A stretch of DNA of 64,000 bases from Patescibacteria group bacterium. GTDB taxonomy: Bacteria; Patescibacteriota; Patescibacteriia; JAHIZJ01. A model generated the notes under the pieces. The model worked only from the letters and a program-made list of their open reading frames with translations. It made no database searches and was not told the DNA's origin. The stretch spans positions 72,496-136,495 of the forward strand of contig JAQTMH010000003.1 of the NCBI GenBank assembly GCA_028714495.1, in the 5' to 3' direction. Positions 1 to 64,000 of this stretch are shown in pieces (positions within the stretch are counted from its first letter, which is position 1; each line of letters opens with the position of its first letter). The translations under genes and the position numbers were made by a program.

Positions 1-1741
1 CGCTGAATTCCGCGGTCAGGGCGGCAATCGACTCTCCCACCCTGGCCGGAACTTTGTTAATCTTCCATTCAATCGCGCGGGTAGCCTGATCAAACGCCAG
101 GGGTTCGCCGGCCGATACCACGCCCTGGCCGATCCAGCTGACTGTTTCCGGCAAAGTGGTTTTAATGCTGGCCTTGGTCAATTCATTCGAAGAATTTTTT
201 AGAGTCCAGAATATTTTAAAAACCGTGGCCTCACCTTCCACCGGCGGCAGCGGTCCGACCCCGATAGCCTTGCCTGATCGATCATAATAGCGCGCTTCAA
301 CCGTTAAAGTCGGCTGGCTCAAAATTCTGGCAGCGACCGCCTGGCTGGTAGCCGAAAATGGTACTGGCTCAGTCCCGCCCGAATTCACCCGCTGCCCGCG
401 ATATTCGATACTAGGCCGTATCTCAAAATTTTCCTTGCCTACGAGTTCGGCCGGCGGCGCTTCGAGCAACTCTATTTCCAGGGTTATTTCAGCCTTATCC
501 CCGGGCTTCAGCTCTTTCAAGGCTTCGACTCCTTTCGCGTCCCAGGTAAGAATCTGGCCTTCTCGGGTAGCGTTTTGGGGATTGATCAAATTCTCCCAAT
601 CTAACGCGTTGACCGCGACTTTTTCATTGTTGCTATATAACTCAAAAGTGGCAATTATTTTTCCTTCATCAAGCTTCACGTCTCCGGCGTTATTTACGTT
701 GATCGCGTAAGCCAAAGTATCGCCCCATTTAACGGCCTGGGTATCGGTTTCTTCATTTAGGTTGGCCGTAACCTGAAGTTGTGGTTCGATCATCAGGATC
801 ATGAAATTTTCCTCCAATTGTTTCTTGACTGAGCCGTCTGATTGAGCCAGGCCAAGACTGCACACTATTTCCTGACTGGCACCGGGCTCGCTTTCAAATT
901 GTCCGTTTATCTTAATACTGCCCGATTCGCCAGCGGGCAGACGATCGATTAACCATTCATCGGATTCATGGCTGGGCTCTGGGTCGGCTGAATTCAGCTT
1001 AAACCCGCTGGGCCAAGTAACCGTCAGCTTGATTTGTTCTAAATCTCGCTTCGACACGTTATCATAGGATATTTCATAATCTACCGGCTGGTTGGGAATG
1101 GCCTCGCGGGGACCCTTGAGCTCAAGATTCAGGGTAGATTCTGAAATTACCACTTCCCAATCAATGCTTTTTTGGAATTCAGAATGGAAATTGAGCGGCG
1201 TGTAGGAGAGCGTGGCGGAAAACTTTTTGCTGGAACCAACTTCGCCAATCATCTGCCCGGTAATTTCCAGGGTGTCGTCCGCGTTCGATAATACGTTATT
1301 CAGACGCCACTGGTTGTTGTATTGATTGGCCGGTCCGTAATTGGCCTTGGCGTAGGTAAAACCCTCGGGGTATTGCACTTCAATAATCAGGTCGCTTAGA
1401 GCTGATGATTCTCGGTTTTTTATATTTATGTTGAGGGTAAATTCTTCGCCTGAAACCGCTTGAGTGCCGCCCAGATAGGAAAAATCCACCCCTGACTCTT
1501 CAAATGGCTTAGTCCGATTAAACAAAAAGAAGCCGGCAATCGCGGCTCCCACGGCTAAAATTAAAAAAACAATTAAACTGACCAGGGCAATCTTCCTCCA
1601 ATTTCTGGTCTTCCTTTCCATACGGGTCATATCAAGGGTTTGACCTTTCTCATCGCGGAATATCGCCTTCATTAAACCGTGCGCGCTATCTTCGCCCTTT
1701 TCAACCCTCTTGGCTTCTTTATTTTTCCCTTTGGCCATCAT
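1..1741 (-). CDS. Membrane-anchored extracellular protein with Ig-like/DUF11-type repeats (partial, runs off window start)
   Basis: Not in the ORF track because it is truncated. It reads MMAKGKNKEAK... from ATG 1741 (or 1738), with one TM segment (IALVSLIVFLILAVGAAIAGFFLF) followed by beta-rich repeats (LIIEVQYPEGFTY, LTVTWPSGFKL). Confidence 0.7.
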   Translation of the reverse strand, partial: MMAKGKNKEAKRVEKGEDSAHGLMKAIFRDEKGQTLDMTRMERKTRNWRKIALVSLIVFLILAVGAAIAGFFLFNRTKPFEESGVDFSYLGGTQAVSGEEFTLNINIKNRESSALSDLIIEVQYPEGFTYAKANYGPANQYNNQWRLNNVLSNADDTLEITGQMIGEVGSSKKFSATLSYTPLNFHSEFQKSIDWEVVISESTLNLELKGPREAIPNQPVDYEISYDNVSKRDLEQIKLTVTWPSGFKLNSADPEPSHESDEWLIDRLPAGESGSIKINGQFESEPGASQEIVCSLGLAQSDGSVKKQLEENFMILMIEPQLQVTANLNEETDTQAVKWGDTLAYAINVNNAGDVKLDEGKIIATFELYSNNEKVAVNALDWENLINPQNATREGQILTWDAKGVEALKELKPGDKAEITLEIELLEAPPAELVGKENFEIRPSIEYRGQRVNSGGTEPVPFSATSQAVAARILSQPTLTVEARYYDRSGKAIGVGPLPPVEGEATVFKIFWTLKNSSNELTKASIKTTLPETVSWIGQGVVSAGEPLAFDQATRAIEWKINKVPARVGESIAALTAEFS

Positions 1742-1782
1742 AGTTTATAACTATAACATTTTTTGTCTTTTTGGACAATAAT

Positions 1783-1811
1783 AAAAAAGGCGGTCCGCTC
1801 GAGCGAACCGC
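1783..1811 (-). terminator. Intrinsic terminator
   Basis: Minus strand GCGGTTCGCTCGAGCGGACCGC hairpin followed by CTTTTTT. Confidence 0.65.
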
Positions 1812-1827
1812 GTGAGACGCGAAACGG

Positions 1828-1995
1828 CTAGAGAAAGAGCGCGGCGCAGAGACTCAGAACGAGGGCCAGCCCCCCAGCGATGGCGAAGAAGCGAACGCAC
1901 CTCTGCTCACCGCTGAGATTCGGTGTATCACGCAGCTTTCTCTTTATCTTGCGAGGAGTGCGAATTTCACCTACATGGTAACTGGGAAAGTTCAT
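1828..1995 (-). CDS. Small protein (55 aa) with C-terminal TM helix
   Basis: ATG 1995 is preceded by AAGGAGGGG; hydrophobic C-terminus; followed by a terminator. Confidence 0.5.
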   Translation of the reverse strand: MNFPSYHVGEIRTPRKIKRKLRDTPNLSGEQRCVRFFAIAGGLALVLSLCAALFL

Positions 1996-2081
1996 AGTGT
2001 CCCCTCCTTGGCAGACCGCGTCCGCTAGCCTAAACAACTTCCTGCCTTAACTAAGACAGTATACACGAACTTCGATTAATG

Positions 2082-2891
2082 TCAAGGTTGCGCTGACAGG
2101 AGATGCGATTTTTTTTCAAAATATCGTAAAAACTTGACTGATTTCAGTTCTTTTTCCAGGTGAAATGTCACGTACTGATCAATGAATTTTCTCACCTCTC
2201 GCATCGGCTCGCGCGAAACCTTCAGTCGGCGGATATTACCATATGGCTGTTTGAGAGCATAGCGTAAAATTCTGATAGTCAAACCTGTCACCGGCATAAC
2301 GTTGCGGCTATTTTTTGTACCGCCTTGGCAGGCTGGACAAATTAAGCTGCCGTGTGAAAAATTATAGGCGTTGCCATTCTGCAAAACGCGTCGCCGACAG
2401 ATGCCGCAATGAAAAAGCTCCGGCTGATAACCGACTCGGCTGAATATTTTCAGCACAAATCCGGTAATAACAAGCGATCCTTTAATATAGTCATCGCCTC
2501 TTGATAAACGTATTAAATCCAGATTCTTCCAGGTGGCGCCGACCATTCGAAACATTGTCGGATCGGCGTGCGGCACCGGCAGCAAGCAATCAACGATTTC
2601 CGCGATATAATCCGCCCAGGTTTTTTTTACGATATTCTGGCTCAGAGTTTGAAATCTCTTTATCAGCACTGCCGAAACCACCGTGTCAGTTTGTTTGCCT
2701 GACGCCACTAAAAGCTGGACATACGAAAACGGCTCAAGATGAGCCGCCAGCTTGCTTTTTATCTTAGAGGCGCCTCGGCCCAAAAGCTCGAGCTTTCCCC
2801 GATCAGGCGTCAAAACCACGAACCAGCGGTCGGTTTCCCGGAATGGTCGGCGCCGCAAAACCAGTCCGGTTGTTTTATAAGTACCGGGCAT
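2082..2891 (-). CDS. recO: DNA repair protein RecO
   Basis: N-terminal OB fold (GLVLRRRPFRETD, LTPDRGK, LEPFS) and a CxxC...CxxC zinc finger. Confidence 0.92.
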   Translation of the reverse strand: MPGTYKTTGLVLRRRPFRETDRWFVVLTPDRGKLELLGRGASKIKSKLAAHLEPFSYVQLLVASGKQTDTVVSAVLIKRFQTLSQNIVKKTWADYIAEIVDCLLPVPHADPTMFRMVGATWKNLDLIRLSRGDDYIKGSLVITGFVLKIFSRVGYQPELFHCGICRRRVLQNGNAYNFSHGSLICPACQGGTKNSRNVMPVTGLTIRILRYALKQPYGNIRRLKVSREPMREVRKFIDQYVTFHLEKELKSVKFLRYFEKKSHLLSAQP

Positions 2892-2896
2892 GTGAA

Positions 2897-5863
2897 TTAA
2901 TCAAGTTTCTTTAAGCCCAGGGCAATTACCGTCTTTCCCTCTTTGAATTCTTTCTGAACCAGGCTCGTCTCCGGAATCTTGCCGTAAGAAACGCTTCGGC
3001 TGATAGTCTCCTGTTTGACCCAGGCAAGATGCTGCTCCATGGCCAGCTGGTATTTCGCTTCGGCACTATAAAAATAAAACTCGATCGAATCCTTAATCGT
3101 TAAACCCGCTTCCTTTCTTAAGCTGTTTACCTGGCGAATAACTTCCCTGATAAAGCCTTGGTAGTAAAGTTCATCGGTTATCGTGGTATCCAGGGAAACC
3201 GCCACGCCAGCCGCCTCTTTCACCTCCCACTCGGCGCTCTTGAGCAGTTCATTTCTAAAAAATATGTCATGGACATTTACTTCAGCTTTTAGAATATCAA
3301 CAAGTTCAGTCCGGAATGCTTTTGTCCTGACGACCAGCTGGGACAAGGGTTGGCGTACTTTAATACCCCGGCTAGCCCGGGCGGCGTGAACCAGCTCGGC
3401 AATGCGCCTGGTCATATCCATTTCCGCCAACAGTTCCTTCTCTTCCGGCAGATCTTTCAGGTCGGGCCACGGCTCGAGATGAACGCTATCTTTCGCTCCG
3501 CCAACCTCCTGATAAACCGCGTCAGCCAAGAATGGCGTGAACGGAGCCAAATATTCCGTCAAAGTCATTAAAACGTAACCCAGAGTATTTCTTGCCTCAG
3601 CCTGTTCAGATTTTTCGCCGAGCTTAAATCTTTCCCGGCTCCGTCTCACATACCAGGTTGAAAGTTCGGCGATAAAGTCTGCCAGCGTCCGGCCGGCTTC
3701 AGCTATTTGGTATTTGTTCAAACAATCAGTGACTGATTCGCCGGTCTGCCTCAATCTGGCTAAGACCCACCGGTCAAGCACATTCTTGGCTTTGGGCAAG
3801 GCTGGTACCGATGGTTCTGTTTGATATAGCTTATAAAAACTTAGGACGTTCCAAAGGACCAGAAAATTCTTTTTCACGGTTTCCCGCAAGGCCATCGGGT
3901 CAAAGCGCTTGTATTCTCCGGGCTGGTTTACGGTGAAGAAATACCATCTCACCGCGTCAATCCCAAATTCGTTGATGGCGTCATTGGGCTTTACCACATT
4001 GCCCAGGTGTTTGCTCATTTTCCGGCCATCAGCATCCAGAATGTGGCCGAGGCAAACTACGTTTTTATAAGGCGGAAAATTATTGCCCAGGGCGGTTGAA
4101 ATGGCCAGCAGAGTGTAAAACCAGCCGCGCGTCTGGTCAATCGCCTCAGCAATGTAATCAGCCGGGAAACTCACGCCTTTATCAACGCGCTCCTTGTTTT
4201 CAAACGGATAATGCCACTGGGCAAACGGCATCGCGCCGGAATCAAACCAGGTATCAGCCACTTCTGATATGCGTTTCATCTCACCGCCACACTTACAAGG
4301 TATTATTATATCGTCAATAAACGGGCGGTGCGGATCAAACGACTCATCCAGTACTTCCTTTTTACCGCTTCTCTTATTTAATTCCTGATAACTCCCGATG
4401 CATTCCCGTTCTCCGCACTTTTTACACTCCCAAATCGGAATCGGCGTACCCCAGTACCTTTCCCTCGAAATCGCCCAATCCTTTATCTCGTTTAGCCATT
4501 CACCAAACCGGCCTTGTTTGATATATTCCGGCACCCAATTAATTTGCTCATTGTTCTTAATCAGCTGCTCACGCAAAGCCGACATCTTGATAAACCACGA
4601 ATCCTTGGCATAGTACAAAAGCGGGCTGTGGCAGCGCCAGCATTTCGGATAATCATGTTCGTACAATTCTTCCATATAGAGCAGGCCACGTTGTTTAAGC
4701 GAATCAATAATCGCTTGCTCGGTTTTTTTATCCTTTACGTATTGGCCAGCGAACTCTTTAACATCTTTGGTAAAATGCCCATCCGGAGTTACGGTGTGAT
4801 GTTTTGGCAAACTGACTTTTGCGCCGAGTTGATAATCATCTTCGCCGTACATAACCGCGGTATGAACCACACCAGTACCTTCGTCGGTGGTTACAAAATC
4901 AGCAGCGTAAACCTTAAAGGCGTTTTCAAAGCCTTTCACGCTTTCTGGAATCGCACCTGGAAAAAGCGGTTCGTATTCAATGCCAACCAAGTCTTGGCCT
5001 TTTACCCTGTTAATAATATTTATACCAGACTCCATGGGTCTACCACTTTCTATTTTCTTCGATAACGGAAGATTAATAAGCTTCCGTGTTTCATCAGCTA
5101 GAACAAATCTCTCCTCTCCTATTTCAATCTCGATATACTCGGTATCTTTGCTAACCGCCAACCCCACGTTTCCCGGCAATGTCCAAGGGGTAGTTGTCCA
5201 CGACAGAATATAATCTCCTTTTTTGATTTGTCCCTTGTCACTTGTAACTTTAAACTTAACATAAACCGAATTCTCCGTTACTTTCTCATACCCCTGTGCC
5301 ACTTCGTGCGATGACAAGGCGGTCTCGCAGCGCGGACATTGCGGTACGACTTTATAATCCTTAACTAGCAGTTTCTTATCCCAAAGCTGTTTGAAAATCC
5401 ACCACAGCGTTTCGATGTAAGGTTTTTCGTAAGTAATGAAGGGGCGCTCCAGATCCAGCCAATAGCCGATACGTTCGGTCATTTTTTCCCACTCGGCTTT
5501 GTACTTCCAAACGCTGGCCCGGCAGGCTTGGTTGAATTTCTCAATGCCGTACTTTTCAATGTCTTTCTTCCCGGAAACCCCAATCTGCTTCTCCACCTCT
5601 AGTTCAACCGGCAAACCCTGCGTGTCCCAGCCGCCTTTTCGCTCTACGAAATACCCCCGCATGGTCTTGAACCGGCAGATGATGTCCTTAAACGCCCGGG
5701 CTAGCACGTGTCCGATATGCGGCGAGCCGTTGGCTGTCGGCGGCCCTTCGAAAAAAACAAAACGTTTGCCCTGTTTAGTCTGGGCCAGGGATTTTTTGAA
5801 AATATCTTGTTTTTTCCATTTGGCTAGGATGTCCTCCTCTAGCTTCGGAAAGCTCGGTAGCAT
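2897..5863 (-). CDS. ileS: Isoleucine--tRNA ligase (type 2)
   Basis: EGPPTANGSPHIGH, WTTTPWTLP, GTGVVH, DWAISRERYWG, KMSK; IleRS2-type C-terminus (REVIRQVNSLRK). Confidence 0.97.
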   Translation of the reverse strand: MLPSFPKLEEDILAKWKKQDIFKKSLAQTKQGKRFVFFEGPPTANGSPHIGHVLARAFKDIICRFKTMRGYFVERKGGWDTQGLPVELEVEKQIGVSGKKDIEKYGIEKFNQACRASVWKYKAEWEKMTERIGYWLDLERPFITYEKPYIETLWWIFKQLWDKKLLVKDYKVVPQCPRCETALSSHEVAQGYEKVTENSVYVKFKVTSDKGQIKKGDYILSWTTTPWTLPGNVGLAVSKDTEYIEIEIGEERFVLADETRKLINLPLSKKIESGRPMESGINIINRVKGQDLVGIEYEPLFPGAIPESVKGFENAFKVYAADFVTTDEGTGVVHTAVMYGEDDYQLGAKVSLPKHHTVTPDGHFTKDVKEFAGQYVKDKKTEQAIIDSLKQRGLLYMEELYEHDYPKCWRCHSPLLYYAKDSWFIKMSALREQLIKNNEQINWVPEYIKQGRFGEWLNEIKDWAISRERYWGTPIPIWECKKCGERECIGSYQELNKRSGKKEVLDESFDPHRPFIDDIIIPCKCGGEMKRISEVADTWFDSGAMPFAQWHYPFENKERVDKGVSFPADYIAEAIDQTRGWFYTLLAISTALGNNFPPYKNVVCLGHILDADGRKMSKHLGNVVKPNDAINEFGIDAVRWYFFTVNQPGEYKRFDPMALRETVKKNFLVLWNVLSFYKLYQTEPSVPALPKAKNVLDRWVLARLRQTGESVTDCLNKYQIAEAGRTLADFIAELSTWYVRRSRERFKLGEKSEQAEARNTLGYVLMTLTEYLAPFTPFLADAVYQEVGGAKDSVHLEPWPDLKDLPEEKELLAEMDMTRRIAELVHAARASRGIKVRQPLSQLVVRTKAFRTELVDILKAEVNVHDIFFRNELLKSAEWEVKEAAGVAVSLDTTITDELYYQGFIREVIRQVNSLRKEAGLTIKDSIEFYFYSAEAKYQLAMEQHLAWVKQETISRSVSYGKIPETSLVQKEFKEGKTVIALGLKKLD

Positions 5864-5957
5864 TGTCTTCTTGTCATTTAAAAAAACTGATGGCGCTTTT
5901 TATTATAAAATAAAATTCCCACCAAGGCAAGCGCTTGACCTTGGGAAGCTGTGTTTA

Positions 5958-6341
5958 TTATCTAATAATATGCCGCTCAATTTCCTGGATGATTTTTGCC
6001 AAACTGACACTGGTCTTTATCAGATAGTTCGCGGCACCCAATTTCATTCCCTCGTCCTGACTCTCTTTGTCGTCAACATTGCTGACCAATATGACGGGAA
6101 TATCCTTGGTGCAAGATTTGGATTTCAGCGATTTTAACACCTTAAGCCCGTTTAATCCCGGCAAAATAATATCTAAAATTACCAAATCTGGTTTTGTTTC
6201 GACCACCTTCCGCAGGCCGCGCACGCCCTCGATCTCTGATTCAACCCGATAGCCCGAACGAGTTAATTTATCAGTTAAAGATCTGGCTAGAGTTTGCTCG
6301 TCTTCGATAATTAAAATAAATTTCTTTTTCTGTCCAGGCAT
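5958..6341 (-). CDS. Single-domain response regulator (receiver)
   Basis: ILIIEDE, PDLVILDIILP, GAANYLIK. Confidence 0.9.
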   Translation of the reverse strand: MPGQKKKFILIIEDEQTLARSLTDKLTRSGYRVESEIEGVRGLRKVVETKPDLVILDIILPGLNGLKVLKSLKSKSCTKDIPVILVSNVDDKESQDEGMKLGAANYLIKTSVSLAKIIQEIERHIIR

Positions 6342-6365
6342 GTCTAATCAATATTTATCACTCCC

Positions 6366-6743
6366 TTATAAATACCCGAGAACGCGATTTACGATTTCGT
6401 CGCCGTTGGTATCGGTTTTCACCAAATAGTCAGCTGCTCCCAGATTTTTCGCCTTGGTCACGTTCAAATCACCGGACAAATTCGACAGGACAATAATCGG
6501 TATGGCCTTCAATTCGGAATCACTTTTCGCCTTTTCTAAAAATTCAAAGCCGTGCATTCGCGGCAAAATCAAATCAAGCAAGACCAGGCTAGGCCGTCGG
6601 ATCTTAAGCTGTTCCAAACCGATTGCTCCATCAGGCGCGTTAATCAATTCAATCCCGCGTTTTTGGAAAAGATCCCCCAGCGCCCGGGCAGTTGGCTCCT
6701 CGTCCTCAACGAAAAGAATTATTTTTGATTCAGCCATAATCAT
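6366..6743 (-). CDS. Single-domain response regulator (receiver)
   Basis: FVEDE, LVLLDLILP, GAADYLVK. Confidence 0.9.
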   Translation of the reverse strand: MIMAESKIILFVEDEEPTARALGDLFQKRGIELINAPDGAIGLEQLKIRRPSLVLLDLILPRMHGFEFLEKAKSDSELKAIPIIVLSNLSGDLNVTKAKNLGAADYLVKTDTNGDEIVNRVLGYL

Positions 6744-6872
6744 CTAAAATTAGCCTAGTTTCATTTTAGCACAATACCACGGGTGGAGCAATAATTCTAA
6801 GAGTACTTAATCCTACCTAAAGTATATATTTTTGCTCAGGGAAAAACTTAAAAAAGGATACGATTTTTAGAC

Positions 6873-6901
6873 TTGACACGATTTCTTTGTTATGCTAATA
6901 T
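6873..6901 (+). promoter_or_regulatory. Sigma70-type promoter for the 6959 ORF
   Basis: TTGACA-17 nt-TAATAT; AAGGAGG SD lies before ATG 6959. Confidence 0.5.
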
Positions 6902-6958
6902 TTTCAGTTCGTGATACTGCGTGGTTAGTCGTCTATACTAGATAAGGAGGACCCGGAC

Positions 6959-7456
6959 ATGTTCATTGACGCAAAAGAAGCCGATGCAACGATCGAGTAT
7001 GTCAGACACTTGCTGAATCTGATCACCAAGCTTCCAGAGAACGACAAGCCTGGGCGTCGCGGAGTTTATCTCTGCGTCAGGGAACAACAAACCGGCCTGG
7101 TCGTTCTTCTGATGCCGTTCGGACAATTCGAGGACAATCGGTTCGCGGATGGCTGTTTCGACTTCGCTCAGGAGAAGACAATGCGTCTCCTAGGCCATCC
7201 TGATCATATCAGCTCCTGGCAGTCTCGGAGTCCCGATCTGCGGCTCTGGGGCGGCGGCATCGTTTGTCCGAACGTCAGACTGATCGTGGCTCTGTCCGGT
7301 CTGACCGAGGCCGGTGACGAGGCTCTGGCAGTCACCCTGGCCTACAAGATGAATTGGCTATCCAATACTCAGGCAGGCGCCATCACCACGATCAGTGGAA
7401 ACCGAGTGACCCCGGCGCTTCTCACCGCCCTCCACAATTCTCCTCTCACACGCTAG
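6959..7456 (+). CDS. Hypothetical protein, possible GlcG/HbpS-like fold
   Basis: AQEK, WGGGI and SGLTEAGDE motifs recall GlcG-like proteins; strong SD. Confidence 0.55.
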   Translation: MFIDAKEADATIEYVRHLLNLITKLPENDKPGRRGVYLCVREQQTGLVVLLMPFGQFEDNRFADGCFDFAQEKTMRLLGHPDHISSWQSRSPDLRLWGGGIVCPNVRLIVALSGLTEAGDEALAVTLAYKMNWLSNTQAGAITTISGNRVTPALLTALHNSPLTR

Positions 7457-7536
7457 TAAGCAGGCCCTCCGCGTCTAACCACAAAGCGCTGCACGTTACC
7501 AAAACGCCCGTTGCGAATTTCTCGCGGCGGGCGCTC

Positions 7537-8754
7537 TTATTTTTTCCTGGCTTTAGTTTTGACCTTGGCTTTCTTATTTTTTTCTTGTGGCTGTTCTTTG
7601 TTTTTCCGTTGCTGCGCTATCTTCGTGAATTCTTCGGCGTAGACTTTGAGCGTTTCTTCGGCGCACTTACGCCAGCTGAATTTCTTAGCTTGAATTAAAC
7701 CGGCGGAAGACATTCGCTGGCGAAGCGAATCGGAACTTAAAACCTTTCTCATCGCCTCGGTCAATTCCCTCTCGTTTCGCGGATTGATCAGAAACGCGGC
7801 CTGGCCAGCCACTTCAGGGATCGATGCGACATTAGAAGTGATTACCGGCGTTCCCAGGCACATGGCTTCGAGCACCGGCAAGCCGAAACCTTCATAAAGC
7901 GTGGGAAAGACAAAAGCCGTGGCGTTCTTGATCAAAGCCAGTTTATCCAGATGCGGAATGTAGTTTAAGTAAGCCACTTGGTTGGTCAGCCCAAGCTCCT
8001 TTATCTTTTTGAATATCAGATCGCTCTGCCAGCCGCGGTGTCCGGCCAAAACCAGCTTGTATTTGGCCAGATGTTTCTGCCGAGCTATTAGATTATGGTA
8101 GGCCGACACCAACCTGACCAAATTCTTTCGCGGCTCCAGCGTACCGACATAAAGCAAATACTGGCCAGGCAAACCGTATTTTTTACCCAAGCCTTTTGCG
8201 TCGCCTGGGCATTTCTCCAATTTCATGCCCTCGTGGATAACCTTAATTTTTCCTTCGGGGATCTTGAAAATCTTTACAATGTCATTTTTCGTCGCCTGCG
8301 ACACTCCGATAATCCGCCTGGCTCGCTGCAAACTATGCGGCACTAAAATCGAAACGCTGAATTTCTGGCCGCGCGGAAACCATTCAGGGTGACGATAGAT
8401 TGCCAGATCGTGGACTGTCACGATGCTGGGACGGCTGTAGGTGTAGGGGATGACATTGGCCGGCGAATGGAAGATATCCAATTTCTCACGATTAAGAAAC
8501 GCCGTAATCAGCATATGCGAATAGCTGAAGGGAAGAAATTTCTTATACTGGGAAAACGGGAAATATCTGATTTTCACGTTCCGCTGCTGAAACTCTCGCG
8601 GATCTTTAAAACGGTAATCGAAAAACAAAACGTATTCGTTTTTTTTATCCAGGGCCAGCAGATTTTTTACCAGGTAATAGGAATAATGCCCAACGCCGGC
8701 CCTTTCGCCGGTCTTGGGATTTAAAATTGTTCGGCAATCAATTCCAATTCGCAT
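7537..8754 (-). CDS. Glycosyltransferase family 4
   Basis: [21 protein letters not shown]. Confidence 0.93.
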
Positions 8755-8782
8755 AAACCCTCCCTTAAATATTGGCTTGCGC

Positions 8783-10438
8783 TTACATTGAATTTGGCAC
8801 GGACACTCCCATGAGCTTTAAGCAATTTCGCAAAACCACCCGAGTGGCTTTTATTAGAACGACGCGGTTTTGATTTACCTCGCCCTGGTTAATTACCCGG
8901 CACTGGGTGTAAAAATTGTGAAATAATTCAGCCACCTTGATCGTGTAAAACGGCAAACGCTGCACTTCATATGTTTCGCAAACATCCTTCAAAAGGTCGG
9001 GCAGGCGGAGCAGCTCCTTCAGCAGGTCAATTTCGGCCTGGTGGTCAAATTCCTCGATCCTGCTCGGCTGTTTGGAAATTTTCCGCAGCTCTGACTGCTT
9101 CAGTATACTACAAATCCTGGCGTGCGCATACTGAACATAGTATACCGGATTCTTCTCGGACTTTTCTTTGGCTAAGTCTAAATCAAAATCCATGTGGGTA
9201 TCGCTTGAACGCATCAGGAAAAAGAACCGCGCCACGTCCAGCCCGACGTCATCGACCAATTCTTCCAGCGTGACAAAGGTCCCGCTCCGCTTCGACATCT
9301 TCACTTCCTTATTTTGTGAAATCAGCCGGACCAGCTGGACAATTATGATATCCAAGCGGCCGGGCCAGCCCAGGGCCTTTTTCACCGCTTGCATCCTGAT
9401 AACATGGCCCTGGTGGTCCGCCCCCCAAATGTCCACCACGCGGTTAAATCCCCGTTCGACAAATTTGTTCCAGTGATAGGCGACATCGGATAGAAAATAG
9501 GTATTTTCCCGGTTAGCCTTGATCGCGACACGATCCTTGTCATCTCCAAAAGCGCTGGTCTTTATCCAGGTCGCGCCCTCCTGTTTGTAAATCAAGTCTT
9601 TGGCTTTCAGTTGTTCAAGGATGTTTTTCACCGCGCCCTGGCGATAAAGTTCGCTTTCGTAATACCATTTATTGAATCTGATCTTCAGTTTTTCCTGAAC
9701 CATTCGTTGAATATCGTCAATCATGATTTTCAATATTTTTTCCTTAATCCTTTTTTTCAGGCGGTTCAAATCTTTCAGCTTAACATTGCCTAAAGTCAAT
9801 TTTTTTGCCAAATCCTTGATATATTCACCCTGGTAACAGCGTTCGGGGAAATCAACCTTTAGGCCGTGCTTTTGCAGATACCGGCGGATAACCGACTCAG
9901 CTAAAATCTCGAGTTGATTGCCGATATCGTTAATGTAATATTCGCGTCTGGCTTCATAACCCTGGCTCGAAAAAATTCTGGCCAAGGTATCTCCCAAAAA
10001 GGCTCCCCGGCCATTGCCTAAGTGAATCGGTCCGGTGGGGTTCGCGGAAATGAACTCTACCTGCACTTTTTCATTTTGACCACTGTCTCCCTTGCCATAG
10101 TTGCGGTCAGCTTCGATTATCCTGGTCACTTGCTGGCTCAGCCAAAGCTTGCCCAAAGTAAAATTTATGAATCCGGGCATGACCGCTTCAATCCGCGTAA
10201 ATTTATTTTGAAAATTCCGGCTCAGGCTGCCGATTATTTTCTCGGCTAGGTCCAGGGGATTTCGCGACAACCGGCGGGACAGCTGCAGCGCGATTGATGA
10301 AGAGATGTCGCCGAATGAAGCGTCTTTCGTATACTCAACCGTTTGAAAGAAAAAATCCTGACCTACTTCAGTCTTTAGCTCCGGCCAGAGTTCATGGCAA
10401 ACTCGTTTTAATTGGAGTGATATCTCTTTCTTGAGCAT
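8783..10438 (-). CDS. argS: Arginine--tRNA ligase
   Basis: EFISANPTGPIHLGNGRG, WGADH, KMSKRSG, YVQYAHAR. Confidence 0.97.
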   Translation of the reverse strand: MLKKEISLQLKRVCHELWPELKTEVGQDFFFQTVEYTKDASFGDISSSIALQLSRRLSRNPLDLAEKIIGSLSRNFQNKFTRIEAVMPGFINFTLGKLWLSQQVTRIIEADRNYGKGDSGQNEKVQVEFISANPTGPIHLGNGRGAFLGDTLARIFSSQGYEARREYYINDIGNQLEILAESVIRRYLQKHGLKVDFPERCYQGEYIKDLAKKLTLGNVKLKDLNRLKKRIKEKILKIMIDDIQRMVQEKLKIRFNKWYYESELYRQGAVKNILEQLKAKDLIYKQEGATWIKTSAFGDDKDRVAIKANRENTYFLSDVAYHWNKFVERGFNRVVDIWGADHQGHVIRMQAVKKALGWPGRLDIIIVQLVRLISQNKEVKMSKRSGTFVTLEELVDDVGLDVARFFFLMRSSDTHMDFDLDLAKEKSEKNPVYYVQYAHARICSILKQSELRKISKQPSRIEEFDHQAEIDLLKELLRLPDLLKDVCETYEVQRLPFYTIKVAELFHNFYTQCRVINQGEVNQNRVVLIKATRVVLRNCLKLMGVSVPNSM

Positions 10439-10601
10439 GCTGATATTATACTAGAAAATTCATTGACAAACAATAGAAAAACCCGCTTTTGAGCAAAAAC
10501 GGTTTTGTCTGAATCAAACCTTTTCCTGTCGTTATTTTCAAAAGACTCTAGCTAACTCGCTACAAGGCTCATTTTTACTAATTTTACATAACAAGATAAT
10601 A

Positions 10602-10767
10602 TTAGGACTTACGCGTTTGAGCCAAGTTCGAGGAAAAATGCGAGGATTTTGCGAGGCGTAGTCAAACTACGACGAGCAAAAACGTAGCATTTTGACAAAG
10701 AAATTGGCCAAAGCCGCTGATGGAACCGGCTTCGCCGGGCCGAAAGCGGCAAGCGCGTAAGTCCTAA
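10602..10767. mobile_element. MITE-like palindromic element with 18-bp terminal inverted repeats
   Basis: TTAGGACTTACGCGTTTG (10602-10619) and CAAGCGCGTAAGTCCTAA (10750-10767), one mismatch; nested internal palindromes; no ORF. Confidence 0.7.
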
Positions 10768-10788
10768 AAATGATAAAATACAATCAAT

Positions 10789-11241
10789 ATGCCAACCTTA
10801 GCTACAAATAAACACGCCCGCTTTCATTACGATATCCTGGACGAATTTGAAGCCGGGATCGCCTTAACCGGCGCTGAAGTAAAAGCCGCCCGGCTCGGGC
10901 AGGTCAATCTCAAGGGAAGCTATGTTTCAATCCACGAAAATATTCCCCTGCTTTTTAATTGCCATATCAGCCCCTATGCCCCGGCCAAGGGCAACCAGCG
11001 CCATTACTTGCCGACTCGGCCGCGCCTTTTGCTTTTGCGTGAGGCTGAGATAAAAAATCTGATCGGTAAAAGCTCGGTTCAGGGCTTGACATTAATCCCC
11101 TTATCTCTTTATACTAAGGGTAGCTTGATCAAGGTCAGCCTGGGACTCGGCCGCGGAAAAAAGCAGCACGATAAAAGAGCAACCGTCAAAAAACGCGAAA
11201 CCGAGCGCAACATCAGACGGGCCTTGAAACGCTCAAGATAA
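10789..11241 (+). CDS. smpB: SsrA-binding protein
   Basis: NKHARFHY, FEAGIALTGAEVK, RGKKQHDKR; directly upstream of tmRNA. Confidence 0.97.
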   Translation: MPTLATNKHARFHYDILDEFEAGIALTGAEVKAARLGQVNLKGSYVSIHENIPLLFNCHISPYAPAKGNQRHYLPTRPRLLLLREAEIKNLIGKSSVQGLTLIPLSLYTKGSLIKVSLGLGRGKKQHDKRATVKKRETERNIRRALKRSR

Positions 11242-11246
11242 AACCT

Positions 11247-11636
11247 GGGGATGTCCAACATCGACGGGTAGCCCATTCAAAAACCGGCCAATCAGAGCTC
11301 CAGAACTCTGTCAAAATCTGGAAAAACGACAAATGCCAAGTCGACTTTCGCTAAACTGAAGAATGCTTTCGCATCATTCAGTTTTGCGCCCGCTGTTGCC
11401 TAATAATCAACAGCCATCCGTTCTCTTGACTCCTGATAGGGAGATAACGGGTGTCAAATTATCAGGACGGACGATTTATCCGTTTCAGTAAGTCGTTATC
11501 GGGCTATGAAGCTAGAATGAAGAGGGCTTTTGTCTGTCTTGACCCTTTTCATTCGAATCAATCGAGATAGACTATGTTGGTAGAAGGTTTTTGGAAAACT
11601 ATCCAGACAGGGGTGAAAGGCCCCTCATCTCCACCA
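11247..11636 (+). ncRNA. ssrA: tmRNA
   Basis: 5' GGGGATG pairs with 3' CATCTCC-ACCA including G3-U70. Tag ORF 11335-11403 reads (A)AKSTFAKLKNAFASFSFAPAVA followed by TAA TAA. Confidence 0.95.
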
Positions 11637-11687
11637 TGTACCACTCACAGAGTTTACCCCGATGTCTATCGGGGCTCGGGTACATGG
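11634..11687. repeat. Short palindromic REP-like module abutting the tmRNA 3' end
   Basis: CCATGTACC...CCCCGAT-GTCT-ATCGGGG...GGTACATGG; shares TGWACCACTCAC...GCTCGGGTWCA with the rnpB inserts. Confidence 0.55.
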
Positions 11688-11737
11688 CGGCTAGTGGAAT
11701 AAATTGCTCAAATCACTAACCATTAACTTCATAAGAA

Positions 11738-12241
11738 ATTACCACCTACAAAGTTAGAGTCAATCATTTCATCCGCGTACCACAGGTCAGATTGATTGAC
11801 GAAAACCAAGTTCAACTTGGAGTGGTTAACACCCACGAAGCCCTCCGGATTGCCCAAGAACGGGGACTTGATCTGGTTGAAGTTTCGCCGCTCGCAAATC
11901 CGCCAGTCTGCAAAATAATTGATTTTGGAGCCTATAAGTACCGCCAAGAAAAGGCCGAGCGTAAATCAAAAGCCAAACAAAAGAAAATCGAGCTAAAGGG
12001 CATCCGCCTGACTTTCAAAATCGGAACTCACGATTTTGAACACCGCGTCGGCCTCGCCATAAAATTTCTCGAATGTGGCGACAAAGTCAGGCTGGAAATG
12101 ATTCTGCGGGGCCGTGAAATGCAGCTTCAAACCCGGGCTCGCGAAAAAATCAAAGAATTTATTTCCCGCCTTGGCCCGGTGAAAGTAGAGCAGCCCTTAA
12201 GCCGCTTGGGCAACCGTTTAATTATGATAATCGGAAAATAA
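11738..12241 (+). CDS. infC: Translation initiation factor IF-3 (ATT start)
   Basis: The frame extends upstream of the track ORF through RVNHFIRVPQVRLID to ATT at 11738, with an in-frame TAA at 11732; LDLVEVSP, PPVCKI. Confidence 0.93.
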   Translation: MTTYKVRVNHFIRVPQVRLIDENQVQLGVVNTHEALRIAQERGLDLVEVSPLANPPVCKIIDFGAYKYRQEKAERKSKAKQKKIELKGIRLTFKIGTHDFEHRVGLAIKFLECGDKVRLEMILRGREMQLQTRAREKIKEFISRLGPVKVEQPLSRLGNRLIMIIGK

Positions 12242-12438
12242 TGCCAAAAATCAAGACTCATAAAGGCACTAAAAAGAGATTTAGAATAACCTCATCTAAG
12301 AAAATCATGGCGCGTCAATCGGGTCAGGACCATTTTAATTCCCGGGAGCGCGGTCGAACGACCCGCAATAAGCGCCGCGATGAGCAAGTCAATGATAGCA
12401 ATAGATCATCCCTAAGAAAATTAATTCCCTATACCTAG
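12241..12438 (+). CDS. rpmI: 50S ribosomal protein L35
   Basis: MPKIKTHKGTKKRF; infC-rpmI-rplT order. Confidence 0.95.
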   Translation: MPKIKTHKGTKKRFRITSSKKIMARQSGQDHFNSRERGRTTRNKRRDEQVNDSNRSSLRKLIPYT

Positions 12439-12441
12439 AGT

Positions 12442-12786
12442 ATGCGAATCAAACGTGGAACCACCCATCTCAAAAGACGCCGCAGCCTTTTAAATAAAAC
12501 CAAAGGGTATCTTTGGGGCAGGAAGAGTAAAATCAAGCAAGCCAGAATCGCGGTTACCAAGGCCGGCGCCCATGCCTTTCGAGATCGCCGTTCAAAAAAA
12601 CGGGCCTTTCGAAAGCTCTGGCAGCTTCGGATCAACTCCGCCGCCCGCCAACATGGCCTCCCCTACTCAAAATTCATGGACGGAATAAATAAATCAAAAA
12701 TTGGTTTAGATCGGAAAGTTCTGGCTGACCTGGCGATGAACCATCCAAAAATATTCGAAGCGATTGTCAAAGAGGTTCAAAAATAG
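12442..12786 (+). CDS. rplT: 50S ribosomal protein L20
   Basis: MRIKRG, FRKLWQLRINSA, LDRKVLADLA. Confidence 0.97.
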   Translation: MRIKRGTTHLKRRRSLLNKTKGYLWGRKSKIKQARIAVTKAGAHAFRDRRSKKRAFRKLWQLRINSAARQHGLPYSKFMDGINKSKIGLDRKVLADLAMNHPKIFEAIVKEVQK

Positions 12787-12793
12787 AAAATAT

Positions 12794-12824
12794 AAACAGC
12801 CGATACTATCCTCGGCTGTTTTTT
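12794..12824 (+). terminator. Intrinsic terminator after rplT
   Basis: AAACAGCCGA/TCGGCTGTTT stem plus T-run. Confidence 0.75.
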
Positions 12825-12856
12825 GTTACTCAATATATTGTCTACTCAAAACGATA

Positions 12857-14059
12857 TTACCGATTAAATATCGCGTCCAGTATTTTTACCCGGGTAATGA
12901 GAAAGGCCGGTATTAACCCCGAACCCAGCGCCACCCAGATTATCAGCTCCGCCCGGAATATCAAATCGACCGTGCTAACCGCCAGGGTAGCGTCCCCAAT
13001 CGGCAATTCAAACGGATGGGCGTTAAAATACGGGACCAGGGCGCCGAACAGAATGGCTAGGCCCAGCAAAACGCCAAAAACCGAATAGACGGCCGTTTGA
13101 ATCACATAGGTTGAACGAATTAGGTAGGATTTTATTCCAATCGCCCGCAATACGCCGATCTGCTGACGCTTCGAAGAAATATCGATGTAGATGACTATAA
13201 ATATCGTCACCGCGGCAATGAGAATTGCTACTGAAGTCATCAGGGCATTGATAAAGAGAAAGCTGTCTGTCACTGTGGCCATCAAACCAGCAACTTCTTT
13301 CCAGGTGTAAAACGAAAGATTTAATCCCCTAGCTCGCAATTGGTCAATTACTTCCTGTTCGTCGCCTTTCTCATCAAGCCGAACTACGATATTGGTCGCT
13401 ATGCCTTGATAGTTCGGGGTAATAGAATCTAAAGCCGCTTGGGTAATAAAAGCCCTTTGGTCAGTATCAATGAATTTAGTATAAAAAATTCCCTTGATAG
13501 TAAAGTTCTTGGTTAAGCCATCAAGCGTCAGTTTTACCTGGTCTCCGATTTTCGCGCCTTTGAATGAAAACGCGTCCATTTCAACACCCTCGCCGCCGGC
13601 AATTTGCCGGCCGATGATTATCTGGTCGGTATCAGTCACGTCGAGATAGCTCCCTGACGTCATTTTATTCGCGACATTGGTTACCCGCCGCTCTGCCTCG
13701 GGATCAATCGCCACCACCGGCCAACTGCCGCTTCGGTTATTAAAAGAGATGTTGGCTGGTAAAAATATCTGCGCGCTGGCTGCCTTAACCCGGTCAGTTG
13801 ATTCGATCTTGTTAATTGCCTCGGCCACATTTGGAATCACCTTTTCGCCCTCAGCCGGCGACATGGCCAGATGGCCGGTGTAGGTATCGATAATTTGATT
13901 ATTGGCGCTTTCGATAATGCCGGCAAAAAGCGAGGTGATAAACACCAGATTGATAAACGCGATCGCCATTAAAAAAACTATCAGGAGAAAAGTCCATTTG
14001 TTGCTCCGTTTCAAATACCGCCAGACCAGAAAAAATGGGATTTTGGTTTCTTGAGTCAT
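12857..14059 (-). CDS. ABC transporter permease (LolE/MacB/FtsX-like)
   Basis: N-terminal TM, large extracellular domain, QIGVLRAIG, three C-terminal TMs. Confidence 0.88.
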   Translation of the reverse strand: MTQETKIPFFLVWRYLKRSNKWTFLLIVFLMAIAFINLVFITSLFAGIIESANNQIIDTYTGHLAMSPAEGEKVIPNVAEAINKIESTDRVKAASAQIFLPANISFNNRSGSWPVVAIDPEAERRVTNVANKMTSGSYLDVTDTDQIIIGRQIAGGEGVEMDAFSFKGAKIGDQVKLTLDGLTKNFTIKGIFYTKFIDTDQRAFITQAALDSITPNYQGIATNIVVRLDEKGDEQEVIDQLRARGLNLSFYTWKEVAGLMATVTDSFLFINALMTSVAILIAAVTIFIVIYIDISSKRQQIGVLRAIGIKSYLIRSTYVIQTAVYSVFGVLLGLAILFGALVPYFNAHPFELPIGDATLAVSTVDLIFRAELIIWVALGSGLIPAFLITRVKILDAIFNR

Positions 14060-14733
14060 ACGATTTTACCGTCTGAAAGTTTAATCAGCCGATTGGCGCA
14101 AGCCGTCTCTTCCTGCTCGTGCGTGACCATGACAATCGTATGGCCGTCATCACGGTTAAGGGACTGGAAAATCGTTAGGACGTCTTTGGCCGCCAGCGTA
14201 TCGAGATTGGCCGTTGGCTCATCAGCGATAATTATCTTTGGGTCATTAATCAGGGCCCGGGCAATCGCCACCTTTTGCTGTTCACCGCCTGATAAGCGCT
14301 TGATCAGATGATTCAGGCGGTGCTCCAGTCCCACGCGTTTGAGCAGGCGCCTGGCTCTTTCCCGAACCACGGCCGGCTTGGCCAGCATCATGGCTGGCAG
14401 CATGACATTTTCCAAGGCTGTAAGTTCGGCAATTAAAGCGTAATTTTGAAAAATATAGCCGATTTTATTAAGCCGCAATTCCCGCCGATGTTTATCTGAC
14501 AGTTTCACAACCTCCTGCCCCTCCAGAAATATCTCCCCGCTGTCAGGCCAATCCAGCAAGCCCAGCTGATAAAGCAGGGTCGATTTGCCCGAACCATTGC
14601 GGCCAGTGACAACCATAAAATCTCCCGGCTGTATCGCCAGAGTCACATTCTGCAGGGCTTTTACCTGGACTTCACCCAAGCGGTAGGTCTTTGAAATATC
14701 TTTTACGGCGATCAGATCTTTACTAGTACCCAT
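14056..14733 (-). CDS. ABC transporter ATP-binding protein (LolD-like)
   Basis: GRNGSGKST, LSGGEQQ, ADEPTANLD, VTHE. Confidence 0.93.
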   Translation of the reverse strand: MGTSKDLIAVKDISKTYRLGEVQVKALQNVTLAIQPGDFMVVTGRNGSGKSTLLYQLGLLDWPDSGEIFLEGQEVVKLSDKHRRELRLNKIGYIFQNYALIAELTALENVMLPAMMLAKPAVVRERARRLLKRVGLEHRLNHLIKRLSGGEQQKVAIARALINDPKIIIADEPTANLDTLAAKDVLTIFQSLNRDDGHTIVMVTHEQEETACANRLIKLSDGKIV

Positions 14734-14854
14734 ATTACTATAAATAATTGGCTATTCGCTTTTATATATGAAATTTACCACGCTATCAATATTTTTTCAA
14801 ATTATCAAAGCACTCGTTTGACGTTAAGCCAATTCACCCCTATGATATTTATAT

Positions 14855-15648
14855 ATGAACGAAATGGCTACTTCGACAGGCATAATTATCATCGCCACCC
14901 TGGCCGTCAGTTTTGTGGGATTGATGGGCGGTGTTTTATTGATTATTAAAGAGCAATTCACCCGCCGCTGGTCAGCCTATTTTGTGAGTTTCGCCGCTGG
15001 CAGCATTCTCGGTGCCACGTTTCTAAATCTTTTGCCCGAAGCCTTTGACAAGGGAGCGGACAAGACCCGTGACATTATTATGGCTATTTTTATTGGTATC
15101 CTGGTTTTTTTCATACTCGAAAAATTGCTGGTCTGGCACCACACCCCCATGAGGACGAAACTCACGTCCACACCCGGATCTACAGCCATAATCTGGCGAC
15201 TGCCAGGCCATTGATTATTGTCGGCGACGCCCTGCATAATCTTCTGGACGGAGCGATAATAGCCATCGCCTTTATGACTGACACGACACTGGGCCTGATA
15301 ACCTCAGCCGCCGTGATTGCCCATGAAATTCCGCAGGAGATTGGCGACTTCAGTATATTAATCAGCAGCGGCATGGCTAAAGCTCGAGTCCTGATTTGGA
15401 ACATTGCTGGTGCCTTGATTGCGGTTTTGGGTGCGCTCATCGTTATCATCGCCCGGGAAACATTTGAAAATGTTGAAGTTCCAATTCTCGGATTCGTGAT
15501 CGGCAACTTTATCTACATTGCCTTAGCCGACCTTTTACCCACGATTCAGCACGAAAGGAAGCTGACCAATACTCTCAACCAGATCTTTTTGATATTCGCC
15601 GGCATAGGCGTGATCTGGCTTCTTGGCACAATTCTGCCTCACGAATAA
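14855..15648 (+). pseudogene. ZIP family metal (Zn) transporter split by a one-base frameshift near 15144-15148
   Basis: First half has FAAGSILGATFLNLLPEA; second half has GDALHNLLDG and HEIPQEIGDF. The His-rich loop HEDETHVH continues in the -1 frame after CACCACACCCCCAT. Confidence 0.8.
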
Positions 15649-15660
15649 ATAGGCTACCAC

Positions 15661-15687
15661 AAAACTCCGTGTTATCCACGGAGTTTT
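15661..15687. terminator. Bidirectional terminator
   Basis: AAAACTCCGTG-TTATC-CACGGAGTTTT between convergent genes. Confidence 0.75.
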
Positions 15688-15709
15688 GATATTTTCTATT
15701 CTCAAGTTT

Positions 15710-18700
15710 CTAATTTGCCGCGGTCGTGACCTGAACCCCGCCGCGGAATGTCTCGGCATAGGCCATAAACCAGTCTGAAGTCTCTAAGACGCCATTTGTC
15801 AGATTCAGCATTCTGACATTTGGGCCGCCGCCAGAAAGGGGCGAGATAACTATTTCAGACATTTGGTCCGCGTCAATATCAGCCAGTAAAACGTCTAATT
15901 TGGACCTAATAGCTTCACCATAGACCAGCGACCAATCAATTAGTCCGAGGTTCGAGGTTGTGGCGCTGTATTCATAAATCCGGAGGTTGGTTCCAGTCGC
16001 GCTATTTGGTGTTACAATTAAATCTTCGTAATTATCGCCATCAAGATAGCCGGCTGTCACATTGACTCCGCCGCGGAAAGTCTCGGCATAGGCCATAAAC
16101 CAGTCAACCAGACTAAATCCCGCGGTGGCCATGTCGTAGGCATACGTTCTGACGTTTGGGCCGCCGGAAACTGGGACAGTAACAATTTCATCAAGACCGT
16201 CGGCATTGATATCGGCCAGGGTTACCTTGACCCCATCACGGTACGTTTCCTGGTAAGCCATAAACCAATCAGCCAAACTGAATTCCTGAGTAGTCGAACT
16301 GTATTGATAGACGCGGACATTGGGACCGCCTTGGCCAACCGGAGATAACACAACCTCCAGCTTGGAATCGCCCATGACATTGCCAATTGCCAAGTTCACT
16401 CCGCCATTGAATTTCTCGCCATAAGCCATAAACCAATCAACCAGGGTCAAACCTTCAGCCGCGCTCTGGTATTTGTAGACCCGGACATTTGAACCGCCCT
16501 TTTCAGCCGGGACAGTAATAATCTCATCTCGTCCATCTCGATCAATATCAGCAGTTTCCACATTCAATTGTCCACGAAAACCTTCGTTGTAAGCCATTAT
16601 CCAGTCAAGCAAATGCAATTCCCTTGAACCGGTTAGGTAATTATAGACCCGGAGATTCGAACCACCGCCGCTTTTTGGCAAGACCACCAATTCATCACTG
16701 CCATCGGCATTTACATCAGCTGCCTCAACCGTGATTCCATTCTTAAACGCTTCCTGATAGGCAAAGACCTGAGAGATGAATTCACCACTTAGATTGAACA
16801 CCCGGATATGAGGGCTGAATTCCTTGTCTGGATAAGCGATAATTTCATCAGCGCCGTCGCCATTTAAATCAGCGGTTAAAACGTCAAATTTGCCGCGGAG
16901 ATTTTCATTGAAGGCGAAGAACGAAGCAGACACTTCCCCATTCGTGCCAAAGACACGAACTTGAGGACTGCCGTTTTCCGGTACAGTCACAATCTTTTCG
17001 CTGGCCTTGGTCGGTCGGAAAGCTACGGTTCGTGAAATGTCTGTTGAATCACTGTCTGTCTCAGCTGTAACTACCAAGGTATTATATCCCTTTTTCAAGC
17101 CAACAATCATAGCCGAGAAGCTTCCGGTCGAACCAACTGTTAAACTGGTATCAACACCATTCAATTGCGCTGTTACTTCAGCGGTGGCATCAGAAACGGT
17201 CCCGCTGACTGACACTGAATCAGTCGAGGCAACACTATTGTCCGTCGGGCTGGAAAGTGTTAGTTCGAGACCTTCCTCTTCCTGTTCAAGATCAGCGTTT
17301 TGCTTGTTTGTGACTAGGGCAAAATTGGTGAAATGATCTACCAAGAACGAGACAGTGTCATTATCTTTATCAACCGTGACATTATTCACCGTTTTCCAGG
17401 TTCCAGAGGTCTCGTCATAATACCTCGGCGCGATATCATCTTCAGTTATGCCCAGGGCGTCTAACTGCGCGTGAGTGTAGGGAATAGTAATTGTAACATT
17501 TGCCTGAAACGAGGTGATCAATTGATTTTGTGAATCTTTTGCTGTTAAGTCATATGCTAAGGCAATTGGTTTTGACGTAGCCGTAGAAGGCACGCCTTGG
17601 CCTTTTGGCGTGGCTGTCACTGTCACATCGCCGCTGGTATCTAGACTGTAGGCTGGCATATCGATTGTAGTTCCGTCCAATAATTGCATAGTTTTCGATT
17701 CAGTCGAATCAAACGTGGCTGTTTGAGCCGGTGGAATCGTAATGTCCGATTCGATCAAGGCCAAGTCTTGAGCAGCTGTGCCGCTATCAGGAACGGCAAC
17801 ATTAATTTCGTCACTTCGATAAAATTTAGTCACAGTTTCATAAGTGGCGCTGACATGCCAGGCCTGGTTTTTAATAATGTTCAGGCTGTAAGTACCATCA
17901 GAGCTTGCCGTGGTTTCCGAAAAAGCTCCATCCTCTGACCAGGCATTGATATAAGAATTGGCCATTGGTTGATCGTCCAGACTAACTGTGCCGGTAATCG
18001 TGCCATCGGCCTGCCTGAATTGCATTGTCACTTCAGCTGGACTTGAAGGACTTGTCGCCACCGCTTGTGCTTGGGGATAAATATACCCCTGATCTGTTGG
18101 CATTGAGGCTGAAACAAAATAATTTCCCTCTGGCACAGTAACCGAGAAATGACCATTGACATCAGAAATATTCCCCTGATTAAACATCGGACCAAAGAAT
18201 GAATCTGTCGTCGAGCTTCGACCGCCAAGTTCAGTATCAACTGAAACCCAGGCGTTGGACAGAGGCTGGCCGTTTGGATCCAGAATCGTACCACTAACAA
18301 CTGAATCAGCCTTCAGCATGGTTATATTGTGCGTTACCGTGCCATTGGCAATGGCTGTTATGGTGTTATCTTCTCCAAACGAGCTTATATATCCAGAAGC
18401 TGGATCTACCCAATAGCCGATATTCCAATCACCCGCGGCTACAGTTAAGGTGTATGTTCCATTTATAAATTGCGTCCATTGCTGACCGCCTGTACCATTA
18501 TTGGCAAATACTTCTCCCCAGACACTGTTTATCGGATTGCCGTCGCGGTCGAGCAACGAGCCGGAAATTGTGGCGTTGTTTGGCAGAAGCGTTATCACTG
18601 TTCCTTCATGGGTTTCACCCGTGCCAACGGTAACCGTGGCTTCGGCTGAAGGCGTGTAATTAGAGCTCGGGGGCATAAAGAGTCCGATTTGGTAGGTGCC

Positions 18701-20368
18701 GGCTGGCACTTTCAGACTGAAAGCTCCGTTCTCCACCATACCGCCAAGGTCACAGTATCCCATCATATCTCCTTCGGCGCTGACCGAGCGATTTACATCC
18801 CTGGCATAGGCATAGCTACTCAGAGTGTCGAGAGTACTGCCTTCATTGTCCTGGACAGTTCCACTGATAGTAGCGTCTGCAATGGTGAACGTAAAGTCCA
18901 TAGATTCCGTCTCATTGTCGCCAACTACTACCCTTTGGGGCGCCTGGGTTTTCACATAGGTTGTTTGGCCGCTATTCGAAGGGAAAGAGTCGACAAACCA
19001 GGTACCCGCCACTAAGCTTAGGGAATAATTGCCTAAACTGTCTGTTTGAGTATTTCCATAGCCAGAACCGAACATTTGCCAGGCATTTACAAATTCATTA
19101 GCCAATGGATTGCCAACGCTATCAGTAACCTGGCCGGTTATATGGGCGGTTTTTTCTAATAAATATATTGTGCCAATATTCTTCGTCTCCTGGTTGCCTA
19201 TTGGTATTGATGGCACTTCCGGCCCGCCATAATCGTTGCTATTTACCTGGATATTTATCATAAAGGTGCCGTTTGAGGGAACGCCAAGACTGAAATACCC
19301 TTGGGCATCAGCCTGAGTGCTGCCTCCGCCGCCAAAACCGCCCGCGCTCCAGGCATTGATGTTTACTGAATTCGGTGTTGGAATACTGCCGTCTGGATTA
19401 AGCACGCGTCCGGTAATCGTTGAATCGAATACCGTTACCACAAAATCAGCTGTCGCGGTTTCTGCCACGCTGTTGGCTTGGGTAAATGACACGCTGGTTG
19501 GCATGTCGAAATAGCCCCAGTCAGGCGCCCCGCCCTGTCCCCACGATGGCGATAGCATCACTTGAAAATTTCCCCGTCCGATTAACATACTATATCGGCC
19601 ATTTTGATCTGTTTGGTCTTGAGCAAAACCAGATGTCCCATCCATGGAAAAAGCGTTTACCATGGCATCGGTAACTAAGCTCCCGTCCGGTTTTGTGATT
19701 GTTCCCTGGATTGTTTTCATAGCCGCTTCTAGCTGGATCGGCGTAGTGAGATAGTCTGTGTTGGTTGAGCCAGCGGTCACAGTGACCGCCAGACCGATCG
19801 TAGATAGAATTCCATAATCGCTGAAAGACGGATTAATATCTAGATAGTATGTTCCAGATGCCAAATCGGATCCGATTCGAAAATTTCCTGACGTATCAGT
19901 ATTAGCATTTTCAAAATACGTATAAGTGGCATCGCGCAACTGGATACTAGCCGACTGGGCTGGTAAGCTATTCGGATTCAATACGGTTCCCTTGACCCCT
20001 GGCACCACCAAAGCAAGGTTAAGCGTTACCGGCGTACCCGAGTAAGTAAAGCTTGACGCCGGTGGACTTACCTCATCAGGATCGTTTACCCAAACCGTAG
20101 CGTAATATGTGCCGGACTGGGTCAGGGTCGTTTGAATCTGTCCATTCGAATCAGTATATCCATAGTAATAAAATGTGTAGTTGCTTGAATTAATTGCTAC
20201 GCCGGCGCCGGATACGGGTGTGACTTCGTCTGATTTTGTAATCGTTACGGTTAGATTTTCTCCTTCGGCTCTCGCGTATTGCAGGCCGTTTAGGGAATAA
20301 GGTCCTATTAAAACAAGGACTGTCAAAAAAACCATCAGTGTTTTCGCAATTTTTCGATTTGATTTCAT
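15710..20368 (-). CDS. Large secreted/surface protein: carboxypeptidase-regulatory-like beta-sandwich repeats plus C-terminal FG-GAP/VCBS-like repeats
   Basis: Signal peptide ending ARA; repeated ITGxV.D..G.P modules; about 7 repeats of DWFMAYxExFRGGV...DxDGD...GGPNVR. Confidence 0.85.
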   Translation of the reverse strand: MKSNRKIAKTLMVFLTVLVLIGPYSLNGLQYARAEGENLTVTITKSDEVTPVSGAGVAINSSNYTFYYYGYTDSNGQIQTTLTQSGTYYATVWVNDPDEVSPPASSFTYSGTPVTLNLALVVPGVKGTVLNPNSLPAQSASIQLRDATYTYFENANTDTSGNFRIGSDLASGTYYLDINPSFSDYGILSTIGLAVTVTAGSTNTDYLTTPIQLEAAMKTIQGTITKPDGSLVTDAMVNAFSMDGTSGFAQDQTDQNGRYSMLIGRGNFQVMLSPSWGQGGAPDWGYFDMPTSVSFTQANSVAETATADFVVTVFDSTITGRVLNPDGSIPTPNSVNINAWSAGGFGGGGSTQADAQGYFSLGVPSNGTFMINIQVNSNDYGGPEVPSIPIGNQETKNIGTIYLLEKTAHITGQVTDSVGNPLANEFVNAWQMFGSGYGNTQTDSLGNYSLSLVAGTWFVDSFPSNSGQTTYVKTQAPQRVVVGDNETESMDFTFTIADATISGTVQDNEGSTLDTLSSYAYARDVNRSVSAEGDMMGYCDLGGMVENGAFSLKVPAGTYQIGLFMPPSSNYTPSAEATVTVGTGETHEGTVITLLPNNATISGSLLDRDGNPINSVWGEVFANNGTGGQQWTQFINGTYTLTVAAGDWNIGYWVDPASGYISSFGEDNTITAIANGTVTHNITMLKADSVVSGTILDPNGQPLSNAWVSVDTELGGRSSTTDSFFGPMFNQGNISDVNGHFSVTVPEGNYFVSASMPTDQGYIYPQAQAVATSPSSPAEVTMQFRQADGTITGTVSLDDQPMANSYINAWSEDGAFSETTASSDGTYSLNIIKNQAWHVSATYETVTKFYRSDEINVAVPDSGTAAQDLALIESDITIPPAQTATFDSTESKTMQLLDGTTIDMPAYSLDTSGDVTVTATPKGQGVPSTATSKPIALAYDLTAKDSQNQLITSFQANVTITIPYTHAQLDALGITEDDIAPRYYDETSGTWKTVNNVTVDKDNDTVSFLVDHFTNFALVTNKQNADLEQEEEGLELTLSSPTDNSVASTDSVSVSGTVSDATAEVTAQLNGVDTSLTVGSTGSFSAMIVGLKKGYNTLVVTAETDSDSTDISRTVAFRPTKASEKIVTVPENGSPQVRVFGTNGEVSASFFAFNENLRGKFDVLTADLNGDGADEIIAYPDKEFSPHIRVFNLSGEFISQVFAYQEAFKNGITVEAADVNADGSDELVVLPKSGGGSNLRVYNYLTGSRELHLLDWIMAYNEGFRGQLNVETADIDRDGRDEIITVPAEKGGSNVRVYKYQSAAEGLTLVDWFMAYGEKFNGGVNLAIGNVMGDSKLEVVLSPVGQGGPNVRVYQYSSTTQEFSLADWFMAYQETYRDGVKVTLADINADGLDEIVTVPVSGGPNVRTYAYDMATAGFSLVDWFMAYAETFRGGVNVTAGYLDGDNYEDLIVTPNSATGTNLRIYEYSATTSNLGLIDWSLVYGEAIRSKLDVLLADIDADQMSEIVISPLSGGGPNVRMLNLTNGVLETSDWFMAYAETFRGGVQVTTAAN

Positions 20369-20498
20369 TTTTTTATTGTTATTTTTTTATATATAAAAAA
20401 CCGTTTACTTTAAAACGGCTATTTCAAACCACTGAATATAATTGAAGAAAGTCCTTTTTTAACCCCTCCATTTTGATTTTGTCTTTGCTTTTTATATT

Positions 20499-20538
20499 CT
20501 TACATCTTTATTATACTCCCAAAACAGCGTTTTGTCAA
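20499..20538 (-). promoter_or_regulatory. Sigma70-type promoter for the large surface protein
   Basis: Minus strand TTGACA-17 nt-TATAAT. Confidence 0.6.
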
Positions 20539-20644
20539 TAGTTTAGTCATAATTATTCAAACATTAGTTCTGGTTAATATTCACTTATTATTCATTTTCC
20601 TGTATAATACTTTTAGGCGTAATCATTAACCAAATTCAAAACGC

Positions 20645-21100
20645 ATGAAATCAAAAACAGCCTTAATGGCAATCCTGGTCACTTCTTTGGCCGGCGTCAT
20701 CTATTCAGGCTACCTCACCTATAATAACTACTGGGGTGGCGGATGCGAGAAAGCGATTGTAAGTTGCAGCGGCGGCGGACAGCCAGTAGAGATTTTTGGA
20801 CTGCCAACGTGTGTTTACGGTTTCTTTATGTTTCTAATTGTAGCCATTCTCTCGATCATTGGCCTGGGCCAGGATAAAAAAACCTATCTCAAATCAATTT
20901 TCGTTATTTCACTTATCGGCACCCTCTTTGCCCTTGGCGTAACAATATACGAAATGTGGATAATGGAAAATCCAGCGACAACCCTGCCAGCTTGCGCTTA
21001 TGGATTTTTCATATATCTAATCGCCTTAATCTTCGCTTCACTTGGTTTCCGTGGAATGAAGACGACTCCTCCGGCAGTCATCACTCCGCCGCAAGTATAA
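20645..21100 (+). CDS. VKOR-like membrane protein (atypical Cys layout)
   Basis: Four TMs, loop C-x6-C, IFGLP motif; LPTCVYG and LPACAYG instead of CxxC. Confidence 0.6.
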   Translation: MKSKTALMAILVTSLAGVIYSGYLTYNNYWGGGCEKAIVSCSGGGQPVEIFGLPTCVYGFFMFLIVAILSIIGLGQDKKTYLKSIFVISLIGTLFALGVTIYEMWIMENPATTLPACAYGFFIYLIALIFASLGFRGMKTTPPAVITPPQV

Positions 21101-21116
21101 ACTTGGCAGATATAAT

Positions 21117-21145
21117 CAAAAGAGGACATCGAATGTCCTCTTTTG
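21117..21145. terminator. Bidirectional terminator
   Basis: CAAAAGAGGACAT-CGA-ATGTCCTCTTTTG. Confidence 0.8.
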
Positions 21146-21180
21146 TTGTTATAAAACTTTTTTGAACCTTTCCGAAAAAA

Positions 21181-21927
21181 TCACAACTGGCTCGGAGACA
21201 AAGGTTCCAATGGGATCGGCGTGCCTTCGGGTGCGTATTCGATCTTCGTGCCAGCCGGCCAGATAAACTGCACGTCCTCCGGCATTGAGAGATCGAGGTA
21301 GATATCCGCGCCACTGACCTTCATATTTGTCAGATTCGATGCGTCGCTGAAATTCGCCGTGTGCGTGCCAGTAACTGACTTTATATAATTAATCGAACCC
21401 TGGTTCGCGCCGTAGTTAAGCGTGTCGCTGCCGCAAACCCAGTTCCCCGGCTCGCCTGTGACAGTCTCATGAACAGTACCGCTTGGTTTGGCTGGTCCTT
21501 TGCTGGGCAGATCATTCGGTCCAACTTCGAGATCAGTGAGATTGAGATCAATCCAGCCATCAATATAAACAACCTGGTCTTTAGTTGTGTTACAGCCGCT
21601 ACCGATTAAAATTTGGGATGAGCTTTGGACCTGGCTGAAATAAATCTTCCAAGGCACGAAATACGCGTTGTTCTTTATTGTTTCAGCTTCAGGCACTGGC
21701 CGGCCGACAATGTATGTAGTTGTGGCTACACCGCCCGAGACAACTGGCGGAGTCGACCCTCGATAAAAGATTACGTAGTCGGTTCGATCAGTTATACCCG
21801 CTCCCTGATTCTGACTTCCGCTGTTAGCTGATTTATTGTCATTTGACGTATCCGTTTTTTTAGCACAGCCAGTCAAAATCAAAAAAAACACCAAACAAAT
21901 GGCTACTAAGGTGGTTCTTTTTAGCAT
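21181..21927 (-). CDS. Putative lipoprotein
   Basis: Signal peptide with lipobox LTGC and an N/S-rich linker. Confidence 0.7.
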   Translation of the reverse strand: MLKRTTLVAICLVFFLILTGCAKKTDTSNDNKSANSGSQNQGAGITDRTDYVIFYRGSTPPVVSGGVATTTYIVGRPVPEAETIKNNAYFVPWKIYFSQVQSSSQILIGSGCNTTKDQVVYIDGWIDLNLTDLEVGPNDLPSKGPAKPSGTVHETVTGEPGNWVCGSDTLNYGANQGSINYIKSVTGTHTANFSDASNLTNMKVSGADIYLDLSMPEDVQFIWPAGTKIEYAPEGTPIPLEPLSPSQL

Positions 21928-21981
21928 AGCTTAAATATTTAATACTAATAAATAATCTTCATCCGCCAGTTAAATACGGAG

Positions 21982-22779
21982 TTACTCGCTCACCGTGATT
22001 GGCACTGATTGAGCTTCAACTCCGTTCAAGTAAATTTTCATGCTGTACTCGCCCGGAGTCGAGGGCAAACTGAAACAGCAGGAACCGTTGGTGCTGTTTC
22101 CAGCCTGGAGTTGGCTTTCTGGTCCTACGGCCTCAACCACGTTACCGGCGCTGTCGACAATAGCGCGGGAATATTTATCGTTGGCTGTAAAATTTCCAAT
22201 AACACCTATGCCATACAGGTCGCCGACCTCGAATGTGTTTGTCACTTCCATATTGACGTTCGGTGAAAACGTGGTGCCAGCTGGCAGACGCTGGAGCTCT
22301 ACTCTTGTAATTCCGGTAGTGGACGCGTTAGTGTTGGTATTTGCGCTAGCCGGATTTAAATTGACAACGTTTACGGTGATGCTGCCGCACTCGCGATCCT
22401 TACATGTCAGCTGATAGGTTCCACCTGGATCAGTGTTGTTGATTGATGTGCTGAACGTACCGCTAGTGGATACCGCGCCAGTGCCTTTAAATTCAAAGTC
22501 GACTGGCTGGTCATCGCTGGCCAACGTTACCCGAACGATATCTCCGGCATAAAAAGTCATAGTGGTGTAATTAAACCTGTCGTTTACCAGCTTAAGCGTA
22601 AAGACTTTTGTATTGCCAGACATAGTAAAAGGCGCCTCTCCACCAATTGCGTTTGTATTACTATTTGTGTTCGCGTTGTTTGTATTTACATTGTCAGTGC
22701 TTTTTTTCTTTTGCCCACAGCCGGACAATATTAAAACCAACATCAAGAAAAGGGCAATGAATGTGGCTTTCTTTCGCAT
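21982..22779 (-). CDS. Putative lipoprotein, two beta domains
   Basis: Lipobox LSGC, N/T-rich linkers; first domain is cupredoxin-like (GDIVRVTL, GTYQLTC). Confidence 0.7.
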   Translation of the reverse strand: MRKKATFIALFLMLVLILSGCGQKKKSTDNVNTNNANTNSNTNAIGGEAPFTMSGNTKVFTLKLVNDRFNYTTMTFYAGDIVRVTLASDDQPVDFEFKGTGAVSTSGTFSTSINNTDPGGTYQLTCKDRECGSITVNVVNLNPASANTNTNASTTGITRVELQRLPAGTTFSPNVNMEVTNTFEVGDLYGIGVIGNFTANDKYSRAIVDSAGNVVEAVGPESQLQAGNSTNGSCCFSLPSTPGEYSMKIYLNGVEAQSVPITVSE

Positions 22780-23031
22780 TTTATTAAAGTTATTTATTAA
22801 ACTCCAGCTACATTATATCACAATTTTTCAATTCAATAAAACCGTGTCGCCAGAACAAAATACAGAAATCCGCAATTATTTGAAGTGATATAATTAACCT
22901 AACAATATTACCGGGGAATATTATTAACCTTTTAGTTAAAAGGTTTACTTGATTATTGTATCAGAAAATCACCAGGCTAGCGATTTTATTATTAAAAAAG
23001 ATACGAGATTGCTCTCGTATCGAAATGAACA

Positions 23032-23937
23032 TTAGAGACTAGGCCGGGTGTCTCGGAGATATTCCATGAAGTACTGGGCATCTCGAGTACAACCCTTGGG
23101 CAGTCGTGGAACATCGCGGCACAGCACTGGCCGACCCGAGCATTCGCCCACTGCCTGCCAGAGCTTGATGCTCTGATCCAGCACAAACCTGGAAAAATCA
23201 ATCACGCAGTCAGTCGGAATCGAAGCGCCGCTGATCGGATCGCCGAACGGCAGGCAATACGGCAAAGCCACTTCTGGCTCGCACGGAATCACCTGGCTAT
23301 CAACCCGACGACCTGCGGTCCTCCCGGATAAAGGAACGCCGACATAAAAGTCCCGCTCGCAGACCCAATCAACTACAGCTGGGTACTCGCGCACACCGAC
23401 CAGCTCCACCCATGGATGCTTGGCCAGAAGCTGGTTTTCCGGCCGGCCAATGATTATCCCGACGATGACTTGACTGACCACATAGCCATTTTCCCGCATT
23501 AGTTCGGTTATCCGAAGCAGGGTGCCGCCTGAATAGCAACCGTCGTCAACCAGTGAAATCGGACGACCCTTGGGTAAAGATCTGATTTGGTCAACTAATG
23601 ACTCGAAGCCGGCACGACGCGATTCGCCTAGAATCTGGGTCGTGCTGATATCAGCCACGCGGTTGCACTCCAGATGATAGGGCGTCTGGTTGTAGATCTG
23701 GTCGATCGAGACAACGATCGTTCCGGCGGCTCGGGCAGCAATCGCGGCTTGCAGTTTTCCGCTCAAATCAGCCAGTTCGATAAGTTCAAGCGGCCGAAAG
23801 ATCGTTCGCAGATAGCCAAGCAGCTCCTGCTGGAGGGTCCGGAAAAAGTCCGAACTCGGACAGCTGAAGCCAACACGCTCGGCCCATCTGCGCATGAGGA
23901 ATTCCAGATCCTCGGTTACGAGGTAGGGTGGCTTCAT
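23032..23937 (-). CDS. Type I phosphoribosyltransferase-like protein
   Basis: PRPP-binding-like motif ISLVDDGCYSGGTL; overlaps the upstream gene by 4 nt (ATGA). Confidence 0.7.
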   Translation of the reverse strand: MKPPYLVTEDLEFLMRRWAERVGFSCPSSDFFRTLQQELLGYLRTIFRPLELIELADLSGKLQAAIAARAAGTIVVSIDQIYNQTPYHLECNRVADISTTQILGESRRAGFESLVDQIRSLPKGRPISLVDDGCYSGGTLLRITELMRENGYVVSQVIVGIIIGRPENQLLAKHPWVELVGVREYPAVVDWVCERDFYVGVPLSGRTAGRRVDSQVIPCEPEVALPYCLPFGDPISGASIPTDCVIDFSRFVLDQSIKLWQAVGECSGRPVLCRDVPRLPKGCTRDAQYFMEYLRDTRPSL

Positions 23938-24773
23938 GCTCTCCTCCTTTTCCCTAAGGGTTTCGTGGAAATCCGCTGTAGGATTTCCAGAGCTCCAGCT
24001 GTGATCGGCTCCGTAGCCACAAAGTCAGCGACCGCCTGTAATTCAGCGGCAGCATTGCTGACAGCGCAAAGTAGGTCTACATGTCCTAAGAGCCTGGCGT
24101 CGCTCCTGCCATCGCCAATGGCGATCACCCTGTATCCACGATACTTCCGCCGTAGCACGGGAACGGCAAGCTCTTTGTCTAACCCGGCACTTGATAGAAT
24201 CAGCACACCACATTCAGCATTGGCATCGATGTCCACCAACTCGGTTATTCCCAGTCTATCGAGAACCACTTTCACGGTCCCGACCACGCTGGGATAAGCT
24301 CCATAATCAGGAGTCAGCTGGTTTGTCCAGACATGCAGGCCAAAGCCACAGAGACGGAATGGATTGATGACAATCATCGTGCCTGACCGCGCATCTAGCC
24401 CGCGTTGGTTCGACAGGAGATCAAGGTAGTATTCCTCAGTCAGGGCGAAGTCTGGAAAAGCGCTCCGGAGTGAAGATATAATCAGCTGCTTGACCGAATG
24501 CCAGCCGATTACCTGCTGTCGAGTAAGTAGGTGACTGCCGGACAGCGTCGAGACAATGGCTCCTTTTTCACTGACGATCGGACCGGTAAAACCGAATATC
24601 CCCATCCAGCGCCGAAGCGGCTCATACGGAGTATCCGAGTTTAGCCCGAAAAGATCGCCCGCCTCCATCATCTGTCGAACCAATAGTTTGAACGCGTCTA
24701 GCTGGATTGTCGGCTGATAATCCCGACCGATAAGACTCATGTCGAGATCGCAGAGAATCAGTCTGGGTCTCAT
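23934..24773 (-). CDS. HAD superfamily (IIB/Cof-like) phosphatase
   Basis: ILCDLDMSL, NSD, SEKGA, DK, AIGDGRSD, VSNA. Confidence 0.85.
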   Translation of the reverse strand: MRPRLILCDLDMSLIGRDYQPTIQLDAFKLLVRQMMEAGDLFGLNSDTPYEPLRRWMGIFGFTGPIVSEKGAIVSTLSGSHLLTRQQVIGWHSVKQLIISSLRSAFPDFALTEEYYLDLLSNQRGLDARSGTMIVINPFRLCGFGLHVWTNQLTPDYGAYPSVVGTVKVVLDRLGITELVDIDANAECGVLILSSAGLDKELAVPVLRRKYRGYRVIAIGDGRSDARLLGHVDLLCAVSNAAAELQAVADFVATEPITAGALEILQRISTKPLGKRRRA

Positions 24774-25783
24774 ATGGCCACCTCAGCCAGCGAAGAGATT
24801 AGGCGACCGGCCTGTTCCTGCATGGCTTCGATCAGCCAGACCCGTTCAGGATCTAGACAATAGTCACAACGGCAGGCGGCATAGGCACTGTAGTAGACCG
24901 CGCAGCACAATTCATAGAGCTGAGGCGTAAATATCCCCGCCTCAATCATCAGTTGCCGTGCCCTTTTGATTCTGCGCAAGGCGCCAAGATGGAATACAGA
25001 TCCCACAGTCTTTCTGATCTCCAATTCCTTGCGTCTGAGCGAGGCTTCGAGAGCGGCTAGGTCAACTGCGATGTTTCCGTCCGCCAAGCGCTCTTTGGAC
25101 CAAGGCAACGCCATCTTCGGGTCAATGAATCTGACCCGTGGCTGGTCAAGCGATTCGCTAACCAGCACATTGATAGCGACATTATCTTTCAGCGCCATCG
25201 AAGAAGACCAGCGTTCGAAAAACCAGGGAAAACGCTTTTGCAGCCGATCCAGCGCTGGGTTCAATCCGGTCATTTTCGCCCTTTCCAGATTTACCCGAAA
25301 CGCGCTCAGGCATTCCTGGAAAAACGTCTCTTGATCGTCTTGATTGCCGCGACTGGTCAAACTGTAGATCATTCTCAGCTTGTCAATCACCTGGCCGACG
25401 ATGTTGCCGATCTGAGATTGGCGTCGCTGGATGATTGGATGGTGACACGGCAGTGTTTCAAGCCATTCGCACAGGTCCAGGCAAATCGCCTCAAGCGTCC
25501 GTTCCCCCGCCACTTCCAGAAACAGCACTCCTTGATCATCCGTTTGGTTGACGAGTCGAAAATCAGGCAGAAACTCACCATATCGATCACCCAGCCGTGC
25601 CTGAAGAGTCCGATAAGCAGCCACATCGCCATTCAAGATGTCCAGCCGGCCGGCCTTCACCACGCCCCGGACCAGAAATGTGTCAGCGCCAGAAGCACCC
25701 TCTTGCCTGTCAAATGTCATCAAGCTGACTGCCGCTGATGCCGAACCAATCAAACCCTGCTTTGCTAAACCCAAGAATTCCAT
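24770..25783 (-). CDS. Kinase-like (APH/phosphotransferase fold) protein with C-terminal CxCxxC
   Basis: GASGA loop, VVK, LFLE, LKDNVAINVL, FIDP, DLA; SD GAGGAGG. Confidence 0.55.
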   Translation of the reverse strand: MEFLGLAKQGLIGSASAAVSLMTFDRQEGASGADTFLVRGVVKAGRLDILNGDVAAYRTLQARLGDRYGEFLPDFRLVNQTDDQGVLFLEVAGERTLEAICLDLCEWLETLPCHHPIIQRRQSQIGNIVGQVIDKLRMIYSLTSRGNQDDQETFFQECLSAFRVNLERAKMTGLNPALDRLQKRFPWFFERWSSSMALKDNVAINVLVSESLDQPRVRFIDPKMALPWSKERLADGNIAVDLAALEASLRRKELEIRKTVGSVFHLGALRRIKRARQLMIEAGIFTPQLYELCCAVYYSAYAACRCDYCLDPERVWLIEAMQEQAGRLISSLAEVAI

Positions 25784-25939
25784 GGTCTCCCCTCCTCGTT
25801 TGTTGGTCAGTTTTCAAAGAGCCATTATAGTCAATGAGTGACTAGCAAATTTATTCGAGCCGTTTCCTTTAGTCTTTCATCAAATCAATGCTTCAGGTAT
25901 TCAAGGGAATTTAGTATATATAATCCAGTTTGTCAATGC

Positions 25940-27058
25940 TTAAGAAACCAAAGCATTTTTCTGCAATATTATGGCTTGTTTTAACACCTCGAAACTGGCT
26001 GGCCTCAGTTCCCAAATCACGCACAATTTACCATCGCTATTGGCGCTGATCATCTCCAGAACCGTCTTGGCTGATTTGAAAACAAATCCGACTGGAATGT
26101 GGTCGTCAATTACCACATCCCTGACGATTTGCCGCTTGTACCAAAAATCCGCTTTGGCTTTTTTGAGCTGATCCGGGCTGGCTTCTTTCGTAAATTCTTT
26201 GGTTGTCAGAGAATCAGACAGGTGCACTGCTTTTATCCTTTTTAATATTTCGGGATTATCAGCAAGTTCCTTTTTAATTCTCTGGTCAATCGAATCCGGT
26301 CTATCACCTGCTTCTTGCCCTAACACCGCAACACTGTGTGCTGTATCAAAAGTAACACCTACTTCATTTAAGTCACGGTTTATAAATATTTCCCTAAAAT
26401 CCGCCAGCCGCCGCACGCCCCTATCAATCGCACTGCCGTTTTCAAGCGTTAATAGTTTGGCAAAACCAGAATCGCGCTTTATCAAGTCTTCGGTAAATTG
26501 CCGAACTGCGCTGATCACTGCCTGATCAGAATATTTCCGATCGCCAAATAAAATATCATCATAATCAATCTGATTCGCGTGCCAAGTAGCAACCCTGGCA
26601 TCCAGCTCGCCAGCGATATCTAACTCTCTAGTTAAACGTTCAATCATTACTTCTGGTTTATCGCCGCTGAAATATTTTCGGACATTGGCTGGAGTATAAA
26701 AAGTACGCAGCAATCTCGCCTGATCTTGCTTGTAAAAAGGTATCCAGCTGGCCCAGTCTGATAAGTGGACAGTTAAATTTCCCTGAAATCTGATTTTCTT
26801 CAGCGGATTTGGATCAAAATTCTCGGTAAAACCGATAAAATCCTGGATCCGAATTTCCATTCCGTCAAAGCCCTGTTCCAGGCACCAGTTTTCAATTCTC
26901 GACAAATCCCTGTTAAACTCCTTGATAATCAGTGAGTTGACTGACAACAGCTGAAATCTGGCCGACTTTTCTTTCTTCCAAAGCAAATCAAAGTCTGCTG
27001 GCGGTTTGAGCGCCTTGAACTTTTCCTCGATTAATTTGTCTTTGCTGGTTAATTCCAT
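25940..27058 (-). CDS. TIM-barrel metalloenzyme (xylose isomerase/AP endonuclease 2-like)
   Basis: GMEI, VHL, TWH, LEN, FDTAH, VHLSDS, DDH, WEL metal-ligand pattern. Confidence 0.8.
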   Translation of the reverse strand: MELTSKDKLIEEKFKALKPPADFDLLWKKEKSARFQLLSVNSLIIKEFNRDLSRIENWCLEQGFDGMEIRIQDFIGFTENFDPNPLKKIRFQGNLTVHLSDWASWIPFYKQDQARLLRTFYTPANVRKYFSGDKPEVMIERLTRELDIAGELDARVATWHANQIDYDDILFGDRKYSDQAVISAVRQFTEDLIKRDSGFAKLLTLENGSAIDRGVRRLADFREIFINRDLNEVGVTFDTAHSVAVLGQEAGDRPDSIDQRIKKELADNPEILKRIKAVHLSDSLTTKEFTKEASPDQLKKAKADFWYKRQIVRDVVIDDHIPVGFVFKSAKTVLEMISANSDGKLCVIWELRPASFEVLKQAIILQKNALVS

Positions 27059-27063
27059 ACAGG

Positions 27064-27822
27064 TTATTTGCTTAAAAGTTCAACCGCCCGTAAAGCAACC
27101 TTGATAGCTTTATCCACGCCTTGATCTGCCTCGGCTGAAGTCTCCAATTTATAAATTAAACCGGGGTCTTTCGCAATCTCGTCCAGCGGTTCAGTGGTAT
27201 TGACCGATAAAACCGTGCCGGCTTTTAAACCTCGCAGCTGGGCTAGCGTAAACACAGCCGAGCATTCCATTTCCGAACTCACTAGCTCGCCTTTTTTATA
27301 TTCAGGCAAATCCATCAGTTTTAAGAAATTATCAGTTGGCTCGTAAAATGAATCGTGCGTGCGGTTTGTGCCGATGAAATATTTAATATTTAATTCTTCA
27401 GCTGCTTGCTTCAAAGCCCGAAACACCTCAGGGTCGGGTTTGGCTTCGAATTCCTCGCCGACATATTCTTTGGTGGTGCCTTCCTGTCGGATCGCCTTAT
27501 CTGGAATAATTAAGTTCCCTGGAACAATGGTTTTCTTCAGGGCGCCGCAAGTGCCAATACGGATGAATATCTTGGCGCCTACCTTAGCCAGCTCCTCAAC
27601 GGCAATGGCCGCCGAGGGAGAACCAATGCCCGTCGAAGTGGCGGAAATTGGAATGCCTTTATATTTACCCGTGTAGGTCAAAAATTCCCTGTTAAAAACA
27701 ACCTCACGGGATTCGTCCCAATATTCGGCGATTCTCCTAACTCGAGCTGGATCGCCTGGAATCAAAACAATTTCGGCGATATCGCCTGGTTTAATTCTCA
27801 GATGTGGTTGTAAATTTTCCAT
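27064..27822 (-). CDS. Nucleoside phosphorylase (NP-I, Udp/DeoD family), substrate uncertain
   Basis: PGDPAR, NREF, STGIGSPS, RIGTCG, EME. Confidence 0.9.
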   Translation of the reverse strand: MENLQPHLRIKPGDIAEIVLIPGDPARVRRIAEYWDESREVVFNREFLTYTGKYKGIPISATSTGIGSPSAAIAVEELAKVGAKIFIRIGTCGALKKTIVPGNLIIPDKAIRQEGTTKEYVGEEFEAKPDPEVFRALKQAAEELNIKYFIGTNRTHDSFYEPTDNFLKLMDLPEYKKGELVSSEMECSAVFTLAQLRGLKAGTVLSVNTTEPLDEIAKDPGLIYKLETSAEADQGVDKAIKVALRAVELLSK

Positions 27823-27840
27823 TGGTTTGCTTTATTTATT

Positions 27841-28115
27841 AAAAAACTCTCATTCCTCGACAAGTTATTAAAAATAATAACTAGCTAAGGAACGAGAGTT
27901 TACTCCCGCGGTCCCATCCTTATTTCCGGTCTTTACCTTAAATCAGGCAACAACCAGACACTTATTTCAAGCTTCACGATGCGTGACCACCGTTCCCGGT
28001 TTTGACCGGGACTGCTTAAGAGGTGTGTTCAATGGTTTTCTGGGCCTGGCTTCCACTGTCCCAAGCTCTCTATTCAGCCAGAAATGGCCATTTACTATGC
28101 CTCTTTGTTAGCGCA
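27841..28115 (-). promoter_or_regulatory. T-box riboswitch, His specifier (CAC), with terminator/antiterminator
   Basis: Stem I has AGTA, AGAGA and GTGGAA motifs and GAA-CAC-A (CAC at 28025-28027). Stem II and III are present. T-box AATAAGGATGGGACCGCG lies at 27907-27924. Antiterminator is AAGGA-TGGGACC-GCGGGAG/CTCTCGT-TCCTT; terminator is AACTCTCGTTCCT...AGGAATGAGAGTT plus T-run. Confidence 0.92.
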
Positions 28116-28143
28116 TTTGAATTAAATTATCAAGGTAAATATA

Positions 28144-28173
28144 AGATTACACCATTGGCCTATTTCTAGTCAA
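28144..28173 (-). promoter_or_regulatory. Promoter for the T-box leader
   Basis: TTGACT-18 nt-TAATCT about 30 nt upstream of Stem I. Confidence 0.5.
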
Positions 28174-28188
28174 ATATCGGTTGTGGAT

Positions 28189-28222
28189 AAAAAAAGCCGT
28201 TGAGCAAGTTACTCAACGGCTT
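28189..28222 (-). terminator. Intrinsic terminator ending the hisS transcript
   Basis: AAGCCGTTGAG-TAACTTG-CTCAACGGCTT followed by a T-run; overlaps the hisS stop. Confidence 0.8.
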
Positions 28223-29600
28223 CAAGAAGTGAACGAATGTGCGAAATCAATTGGTCGCGCGGAACCGAGTGCTGTTTGCCTGCTGCGCCGAATGTGGTCC
28301 GGAGGTTCTTCACGGAAGCTTCGCCTCGGCTGAGCTCATCAGGACCGACCACGATCGCGATCGGTATCCGCTGAACATCGGCGTATTTGAACTGACGGCC
28401 GATGCGCGTTTCCTCACCCATGTAGAGCTCAGTATTCAGGCCCTCTCGTCTAAGCTCCGTGGCCAGCTGCTGGTAGACACCCAACTGGTTTTGATCAAAG
28501 ACGGTGACCAGAACCTGGGTTTTGCTAGGCGCTGTTCCAACCAAGCCGAGCTGTTCCAGGGCGGCGAAGAGCCGATCTACGCCGATCGAAGCACCGGTAG
28601 CAGGAATGCTGGTTTCGCTGAACCGGCCGATAAGTCCATCAAACCGTCCGCCGGAAAACACGCTGCCCCAGGTCGGCAAATCCAGAAGCCTCGTCTCAAA
28701 CACCGGACCGGTGTAGTAAGCCAGACCTCTGGCAATTGACAGGTCGATGATGAAACGCTCGGGCGGGATGCCTTGGGCTTTGAGTCCGGACAGAATCTGT
28801 TCCAGCTCGACGATCCCTTCGTCAACGGCCGAGCAGCCATTGAAGAAGCGCCTGAGCTGTTCGATCGTCTCAACCGGACTTCCTCCTGAAATGCCGACGA
28901 ATTCCATAATCCGATCAGCAATTTCCGGAGCCAAACCGATGCAGCGAGCACCGGCAGGTACTTCTCTCTGATCCACGCCTTCAGGCCCTTGCTTGGTCAG
29001 GGTGGCTTTGACTTCTTCGAGGCCGACTCTCTCGATCTTGTCTAGGGTCCGGAAGATGTCCGTGGCCCAGAAAGGATCGAGGCCCAAGAAAACCATCAAA
29101 GCGTTCAGGATCTTGCGGTTGCTGAAACGGATCAGGAAACGGGTAAGCCCCAGCTCAACCAAAGTGTCGTGGATGATGGCGATGATTTCAGTGTCAGCGG
29201 CCATTGAGCTGGTGCCGACAGTGTCAATGTCGAATTGCACGAATTCGCGGAAGCGTCCAGGTGCCGGTTCATCGCCGCGCCAGACCGGTCCGACCACGTA
29301 CCGTTTGAACGGTCGGGGCAGATCCGGGTACAGGGCGACAAACCGAGCCAGAGGTATGGTGTGATCGAAACGCAGTCCGGCTGGACGTCCTTCAGGATCA
29401 TCAAATCGGAAGATCTTAAGTTCGCTTGCATCAGTCTCTTCGCCGAGGAGAATCCTACGGTCTTCAATCGCCGGCGTCTCAATCGGTACAAAGCCATAGC
29501 GTTCATAAACGCGACGGATCTTCTCGATTAACGCTTGCCTGGCAATCATTTGAGCCGGCAGGTAATCTCGAAGTCCGCGCAGAAGTCGTGGTTCAATCAT
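28209..29600 (-). CDS. hisS: Histidine--tRNA ligase
   Basis: RGLRDYLP, ETPAIE, LRFDHT, GRFREFVQFDID, RGLAYYTG, GGRFDGL, GVDRL. Start moved to ATG 29600 because the track extension runs through a tRNA. Confidence 0.95.
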   Translation of the reverse strand: MIEPRLLRGLRDYLPAQMIARQALIEKIRRVYERYGFVPIETPAIEDRRILLGEETDASELKIFRFDDPEGRPAGLRFDHTIPLARFVALYPDLPRPFKRYVVGPVWRGDEPAPGRFREFVQFDIDTVGTSSMAADTEIIAIIHDTLVELGLTRFLIRFSNRKILNALMVFLGLDPFWATDIFRTLDKIERVGLEEVKATLTKQGPEGVDQREVPAGARCIGLAPEIADRIMEFVGISGGSPVETIEQLRRFFNGCSAVDEGIVELEQILSGLKAQGIPPERFIIDLSIARGLAYYTGPVFETRLLDLPTWGSVFSGGRFDGLIGRFSETSIPATGASIGVDRLFAALEQLGLVGTAPSKTQVLVTVFDQNQLGVYQQLATELRREGLNTELYMGEETRIGRQFKYADVQRIPIAIVVGPDELSRGEASVKNLRTTFGAAGKQHSVPRDQLISHIRSLLEAVE

Positions 29601-29638
29601 CTTCTGATCACCTGCCTTTCTTGATACGCCAGAAAAGA

Positions 29639-29716
29639 TGGGGGGCCGGACGGGAATCGAACCCGCGACCTCTTGATCCACAGTCAAGCGCTCTGACCAA
29701 CTGAGCTACCGACCCC
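29639..29716 (-). tRNA. tRNA-His(GTG), canonical with G-1:C73 and encoded CCA
   Basis: GGGGTCGG...CTTGA-CTGTGGA-TCAAG...GGTTCGATT...CCGGCCCC-CCA. Confidence 0.95.
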
Positions 29717-29741
29717 CAACACCACGAAGAGCCAAAAGACT

Positions 29742-29815
29742 GGGGCGAGACGGGAATCGAACCCGCGACCTCTTGATCCACAGTCAAGCGCTCTGACCAA
29801 CTGAGCTACTCGCCC
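29742..29815 (-). tRNA. tRNA-His(GTG) variant, no genomic G-1 and no encoded CCA
   Basis: D, anticodon and T arms are identical to the other copy. Acceptor is GGGCGAG/CTCGCCC with C73, C at -1, then AGT. Confidence 0.88.
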
Positions 29816-29858
29816 GTTTTCCCGGCCTGAGTTTGTAACAGACCGGGAACTTGTGCAC

Positions 29859-31478
29859 CTAGAGCGCCGCCGCAACCGCTTGCCGCAAAGCGCCGCTCTG
29901 GATCAGCTTCAACATCTTCTGATGGTCAGCCATGAGGAATCGATCATCATTCATCTCCTCGATGGCCGACCGGATCACCTGAAGGGCGACACTGGTACCG
30001 CGACCGAGCTTCGGATCATTGAGCGACTTCTGAGTCAGAGTAATGCCCTGGGCCGCTCCGATGAGCTCCCACGCGATCACCGCGAAAGCCAGCTCGATCA
30101 CCCGACGCATGTGCCGAGCCGAGATTGAAGCCATGCTGACATGATCTTCCTGGCCAGCTGAGGTCGGGATCGAAATCGCCTTGGCTGGATAGCACATTAC
30201 TGCGCATTCAGCGACTAGGGCAGCCACCGCGTATTGGGCAATCATTAGCCCGGTATTGAGGTCTGACTCACCAGCCAAATCAGCTGGCAAGCCATAGCTC
30301 GATTCCGGGTTCAGCAGAGCGTACAAACGAGAGTTCGAGATGTTAGCCAGGCACTGGGCGGCCAGTTTCATCTGCTCACTGGCATGCCCGAGCGGTTCTC
30401 CGTGGAAATTGCCACAAGACACTGCGACAAACTGCTCGCCAACTTGGAAGATCAGCGGATTGTCAGTCGCCGAGTTTGCCTCGATTGACAGAGCTTCCTT
30501 TGCCCGATCAATGATTTCTCTGACCGGGCCGGCCACTTGCGGATAGCACCGGTAAGAATAGGCGTCCTGAACGCGCGGCACCTTCAGATCATTCGGCTGA
30601 GACTTCACATGCTCAGCTGGCAAATCGACCAGTCGACAAGCATGGGTCATCCGCTCTGAACCAGCAGTCAGCTGACGAATCTCTGCTGCCACCTGGATCT
30701 GACCCGGATAGGGTCTGGCCAGGTGAACCCGTTCGTCAAACGCAGCTGTCTCACCGCGGATCGCTTCGAGCGAGAGCGCAGCTGCCAAATTCGAGTACCA
30801 AAGCAGAGACTCAAGGTCAGCCTGTCCCAGAATTGCCTGGGCCAGAATGAAAGTCGAACCATTGGTCAGAGCCATGGCTTCCTTGCCTTTGAGAACGATC
30901 GGCTGCAGATCAGCGGCAATCAGCGCATACTTGGCCGTCATGAATTCACCCTGATACCAGGCACGCTGTTCTTCCGATCCCATGAGCGTTGCCGAGACAT
31001 GCGCCAGTGGACAGAGATCGCCACTGGCACCGACTGAGCCGATCTGCGGAACATAGGGAATCACGCCGGCATTGTAGAGATTGACCAGACTCGCGCAGAG
31101 TTCAGGCCGTACGCCGGAATGCCCCTTGGCAAAGGAATTGGCCCGCAATACCAGTGCCAGTCTGACTACCTCGTCTGGGAACGGTTCGCCAAAACCAACG
31201 CAGTGAGCCGGAATGTAGTGCCTCTGATACGCGGTGATTTCTTCACCGGGAATCATGACGCACTTGCGACTGCCGCAGCCAGTGTTGAAACCATAGACCG
31301 CGTGATCTTGGCCGTAAGCGACCAGACCATCACGAAACTGACCAATCTCCTGCATTCTTTCCCCGGTGATTTCAACCCGGGGAAAAAGGTGAACGCCGGT
31401 AGCATCATCCTCACCCCGGGCTGCCAGAAGACAATCGGGCAAACCGAGATTTTCGCCATCGAGCCTGATATCGCGCAT
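29859..31478 (-). CDS. hutH: MIO-dependent aromatic amino acid lyase, histidine ammonia-lyase-like
   Basis: VYGFNTGCG, GSVGASGDL (MIO tripeptide ASG), QDAYSYRC, GNFHG, QEDHVSM; AAGGAG SD before ATG 31478. Confidence 0.85.
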   Translation of the reverse strand: MRDIRLDGENLGLPDCLLAARGEDDATGVHLFPRVEITGERMQEIGQFRDGLVAYGQDHAVYGFNTGCGSRKCVMIPGEEITAYQRHYIPAHCVGFGEPFPDEVVRLALVLRANSFAKGHSGVRPELCASLVNLYNAGVIPYVPQIGSVGASGDLCPLAHVSATLMGSEEQRAWYQGEFMTAKYALIAADLQPIVLKGKEAMALTNGSTFILAQAILGQADLESLLWYSNLAAALSLEAIRGETAAFDERVHLARPYPGQIQVAAEIRQLTAGSERMTHACRLVDLPAEHVKSQPNDLKVPRVQDAYSYRCYPQVAGPVREIIDRAKEALSIEANSATDNPLIFQVGEQFVAVSCGNFHGEPLGHASEQMKLAAQCLANISNSRLYALLNPESSYGLPADLAGESDLNTGLMIAQYAVAALVAECAVMCYPAKAISIPTSAGQEDHVSMASISARHMRRVIELAFAVIAWELIGAAQGITLTQKSLNDPKLGRGTSVALQVIRSAIEEMNDDRFLMADHQKMLKLIQSGALRQAVAAAL

Positions 31479-31524
31479 GACCGTTTCTCCTTTTGTGAGA
31501 AGCCCGCGAGCGACTGGTTTCGTT

Positions 31525-31554
31525 CTAGCAGTACGAGATTCCGTTCTCGGCCAT
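31525..31554 (-). CDS. 9-aa upstream ORF MAENGISYC
   Basis: GAGGAGGT SD 5 nt before ATG 31554; TAG at 31525-31527. Confidence 0.45.
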   Translation of the reverse strand: MAENGISYC

Positions 31555-31789
31555 AGACTGACCTCCTCGTGTTTGGATGGTTTGTTTGCGTAGTGGGTAA
31601 TTACAAGATAATCCTGCCCGCTTAACAAGCAAGATTATTGTCAATGTACTAGCTTTTCCAAGAATAACTCATCTTATCACGGGCCCAGAATCACTGTCAA
31701 TTAGCCCTTATGCACATAGCTTACTACATAATATTCTCAATAAAAAAGGCCGGGGGTTCATACACCCTGACAAAGTACTGGGTACGATA

Positions 31790-31987
31790 TTAAACTGATT
31801 TAATAACCTGCACTCTCCCCACTTCCCCGGTTTCCAGGCGTACCTTGATCCCGTGCGGATGATTTGGCGAACTCGTCAAAATGTCTTTGACTACGCCTTC
31901 AGTTAGTCGTCCAGTGCGTTGATCCTGCTTTTGCACGATCTCCACGCGCAAGCCAGGATAGATGTTATCGCGGATTTGATTGTCCAT
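31790..31987 (-). CDS. YwbE family protein
   Basis: KQDQRTG.LT.GVVKDILT.S..HPHGIKVRL..G.VGRV. Confidence 0.9.
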   Translation of the reverse strand: MDNQIRDNIYPGLRVEIVQKQDQRTGRLTEGVVKDILTSSPNHPHGIKVRLETGEVGRVQVIKSV

Positions 31988-32028
31988 CGTATAAATTTAT
32001 TGTTAAATCAAGAAAAACGGCACTTAGT

Positions 32029-32559
32029 TTATTTTTTCGCCATCTGGATTAAAACATCAGCCGCCTTTAAAACGTTCGCCTGGAACTTTTCGTCCGCCAG
32101 CTTCGGATCTTCGGGAAAATCTATCACCCGGCTGACATTGATTGAGAATTGGGAAACGATTAAGCCGAGCTGCCGTAACACCGGCAAAAGATTTTCAACC
32201 ACCCGAGTACCGCCGAAAATTCCCTTTGACACTCCACAGACTACCACCAGCTTGCCAGTATAATTGTCATAATCCTGGTCAAGCAACATTTTCAGTTCAC
32301 CAGGATAACCATGGTTATACTCCGGCGTAACAATTAAAAAGGCGCTGGCTCGTTTAACAATCTCCTGCCACGGTTTTGTGAGTTTGTTATTTTCCGAAGG
32401 CGGTATCGTTCGACCGTGAATATATTCTTTCACGTCAATCAGTTCGATTTCGATATCTTCGCGCGATTTAAGAATGTGAAGCACTGCCTGGGCGACCTTT
32501 TCAGATTGCCTACCCTCTCTGGCAGTGCCGAGCACAATTGGAATATATGGTTTTTCCAT
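32029..32559 (-). CDS. NAD(P)H-dependent FMN reductase
   Basis: LGTAREGRQS, TPEYNHGYPGELK, GGTR. Confidence 0.9.
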   Translation of the reverse strand: MEKPYIPIVLGTAREGRQSEKVAQAVLHILKSREDIEIELIDVKEYIHGRTIPPSENNKLTKPWQEIVKRASAFLIVTPEYNHGYPGELKMLLDQDYDNYTGKLVVVCGVSKGIFGGTRVVENLLPVLRQLGLIVSQFSINVSRVIDFPEDPKLADEKFQANVLKAADVLIQMAKK

Positions 32560-32718
32560 AAGTTAATATTTACTGGTATTTCTCGCGTTTATAAGTATAT
32601 CAAATAAATACGTATCAGGCATCTTTCTGTACAGCTATTTGACTGAATAAAACCAATATACTAATATGCCCGTGCGGTTGTTTTTTCCTTTTTGTACCTT
32701 CATCCCTGGGAGGGAAAA

Positions 32719-33141
32719 ATGGGTGAACCACGTGTTCCTTCTGGACTCGAAGATCTAGCCAGAGGCGCTTCTTACTCGCCGGCGATTGATCTGCCGCCTG
32801 GATCTGAGCTCGTACCCTTTTCCGGCATTGTCGATACACTTCAAGAAGGTGAAGAATCAATCCCTTCTGATCTAGCCTCCCAGACCAAACGCGTCCTTGC
32901 GAAGATGGTTTCGCAGGTTCAAGCTATGGGCTTGACCGCGAGCAACATTGTCAAGGTTACCGTGCTTCTCGTCTGTCCCAAGTCTGAGTTCCCAGTGTTC
33001 AACAAGGCCTGGACAGAATTCTGGGGTACGGCTTTCCCGCCTTGCCGCCGGGCCCATGGCGTAACCTGGGTACCAGGCACTGGCACGCTGATCGAAGTTG
33101 ATCCGATCGTGGTCCGTTTCCCAGAAGAGCCGACTGCCTAA
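32719..33141 (+). CDS. Rid (YjgF/YER057c/UK114) family protein
   Basis: YSPA, FSG, QT, IVKVTVLL, FNKAW, PPCRR, LIEVD; GGAGG SD before ATG 32719. Confidence 0.82.
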   Translation: MGEPRVPSGLEDLARGASYSPAIDLPPGSELVPFSGIVDTLQEGEESIPSDLASQTKRVLAKMVSQVQAMGLTASNIVKVTVLLVCPKSEFPVFNKAWTEFWGTAFPPCRRAHGVTWVPGTGTLIEVDPIVVRFPEEPTA

Positions 33142-33162
33142 TCAAGCGGCCAGCTCGAACCC

Positions 33163-33189
33163 CCTCTCTGAATGGTCAGAGAGGTTTTT
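33163..33189 (+). terminator. Intrinsic terminator
   Basis: CCTCTCTGA-ATGG-TCAGAGAGG-TTTTT. Confidence 0.75.
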
Positions 33190-33257
33190 ATTATGAACAA
33201 GCAAATTATTATTAAAAAAACCGCTAAAGATTTAAGCGGCAATATTATATTTCTTAA

Positions 33258-34289
33258 TTAGGAAAAACTTAACTCACCCGGATATACCCAAATTTCCTTG
33301 AAGTTTTTTAGAGGTATTAGATCGGATTTCACAACCTCATGATCCTGGTTTTTAATTTGCTCAAACTGCTTGGGCGATAGAATTCGGTCAATATAACCGT
33401 CTCCCCTCTTTTCTAACACGCCAAAACCGGTCCAGAATTTCGCTACTGAATTTGAGGTTGTGCCGATTGGAATGGAATTATACTTGGGTAGCGGCGTGGC
33501 GGATAAATCAACCTTGCCTAATCCGCGTATCGCTTCATGAACCCGGGATAACCGGCAATAACCGTCATGGGCAATCGGGCCCATTTTTATTTTCTCCTGC
33601 TTCTCGTTCTCGTTCAGCCGCTTCCAATCTTCAGCGCCTTGCCACTGCAGATTAAGATTGGACGTTGCCTCTCTTTTTTTCTTGCGTTCTTCAGGCCAAT
33701 CTTTATATTCTTGCTTTACTTTATCTATAAAAGGCTCAAGTTCGTCGAGATATTCTTTTTCATTAGGATAAAGCTCGGCAAACGATCTTAATTCCAGCTT
33801 GATATTTCCCGGCAAATGCTCCAGAAATTCACCAAGTAATTTATTAAACGATTGGCGGTAGATTAAACAGTCTTTTTCCGGTATATTGCTCTGTCGTTTC
33901 ATAATTGAGGGATGAGCTGCCCAGTAGGTCATGATTACTCCAGGCTCATAAGCCTGCACAATGAGAGTAATGTATTTCAACATATAGCAAATATTAAAAA
34001 ATTCCGCCCAATCAACCTCCGGGGAGGTCTCAAAACTCCAGAGTTTATACCCGCCGAAAAAATAGGTAGTATTAATCGGCAGATGTTTAGTCACCGCATA
34101 GTGGATAGATTCTTTCAGCTCTTTAACGTAATCTTCACCGACCTTCCATTTGCGGAATTTTTTTGACATGAGACAGCGATAAATAAATGCTTCTGGTCCG
34201 TTTTTATCCAAAAATTCCCGGTCCGCTGTTTGCGGTTCGGTTTTGGAAGAATTTACTTTTTGACTTTTTAAATAATCCTCGACGGTCAT
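33258..34289 (-). CDS. Hypothetical protein, distant PvcA/Dit1 (isocyanide synthase)-like N-terminus
   Basis: LPI...FGGYK...PEVDWAE...AYEPGV. Start moved to ATG 34289 because the track extension overlaps tRNA-Gln. Confidence 0.6.
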   Translation of the reverse strand: MTVEDYLKSQKVNSSKTEPQTADREFLDKNGPEAFIYRCLMSKKFRKWKVGEDYVKELKESIHYAVTKHLPINTTYFFGGYKLWSFETSPEVDWAEFFNICYMLKYITLIVQAYEPGVIMTYWAAHPSIMKRQSNIPEKDCLIYRQSFNKLLGEFLEHLPGNIKLELRSFAELYPNEKEYLDELEPFIDKVKQEYKDWPEERKKKREATSNLNLQWQGAEDWKRLNENEKQEKIKMGPIAHDGYCRLSRVHEAIRGLGKVDLSATPLPKYNSIPIGTTSNSVAKFWTGFGVLEKRGDGYIDRILSPKQFEQIKNQDHEVVKSDLIPLKNFKEIWVYPGELSFS

Positions 34290-34324
34290 TTTCAAAAAAA
34301 GTCCTTTCAATATAGCGAGCTTAG

Positions 34325-34395
34325 CTCCGGGGCCTGGACTCGAACCAGGATACCCGCCTCCAAAGGGCGGTGTCCTACCATTAGACGACCCCGGA
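34325..34395 (-). tRNA. tRNA-Gln(TTG), CCA not encoded
   Basis: TCCGGGG...CCGCC-CTTTGGA-GGCGG...GGTTCGAGT...CCCCGGA-G. Confidence 0.93.
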
Positions 34396-34516
34396 GCAAA
34401 ACTCATTATAAGTTTTTTATTTCTATCGCCTCGAAACGATAGCGCTGACATCCGACCTAATCAAAAAAGGGCGCATCAACCCTATCCTATCAAACATTCG
34501 CAAATATTTCAAATCC

Positions 34517-35845
34517 TTAATTGAATATAACGTAGATACTTGCCAGGGCTACTAAAATCATAAAGATAGTGACGATCCAGCCGAGAAAATTAATCCCTGG
34601 TTTATTCACGTATTCACCCATCCGCTTCTTATCGTTGCTGACCAAGAGTATGAAAACCATGATTATCGGGGCAATCAGGCCGTTGATAATCGCCGCGTAG
34701 ATCAGGGCTTTGATCGGATCAAACCCGGCGAAATTGAGAATTAAACCGATAATGATTGAAGCGATAATGACCCCATAAAAAGCATAGGCATTTTTCAATT
34801 TCCGATACAGCCCCTCGCGCCAGCGGAAACTTTCAGACAGTACATAAGCCGCCGATCCAGCCAGTACCGGGATGGCTAGCAGCCCAACGCCAACCACTCC
34901 GAGAGTAAAAAGCAGCGAGGCGTATTTTCCAGCTAAGGGGCTAAGGGCTTCGGCCGCCTGAGCCGCTGTCTGGATATCGGTAATTCCAGCTGGGTGTAAA
35001 ACCGCTCCCGCTGTCAGGATTATGAAAAACATCACCAGATTAGAAAAAAACATGCCGATCCAGACGTCCCGGCGCATGTTTTTTATCTCAGGCCAGTTAT
35101 TTTCCTGCGATCGGGCTTTGATCGTGGTTTTGCCATCGAGTATTTCCTCCTCCACCTCCTGTGAAGTTTGCCAGAAAAAAAGGTAAGGCGAAATGGTCGT
35201 GCCGAGTATACCGCAGACGAGGAGAATCTGATCGCGCGTTAATTTTAATGAAGGCGAAACAGCGTGTCTGGCGATATCGCCCCAATCAACACCCTTTAAC
35301 GTCAAAGCGGTAATCACGTAGGCCAACAAGACCAGGGCTAAGACTTTTAGAATTTTCGAATACTGGCGATAAGACGTGAATATTTCCAGGATCAGGATAA
35401 CCGCGGTAAAGCCAATCAGCAGAAGGGCGTATTTTAATTGCGGGGCTAATAACTCCGTCGCTTTTGCCATCGCTCCCAAATCGGCCCCAATGTTAAAAGT
35501 ATTGGCGACAAAAAGAAGCGCCGCGCAGACATACAGCATCCAGCGCGGAAAATGAAGACGAATATTAGAGGCTAGACCGCGGCCAGTGACTAAGCCAATC
35601 CGGGCGCACATCTCCTGGATAATGGCCATAAAAGGAAAGGTAAAAACAGCCAGCCACAGCATTTGAAAACCATAACGGCTCCCGGTTTGGGAGTAGGTGG
35701 CAATGCCCGAGGGATCGTCATCAGCCGCTCCGGTCGTCAAACCCGGCCCGAGCCCATGCCAGAATTTGCCGAGACGCTTCAAACGAAATCCGAGATGGTG
35801 TGAAGATTTTTTTCGCGCGAATGTTTTTTCTTGTGTTTTTGTCAT
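34517..35845 (-). CDS. NRAMP-related divalent metal transporter
   Basis: LGPGLTTGAADDDPSGIATYSQ, GTTISPY. Confidence 0.9.
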   Translation of the reverse strand: MTKTQEKTFARKKSSHHLGFRLKRLGKFWHGLGPGLTTGAADDDPSGIATYSQTGSRYGFQMLWLAVFTFPFMAIIQEMCARIGLVTGRGLASNIRLHFPRWMLYVCAALLFVANTFNIGADLGAMAKATELLAPQLKYALLLIGFTAVILILEIFTSYRQYSKILKVLALVLLAYVITALTLKGVDWGDIARHAVSPSLKLTRDQILLVCGILGTTISPYLFFWQTSQEVEEEILDGKTTIKARSQENNWPEIKNMRRDVWIGMFFSNLVMFFIILTAGAVLHPAGITDIQTAAQAAEALSPLAGKYASLLFTLGVVGVGLLAIPVLAGSAAYVLSESFRWREGLYRKLKNAYAFYGVIIASIIIGLILNFAGFDPIKALIYAAIINGLIAPIIMVFILLVSNDKKRMGEYVNKPGINFLGWIVTIFMILVALASIYVIFN

Positions 35846-35878
35846 GCTCAAGATAATGAAACGGCCTGGTGTTTAATT

Positions 35879-36790
35879 TTACACCCGTAAATGCCGCCCA
35901 ATCGCGATCATCGATGAGATTACGGCCAAAAGCAAGGCGATAATTATCTGCAAGGCGAAAATTTCCAAAAACCGATCGGAGAAATAAGTTACTAAATCAA
36001 GATTGTATCCTTCAAAAAAGTTGGTAACTTGAGGTGAAATTATTTTTAGCAGCGGGTAAAGAATCCCCAGCGACAAACCGGTGCTGATGACGGCGTAAAG
36101 AACGCTTTCGAGAATAAAGGGCCCGCGGATAAACCAATTGGTAGCGCCGACTAAGCGCATTATTCCAATCTCCTCGCGGTGGGTATAAATGGTGATTCTG
36201 ATGGTATTGAAAATCACCAAGATAGCGACAACCACGAAGACCAGGCTGAGCACCAAGGCGATTTCGTAAATCCGGTCAGTTATGTTGTTTAACCGGTTGA
36301 TAATCGTCTGATAATCCTCGATGTCTTTCTCATATATCTGCTCCGTGTAATTTGGATCGTTTAAAACGTTTAAGATGTCGTTATACTGTTCGAGGTTTTT
36401 TGACTGAATAATCAAGGTCCCGCCCAGGGGATTGTCTTTTAAAATTTCCAGGGTTTCCTGAATAACCGGGTCGTTTACGTGCTTGGCTTTGAATTCTTCC
36501 AACGCCTGATCTTTGGGAATGTAGCGTACGTCTTTTACGCTTGAGAGGGTTTCCAGCCGCGACTCGATGGCTTTTATTTCAGTCTCTGACACCTCAGGAT
36601 AAAAATAGACGCTTAGATCAACCTTTTCCTTCACTGATTTGATTGCCTGATCGCCGATGATGTTGATCGTTCCGACCAAACTGATCGAAAGCAGGGTTAA
36701 AACCATGATTAAAATAGTGGCCGCGGAAAGCCAGATATTCCGATAAAAGCTCTGAAAGGCGAATTTGAGTGCGCGGAAAAAAGAAATCAT
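35879..36790 (-). CDS. ftsX: Cell division permease FtsX
   Basis: NPL, IFNTIR, REEIGIMRLVGAT..FIRGPF; follows ftsE. Confidence 0.92.
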   Translation of the reverse strand: MISFFRALKFAFQSFYRNIWLSAATILIMVLTLLSISLVGTINIIGDQAIKSVKEKVDLSVYFYPEVSETEIKAIESRLETLSSVKDVRYIPKDQALEEFKAKHVNDPVIQETLEILKDNPLGGTLIIQSKNLEQYNDILNVLNDPNYTEQIYEKDIEDYQTIINRLNNITDRIYEIALVLSLVFVVVAILVIFNTIRITIYTHREEIGIMRLVGATNWFIRGPFILESVLYAVISTGLSLGILYPLLKIISPQVTNFFEGYNLDLVTYFSDRFLEIFALQIIIALLLAVISSMIAIGRHLRV

Positions 36791-36807
36791 GTTTCTATAA
36801 TCTTAGG

Positions 36808-37488
36808 CTAAAGCAAATATTTCCCTTCCTCTTGATCAGAGATTATCTGTCCCTGATCAAGGGTGATGACCCGTTTGCGCAAGGCATTTACGATGTCATG
36901 ATTGTGCGTGACCAAAACTACCGTCGTGCCAAATTTATTTATCTTGAGAAGTAAATCGATAATTTCCTGGACATTGATTGAGTCAAGATTGCCGGTCGGC
37001 TCATCGGCGATAATGATCTTCGGCCGATGAACCAAGGCTCGGGCAATGACGACGCGTTGCTGTTGGCCTCCGGAAAGCTCATTGGGGAAACGATCAAGTT
37101 TATCCTCGAGATTTACGATTTTCAGAGCCTGCGGAACAATATTACGAATCTTTACCGGCTCGGCTCCAGCCACTTCGAGAGCAAAGGCCACGTTTTCGTA
37201 AACGGTTTTCTTTTTCAAAAGCTTAAAATCTTGGAAGACCACGCCGATTTGCCGTCTCAAGGTCGGTATTTCAGCCTGTTTAATATTGGTAATATCCCAG
37301 CCGCCGACGATAATGCTGCCTTTAGACACGTTTTCCTCGGCAATAATCAAGCGGGCCAGGGTGGTTTTGCCTGTGCCGGATTGACCGACAATCGAAACAA
37401 ACTCGCCCGGCTTAATACGCAAATTCACGTTTTTTAGCGCGGCGGTGTTTGGTTTATAGATCTTGCTGACGTTTTTAAAGCGGATCAT
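36808..37488 (-). CDS. ftsE: Cell division ATP-binding protein FtsE
   Basis: GQSGTGKTT, LRRQIGVVFQDFKLL, DEPTGNLD. Confidence 0.95.
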   Translation of the reverse strand: MIRFKNVSKIYKPNTAALKNVNLRIKPGEFVSIVGQSGTGKTTLARLIIAEENVSKGSIIVGGWDITNIKQAEIPTLRRQIGVVFQDFKLLKKKTVYENVAFALEVAGAEPVKIRNIVPQALKIVNLEDKLDRFPNELSGGQQQRVVIARALVHRPKIIIADEPTGNLDSINVQEIIDLLLKINKFGTTVVLVTHNHDIVNALRKRVITLDQGQIISDQEEGKYLL

Positions 37489-37494
37489 GGAATT

Positions 37495-38682
37495 TTAAAT
37501 GATTTTTTCAACCCTCACCCGAATCACCCCGGCTCGGCAATTACCAATATCGTTAAAAGCTTTTTTTGCCAGATCAATCACCCGACCACGAACAAACGGC
37601 CCTCGGGAAACTACTGTCACGATAACCGTTTTGCTATTTTCCAGATTGGTAACCCGCAAACGGGTGTCGAGGTTAAAATCGTTGCTAGCAGCGCCATAAG
37701 GTTTGCTACTACCATACCAGCTGGCCATCCCCTCTAGTGCTTGGACCTCTTCGCTTTCGAAAACCCCGACCATGGCGTATGGTAAATGGATAAAACCTTG
37801 TACTTGCTTCTGATCATAAAAGGTCTGGCCAGGCAGCTCGATCCAGCCAACCTTAACCGAATCCCAATAGCGGATAGTCTTTTTTCTCAAATTCGGCGAC
37901 TGGTAAGCCAGCCAGAGTGAAATCGGCCGTTTAAGCAACGAGTTATCCTCGGTCTTTAGTTGAAAGCGGAAAAGCGGTGAAACCAGCCGAAGATCATCCG
38001 GCACTGCCGCTGGCAAGCCGGGCGAATCCTCGAGAGTAATAATTGTCCGGCTGACTACCGCGTCCGGAGTCAGTTCTAATTGAAAAGACGCATCAGTAAA
38101 AGCAACCTTTGCGCCCTTAGCCGCGTCAGCAGCTAAATAATCAAATTTGGCCGGAGCGTGAACCGGATTCGGCTCTTCAAACACCGCGATCAGAGAGTAC
38201 GGCAAATAGCTTATTGCCTGAACATAATTTTGATCCCAGGCTACCCGGCTCGGCAAAGCCCGCCACTCACCGCTCAGTCTATTCCAAAAATAGATTTGCT
38301 TGTCTCTATAGTTATCAGACTCATAGGCCAGGGTCAGGGCTAAAGGCCGTGAAAATTCTAAAGGCGTTACGCCATTGGTAATGTCGTATTCAAAAATTTC
38401 GCTGACCAACGTTTTATCCTGAGGCAAGGTCACCTCCTCGGTTTCGAACTTCTTTAGTGTAACAACAACTTCTTGATCTAAGGCTCCTGGCATGATTCCC
38501 AGCCGGAATATTCCATCACTGGTTGAGGTTGTATAGCCGCGCTCGACGGTTATATTGTCCAGAGTGATCTCGTTTACCGTCTCCTGAGCTTGAACCGGAT
38601 TCCCTATTAAAAAAAACAAAAATACCGCAAAAGCAATATATAAACATTGACGAACACTAAATTTTTCGGCTATAATAGTCAT
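37495..38682 (-). CDS. Secreted protein with two repeated beta domains and a C-terminal RlpA (DPBB) domain
   Basis: GMASWYG, VTNLENSK, RGPF...RVIDL; start position uncertain. Confidence 0.8.
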   Translation of the reverse strand: MTIIAEKFSVRQCLYIAFAVFLFFLIGNPVQAQETVNEITLDNITVERGYTTSTSDGIFRLGIMPGALDQEVVVTLKKFETEEVTLPQDKTLVSEIFEYDITNGVTPLEFSRPLALTLAYESDNYRDKQIYFWNRLSGEWRALPSRVAWDQNYVQAISYLPYSLIAVFEEPNPVHAPAKFDYLAADAAKGAKVAFTDASFQLELTPDAVVSRTIITLEDSPGLPAAVPDDLRLVSPLFRFQLKTEDNSLLKRPISLWLAYQSPNLRKKTIRYWDSVKVGWIELPGQTFYDQKQVQGFIHLPYAMVGVFESEEVQALEGMASWYGSSKPYGAASNDFNLDTRLRVTNLENSKTVIVTVVSRGPFVRGRVIDLAKKAFNDIGNCRAGVIRVRVEKII

Positions 38683-38729
38683 TGTTACTACTCTCATTAA
38701 AGCGCCAAATTCGTTTCTTGTCAATTTAA

Positions 38730-38805
38730 GCGGGAATAGTTCAGTTGGTAGAACGTCTCCTTCCCAAGGAGAAGGTCGCGGGTTCGAGTCCCGTTTCCCG
38801 CTCCA
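38730..38805 (+). tRNA. tRNA-Gly(CCC)
   Basis: GCGGGAA...TCTCC-TTCCCAA-GGAGA...TTCCCGC-TCCA. Confidence 0.96.
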
Positions 38806-38866
38806 CCTGATACTGCGGAGAAAGTCGCCTCGCCACTCGCGAGCGGCGGGGTTACCCGCTCCTATC

Positions 38867-39265
38867 CTAGAGATATCCCTGAATCTTTTGAACGAGCGCC
38901 GCGGGTGAAAATTCAGCCTTGAGTAGATAATCCGTCACTCCCAATTCTTCAGAAGTAGTTCGATCCTCATGAGTGTCAATATTGCTGAAAACGACTACCG
39001 GCAATTCCCTAGTTTCAGGCAAATGCCTAAGTTCGCGCAACAAGTCAAAACCGACCCGACGATCATAAGCTACCATTTCGCCCTCTCGTTCAGGGATTAT
39101 CAAATCCAGAAGAATTATTTGAGGACGCTTCTCCATGGCTAATCGCCAGCCCTCTTCCTTGGTCCGAGCGGTTAAGAGATTAAAGGGCGAGTGGCGCTGA
39201 AAGGCTTTCCGATAGATCTCAACTATCTGCGGCTCGTCTTCAATGAGAAGAATTGTTTGAGTCAT
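38867..39265 (-). CDS. Single-domain response regulator (receiver)
   Basis: LLIEDE, ILLDLIIP, DYLLK. Confidence 0.88.
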   Translation of the reverse strand: MTQTILLIEDEPQIVEIYRKAFQRHSPFNLLTARTKEEGWRLAMEKRPQIILLDLIIPEREGEMVAYDRRVGFDLLRELRHLPETRELPVVVFSNIDTHEDRTTSEELGVTDYLLKAEFSPAALVQKIQGYL

Positions 39266-40040
39266 GGCTCTTGGTTAGAATAAAGGTTAAGATCTTTTTA
39301 AAAATCATTTCCTTGTCAAGGCCCTGGTCGTAACTGTGTCTCGAATTATCAGCCCAAACAAGTTCCTTTTCACCCGAGCCGATTGTCTGGTGAATAAACC
39401 GCGCGCTCGTCGGCTTAACGACTGCATCGAGACGTGATTGAATAATCATGATCGGCTGTCGGACCAGCTTGATGCTCTGGCGGGTTTTCACGACTAAGCG
39501 GTACATCCGTTGAAGCGCCCGCAGAGGTATTACGGTATATTTGCCGCGTCTCTCGTAATCAGCGCGCTTCTCTGGCTTGACCCAAGGCTTCTTGATACTT
39601 TTAAACATTAGGCTGGCCATCGGATTGATGAAACGATGGAAATATTCCTGAGGAAAAAACATCGGGGTGTTGACGGTGACTATTCCTTGCGGCTTGACTA
39701 GGTTTAAACTTGAGGCTTCAAGAGCTAAATTTCCTCCGAATGAAAATCCGACAATGAAATTTGATTGACACCATTTTTCCAAGTGATTCATGCCCTGAAC
39801 GACGCTGTTCAGCCAGTCTTCCGCTGTCATCCGATTCAGATCATCCGGGCTGGTAACGTGCCCGGGCAGCCGCCAGCCGGCCACGGTAAAGCCATGCCCA
39901 GCCAAATATTCACCCAATTCTCTCATATCGGCTGGACTTCCGCTGAAACCATGGAGCAAAAGCACGCCGACTTCTGACTTCTGACCTTGAAAAAAGAATG
40001 CCCGAGATAAATTTTTATCGGTCATCTGGCTTTTTTCCAT
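39240..40040 (-). CDS. Alpha/beta hydrolase (carboxylesterase-like)
   Basis: LLHGFSGSP, GFSFGG nucleophile elbow, D and H catalytic positions; start uncertain. Confidence 0.88.
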   Translation of the reverse strand: MEKSQMTDKNLSRAFFFQGQKSEVGVLLLHGFSGSPADMRELGEYLAGHGFTVAGWRLPGHVTSPDDLNRMTAEDWLNSVVQGMNHLEKWCQSNFIVGFSFGGNLALEASSLNLVKPQGIVTVNTPMFFPQEYFHRFINPMASLMFKSIKKPWVKPEKRADYERRGKYTVIPLRALQRMYRLVVKTRQSIKLVRQPIMIIQSRLDAVVKPTSARFIHQTIGSGEKELVWADNSRHSYDQGLDKEMIFKKILTFILTKSHDSNNSSH

Positions 40041-40084
40041 CTTCTCCAAACAGTAAAATCATCCAATCTGGCCATTTTTTGCCG

Positions 40085-40160
40085 GCCGACCTAGCTCAAT
40101 TGGTAGAGCAACGGTATCGTAAACCGTAGGTTGTGGGTTCGATTCCCACGGTCGGCTCCA
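40085..40160 (+). tRNA. tRNA-Thr(CGT)
   Basis: GCCGACC...ACGGT-ATCGTAA-ACCGT...GGTCGGC-TCCA. Confidence 0.95.
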
Positions 40161-40190
40161 AAAGACAACCAGATATAAACTTCGTCCGCT

Positions 40191-40223
40191 AAAAACACCC
40201 CAGCGTACTACCGGGGTGTTTTT
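40191..40223. terminator. Bidirectional terminator
   Basis: AAAAACACCCC...GGGGTGTTTTT. Confidence 0.75.
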
Positions 40224-40228
40224 ATTAT

Positions 40229-41437
40229 CTAGATGATGAAATTAAATACTCTGACTATATCCAATTTATTATCCAACCAAGAATCGAGATCTACCCGGAC
40301 TAAGATGTGTCGAACGTGAATAACTTCTTCTCCATTGCTGCTGGTGTCCTCTGAATCAACACCCTTAATTTTTTCATCAACCTTAATGATATGATAACCG
40401 TAACGGGTATGGACAATCTCGCTGACTTTCCCTTCCTCCAGACTAAAGGCGGCGTCAGCGAACACCTGATCCAGGTCAGTCCGGCTGACAAAGCCGAGGT
40501 CTCCGCCTTCGCCCGTTGCTTGATCTTCATTGTATTGGTCAGCTACCTCTTCAAAAGTCTTATTCTCTTTGGTTATCTTAGCATAGGCTTCTTCGATTTT
40601 CTGTTTGGCCGCTTGATTGTAGTTTAGGCTATCGTCGAACGACAGTTTTTCCTGCATCTTCTCACGAAATATGTAGGTTTTCAAAATACTGCTAGTGAAA
40701 TCACTGATTGTCCAGTTATACAATTCTTGCAACGACTGCTCCAATAATTCGCGGCTGCCCGTACTGACGATAACCTTGTCCAGCTCTTGCTGAAGTTCTT
40801 CGTCCGTCACGGATATTTTCATCGCCTTGGCTTGCTGTTTCAAGACTGATTCTTTAATCAGCTTGTTTATTATCATCGATCTCAGATCATCTTCTCCTGG
40901 AATATCGACAACTTCCGGATTCATCTCATTTTGTTTTTGATAATAATTTTTCAGGGCGGCCAGATCTTTGTTGAAACTTTCATAAGAAACCGCTTGATAA
41001 TTGACAATCGCCGCCGGAAACGGCAAGGCTTTGACTATCTTTTGGGTAATCTTGTCGTGCCATTTCAATTGGTACAGACCGAAGCTGAACACGCCTACGG
41101 CCAAGATAAAAATAATGATCACCGCCAATACGACCAGCCCGATTTTTTGGCCCACCTTGGTTCCGCCGGTTGATTTAGCCTTAGTTTTCGACTTGGGTTT
41201 GGGTTTATCAGAGACAGACGAGACTGGTTTGCCCTGCTCGCTGTCTTCTTTAATAATATTAAGGATTTCCCGACGCGCCTCGGCCGTTTCCTTTTCTTCC
41301 GAGGGTTGGTCTTGGGCCAGGGCTGGCTTTGGAACGATTTTCGACTCGTCTTTAGCCTCTGTTTTTATCTCGCCTTTTTTAACTGTTTTCTGACCATTCG
41401 TCTTTTTCGGAATGGACTTAGAACTTGCTTTGGGCAT
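40229..41437 (-). CDS. SurA/PrsA-like peptidyl-prolyl isomerase
   Basis: TM anchor, SurA-N-like region, parvulin motifs GGDLG and YGYHII. Confidence 0.9.
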   Translation of the reverse strand: MPKASSKSIPKKTNGQKTVKKGEIKTEAKDESKIVPKPALAQDQPSEEKETAEARREILNIIKEDSEQGKPVSSVSDKPKPKSKTKAKSTGGTKVGQKIGLVVLAVIIIFILAVGVFSFGLYQLKWHDKITQKIVKALPFPAAIVNYQAVSYESFNKDLAALKNYYQKQNEMNPEVVDIPGEDDLRSMIINKLIKESVLKQQAKAMKISVTDEELQQELDKVIVSTGSRELLEQSLQELYNWTISDFTSSILKTYIFREKMQEKLSFDDSLNYNQAAKQKIEEAYAKITKENKTFEEVADQYNEDQATGEGGDLGFVSRTDLDQVFADAAFSLEEGKVSEIVHTRYGYHIIKVDEKIKGVDSEDTSSNGEEVIHVRHILVRVDLDSWLDNKLDIVRVFNFII

Positions 41438-41453
41438 AATTTATCTATTTAAT

Positions 41454-41861
41454 TTATCGTTTTGCGAAAAAATATTTCCACCATTTGGAGGGCAACCGGG
41501 TATCTTGAGCTGAAGCATCGTCAGCATCATCAGTCCCGGTCTCATTTTGATTGGTCTGGACCTGTGGAATGTTAAGCGCCGACTCCCCCTCCCTTTGAAG
41601 CCCCAGCTTCAACCGAGCCTCTCGTTCTTTGAAGTAATCCGACTGAAAGTAGGCGATCAAACCGGACAATTCGGCCTTGCGCGCTTTTAGCGTTTCAACC
41701 TCGGATCCCAGTTTATCAATTTCCCGCTTGACTTCCCAGCGCCGGATAATTTCTTTCGTCAGGGCCACGGAAAATAAGACAATCACCGCCACTTCAAACA
41801 AAAGCAGCCAGCGGGAGGAAAATATTCTTCTCCAAATACCTGTTTGTTTCTTCACACTCAT
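41454..41861 (-). CDS. Septum formation initiator (FtsB/DivIC family)
   Basis: TM plus coiled coil plus EREARLKLGLQREGE. Confidence 0.82.
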   Translation of the reverse strand: MSVKKQTGIWRRIFSSRWLLLFEVAVIVLFSVALTKEIIRRWEVKREIDKLGSEVETLKARKAELSGLIAYFQSDYFKEREARLKLGLQREGESALNIPQVQTNQNETGTDDADDASAQDTRLPSKWWKYFFAKR

Positions 41862-41906
41862 GGGAGAATTATAACAAAGAAGGAAATACTTGACAAGCCG
41901 CGGCCA

Positions 41907-42530
41907 CTATTTTGATTTCTTTCTTGTTTGGCCAGATGACCGCTCCATCAGCTCTTTAAATTTTTCTTCTCCCAGACCTTCTTTTATTCTAGTCACTAAA
42001 TCGACTAAATCTTTGGCGGTCAGGTCTTGAGGCTGTTTAACTATTTCTGTCTGCAGGCGGATAATCACGTCCTGAATCTTTTTTGGATTAGCGATGCTTT
42101 TAATCTCGAGATTGGCTTGCGTCCCGGCTGTTTGAATCTCGAGATCGCCATAATTAAACAAGGTCGGCATAAAACCATTAATCTTGAAACTGACGTCCTG
42201 TATCTTATCGTAAGTCGTTTCAGAAACAACGCGGTTAAAAAGGCCCTTTTGGTCGAAATCGATGAGTCTTTGTTTGGTAATGACCAGGGCGTTCAAAAAA
42301 TAAATCACTGACTGCCTAAAGAAATAAAGCAGTCCGAAAAAGATTAGCATGATGAAAATAAATACCCCCCACCGGCCCAGGCGAAATAGCGGATAGAGAA
42401 AAAAGAACGCGCTGAATACTATCACCAGAGATAAAATCAGATGGGGCGCGAAAGTCAGATTATAGCGTCGGACGATCAAGATCGCCTCTTCCCCTTCTTT
42501 CAAATGTTTGCTAAAATAATTCTCGAACAT
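41907..42530 (-). CDS. Bacterial PH-domain membrane protein
   Basis: ITKQRLID, KIQDVS, YGDLEIQTAG. Confidence 0.82.
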   Translation of the reverse strand: MFENYFSKHLKEGEEAILIVRRYNLTFAPHLILSLVIVFSAFFFLYPLFRLGRWGVFIFIMLIFFGLLYFFRQSVIYFLNALVITKQRLIDFDQKGLFNRVVSETTYDKIQDVSFKINGFMPTLFNYGDLEIQTAGTQANLEIKSIANPKKIQDVIIRLQTEIVKQPQDLTAKDLVDLVTRIKEGLGEEKFKELMERSSGQTRKKSK

Positions 42531-42542
42531 AACTTAATCTAT

Positions 42543-42650
42543 ATGTTGGTCAAAAAACATCGTCGTAACATCAGAATTATCTGGTTGGTGATAACGATCC
42601 TTGGCGTATTTGCCATGGTGTTTTTCACGATAATGCCCGCGTTTCGCTAG
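42543..42650 (+). CDS. Small membrane peptide (35 aa)
   Basis: MLVKKHRRNIRIIWLVITILGVFAMVFFTIMPAFR: basic N-terminus plus TM; fills the gap between genes. Confidence 0.55.
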   Translation: MLVKKHRRNIRIIWLVITILGVFAMVFFTIMPAFR

Positions 42651-42661
42651 CCTGATTAGAA

Positions 42662-44467
42662 CTATTTTCGCCTCAAAAGGGACAGAAAGGCGCCTGGTGG
42701 AATATCGACTCGGCCCGTTTCTTTCATGCGTTTCTTGCCCTTTTTTTGTTTATCCAGAAGCTTTCTTTTTCGCGTTACGTCCCCGCCATAGAGCTTGGCT
42801 GTGACATCCTTGCGCAACGGAGCCAGGCGGCTCGCGGCGATTATCTTGCCGGATATCGCTGCCTGGATCTTCACTTCAAAGAGTTGTTTGGGTAAAACCT
42901 TCTTTAGATTTTCGACTGCCAAACGGCCCTGGGCGTAGGCTTCAGACTCGCGTACAATCGTAGTCAGCGGTTCGACAACCTCGCCAGCCACTAGAATGTC
43001 CAGTTTTATCAGATCAGCCGGCCGGTAGTCGAAAAATTCGTAGTTCATTGAGGCATAGCCCCGCGTGGCACTTTTCAGTCTATCATAAAAATCCAATATA
43101 ACGCTAGCCAACGGCACTTGGCTGTGAACTACCACCCGCTCTGGATCAAGGTATTCCATCACCTTGTATTCACCGTGGCTTGATTGTATCAGCTTCAATA
43201 TCGGACCAATATAAGCTGACGGGCTGACAATGTCCAGCTTAAGCCAAGGCTCCTCGATCGACTCGATTTCCGCCGGCTCAGGCAATTCCTGCGGGCTGCG
43301 GACCGAAATCATCTCAGCCAGATATCTCTTTTTCACCCGATAGGCAACGGTCGGGGCCATGACCACCAAATCAATCCCGTATTCCCGCTGAAGCCGTTCC
43401 TGGACAATTTCCAAATGCAACAAACCCAAGAAGCCTGCCCGGAAACCAAAACCCAGGGCTGGAAAATTTTCCGGTTCAAAAACAAAAGCGGCGTCATTCA
43501 GCTTTAGCTTTTCAACTGCCTCGCGCAGCTTGGAGTATTCAGCTCCGTCCTTTGAATACAAACCGGCGAACACCATCGGCTTAACCTTTTTATATCCAGG
43601 CAAGGGCTCTGGGTACGGCAGGGCCGCTCGTACAATGGTGTCGCCCACGTGGCACTGAGACACTTCTTTTAAGCTGGTTACGATATAGCCGATCTGACCA
43701 GCGTTTAAAAAGTCCCGTTTCTCAAGCGTAGGTTTAAATATACCCACCTCAAGCACTTCAGCTTCTCGGCCAGTCTGGAGAAATCTGATTTTATCGCCAG
43801 CTTTTATTTCTCCCGCGAACAATCGGATGTAGGCCACCACCCCGCGATACTCGTCATAGATTGAATCAAAGATGAGGGAGCAAGGGCTGTCACTCTTGGC
43901 TTGACGCGGCGCTGGAATAGTTTTTATCACCCGTTCAAGAATTAGATCGACGTTTTTGCCTGTCTTGGCTGAAACCGGAATTATATCATTTGGTTCAACT
44001 CCCAAAAGCTTTACCAAATCAGCTGACACCTTGGCCACGTCAGCATTGGGCAAATCTATTTTATTGATGACTGGAATAATCTCCAAATCCTGCTCTAGCG
44101 CCAAATACAGATGCGAAAGGGTTTGGGCCTCAATACCCTGGCTGGCGTCCACCAGGAGAATCGCGCCCTCGACCGCGGCGAGAGTGCGGGATACCTCATA
44201 GGAAAAATCTACGTGGCCCGGCGTATCAATCAAATTCAAAAAATATTCACGGGAATCCTTGGCCCGGTAGCGCATATGCACGGGCTGTAGTTTAATCGTT
44301 ATGCCACGCTCCCGCTCGAGATCCATCTGGTCCAGGAGCTGGTTTTTCATCTCTCGTTTCGATACCGTACCCGTCAGTTCAAGAAAACGATCGGCCAGGG
44401 TTGATTTCCCGTGGTCAATATGAGCAATGACGCAAAAATTTCTTATCGCCTCAAGAGGAATTTTCAT
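42662..44467 (-). CDS. lepA: Elongation factor 4
   Basis: IAHIDHGKSTLADR, DTPGHVDF, GFLGLLH, RKDVTAKLYGGD. Confidence 0.98.
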   Translation of the reverse strand: MKIPLEAIRNFCVIAHIDHGKSTLADRFLELTGTVSKREMKNQLLDQMDLERERGITIKLQPVHMRYRAKDSREYFLNLIDTPGHVDFSYEVSRTLAAVEGAILLVDASQGIEAQTLSHLYLALEQDLEIIPVINKIDLPNADVAKVSADLVKLLGVEPNDIIPVSAKTGKNVDLILERVIKTIPAPRQAKSDSPCSLIFDSIYDEYRGVVAYIRLFAGEIKAGDKIRFLQTGREAEVLEVGIFKPTLEKRDFLNAGQIGYIVTSLKEVSQCHVGDTIVRAALPYPEPLPGYKKVKPMVFAGLYSKDGAEYSKLREAVEKLKLNDAAFVFEPENFPALGFGFRAGFLGLLHLEIVQERLQREYGIDLVVMAPTVAYRVKKRYLAEMISVRSPQELPEPAEIESIEEPWLKLDIVSPSAYIGPILKLIQSSHGEYKVMEYLDPERVVVHSQVPLASVILDFYDRLKSATRGYASMNYEFFDYRPADLIKLDILVAGEVVEPLTTIVRESEAYAQGRLAVENLKKVLPKQLFEVKIQAAISGKIIAASRLAPLRKDVTAKLYGGDVTRKRKLLDKQKKGKKRMKETGRVDIPPGAFLSLLRRK

Positions 44468-46082
44468 TTTTCTTTTGACCTAAGCTGCCAAATAGCTGGA
44501 TCCTGGCCTTGATTAACCAATGCCTGATAATTTCGATTTCCTCGCACTGTAAAATAATGGCGACCACTAAATATACAAAAGCGCCGATTCCGACGGCCGC
44601 GAGTGTCTGCGTCAAAACGCCATAGAAAGTCTGCATATCCACTAATGGGGCGATAAAATATTTCATCCGCTGGATGACAAAGCCCATCGCCGTTGAACAA
44701 ACCAATATCTTGAAAGTCGAGCGAATTATCAGGCTGTCGTCCAGATCGCCGACCGCCACCCGGAGCGTGACCAGCAGCAAGAGCATATTGACGATACTGC
44801 TGATCGAAAAGGCGAAGGCGAGACCGGAAATCCCCCAGGAGCGGCTCAATAAAATCCCCAGGACAATATTGAGGACCATGGCGATCATACTGATGATTAC
44901 CGGGGTTTTGGTATTCTGAAAAGCGTAAAAAGACCGGGCCAGCACCGGAATCAAGCTTTGGGCGAATAGCGACAAGGAAAAAATTCCCAGGGTCTGAGCC
45001 GTGAAAATCGTATCCGTCCAGTTAAATTCACCCGCCCCTAAAATTAAACGGACGATCTGAGCTCGCAGGATTAATATCACCACTGAAACTGGAATTATCA
45101 AAAACAGGACGCGGCGAAAAGTCTGGGAAAAATGATAGACAAATCCTGGCCGGTCCTGCTCGGCAAAAGCTTTGCTAAAAACCGGAAAAGACGAAATCGC
45201 CAAAGACACCCCGAAAACGCTGATCGGAAAGCTCTGCAGATTATTGGCAAGATTGAAAATGGCCACGCTCCCCGATCTCAGGGTTGAAGCAATCACATTA
45301 ATCACCACCTGGTTCAATTGGACCACGCCCAAGCCCAAAGCCCGCGGCACCATCAGTTTGCCGATTTTTCTCACGCCGGCATGAGCTGTATCGAAAATCC
45401 ACTGATAGCGATAACCAGTGCGCCTAACCGCCGGCAGCTGGACAAGCAGATGAAGCAATGACCCAAAAACCACGCCCAGCGCCAAACCCCGTACTCCCCA
45501 GGCTGGGACAAGAACGTAAATACCAAAAATAATTCCCAGGTTGTACATAATCGGGGCCAGCGAATAGGCAAAAAACCTGCGGAAGGAATTCAAAACTCCG
45601 CTCATTACATTGCTGATACCGAAAAACACTATGCTGATCAGCATCAGCCGGGTCAGGTTAACGGTATCAGCCTGCTTAGCCGCCGAAAAACCCGGAGCGA
45701 TTATTCTCATTAAAAACGGCGCCAAGATAAACATTATCGCCCCTAATATAACTAAACCTACCACGATCAGGTTCAGGACCGAGTTGGTAATCCTCCAGGC
45801 CACGCATTCAGCTTCTGGTTTTTCCTTCTCCCGGTACCAATATTCCAAAAAAATCGGGATGAACGAGGAGGAAAGGGCGCCTAAAACCAGGATATTAAAA
45901 ATAAAATCAGGCAGGCGAAATGCCGCGTAATAAACATCCAGGGTGTCGCCGGCTCCGAAGCTCGACGCCAAAAGCCGATCCCGCAATAAGCCTACGAGCC
46001 GGCTTAAAACCGAGGCCGCGCCTACGACAATCGCGCCGCCGACAATGGTTGTTTCAAGCTTCTGGAATAACTTTTTTAGCAT
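44451..46082 (-). CDS. murJ: Lipid II flippase MurJ
   Basis: SRLVGLLRD, AFRLPD, GALSSSFIP, RSFYAFQNTKTP. Confidence 0.95.
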   Translation of the reverse strand: MLKKLFQKLETTIVGGAIVVGAASVLSRLVGLLRDRLLASSFGAGDTLDVYYAAFRLPDFIFNILVLGALSSSFIPIFLEYWYREKEKPEAECVAWRITNSVLNLIVVGLVILGAIMFILAPFLMRIIAPGFSAAKQADTVNLTRLMLISIVFFGISNVMSGVLNSFRRFFAYSLAPIMYNLGIIFGIYVLVPAWGVRGLALGVVFGSLLHLLVQLPAVRRTGYRYQWIFDTAHAGVRKIGKLMVPRALGLGVVQLNQVVINVIASTLRSGSVAIFNLANNLQSFPISVFGVSLAISSFPVFSKAFAEQDRPGFVYHFSQTFRRVLFLIIPVSVVILILRAQIVRLILGAGEFNWTDTIFTAQTLGIFSLSLFAQSLIPVLARSFYAFQNTKTPVIISMIAMVLNIVLGILLSRSWGISGLAFAFSISSIVNMLLLLVTLRVAVGDLDDSLIIRSTFKILVCSTAMGFVIQRMKYFIAPLVDMQTFYGVLTQTLAAVGIGAFVYLVVAIILQCEEIEIIRHWLIKARIQLFGSLGQKKNENSS

Positions 46083-46381
46083 ATAATCAGTCCAATTCTA
46101 CCACCTTTTACCCTATCTATCAATAAAAACACTAGTCCCGTTGAAATTAGGTGACTAGCTTATTTCTGCCGAATTGAGAGGAGAATGTTTTTTACAAACT
46201 GCCAATCTTGAAATCCTGAGAAGAGAGTTTGTGCCGCCAAAAATGGAGGCAAGGATTCCACAATAACAATTTGTGACAATGCTTCCCTCGGATTCGGCAG
46301 GAATTAACCAATCACGGATGTGTATAACTTTCGGGTTTCAATTATGTATTATACTCCTCGTTAAATATTTGTGAAGAACAA

Positions 46382-46415
46382 AACGTAGGTGAACAAGCGC
46401 TTGTTCACCTACGTT
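46382..46415. repeat. Perfect 34-bp palindrome
   Basis: AACGTAGGTGAACAAGC|GCTTGTTCACCTACGTT. Confidence 0.85.
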
Positions 46416-46474
46416 GGGAAACAAAAAAGGGGGCGAATCCGCAAGATACGCAGACACGCCCCTTGAACCATTCC

Positions 46475-46588
46475 CTACCACTGCCCGAGGAAATAGGCTA
46501 AGTCCTCTGGCTTGAAGATAAGGACGTACAGCACGAACGCCGCTGCAGCGATCAGCAGACCGAGGCCGATCTTATCACTCCGTGACAT
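46475..46588 (-). CDS. Small TM peptide (37 aa)
   Basis: MSRSDKIGLGLLIAAAAFVLYVLIFKPEDLAYFLGQW; purine-rich SD; terminator-like hairpin at 46424-46464. Confidence 0.55.
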   Translation of the reverse strand: MSRSDKIGLGLLIAAAAFVLYVLIFKPEDLAYFLGQW

Positions 46589-46869
46589 CTGAACCACCCC
46601 CTTCCGTGGGTAGTGAAGACCTATCTATTTCCAAAGACCAATCTGAAGACTTGAGCTCGTTGTAAAGAACAATTTGTTACCCAAGTCTTCAGATTGATCC
46701 TCTTACTTTCTAACCGACTTCAGTCGGGTTTTTGGACCTTACGCCACTAAAGTGGCTTTGAAGAGAAAAGTCCCACCTGAGCATTTTATCACACAAAGGC
46801 GATAAAAAGCTCGGGTAGGAGGAGCAGCTTATTCCAAGGGCGAATAAGCTGCTCCGAGTAGGTCATCGA

Positions 46870-47298
46870 TCAGCCACGATTGGCAGGGCCCGCCATGACC
46901 AGAACCATGTTCCTAAGGTAGCGAACCCTATTGGCCGCCAAAGCGATCCTGGCCGCGTTCCGCCGAGCATCCTCGTCCTGACCATCGAGGCGCGGAAGAA
47001 CTTCCCTCCTCAGGACATCCCCCAGCACATCGAGTGTCCTGGCACCGGTCAGCTTGTGCAGGGCGGTCTTGCAGGAGTTGCAGAGGACGAGGATCACCCC
47101 ATCCTCGCGATAGGCGACGTGCATGACCCCTGGATCACCTTCGGTGCCGCATTCTTCGCCGCAGCAGCCCCACTTGGTCATGGCGCGGATCTCGTCAGCG
47201 GTGAGCGACACCGTACGCATGCCCGCGATGAGAAACCTCTGCGTCGCACGCTCGAAAGTGACCTCAGCCGGATTCACACTGACACTCGGACTTGACAT
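46870..47298 (-). CDS. Hypothetical Cys-rich protein (CCxxxC...CxxC)
   Basis: 142-aa ORF with a GGAGGTG SD. Confidence 0.6.
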   Translation of the reverse strand: MSSPSVSVNPAEVTFERATQRFLIAGMRTVSLTADEIRAMTKWGCCGEECGTEGDPGVMHVAYREDGVILVLCNSCKTALHKLTGARTLDVLGDVLRREVLPRLDGQDEDARRNAARIALAANRVRYLRNMVLVMAGPANRG

Positions 47299-47751
47299 GA
47301 TTCACCTCCATGCTTCAAACGACCAGACGACCAAACATCAAGTTGGGCATTTCTGCTCAACCTCAATGCCTTTTCAAGGAACGCATTTGGAGGCGGTAGC
47401 TTTGCTTATCCCAGACTAGCTGGGAACAAAGCTGGATAAGCTGACAGGACAGTTCCAGTTTTTCAACCGGAACAAGGATTGTCCAATCAAGCCTCACCCT
47501 CCCCTCCAAATGTCTTTTGAGAAATATTTAAATTTTCAATTCTGTAGCCGATGCTTCAGCTTCGGCTTTAGCCGCCAAAAAATGGGTGCGAGAATAGCTT
47601 CTTTTTCTCGTCTTCTGTGGTCTTATTGAAGAGAGAACTCTATTAAGAAGCCTAAAGCACCCATTTTTTGACAGCCAAGAGAATACAAAATTTACGCTCT
47701 TCTCTCTTCTCAGTTTGATTTTGAAAAAACCTGGCCACTAATTAACGTGTC

Positions 47752-47780
47752 ACTATATACCCATATTTCATTTTTGTCAA
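47752..47780 (-). promoter_or_regulatory. Near-consensus sigma70 promoter
   Basis: TTGACA-17 nt-TATAGT. Confidence 0.65.
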
Positions 47781-47836
47781 GAGTAGAGCAAACAAAAAAG
47801 GCTTAGATTAGCCTAAAAATATGGTTTATGGAAAAT

Positions 47837-50185
47837 TTATTTCTCGAAAACCACGCCGAAATATATATCGTTCTTTAAGACATCCTCAAGAATAATTCCT
47901 TCAGCGTCACTCTTAAGTTTTGAGCTTTCCGGCCATTGCCAAGTAATCTGATAATCGTCGGGATAACGAATTCGCGAGTGAAAAACACTGTCAAAGCTGC
48001 CAGACTGTTTCTGGACTAAAAGACTGTAGGGCGCTGAATTGTTCATCACGTTATCAAGCCTGACGGTAAACGGCAGACGATAAACCAGTTTGACGGTCAC
48101 GCTTGAGCCTGGTTCCACTTGAACCCAATTTCCGAAAACCGTCTTGCCGAATTCATCATTTATCCGCGTGCCAGTTCGTTCGTCAATAATCACCTGTCCC
48201 TCGATTTTTGTCAGATCAGGATCATTCTCATAACCGTCGGCCGGCCATTGAAACAGCTTGGCGTCCGGCTGGGTAAATCCTTCAGCCTCGAGCAGGGTCG
48301 AGCCGCGCGGCACATAGAGTCTTAGAAAATCAATATTTTTTACGCCAGTCCAAGGATCATCCTTGAGGCCATTATGCACCCGGGTGATTTCAACCGAGGC
48401 GATTGTTTCTCCGCCCGGCTTAATTTCAATCTCATGACTCACGGTTTGATCAATAACCGCGTCAGTTTTACCCCCGCTGATATTGCTGTTGACCACCATC
48501 AGATAGTCGCCCGACGTCTGTTTCACTTCACCGGCCCAATCAAGCTCGTTTATTTTTTTCTGGGCCGCTTCGTCCCCGAGGTAAAAAAGCAGGTCGCGAT
48601 TCGACAAGGCGTCGCTGAAAGCTTCTAAAATGGTGAAAAATTGCTTTTGGTCGCCGGCAAAGACCTTTTGCAGCAAGACCGGCACTAAATCAGCGATAAA
48701 CTGCTTCGGCTGGTTGGTGGCGCGATCGTATTCATTTTCAACTTCGTTTAAAGTTACGTCAATGAAATTCTCGCTGGTGACGGTTACTCCGTATTTTTCC
48801 TGCATATCTATTGAACCGGTAATTTTCAAGAGGTCGATAATCACGTCTGGCGTCAAGCTGATGATACCGTCAACAGTCGGACCCCCGCTTTTTTCATAAA
48901 ACCACATTATCTTCTTGGCCGAGGCCGGAAAATCCGGGAACCAATTGGCGTCCTGGATATACCAGTGGGGATTGACCAAATGCAAAGGACCGGGTGAAAT
49001 CACGTGCTCCTTTAACTGGCCCTGGAGATCATAGGATCCGCCGCCCGGCACCTCGAGCTTAACCAATTGACCCTGGTCAATATCAACCAAGGCCAGGCTG
49101 CCGATAAAACCGCCGGTCGCGCGCAGCTCACGGTTATTTTGAAAAATCAATAGATAGCGTTTCGGCGCTTCGCCTCCCAGCAATGAATAGAAAACTTCGC
49201 TGAACGTCAGAAATTTATCAAAGTCCTGTTGCAGCAATGGTAAAGACTCCTGCACCCTTCTCATTTCAGATTGGTAATTCTCGGGAAGAGCTGAAACCTC
49301 GACTTCTTGTAAATGCTTGTTGGCCTCGCTAATGCGGTCACGGGCTGGCTGGAGCAAAGATCGGCTGTCTTTGAGTAGTTTGGTTAAATCATTTTTGGCT
49401 AATAAATTTTGCCCCGCGGCCACCTCCGGATTTATTAGCTCGATCACCCGAGTCACGTCTTGGCCGGCTAGAGCAATCGCCTGCCCCGCCTCCAAGAGAT
49501 GTTCGCCTGAAGCAAGAACTTTGCCCTTAAAAGGGATGTATTTCAATAAAGTGAACAATGTGCCGCCCATGCGGTTGAGCTCCTTTTCGGCCAAAAGAAA
49601 GGTATCAGAGGCGTCCGAAAAACGCTCCTGCGCCAGGTTATAATCGCTCTCAGTGGCCGCCTCGCCGGCCAAAACCAGTTGATCAAAGGCCTTAATTGAG
49701 ATATTGACAATCCGGCCGCGGAGCTCGACCAAATGCTGATAGCCCCAAAAGCCGAAGATGGGCAAAACTAAGGCTAGGCAGACAACAACGAAAATCGCGA
49801 GAGGCTTTAAGCGCGCCGGCTCAAGTCTCAACCGCGGTTTAGGAAATTCAAACTTTACAGACTTTTTAGCCTTGGCTGATCTTTGTTTGTCTGGCCCAAA
49901 AGCCGCCGGCTCGACCATCTCAATCTTGGCCAAAGGCTCGCTGGCTTTTTCGGGCCCAGGTTTTGAATTTAAATTCTTTGCCCAATCCTTGAGTCGGCCA
50001 ATGCCGGAACCGCTTTTCTTTTTCTGCAGTTCGGTCTTAAGCTTTTCAATTTCCTTCTGCAGCATCAGTTCGCGCAGGTTGATGACGTTGGTATCAGGAA
50101 CCCGGCCGCTCTGGATGGTTTGAGCGGATTGATTTAGCCAGATCTTTTTGGCTACTGGTTTCTTTTTTTTCTTCGGACTGTTCAT
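47837..50185 (-). CDS. DUF4012-domain membrane-anchored protein
   Basis: YLLIFQNNRELRATGGFIGS, DANWFPDFP, LRLYVPRG. Confidence 0.85.
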   Translation of the reverse strand: MNSPKKKKKPVAKKIWLNQSAQTIQSGRVPDTNVINLRELMLQKEIEKLKTELQKKKSGSGIGRLKDWAKNLNSKPGPEKASEPLAKIEMVEPAAFGPDKQRSAKAKKSVKFEFPKPRLRLEPARLKPLAIFVVVCLALVLPIFGFWGYQHLVELRGRIVNISIKAFDQLVLAGEAATESDYNLAQERFSDASDTFLLAEKELNRMGGTLFTLLKYIPFKGKVLASGEHLLEAGQAIALAGQDVTRVIELINPEVAAGQNLLAKNDLTKLLKDSRSLLQPARDRISEANKHLQEVEVSALPENYQSEMRRVQESLPLLQQDFDKFLTFSEVFYSLLGGEAPKRYLLIFQNNRELRATGGFIGSLALVDIDQGQLVKLEVPGGGSYDLQGQLKEHVISPGPLHLVNPHWYIQDANWFPDFPASAKKIMWFYEKSGGPTVDGIISLTPDVIIDLLKITGSIDMQEKYGVTVTSENFIDVTLNEVENEYDRATNQPKQFIADLVPVLLQKVFAGDQKQFFTILEAFSDALSNRDLLFYLGDEAAQKKINELDWAGEVKQTSGDYLMVVNSNISGGKTDAVIDQTVSHEIEIKPGGETIASVEITRVHNGLKDDPWTGVKNIDFLRLYVPRGSTLLEAEGFTQPDAKLFQWPADGYENDPDLTKIEGQVIIDERTGTRINDEFGKTVFGNWVQVEPGSSVTVKLVYRLPFTVRLDNVMNNSAPYSLLVQKQSGSFDSVFHSRIRYPDDYQITWQWPESSKLKSDAEGIILEDVLKNDIYFGVVFEK

Positions 50186-51303
50186 TTTTGCTGTTCGTAA
50201 AGCGCCAGGGTTTGTTCGGCCATTTTTGGCCAGCGATACGTCTTAACTTGCCGATAGCCCAGCTGGCGCAAATTATCTCTGGCTGGTGAGTCGTTTATCA
50301 AATCTGAAAGCACTTTTACTATAGCATGTTTGCTTTTTGGATCAAAGTAGGCGGCGCCTCTGCCTAACACCTCGGGCAGACAGGAAGCCGAGGACGCGAC
50401 CACCGGCAACCCATACTGCATCGCCTCAAGCGGCGGCAAGCCAAAGCCCTCGGCCAGCGAAGGAAAAACATAGAGCATCGCTTTTTGATATAATCCGGGC
50501 AAATCCTCGTCTGGAATATAGCCTGGGAACACCACTCGGCTGGCAAAACCCATTAATTCGCTTTTATTTTTCAGCCGGCCATAGAAATAATCCAAGCGTC
50601 CGACCAAAACCAGTTTCAATTCGGGAAATCTTTCCTTAAGCTCCGCGAAGGCTTCGAGCAAAAGCTCTAAATTTTTATGCGGGTAAGCATTGCCTACGTA
50701 TAAAATGTAGGGTTCATTGATTTTATATTTTGCCAAGACGTCTTGAGCCGGGGTTGGCGTGGCGCTAAAAGGCTCGGCGGCTTCATAAGTCACCGCCACC
50801 TTATCCGGGTTTAAGCGGAAATAGCTGACCAATTCCCTTTTGGTGTATTCCGAAACCGTGATCACTTTCCGGCTCCGTTTTACGGCCGAGGAGATCACCC
50901 ACTGATAGCCTAAACGTTTAAGAAGATATCTGGCTGGCCCGAGGGTGGTGGCTCGGGTTGTCGGAAAATGCGTAATGATTAAATCGTGAATCGTGACTAT
51001 AAAAGGCTGGTAATAAAATAGGGGTACGTTAAAATGGGGGAAATGCATGAGATCCAGCTTTTGGGCTTTGATTAGCCTAGGAAAGGACACTTGCTCTTTC
51101 AAAGAGTACCAGCGAAAAGGCGCTTTGATTTTTCGGAAGCGGGGGTTTTTAGGTTGGTAATAATCCCAATTCTCTTCACGCAAAAAAATCGTGTATTGAT
51201 TTAACGAGTCGATAATTTCCAGATTTTTTACGAGCTTTTCGGTGTAACGGCCGAGGCCCTTGCCCTCTGGACCGAAAAATCTCGCGTCAATTCCGATGTG
51301 CAT
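50182..51303 (-). CDS. Glycosyltransferase family 4
   Basis: VGNAYPHKN, EGFGLPPLEAM. Confidence 0.93.
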   Translation of the reverse strand: MHIGIDARFFGPEGKGLGRYTEKLVKNLEIIDSLNQYTIFLREENWDYYQPKNPRFRKIKAPFRWYSLKEQVSFPRLIKAQKLDLMHFPHFNVPLFYYQPFIVTIHDLIITHFPTTRATTLGPARYLLKRLGYQWVISSAVKRSRKVITVSEYTKRELVSYFRLNPDKVAVTYEAAEPFSATPTPAQDVLAKYKINEPYILYVGNAYPHKNLELLLEAFAELKERFPELKLVLVGRLDYFYGRLKNKSELMGFASRVVFPGYIPDEDLPGLYQKAMLYVFPSLAEGFGLPPLEAMQYGLPVVASSASCLPEVLGRGAAYFDPKSKHAIVKVLSDLINDSPARDNLRQLGYRQVKTYRWPKMAEQTLALYEQQK

Positions 51304-52441
51304 ATATATTGGCAGTAGTTTCTAATAAATTCAAAGTTCGCTCGGCTGTCTTGGCCCAGGAATATTTTTCAGCCAATTCTTGCCGGTGATTCATTAAACG
51401 CTGTTTTAGGCCGGGGCTGTTTAACACCTGACGCATGGCTTCAGTCAATTCCGCTACATTGTACGGCTGGATCATTATCCCGGCTTCGCCTACAACTTCT
51501 GGCAAAGAGGCTGAGGCGGAAATTATAACTGGAGTGCCGGCCATCAGACTCTCCAGCGGCGGAAAGCCAAAGCCCTCGTAAACCGACGGGTAGACAAAGA
51601 CTTGGGCCAGCTTCATTAAGCAGACTTTTTCCGACTCAGAAACATAGCCGATAAAACGAACATCTTCTCTGTTCTTCAGGCTCAATCTCAAACGCTCCAA
51701 TTGGGAATGTTGCCACGAAGATTGTCCCGCCAAAATCAACTGGAGCGGCCTAGGGTATTTTTCCTTGAATAAATCAAAAGCCTGGAGAGTCGCCATCAAA
51801 TTCTTTCTCGGCTCAAGAAAACTCAGTGAGAAAATAAACGACTGGTTAAGCCGATATTTTTCTCGAACCGAAGCAAGGTCTCGACCAGTAACTGAATTGA
51901 ATTTCCGAGCGTCCACTCCAGGATAAATCACCTTGATCTTATCCGCGGAGACTCGGTAAAGTTCGACCAAATCCCGCTTGGTGCTTTCGGAAACGGCAAT
52001 AATCCCGTCAGCGCGTTCGACCAGGCGTCTCGGAGAGATAAACCGGTGCCACAGCCGGCGTTTCCAAGAGAGAAACTTCGGGTATAATTCAAAGGATAGA
52101 TCGTGAATGGTCAGAACCAAGGGGCAGTCCGGCGACAGGCTCAAAAAATTGAGATTGGGCGCGAAAAAAACATCGCATCGTCCAATCAGTGAATCTAACG
52201 CCGGTCTTTTTAAAAAAACCAGGCTGGAGTTGAATAGCTTATTCGGCCAGCGGGTTGTTTTATAATTAACATTTGGATAATCAAAATCCACGCGCTCAGT
52301 CTGAGCCCAGGCATTTAGAAACAAAGTGTATTCATTTTTCTTATCTAACTCAAAGAGGCGTCTTAAAAGCTGCTCGGCGTATCTCGTGACGCCGCCGGGC
52401 TTAGGTTCGGCTAGTGAGCGAATGTCAATGCCTATTCGCAT
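51287..52441 (-). CDS. Glycosyltransferase family 4
   Basis: LEPRKN, YEGFGFPPLES. Confidence 0.93.
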   Translation of the reverse strand: MRIGIDIRSLAEPKPGGVTRYAEQLLRRLFELDKKNEYTLFLNAWAQTERVDFDYPNVNYKTTRWPNKLFNSSLVFLKRPALDSLIGRCDVFFAPNLNFLSLSPDCPLVLTIHDLSFELYPKFLSWKRRLWHRFISPRRLVERADGIIAVSESTKRDLVELYRVSADKIKVIYPGVDARKFNSVTGRDLASVREKYRLNQSFIFSLSFLEPRKNLMATLQAFDLFKEKYPRPLQLILAGQSSWQHSQLERLRLSLKNREDVRFIGYVSESEKVCLMKLAQVFVYPSVYEGFGFPPLESLMAGTPVIISASASLPEVVGEAGIMIQPYNVAELTEAMRQVLNSPGLKQRLMNHRQELAEKYSWAKTAERTLNLLETTANIYAHRN

Positions 52442-53058
52442 CAGACCGGATCGCTTTTAAAATATCGCACCAGGTAGATTAAACCAAGGCTTAAGAATAA
52501 ACCAAGCATCAGGCCAACAATCGTGTTCAAAACGACCGCCGGATTGGCCTCGACTATCACCGGCTGACTGCCAACCACCTCGAATAGGGCTTTTTGATCG
52601 GCTGTCCGATTAAGATCAGCGCCTCGTTTCTGAACCACCTCAATAATTGACTGGGAAATCTTTTCAGCCGTGGCGCGATCCCGCTCCCGGAATGTTAACA
52701 CAATGTTCTGGGAAGAATATTTCTTGGTTTTAAACCGGTTGGTAAAACGCTCGAGTGAGTCAATCTGTGGGTCAACCTTGGCCTGATCATAAATTTCCAA
52801 AAGGACCGACGGGGTGTAAAACCAGCTGACCACGGTCTGCGAAAAAAGGTCGCTGGCCTGAATCGCGTAGTAGCCGTCAAACTGGTATTCGGCTGTCTCC
52901 TGCTTGTTTACCCGGTTGACCGCGAAAGAGATAGAGGTTTTGTAATACGTCGGTGAATACTGGCTGAAGACGTAAGCGGCCGCCCCCACAATTAAAGTCA
53001 GCGCCAAGATAATAACTAGATTCTTTTTTAAAATGGCTTTATGCTCGGAAAATGTCAT
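52441..53058 (-). CDS. Wzz/CpsC-like polysaccharide chain-length protein
   Basis: Two terminal TMs around an extracellular domain, inside the GT cluster. Confidence 0.65.
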   Translation of the reverse strand: MTFSEHKAILKKNLVIILALTLIVGAAAYVFSQYSPTYYKTSISFAVNRVNKQETAEYQFDGYYAIQASDLFSQTVVSWFYTPSVLLEIYDQAKVDPQIDSLERFTNRFKTKKYSSQNIVLTFRERDRATAEKISQSIIEVVQKRGADLNRTADQKALFEVVGSQPVIVEANPAVVLNTIVGLMLGLFLSLGLIYLVRYFKSDPV

Positions 53059-53083
53059 GGGTTAGATATTTATGGATAAATTA

Positions 53084-54169
53084 TTATTTGATTCGCTGGC
53101 TAATGAAATCTTTTATTTTCTGTTTGAAACGGGGCAAGCTGAATTCTTCGGCGTGGCGCCGGATTGTTTCCGGGTCAAAAGTTTCAGGTTTGAAACGCAA
53201 AACGGTGTCGGCCAGAGCGGCCCAATTCTGATCCTGGAAGAGAACGCCGGTTTTACCATCTACCACCGTCTCCAGAGCGCCACCCTTGGCATAGGCAATT
53301 ACCGGCCGGCCTGAAGCCATCGCTTCAATCGCCGTAATGCCGAAATCCTCTTCCTGGGGGTAGAGGAAGGCTTTGGCGTGGCGCATGAGCTCAGCCTTTT
53401 GCTCTTCGGTGACCGAACCAAGAAATTCGATATTCGACTTAGCCATCTTTTTCAGCCTCTCCTCCTCGAGGCCGCTGCCAAAAACCTTTAGCGGCAGACC
53501 GAGCTGATTGAAGGCTTGAATGGCCAGATCGAATCTTTTGTAGGGCACTAAGCGTCCGCCGATTAAATAATAGTTGCCGACATCCTTGGCGATAGAAAAT
53601 TTTTCAATATCAACCGGCGGATGGATCACCGTGCTGGGTCGGCGGTAATATTTTTCAATGCGCTTTTGCACCGCGACTGAATTCGCGATAAATTCATCAA
53701 CTCTCTGAGCCGCCATTTGATCCCAGATTCTGATCCGGGGCAGGAAAAACGGAATCAGCCGCTTGATGAAACGGGGGTAATGAAGTTCTTTAATATAACT
53801 ATGGGTATCGCTCCAGAGATAGCGGGTCGGCGAGTGGCAATAACATATGTGCAAGGCATCCGGCTGGGTTATCACGCCCTTGGCAAAAGCCGAGGCCGAA
53901 GAAAGAACCACGTCGAATTCCGTCAAATCATACTTCTCGACCGCCGTGGGCATCCAGGGTAAAAACCACTGGTAGTGCCGGATGCCGAGGGGCAATTTTT
54001 GTAGAAATGAGGTTTTAATTTTTTTATCGCGAAAAACGGGGTTGGCATGATTGCGATCGTAAACCAAAACATAGATCGGAGCGTCTGGATAGATTTCCTG
54101 AAAGGCCTGTAAAACCCTTTCAGCGCCCCCGTCCTGTGCCAGATGTTCATGGATCAACGCGATTTTCAT
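53084..54169 (-). CDS. Glycosyltransferase family 4 (mannosyltransferase-like)
   Basis: GGAERV, CYCHSPTRY, EDFGITAIEAMASG. Confidence 0.93.
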   Translation of the reverse strand: MKIALIHEHLAQDGGAERVLQAFQEIYPDAPIYVLVYDRNHANPVFRDKKIKTSFLQKLPLGIRHYQWFLPWMPTAVEKYDLTEFDVVLSSASAFAKGVITQPDALHICYCHSPTRYLWSDTHSYIKELHYPRFIKRLIPFFLPRIRIWDQMAAQRVDEFIANSVAVQKRIEKYYRRPSTVIHPPVDIEKFSIAKDVGNYYLIGGRLVPYKRFDLAIQAFNQLGLPLKVFGSGLEEERLKKMAKSNIEFLGSVTEEQKAELMRHAKAFLYPQEEDFGITAIEAMASGRPVIAYAKGGALETVVDGKTGVLFQDQNWAALADTVLRFKPETFDPETIRRHAEEFSLPRFKQKIKDFISQRIK

Positions 54170-54173
54170 AAAT

Positions 54174-55562
54174 TTAACTTGCTGATTTGGTGCTTAAGAC
54201 CACCAGGGGCGTCCGTAAAATAATTTTAATATCCAAAAGCGGCGACCAATGCTCAATATAATATATATCCAAACGCGCCTCATCGTCAAAGCTTAAATCC
54301 GACCGGCCGGAGATTTGCGCGAATCCGGTAATGCCAGGTTTAATAGCCAGCAGTTTTCGGTAGTCGTGACGATAACGACTGACCTCTTCTGGCTCATGGG
54401 GTCGCGGCCCGACCAGGCTCATCTGACCCTTCAAAACGTTAATGAGCTGGGGCAACTCGTCAATGCTCGTCCGCCTAATAAACCTGCCGAAGCGGGTAAT
54501 CCGCGGGTCGTTTTTCATCTTAAAAAGCGGGCCGTCACGACGTTCATTGTACTTCATTAATTCCTTTTTCATGGCGTGGGCGTCTTTTACCATGGAACGG
54601 AATTTAAAAAGCCTAAAGGGTTTACTTCCCTCGCCTACCCGATCAAGCTCCACGAATACCTGCCCAGGTGAATCAAGCTTGATTAAAATGGCTATTACCA
54701 GAAAAAATGGGCTCAAGATTATTAAGGCAACCAGGGAAATAATCGTATCGGCGACCCGTTTCGAAATCCGGCCCCAGCCATCCAAGGCTGTGCGCTTGAT
54801 CTCGATCAGCGGGCGACCGGCCACGGTTTCAATCCGGATATTGGAAATCTTGGCGTCAAGCAGGTCAGCCGCGTATTTGAAACCGACGTGGGAATCATTG
54901 CAGACGTCTAAAAGTCTCATCCGTTCTTCTCGCCCAACTCCCGGATCAGCTAGTATCACTTCATCGACACTCTTGGTTCGAAACATCTCACGAAGTTGAT
55001 TTAACGACTGGTCATCAACTTGTTTTATCTTTTCGACAACAGAGTAGCCTAAATTCAAATTATATCGAAAAAGCTCGCTGATATGGTCGGCCGTCTCGCC
55101 GATTCCGATCAAAACCACGTTTCTCAAACCATAGCCTCGACGGAACAGCGAATGCTGGATATTTCTGACAACTAGCCGGCCAAGGCTTACAAAAACCATG
55201 GCCAAGACCCAGCCACCTAAGATAATAAACCGTGAGGAGAATAATTCGCGCTGAAAGAAAATCAATAATATAATCAGCAAGACGCCGGTGGAACAGCCCA
55301 AAATTATTTTCACAAACTCATCGAGAAATCGGCGCGTGCTCTGGATCGCGTAGAGCCCGCTAAAAATGAAAACTACCACCCAGACTACTCCGACAATTAA
55401 TAGAATCGAAAAATACTCCCGTAAAGGAAGCTCATAGACAACCGGCCTCAAAGTCGCGATTTCAGAAAAACGCAAACGGTAAGCTACCAAACCAGACACC
55501 AGAATCATCAGATAATCAACCGGCACTAAAATTGCGCTGAAAACTAATTCAGATCGCTTCAT
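54174..55562 (-). CDS. Polyprenyl glycosylphosphotransferase (WcaJ/WbaP-like initiating transferase)
   Basis: FKFRSM, DPRITRFG, DELPQL, SLVGPRP, PGITG. Confidence 0.93.
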   Translation of the reverse strand: MKRSELVFSAILVPVDYLMILVSGLVAYRLRFSEIATLRPVVYELPLREYFSILLIVGVVWVVVFIFSGLYAIQSTRRFLDEFVKIILGCSTGVLLIILLIFFQRELFSSRFIILGGWVLAMVFVSLGRLVVRNIQHSLFRRGYGLRNVVLIGIGETADHISELFRYNLNLGYSVVEKIKQVDDQSLNQLREMFRTKSVDEVILADPGVGREERMRLLDVCNDSHVGFKYAADLLDAKISNIRIETVAGRPLIEIKRTALDGWGRISKRVADTIISLVALIILSPFFLVIAILIKLDSPGQVFVELDRVGEGSKPFRLFKFRSMVKDAHAMKKELMKYNERRDGPLFKMKNDPRITRFGRFIRRTSIDELPQLINVLKGQMSLVGPRPHEPEEVSRYRHDYRKLLAIKPGITGFAQISGRSDLSFDDEARLDIYYIEHWSPLLDIKIILRTPLVVLSTKSAS

Positions 55563-55610
55563 TGCCAAAAATTAAAGCGTCTTAAGAAAACCTGTAAGCC
55601 GAATTCTGTC

Positions 55611-55722
55611 CCTGAACCACTCACTTCGCTTCGCGAAGCTCGGGTTCAGGGCTCTGCCCATTAAATATAGTGGGCAAGGCCCTGAATCCCGAGCGACGCA
55701 CCGCGGAGCGAGTGGTTCAGAG
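55611..55722. repeat. 112-bp palindromic element, copy in the rnpB P19 position
   Basis: CCTGAACCACTCACTTCGC...GCGAGTGGTTCAGAG; direct repeat of 56215-56326. Confidence 0.9.
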
Positions 55723-56214
55723 GATGACCATCTATCTAGTCCTGACGTTGCCGTCAGGCTCAAGCAACCTACCCGCCCCGTACCGATCCTAATGGGTCTG
55801 GTACAGGGCCTATTCGGTCTTGCACCTGGCAGGGTTTTTCACGCCAGGCCATTGCTGGCTCAGCCTGTGGGCTTTTACTTTTGCCCAACACCCTTTCGGA
55901 TATTGAGTTTATTCCACACAAAGGTGGACCCACTCTTTTCACCCTTGCTTTTTGCCTGTTAAGTCATTAACAGGCCAATTAGCGGTTTTGTCTCTGTGAC
56001 ACTGTCCCTGGGCTTCTGAGAATCCAAAAAGTCTATAGCACTTTTTAAATCCTCCTTACTCCCGCCTTCATTTCGAAGGTGCCATTGTCCCGCCCACCTT
56101 TCCAGCCATGGTCAACGATAGACATTGGTCAAAGGCGAAGCCGCCTAGCGGCTAACGCATCAGTGAATAACAGCCATTGATAGAAAGGTGGGCGGGGGTG
56201 TTCGGACTTTCCTC

Positions 56215-56326
56215 CCTGAACCACTCACTTCGCTTCGCGAAGCTCGGGTTCAGGGCTCTACCCATATAAAGTTATGAGCAAAGCTCTGAATCCCGAACGA
56301 CGCACCGCGGAGCGAGTGGTTCAGAG
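56215..56326. repeat. 112-bp palindromic element, copy in the rnpB P3 position
   Basis: Same arms as 55611-55722 with a divergent centre. Confidence 0.9.
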
Positions 56327-56486
56327 CGGCCATCCGGTCTTCTTAAGACGCCTAAACCATAACGTAAAATCAATATTTTGTCAACCTCAATAAAATGGGG
56401 CGGAGTAAACCCCTTATTTTTTGCGTAGGTGATTTTTCTACCGCTACCCCTTACGCCTGGCCGATAGATTTAGGTGAGGAAAATAT

Positions 56487-56900
56487 CTATTTAAGTTTTT
56501 TATCCAGCGCCTCGTTGACTAATCGGTCAGCCACTTTGTTCTGCTCACGGGAAATGTGTTTAAATTCCACCTTCTTAAACTGCTGGACCAGATTCCAAAC
56601 TTTTACAAAATACGGCCCCAGCTGGTGGTTTTTGACTTTGTATTTCAAAGTCAGTTGTTTGACCACCAGTTCGCTGTCCAAATAGCAGATCGCGGTCTGG
56701 GCGCCCAATTCCCTTGCCTTGGCCAGGCCCAAACCAACTGCCCGATATTCAGCTTGGTTATTGGTCAGCTCGCCCAAATATTCGGAAATCGTCTCAATTG
56801 CCTTTTTATCTTCGCTGGCGTATATCACAACGCCCGCGGCGGCTGGACCGGGATTGCCCCGGGCTCCGCCGTCTGAATAGATTATCACGCTTTTATCCAT
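56487..56900 (-). CDS. rnhA: Ribonuclease HI
   Basis: SDGGARGNPG, TNNQAEY, DSELV, N..AD. Confidence 0.93.
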   Translation of the reverse strand: MDKSVIIYSDGGARGNPGPAAAGVVIYASEDKKAIETISEYLGELTNNQAEYRAVGLGLAKARELGAQTAICYLDSELVVKQLTLKYKVKNHQLGPYFVKVWNLVQQFKKVEFKHISREQNKVADRLVNEALDKKLK

Positions 56901-58605
56901 GGGATGGTTTTATATCAATCATTTTAAGCTGAAGCTCGCGCGTGCCATTCCACTCGTTGAAGCCGATTTCATAAGCCACGTCAACCTTATCCTGTCTAGT
57001 TAATTTATCGCCCCACTCGCCAAAGCCGAAGCCAATCAGCCGCCGCGCCACCTGCGATTTGTCGCGCACAACTAGACGCAGGTGTTTCTGGTCAGCCCCG
57101 ACTTGCTCCCAGTCTATCACTTCGGCTGAGCGCGTCACGAATCTCGGTATCGGATTCCCCTCGCCGAATGGCGCGAAGGTTTCAAGAGCCTCTGTCAGCG
57201 TCCAATCAATTTGCCCAAACGTTAATTCAGCTTCGAGCTCCAGCTTGGGTTTTAAGTCTACCTGCTTCAATTGACTGGCCGCCAGTTCTTGGAGTCCTTT
57301 TTTGAATTCGGAAACAGTCGCCCCTTCCTTCAGAGTAAATCCGCAAGCTTGCCGATGGCCGCCGTAGTGGCTCAATAAATGCTCCAGCTTTTTCAAAGCC
57401 TCGGTGATGTGAAATTCCGGCAAACTCCGGCCTGATCCGATTATCTGGTTCTGGCGCTTGCCGATTATCACCGTGGGCCGATGATATTCGTCAGTCAGCC
57501 TGGAGGCTACCAAGCCGACCAAACCAGCCGGCCAATCCCGCCCCTGGGCCACCAGCAAATATTGTTCTGGCGTTACTTCGCCAAGCTGAGTTTTAGCCTC
57601 CTGGGTTATTTTTTCCGTGAGGCGCTGGCGCTCCTGATTCATCTTGTGAAGATTTAGAGCCAGCCGGTCAGCTTCTTCCTTCAGCCCGGTGATGATCAAT
57701 TCATAGGCACTGTTGGCGTGATCAACTCTGCCAGCCGCGTTGAGCCTGGGTACGATTTGAAAAGCTACCGCCCGTGAATCGATTGCTTCGGACTTCAGGC
57801 TCATTACCGCATAGAGCGATTGCAAACCCACCCGACGGGTTTTCTGCAAAACGATCATCCCGTATTTCGCCAGGGTTCGATTTTCTCCCACCAGCGAAAC
57901 GTAATCTCCGATCGTCCCAAGCGCCACCAAATCCAAAAGCCATTTTTCCATAGATTCTTTCATCTGCCGCTTTTTGAATAAGGCCTGCGCCAGTTTAAAG
58001 GCGACGCCGGCGCCGCTGAGCTTTTGAAAGGGGTAATTATCTCCCACGCACCAGGGATTGATAATGCTAAAAGCCCGCGGCAATTCCGGATGAGGCATGT
58101 GGTGATCAGTAATAATTACTTCCAGGCCGAGCTGGTTGGCCAAAGCCACTTCCTCAATATTACTGGTGCCGCAGTCAACCGTGATGATCAATTTGGTGCC
58201 GTTTTTTGCCAACTCTTTGACTGTCTGAATATTTAAGCCATAGCCCTCGATTTGGCGGTCTGGCAGATAAACTTCGACCTGGCAATCAGGCTCAATTATC
58301 TTCAAGGCGCTGACCATGATCGCCGCCCCGCACACTCCGTCAGCGTCATAATCGCCATGGACCACGATCGGCTCTTTCTCTTTCAAAGCCTTAAAAATGC
58401 GTTCAACGGTTTTTTCCATGTCACGGAATAAAAATGGGTCGTGGATATCCTGGCCGTAATCTGGATTGGTAAATTCGTCAATGGCTTCCTGGGTACTCAA
58501 GCCGCGGTTGTAGAGCAATTGCAAAATAACCGGATGAATTTCCGGGAAAGAATCTTTATACGATTGCGGCATTGGCTTGGCGATCAGCCAACTTGATTCC
58601 TTCAT
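56893..58605 (-). CDS. recJ: ssDNA exonuclease RecJ
   Basis: GDYDADG, EGYG, TVDCG, TDHH, PRLNAAGR, GGH. Confidence 0.96.
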   Translation of the reverse strand: MKESSWLIAKPMPQSYKDSFPEIHPVILQLLYNRGLSTQEAIDEFTNPDYGQDIHDPFLFRDMEKTVERIFKALKEKEPIVVHGDYDADGVCGAAIMVSALKIIEPDCQVEVYLPDRQIEGYGLNIQTVKELAKNGTKLIITVDCGTSNIEEVALANQLGLEVIITDHHMPHPELPRAFSIINPWCVGDNYPFQKLSGAGVAFKLAQALFKKRQMKESMEKWLLDLVALGTIGDYVSLVGENRTLAKYGMIVLQKTRRVGLQSLYAVMSLKSEAIDSRAVAFQIVPRLNAAGRVDHANSAYELIITGLKEEADRLALNLHKMNQERQRLTEKITQEAKTQLGEVTPEQYLLVAQGRDWPAGLVGLVASRLTDEYHRPTVIIGKRQNQIIGSGRSLPEFHITEALKKLEHLLSHYGGHRQACGFTLKEGATVSEFKKGLQELAASQLKQVDLKPKLELEAELTFGQIDWTLTEALETFAPFGEGNPIPRFVTRSAEVIDWEQVGADQKHLRLVVRDKSQVARRLIGFGFGEWGDKLTRQDKVDVAYEIGFNEWNGTRELQLKMIDIKPSHG

Positions 58606-59039
58606 TTGCGTATGGGTCTTAGACTATTTTTTTGAACATACTTTTCTGCCTGCCGGAGCAGATATTTATAATTGCGATGCTTAAAAAACCGACTAGCCTC
58701 TTTAAACGTGCACCATTTGTACGCGGAATGTTCTCGCGACAGACGTATTCGTTCCCGCGTAAAGCCGAGAAAATAGGTTACCGTGCGCAAAAATAAACAC
58801 CCCTGGGCCCGAAAACGATAGTGAATTATTTCCCGAAAACCCTTTTCGATCTCGATATTTTTTATCCCAATCTCCTCCCCTGCCTCTCGCCGGGCGGCCC
58901 TCATCTCTGATTCACCCCTTTCAATCTTGCCTTTCGAGTATTCCCAAATGCCATATTGCCTTTTAAAAAGAATCAACACCTTGCCAGTGTTTTTATGAAC
59001 AACAATAATGCCGGCGGCCAAACTGCGTTTTTTCTTCAT
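58602..59039 (-). CDS. Nudix hydrolase (Ap4A hydrolase-like)
   Basis: KGKIERGESEMRAARREAGEEIG, LSREH. Confidence 0.88.
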   Translation of the reverse strand: MKKKRSLAAGIIVVHKNTGKVLILFKRQYGIWEYSKGKIERGESEMRAARREAGEEIGIKNIEIEKGFREIIHYRFRAQGCLFLRTVTYFLGFTRERIRLSREHSAYKWCTFKEASRFFKHRNYKYLLRQAEKYVQKNSLRPIRK

Positions 59040-60214
59040 GAACTTTTCTTAATGAATTTGGCGGCGGCGCGGGCTATGATATATTCTTCGCTCGTTGGTA
59101 TAACCAGGACTTTTGTTTCCTTCGGCTTCCTCAACCCCTGGAGGATTAATCGCCTAACCGTGGAATTGCGTTCGCCGATGCCGGCCGTGAAAACTATTGC
59201 GTCAGTCCGCGGCAGTAATGATAAATACGAACCCAAATATTTTTGGACGCTGTAAACGAATACCTCAAGCGCCTGTTTTGCCCGCTGCCGTTCTATTTTA
59301 TTGAACTTCCTTCTGGCCCGAAATCCAGGAACGAGCCAACCGGCCGCTATTAAAACCTCCCGTAAATCAGAGCTTAAACCGCTTAGACCTTGCCAGCCAG
59401 ATTCTTTATTGAGAAGCTTTTTAAGCTCGGGAAGAGACAGACCTAATTCGTCAAGCAAATAAAATACCGCTCCCGGATCAATATCGCCAGAGCGCGTAGC
59501 CATAGTCAAGCCGGCCAAAGGCGTGAAACCCATGGTCGTATCAATTGAGCGGCCGTTCTGAATTGCCGTTAAACTGCAACCGCTGCCCAAATGGCAGGTA
59601 ATGAGATTTAGCTTGGCTAAGGGCCGGCCCAACCTTTTAGCCGCCTCTTCAGCCACGTACTGATGGGAAAGGCCGTGAAAACCGTATTTGCGAATCTGGT
59701 GTTTAGAGTAATATTTAAGCGGCAGGGAGTACAAAAAGGCTTTCGGCTTCAGCGTCGAGTGGAAGGCCGTGTCAAAATGCGCAATGTTCTTTATCCGAGG
59801 CAACAGTCTTAAACAGGCTCTGACCCCATCCGCGTTGGCCGGATTGTGCAAGGGTGCCAGCGACGAGTAACGCTCGATGGTTTTTAAAATTCTGGGGCTA
59901 ATAAGGACGGGCCGAGTTAATTTTTCTCCGCCGTGGACAATCCGATGTCCAACAATGTCAATGCCAAAGTTAAAGCTTTTTATTTTACCCAAGACCAGAC
60001 GTAAAGCTTCGGTATGATTTCTAATCCCAGGCGCGAAATTCACATGGACTAGGCGTTGACCAGCCGCTTGGTATTCGAAAAATGAATTTTTCAAGCCGAT
60101 ACGCTCAACTATCCCCTTCAAGCGCTCACGCAAACCAGCTAATTCGAAAAGTGTGAATTTCAGGGTGGCGCTGCCAGAATTTATTACTAAAATATTTTTT
60201 GGCCTATTTTTCAT
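59036..60214 (-). CDS. ackA: Acetate kinase
   Basis: VINSGS, GHRIVHGG, APLHN, FDTAFH, YGFHG, HLGSG. Confidence 0.95.
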   Translation of the reverse strand: MKNRPKNILVINSGSATLKFTLFELAGLRERLKGIVERIGLKNSFFEYQAAGQRLVHVNFAPGIRNHTEALRLVLGKIKSFNFGIDIVGHRIVHGGEKLTRPVLISPRILKTIERYSSLAPLHNPANADGVRACLRLLPRIKNIAHFDTAFHSTLKPKAFLYSLPLKYYSKHQIRKYGFHGLSHQYVAEEAAKRLGRPLAKLNLITCHLGSGCSLTAIQNGRSIDTTMGFTPLAGLTMATRSGDIDPGAVFYLLDELGLSLPELKKLLNKESGWQGLSGLSSDLREVLIAAGWLVPGFRARRKFNKIERQRAKQALEVFVYSVQKYLGSYLSLLPRTDAIVFTAGIGERNSTVRRLILQGLRKPKETKVLVIPTSEEYIIARAAAKFIKKSS

Positions 60215-60516
60215 AACTGATTGAGTATTGATTTTAAACGTTCAGCTTCTTCGACCACCACCGGCGAGTCGTATTCCCCGGCGTGAGCACGAACTCCTTC
60301 GTAAACCGGTTTTTTCGCGTCGAGGTGAAGATTCGCGGACAAACCGTTTGGGCTAAAATCCTGGATATAAAGGTGTAGCCGTGGAAAGGGCGTCCGGCGC
60401 AGCTGACGAATATAGCTAACTTCGCCTGTCCGCCGATTGAAAATTTCAAAATAGCCGCAGCGCCTCATTAACATTCGCTCGTTTTCACGAAACGCCTTAG
60501 CCAGAACAATTTTCAT
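60211..60516 (-). CDS. Hypothetical protein
   Basis: Overlaps both neighbours by 4 nt; FPRLHLY and HLD motifs. Confidence 0.7.
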   Translation of the reverse strand: MKIVLAKAFRENERMLMRRCGYFEIFNRRTGEVSYIRQLRRTPFPRLHLYIQDFSPNGLSANLHLDAKKPVYEGVRAHAGEYDSPVVVEEAERLKSILNQL

Positions 60517-61112
60517 TTTTCCCCGCCTTTCAAAAGCACCACGCCGTAGGCCCGGCCCTTAACACCCGCGGCGTTAGCTTCGTCAGTATCAATTTGAAAA
60601 GAAAGCCGATCAATGCCCGGGTGGCTGCGCACCACCACTCGGTGAAAAGTCAGCGACCGCTGACCTTCGATTTTAACGCTGACCAGTTGGCGGTGCTTCA
60701 AACCATATTTTTTGGCTAGTTTAGGCTCAAGATGGAGGTGTCTTTGGGCAATAATTACGCCACTGGTCATTTTTATCGACCCGCGCGGTCCAATCACTTT
60801 CACCCCGCCGCTTGTGCCGGTCAAATCCCCTGACCTCCGCATTAAGGGATTTAGTTCGAGAAAATAGGCGTCGGTCCTAGAAATTTCTAGCTGGGTTTTT
60901 AGACGGCCCGGCCCCACAACCCTGACTTTGGGAAAAACTCCGCCGGGGCCTGCTACTTTGACCGTTTCCTTGGCGGCATACTGGCCGGGCTGGGAAATTT
61001 TTCTAAGTAAAGTCAATTTGTAATTTTTGCCAAATAGCCTGAAAAGATCTTTTTGGAACAAATGGATGTGACGCGCTGAAACTTCGATTAGAGTACGAAA
61101 GTTTTTTTTCAT
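60513..61112 (-). CDS. pduL: PduL-type phosphate acyltransferase
   Basis: VSARHIHL, SQPGQYA, Q.EISRTD, RHLH, DTDEANA. Confidence 0.93.
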   Translation of the reverse strand: MKKNFRTLIEVSARHIHLFQKDLFRLFGKNYKLTLLRKISQPGQYAAKETVKVAGPGGVFPKVRVVGPGRLKTQLEISRTDAYFLELNPLMRRSGDLTGTSGGVKVIGPRGSIKMTSGVIIAQRHLHLEPKLAKKYGLKHRQLVSVKIEGQRSLTFHRVVVRSHPGIDRLSFQIDTDEANAAGVKGRAYGVVLLKGGEK

Positions 61113-61113
61113 A

Positions 61114-62139
61114 TTACCAATCTTTTTTATAAATTTTTCTGGCCCGTTCGAGAATTGACGATCTAGACAATAAGCCAGGTTGAGCGCCGATTACCGAAAC
61201 AACTGAACTGCTGTTGACCATGGCTAGGCGCAGAGCGCGCCGGATGTTGTTTTTAAAAAGGATAATCCCGGCTACAAAAGTCGAACTGAAGGCATCGCCG
61301 GCGCCGGTCGTATCAACGACTTTTACCTTGACGGCTTTTTCATGATAGCGGTTCTGTCCGTCAAAAACATAGGCCCCGCGCTCGGCGTCTGTTATCGCGA
61401 CAATTTTTGGTCCCCAGCTTTGAATAGCCTTGAGCAATGGCCAGGGTTGATGGATCTGGCCGATTGAGCCGTGGCTTGAACGCACCAATTCGATCGCTTC
61501 GCTTTTATTCAGAAACAATACTTGGGCAAGGCGGAAAAGTGAAGCCAAGCCGTGTCGTCCCCGCTTGAGCTGTGTTTCGCCTGGATTCCAGGCCAGCCGG
61601 GTCTTTTTGTGTGATTTAAGATAATCAACCAGATTACGGGCCGTGACCTGCCAATGTCTGTCACTGAGCGAGGAGACATAAAACCACTTGGCTCTGGCCC
61701 GCTCAAGCTCAGTCTGGGTCATTTTCATGTTGTCATTGGCCCCACGGTATAAAAAGGCCACGTGTTCTTTCGTCTTTTCGTCAATCACAAAAAAGGAAAA
61801 ACCGGTCGAAAGTTTCTGATCGTATTCGATATACTTGGTGGTGATGTTTTCATCGGCCAATTCGGTTTCAATGATTTTTCCGTCTTTGTCAGATCCGACT
61901 CGGACAAAAGCCGCGGTCTTTAATCCCAACCGGGCAAAACCGACGGCCGTATTGCATCCCCCGCCGCCAAACACAAAATGCGTCGAACTGGGCATGATCT
62001 TCGCGCCGTATTCAAAGCCGATTAAATTCTGAGGCGAAACTTCCTGGCCACCCGGAATCAATGAGCCGGCAGTGGTGTAAAACATTATATCGCGGGTCGC
62101 TCCGCCAATTGTTACGACCGAGTAGGTCTTTCGAAACAT
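61114..62139 (-). CDS. PfkB family carbohydrate kinase
   Basis: GGGGCNTA, NPG, N..EA, DTTGAGDAF. Confidence 0.92.
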   Translation of the reverse strand: MFRKTYSVVTIGGATRDIMFYTTAGSLIPGGQEVSPQNLIGFEYGAKIMPSSTHFVFGGGGCNTAVGFARLGLKTAAFVRVGSDKDGKIIETELADENITTKYIEYDQKLSTGFSFFVIDEKTKEHVAFLYRGANDNMKMTQTELERARAKWFYVSSLSDRHWQVTARNLVDYLKSHKKTRLAWNPGETQLKRGRHGLASLFRLAQVLFLNKSEAIELVRSSHGSIGQIHQPWPLLKAIQSWGPKIVAITDAERGAYVFDGQNRYHEKAVKVKVVDTTGAGDAFSSTFVAGIILFKNNIRRALRLAMVNSSSVVSVIGAQPGLLSRSSILERARKIYKKDW

Positions 62140-62142
62140 AGT

Positions 62143-63720
62143 TTATTCTTTAGTGATAAAACCATCGGGGAAATGACAGAGTGGTTTACCCGTCATTTCG
62201 GCAGGCTGCTTAATTTTATATAAATTTAATATTGTCGGCGCGATGTCTCCGCTTACGCCGTTTTTCTTTAAGCGTAAATTTCGGTATTGCTCGGATATAA
62301 TATAAAACGGGACCGGATTACTGGTATGATTGGTGTTTACTTCTCCCGTCTTGAGATTAAATTTTTCCTCAGCATTTCCATGGTCACTGGTAATAAAAAC
62401 TGTCCCGCGCTTAGCCAAGGCCGCTTTAACTATCCGACCAACGCACTCATCAACCACCTCAATAGCCTTAATCGTTGCCCCGAGATTGCCGGTATGGCCA
62501 ACCATATCGGGATTGGCGAAATTGACGCCGTAAAAATCATACACATAATTTTCAATATTATTAACCACGACCTGCGTAATCTGGTAGGCGCTCATTTCCG
62601 GCTTTTCATCGTAGGATCTGACATCGGGCGACGGAACCAAAACACGATGTTCGCTGGCGACTGGATCGGCGTAGCCGCCATTCATGAAATAAGTCACGTG
62701 AGCGTATTTTTCCGATTCGGCGATATAAAGCTGATGAAAATCCTTTAAAGCCATGGGCAGAGTTCCTTTCAAATCAGCGCTGGGAAAAGCCGTCAGAATT
62801 CCCGGCAAATCTGGACCGAAATCAGTCATGGCCACGAACCGCAATCCCCTGATGATTCTTTTGCGCTTGAAGCCGGCAAAATCGGGCTGAACGAAAGACT
62901 TGGCTAATTGCCGTGTCCGATCCGACCGTAAATTGTAATAAATAATTGAATCGTTGTCATTCATTACGCCGATTGGCTTGCCTTTGTCCGTAATAACCGT
63001 GGGGTGGATGAATTCATCGCTTTCCCCCCGGTTATAGGCCGTGACAATGGCTTTTTCGGGATCGGTATTTTTAATGCCCTGGCCGAGGGCCAGCGCGTTG
63101 TAAGCAAGCTCAGTACGGCTCCAAACCTTTTTCCGGTCCATGGCGTAGAAACGCCCCTGGAGCGAGGCAACCCTCACTTCCGGAAACTTCTTTAGCACTA
63201 CCAGCAAATCTCTGAGATAACCGACTGAGGCGTACTGGGGCGAATCGCGCCCGTCAGTGAAAAGGTGCAAAAAGACCTTTTTCACCCCCTCGCCGTGAGC
63301 CATGGTGATTAAGGCCAATAAATGGTCGGGGTCGCTGTGGGCGCTTTGCTCGGCTGTCAGTAATCCCATAATGTGCAGGTTGGAGTGGTTGCGCTGGGTA
63401 TGGCCAATCGCCTCACGGAACGCCGGATTTTTGAAAAAGGTTCCGTCGCTGATTGCCTTCGAGATTATCACCGAATCCTGGTCGACAATCCGGCCAGCCC
63501 CGATGTTCATATGTCCGGCTTCTGAATTTCCATCCTGGCCCACCGGCAAGCCAACTTCGCGGCTGGATGAATTTAGCTGGGTATGGGGATAAGCTTCGAA
63601 CTTGTCGAAATTCGGTTTCTTGGCCAATAAAATGGCATTGCCGCGACTAGGCGGAGCAATACCCCAACCGTCCATCACGATCAGGACAACCGGCTTATTT
63701 TTAACTTTTTTGGCTATCAA
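62143..63720 (-). CDS. gpmI: 2,3-bisphosphoglycerate-independent phosphoglycerate mutase
   Basis: DGWG, GNSEAGH, DGRD, EKYAHVT, NPDMVGHTG, DHGNAE. Confidence 0.96.
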   Translation of the reverse strand: MIAKKVKNKPVVLIVMDGWGIAPPSRGNAILLAKKPNFDKFEAYPHTQLNSSSREVGLPVGQDGNSEAGHMNIGAGRIVDQDSVIISKAISDGTFFKNPAFREAIGHTQRNHSNLHIMGLLTAEQSAHSDPDHLLALITMAHGEGVKKVFLHLFTDGRDSPQYASVGYLRDLLVVLKKFPEVRVASLQGRFYAMDRKKVWSRTELAYNALALGQGIKNTDPEKAIVTAYNRGESDEFIHPTVITDKGKPIGVMNDNDSIIYYNLRSDRTRQLAKSFVQPDFAGFKRKRIIRGLRFVAMTDFGPDLPGILTAFPSADLKGTLPMALKDFHQLYIAESEKYAHVTYFMNGGYADPVASEHRVLVPSPDVRSYDEKPEMSAYQITQVVVNNIENYVYDFYGVNFANPDMVGHTGNLGATIKAIEVVDECVGRIVKAALAKRGTVFITSDHGNAEEKFNLKTGEVNTNHTSNPVPFYIISEQYRNLRLKKNGVSGDIAPTILNLYKIKQPAEMTGKPLCHFPDGFITKE

Positions 63721-63734
63721 CTGGCTTCTTCCTT

Positions 63735-64000
63735 TTAATTATTCTCGATATGGTCCTCAATCTCCATCAAACGATTGTATTTCACGACCCGCTCGCCTCG
63801 GGAAACTGAACCGGCCTTCAAGTAATCGGCTTTTAGGCCAACCGCCAAATCGACGATTGTGGTATCAGTAGTTTCCCCTGACCGGTGAGACACGACCACT
63901 TGGAAATTGTTTTTCTTGGCGAATTCAACCGTGTCAATCGTCTCGGTAATCGTGCCGATCTGATTTGGCTTGATCAATATGCCATTGCTGGCTTTCCGCT
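63735..64000 (-). CDS. eno: Enolase (C-terminal part, runs off window end)
   Basis: IKPNQIGT, SHRSGET, KAG, R.ERV.KYNRL. Confidence 0.95.
   Translation of the reverse strand, partial: RKASNGILIKPNQIGTITETIDTVEFAKKNNFQVVVSHRSGETTDTTIVDLAVGLKADYLKAGSVSRGERVVKYNRLMEIEDHIENN

Follow-up and report, generated by a model that had tools for sequence, protein, structure and literature searches.

Palindromic repeats of two families at three sites, including helices P3 and P19, in the RNase P RNA gene of a Patescibacteria group bacterium

Introduction

Why should the RNase P RNA of a bacterium with a 1.17-Mb genome (6 contigs) be about twice the usual length, and why should two of its helices be made of the same palindrome? 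The question is posed by the rnpB gene within a 64-kb stretch of DNA from a Patescibacteria group bacterium, referred to here as the window. An original prediction, based on the letters of the window, held that the gene is oversized with an intact core, that one palindromic element forms both P3 and P19, and that this element is either a mobile palindrome that colonised an essential ribozyme twice or a domesticated set of structural or protein-docking arms. It also raised cross-pairing of the copies, and it named a mis-assembly duplicating the element as the result that would overturn it. Here we describe the gene, its relatives and the other copies of the repeat, and we weigh these readings along with several others.

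An oversized gene with an intact core

The gene occupies positions 56352-55577 of the minus strand and encodes a class-A-like RNase P RNA some 776 nt long; it is the only RF00010 match in the genome, i.e. a single copy. A-type RNase P RNAs have a mean length of 374 nt and a stated range of 250-550 nt (PMC7191817), so the gene is oversized as predicted, yet its P2-to-P4 span of 740 nt (class median 435 nt) is exceeded in 4 well-parsed genes among the 103 of the class sample. Without the palindromes in P3 and P19 the gene would measure 561 nt, and about 450 without a third insert as well. The core landmarks J3/4-P4, P5, P7, J11/12, J12/13, P15, J15/18, P18, P2 and J19/4 were all found, in order, by manual annotation (Table 1), which agrees with the intact core of the prediction; the helix names are those that we take to apply. 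Membership of class A is indicated by complementary strands of P1, P2, P4, P5 and P7 together with the ordered conserved core regions.

The proposed comparison with RF00010 recovered the gene with 92.3 bits (E 1.9e-28) in a local alignment spanning 55579-56100 only. This score lies under the gathering score of 100 bits, and a standard Rfam scan therefore misses the gene, whereas the rnpB genes of all six relatives from the same taxonomic family, whose inserts are fewer or shorter, pass the threshold. Sequence resembling the promoter-like site also occurs upstream of rnpB in these relatives. The cognate rnpA, which the prediction asked for, is intact (113 aa), and PF08745, presumably the marker family of protein-only RNase P, has no match in the 98.9% complete genome. 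Taken together, the intact rnpA and the lack of a match to the protein-only family suggest that the RNase P RNA is likely to be essential and functional. The gene is flanked, at 47837-55568 and 56487-58605, by what we read as an RNase H-like/recJ-like block and a downstream polysaccharide cluster on the same strand (a sugar transferase and glycosyltransferases), and the RNase H-like neighbour was found again in relative G003.

Table 1. Features of the rnpB locus and further family-A copies (window positions, unless a contig is named)
Feature	Position	Strand	Remarks
Sigma-70-type promoter-like site of rnpB	56356..56384	-	10/12 consensus positions matched
P1, 5' strand	56336..56352	-	partner 55577-55592
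P2, 5' strand	56328..56335	-	partner 55722-55729
P3	56214..56326	-	family-A doublet palindrome throughout
J3/4 and P4, 5' strand	56200..56214	-	complementary to P4 3' strand, 55595-55610
Family-B inverted-repeat element, 108 bp	56089..56196	-	between P5 and P7 (P5.1 position)
P9, extended	56010..56063	-	also in family relatives; non-repetitive
P13 region with two extra hairpins	55867..55936	-	common to family relatives
P15-P17 and P18	55741..55819	-	
P19	55610..55722	-	family-A doublet palindrome throughout
J19/4, P4 3' strand, P1 3' strand	55577..55610	-	
Single family-A-like unit with nested hairpin	11634..11688	+	fused to tmRNA CCA end
23S family-A copy	C4:36668-36771		diverged
23S family-A copy	C4:37447-37559		
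23S family-A copy	C4:38059-38171		

Three inserts of two repeat families

The palindrome in P3 and P19, which we call family A, is present as two copies of 113 bp at about 56213-56326 and 55609-55722, respectively, in the same orientation and 604 bp apart. They are 90% identical without gaps (92% with gaps), and 5 of their 11 ungapped differences fall in an A/T-rich central loop, so that the predicted pair of copies with near-identical arms and divergent centres is borne out; five of the others convert G-C to G-U pairs in the P3 RNA and one produces a mismatch. When folded, each copy forms a single rod (-75.9 and -83.3 kcal/mol, z -11.5 and -12.6, with 0 of 200 shuffles folding as well), which has an unbroken 16-bp base, about 43 pairs in all and internal loops above the base. 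A small hairpin unit makes up each arm, and the whole is an inverted doublet around an A/T-rich spacer, which is the architecture of a REPIN. The P19 copy looks closer to a perfect palindrome and is likely the younger, either as a new arrival or as a copy of P3. The rods also drew matches to miRNA families in Rfam, all below cut-off, and an identity of this kind was rejected because the matches are those of generic hairpins.

The prediction did not include the hairpin repeat of 108 bp in the P5.1 position, which is unrelated to family A and is referred to as family B. Seven more copies are present in the genome, all of them intergenic by an ORF screen (profile E 1e-26 to 6e-35), and relatives from the family have a short hairpin where family B sits here. 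The rnpB gene thus holds three inserts of two repeat families.

Assembly of the repeat-bearing genes

A repeat of this length could be duplicated by an assembler, and the contigs of run X1 do end inside an arm in which 47 nt are identical. However, X1 contigs tile the rnpB region with 0 differences, and in run X3, which derives from another sample of the same study and shows strain differences, one contig covers 55441-55777 and another 56184-56358, so that each family-A copy is bridged and flanked on either side by 31 nt or more. The X3 differences in the P19 region number four, all inside the element. Moreover, the two copies differ from each other at the sites noted above, and relatives carry either homologues at the same helices (both P3 and P19 in relative G005) or empty helices. 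For rnpB, an artefact duplicating the element is therefore refuted, and the outcome that the prediction had feared did not materialise. By the same 31-nt rule, none of the family-A copies in the 23S rRNA gene is fully bridged among the contigs listed, and one contig of run X2 joins the centre of the third 23S copy to the right flank of the second via a shared arm. Recombination was considered as a reading of this contig and set aside in favour of an assembly path through the repeat; the full Rfam model aligns collinearly with the 23S gene.

Family A in 23S rRNA and at the tmRNA end

The prediction proposed counting the element genome-wide, and a profile search found five family-A doublets, all in stable-RNA genes: the two in rnpB and three more, which it had not foreseen, in the 23S gene. 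The abundant extragenic copies that would be expected of a REPIN are accordingly missing. The genome has single, unlinked 16S and 23S genes; the profile search revealed no strong family-A copy in its 16S gene or, for 4 relatives, in 23S. In the genome's own 23S gene the copies take the place of hairpin tips of the RF02541 model near positions 583, 1218 and 1762; we take these hairpins to be helices H25, H45 and H63. All three copies are inverted relative to those in rnpB, and the two intact ones are 85% alike. An inner sequence is private to the two rnpB copies, which also agree in orientation and are 74-81% like the 23S copies. The single unit at the tmRNA end is a weak profile match (E 0.63; fold z -5.2), and the same arrangement, a unit following a tmRNA or tRNA end, is seen in other genomes. 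Outside RNA genes, close matches to the short unit occur in this genome only at the 3' ends of two of five short GIY-YIG genes.

Two of the three 23S copies are placed as intervening sequences (IVS) are, in that a stem-bounded insert replaces a short helix at H9, H25 or H45. This raises the alternative that the rods in rnpB behave as rRNA-type IVS, with RNase III cutting them without ligation and the mature RNase P RNA consisting of three or four base-paired pieces. An RNase III gene is present in the genome, so that retention of the rods is not assured; their uninterrupted base and number of pairs fit such a fate, H25 and H45 are common IVS sites (PMC4990558, PMC11270868), and Neisseria repeats have been proposed as RNase III substrates (PMC2229807). 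However, internal loops interrupt the rods, once P3 and P19 were both cut, only P1, P2 and P4 would hold the short end pieces in place, and the literature search described below found no fragmented bacterial RNase P RNA. We consider this fate somewhat unlikely. RNA run X12 (4% of words) contained relatives only, all without the element.

Several further features of the stable-RNA genes were observed. The 23S gene (C4:35888-39305, 3418 nt) has more unrelated expansions near model positions 228, 281, 312 and 455, and relatives G002 and G004 have long, intron-like 23S inserts near the E. coli 1931 region. The tmRNA gene (11247-11636) was detected by Rfam and missed by ARAGORN. At C3:185484-185560, C1:297617-297692 and C1:221544-221620, complete tRNA genes are nested in the anticodon region of a broken tRNA gene copy and bounded by GC-rich inverted repeats, and in several other tRNA genes leader and trailer are complementary. 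ARAGORN did not list a tRNA-Asn in this 98.9% complete genome; the gene may be split by an intron or insert. Elsewhere, a sequence of at least 200 bp is repeated in tandem in apparently coding DNA (C3:157395 and 157848, 453 bp apart).

Occupancy of P3 and P19 in relatives and across the class

Among the six relatives from the family, homologues of family A occur in both P3 and P19 of G005, in P3 of G004 and in P19 of G003, whereas G001 and G002 have unrelated palindromes in rnpB. All of these homologues are oriented as the 23S copies of the genome studied here, inverse to its rnpB copies. Occupancy differs within a single genus, as P19 is filled in G003 and short in the congeneric G006; a relative in run X4, roughly 95% alike, has a 29-nt P19, no family-B insert and an apparently shortened P3 element. 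Comparison of filled and empty sites (G003/G006 and run X4) indicates that the native helix is replaced with its base alone kept, and no clean duplication was seen. A BLAST search of the element against 60 relatives gave 2 weak matches only, and structure-anchored parsing is therefore needed to find homologues.

A survey of the class comprised 121 rows, 11 of which were left unfetched (3 already in the set, 1 fragment, 3 second matches and 4 at contig edges); 103 of the 110 fetched genes were parsed, and 7 that were unparsed or mis-parsed were dropped. P3 measures at least 60 nt in 21 of the 103 and P19 in 20 (one of them probably mis-parsed), with either helix long in about 32-33 genes and both in 8. 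Long peripheral inserts are thus common in the class, and they are most likely neutral. Family-A doublets are also found in P3 of two other taxonomic families, G113 has a second family-A copy near P12 together with a family-B-like insert, and the P3 doublet of one Patescibacteria record is 91% like that of a genome of the same class. Entire GIY-YIG ORFs lie within rnpB at 5 of 115 loci; P3 holds three of them, and the P5.1 site and the vicinity of P12 hold one each. Their boundaries are formed by other terminal repeats, similar to family-B ends. At loci L126, L128, L093, L127 and L132, P19 or another helix holds repeat types that we take to be like those flanking four-helix-bundle and GxxExxY genes. 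Three genomes (G023, G042 and G100) have two RF00010 matches each, which represent duplicate rnpB genes or contamination.

These comparisons bear on how the second rnpB copy arose. The prediction spoke of two colonisations; two copies are certainly present, but two arrivals and one arrival followed by a local copy both fit the data. Gene conversion or duplication may have carried the element from one of the two helices to the other, a local step that needs no nuclease and is compatible with the explanation favoured below. The copies are 90-93% alike, lie close together and share inner sequence and orientation that set them apart from the 23S copies, of which the two intact ones are less alike. 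On the other hand, the P3 and P19 copies of G005 are only 79% alike, and in 7 of the other 11 genes in which both helices are long the two inserts are unrelated (scores were low at all but one of the 11 loci tested). Local copying is a possibility that we take seriously without favouring it.

They also bear on whether the ribozyme has come to need the rods as structural or protein-docking arms. Two observations speak for such domestication: homologues occur at P3 or P19 in 3 of 6 relatives, and among 46 long inserts in P3 or P19, 35 have the better fold in the sense that is transcribed. The latter bias fits RNA-level selection or strand-biased mutation; short native helices are similarly biased (96 of 138), and a C-to-T bias on the non-template strand could cause it. 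Domestication is further opposed by the inverted orientation relative to relatives and to the genome's own 23S copies, by presence and absence inside one genus, by the substitution of unrelated repeats at the same helices, and by covariation in the rods that is near zero (term -0.28, 5 of 33 pairs). This part of the prediction is thus not upheld, and we consider domestication highly improbable.

A GIY-YIG nuclease as candidate mobiliser

To characterise the short GIY-YIG genes we used the closest relatives of the one at C1:30387, a query that itself bears a unit. A family-A unit lies within -200/+150 nt at 10 of 39 homologue loci as compared to 6 of 3000 random windows, the enrichment being judged against genomic background and against more distant matches of the same search. 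The usual order at these loci is a tRNA or tmRNA end, the doublet and the GIY-YIG gene, and 19 of 40 homologues lie at most 300 nt from a tRNA or tmRNA. Ten doublets were tested (7 from GIY-YIG loci, 3 from tRNA ends), and 8 align to the P19 copy above all 200 shuffles. A 44-tip tree, built from short sequences with modest support and 4 short matches left out, places 9 of the 11 proteins that bear a unit in a single subclade of 13 members (support 0.81); the ORFs inside rnpB lie outside this subclade. Each of the five short GIY-YIG genes of the genome has a tRNA gene at a distance of 450 nt or less, in four cases of 110 nt or less. The nearest solved relatives of the linked proteins are UPF0213 proteins, and no NCBIfam family scored above cut-off. 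One short GIY-YIG gene of the genome (C1:93891-94109), which we take from its family signature to be Ssn-like, branches apart from the others and has small hairpins on both sides. Locus L299 has a GIY-YIG homologue inside a 23S gene, at the helix that the diverged family-A copy occupies here.

The reverse comparison gave a different picture. Among the matches listed, the exact short unit occurs at 41 of 80 fetched loci, in species genomes of Patescibacteria, Omnitrophota, Planctomycetota and others; 13 of these 41 have a tRNA nearby, and none (0/41) of those from other genomes has a GIY-YIG gene within 900 nt. The link thus runs from gene to repeat and not the reverse, and, being drawn from gene neighbourhoods, it is an association only. 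Within RNA genes, no element was found with a nuclease gene between two family-A arms.

A RAYT/Y1 transposase might move the doublet instead, which would make it a true REPIN. The architecture is REPIN-like (PMC3337134) and the genome has five Y1-transposase family matches. None of the units on the genome-wide match lists lies near any of these five genes, however, and no RAYT gene flanked by the same units was found among them, whereas two units are located at GIY-YIG genes. We regard the Y1 alternative as very unlikely.

Proposed origin and retention of the inserts

The explanation that we lean towards, with slightly more confidence than doubt, is that P3 and P19 of rnpB were replaced by a selfish, non-autonomous doublet, mobilised by a GIY-YIG nuclease and retained in the RNA as inert closed rods. 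The family-A element would move as DNA, and it would arrive at, or be copied into, hairpin-forming sites of stable-RNA genes, with a subgroup of tiny GIY-YIG nucleases as its likely mobiliser. Selection would keep just those copies whose 16-bp basal stem rebuilds the host helix; judging from folding, P2, P4 and the junctions of the catalytic core would then be unchanged, and the doublets would fold as closed rods away from the core and stay as inert passengers. Orientation relative to transcription varies between rnpB and 23S doublets, occupancy turns over between close relatives, and both unrelated palindromes and entire GIY-YIG ORFs occupy the same rnpB helices as family A. This freedom of orientation, turnover and interchangeability favour a selfish element acting at the DNA level over an RNA module. 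The predicted mobile palindrome in an essential ribozyme finds support in the 23S copies, in the filled and empty helices of G003 and G006, and in the units at tRNA and tmRNA ends and GIY-YIG genes. Its suggestion of cross-pairing holds in so far as the summed energies of isolated duplexes are close (-153.2 vs -154.3 kcal/mol), but the cross-paired state has only about 4% of the ensemble weight when modelled without P4 and tertiary contacts. Such pairing would break P2, and P3 is transcribed some 500 nt before P19.

A bolder combination would have undescribed GIY-YIG-driven elements specialising in stable-RNA genes and RNase III cutting the rods, to yield a naturally fragmented, multi-piece ribozyme. 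We think this unlikely.

Relation to known repeats and inserts

The closest precedent by description is the Rickettsia palindromic element (RPE), a palindrome of 105-146 bp in the RNase P (M1) RNA gene, and known from the tmRNA gene too, that is considered neutral (Ogata et al. 2002, cited in PMC2229807). Here, in contrast, two families account for three inserts in one rnpB, there is a linked gene as candidate mobiliser, and family-A doublets are confined to stable-RNA genes, whereas the RPE is spread through intergenic and coding DNA. The genes for 16S and 23S rRNA in CPR bacteria contain short, uncharacterised non-intron inserts at stem-loop tips, many of them at known IVS sites, with GIY-YIG ORFs in non-intron inserts only (Tsurumaki et al. 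2024, PMC11270868). Family A resembles these inserts; the terms 'RNase P' and 'palindrom' are absent from the main text of that paper, which does not describe rnpB or shared repeat families. In 23S IVS proper, which RNase III cuts, a long terminal stem replaces a short helix at H25 and H45 (PMC4990558). Two family-A copies do the same, if our helix numbers hold, but family A occupies one more 23S helix as well as helices of RNase P RNA, and its excision is a proposal. For RNase P itself, diverged CPR RNAs with large helix extensions that fall below the Rfam cut-off have been reported (Lui et al. 2021, PMC8172020), much like the gene described here, although the cited sections do not trace those extensions to repeat families.

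Among mobile repeats, REPINs consist of two inverted hairpin units around a spacer, with singlets also known (Bertels and Rainey, PMC3337134). Family A shares the inverted doublet, the spacer and the singlets, and it differs in being low-copy and located in RNA genes, and in that the genes associated with it are of the GIY-YIG and not the RAYT kind. Ssn nucleases are encoded by single-domain GIY-YIG genes of about 90 aa, flanked by NTS/SRM hairpin repeats and proposed to be IS-like (Chenal et al. 2025, PMC11893778). A single-domain GIY-YIG gene with flanking hairpin repeats is likewise found here; the SRM pattern, however, had 0 matches in rnpB, the 23S copies and five GIY-YIG loci. As it also missed the most Ssn-like locus of the genome, this test is weak. 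The linked GIY-YIG proteins branch apart from the protein to which we apply the Ssn-like label. The terms tRNA, rRNA and Patescibacteria are absent from the main text of PMC11893778. Our literature search, with supplements and subscription papers outside its scope, found no paper on the family-A repeat, on one family shared by rnpB and 23S rRNA genes, or on GIY-YIG ORFs in rnpB.

Conclusions

Precedents are thus known in the RPE and the CPR rRNA inserts, and three inserts in one ribozyme, with one family shared with the 23S gene, are a striking load. The locus and its relatives provide a natural map of the sites where an essential ribozyme tolerates rods of 110 nt, and they explain the oversized rnpB genes of many small genomes, which standard annotation misses. 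They also tie inserts in rnpB and 23S rRNA to one repeat family with a candidate mobiliser, and they bear on how short palindromes spread and on whether the RNase P RNA of a bacterium can exist as fragments in vivo.
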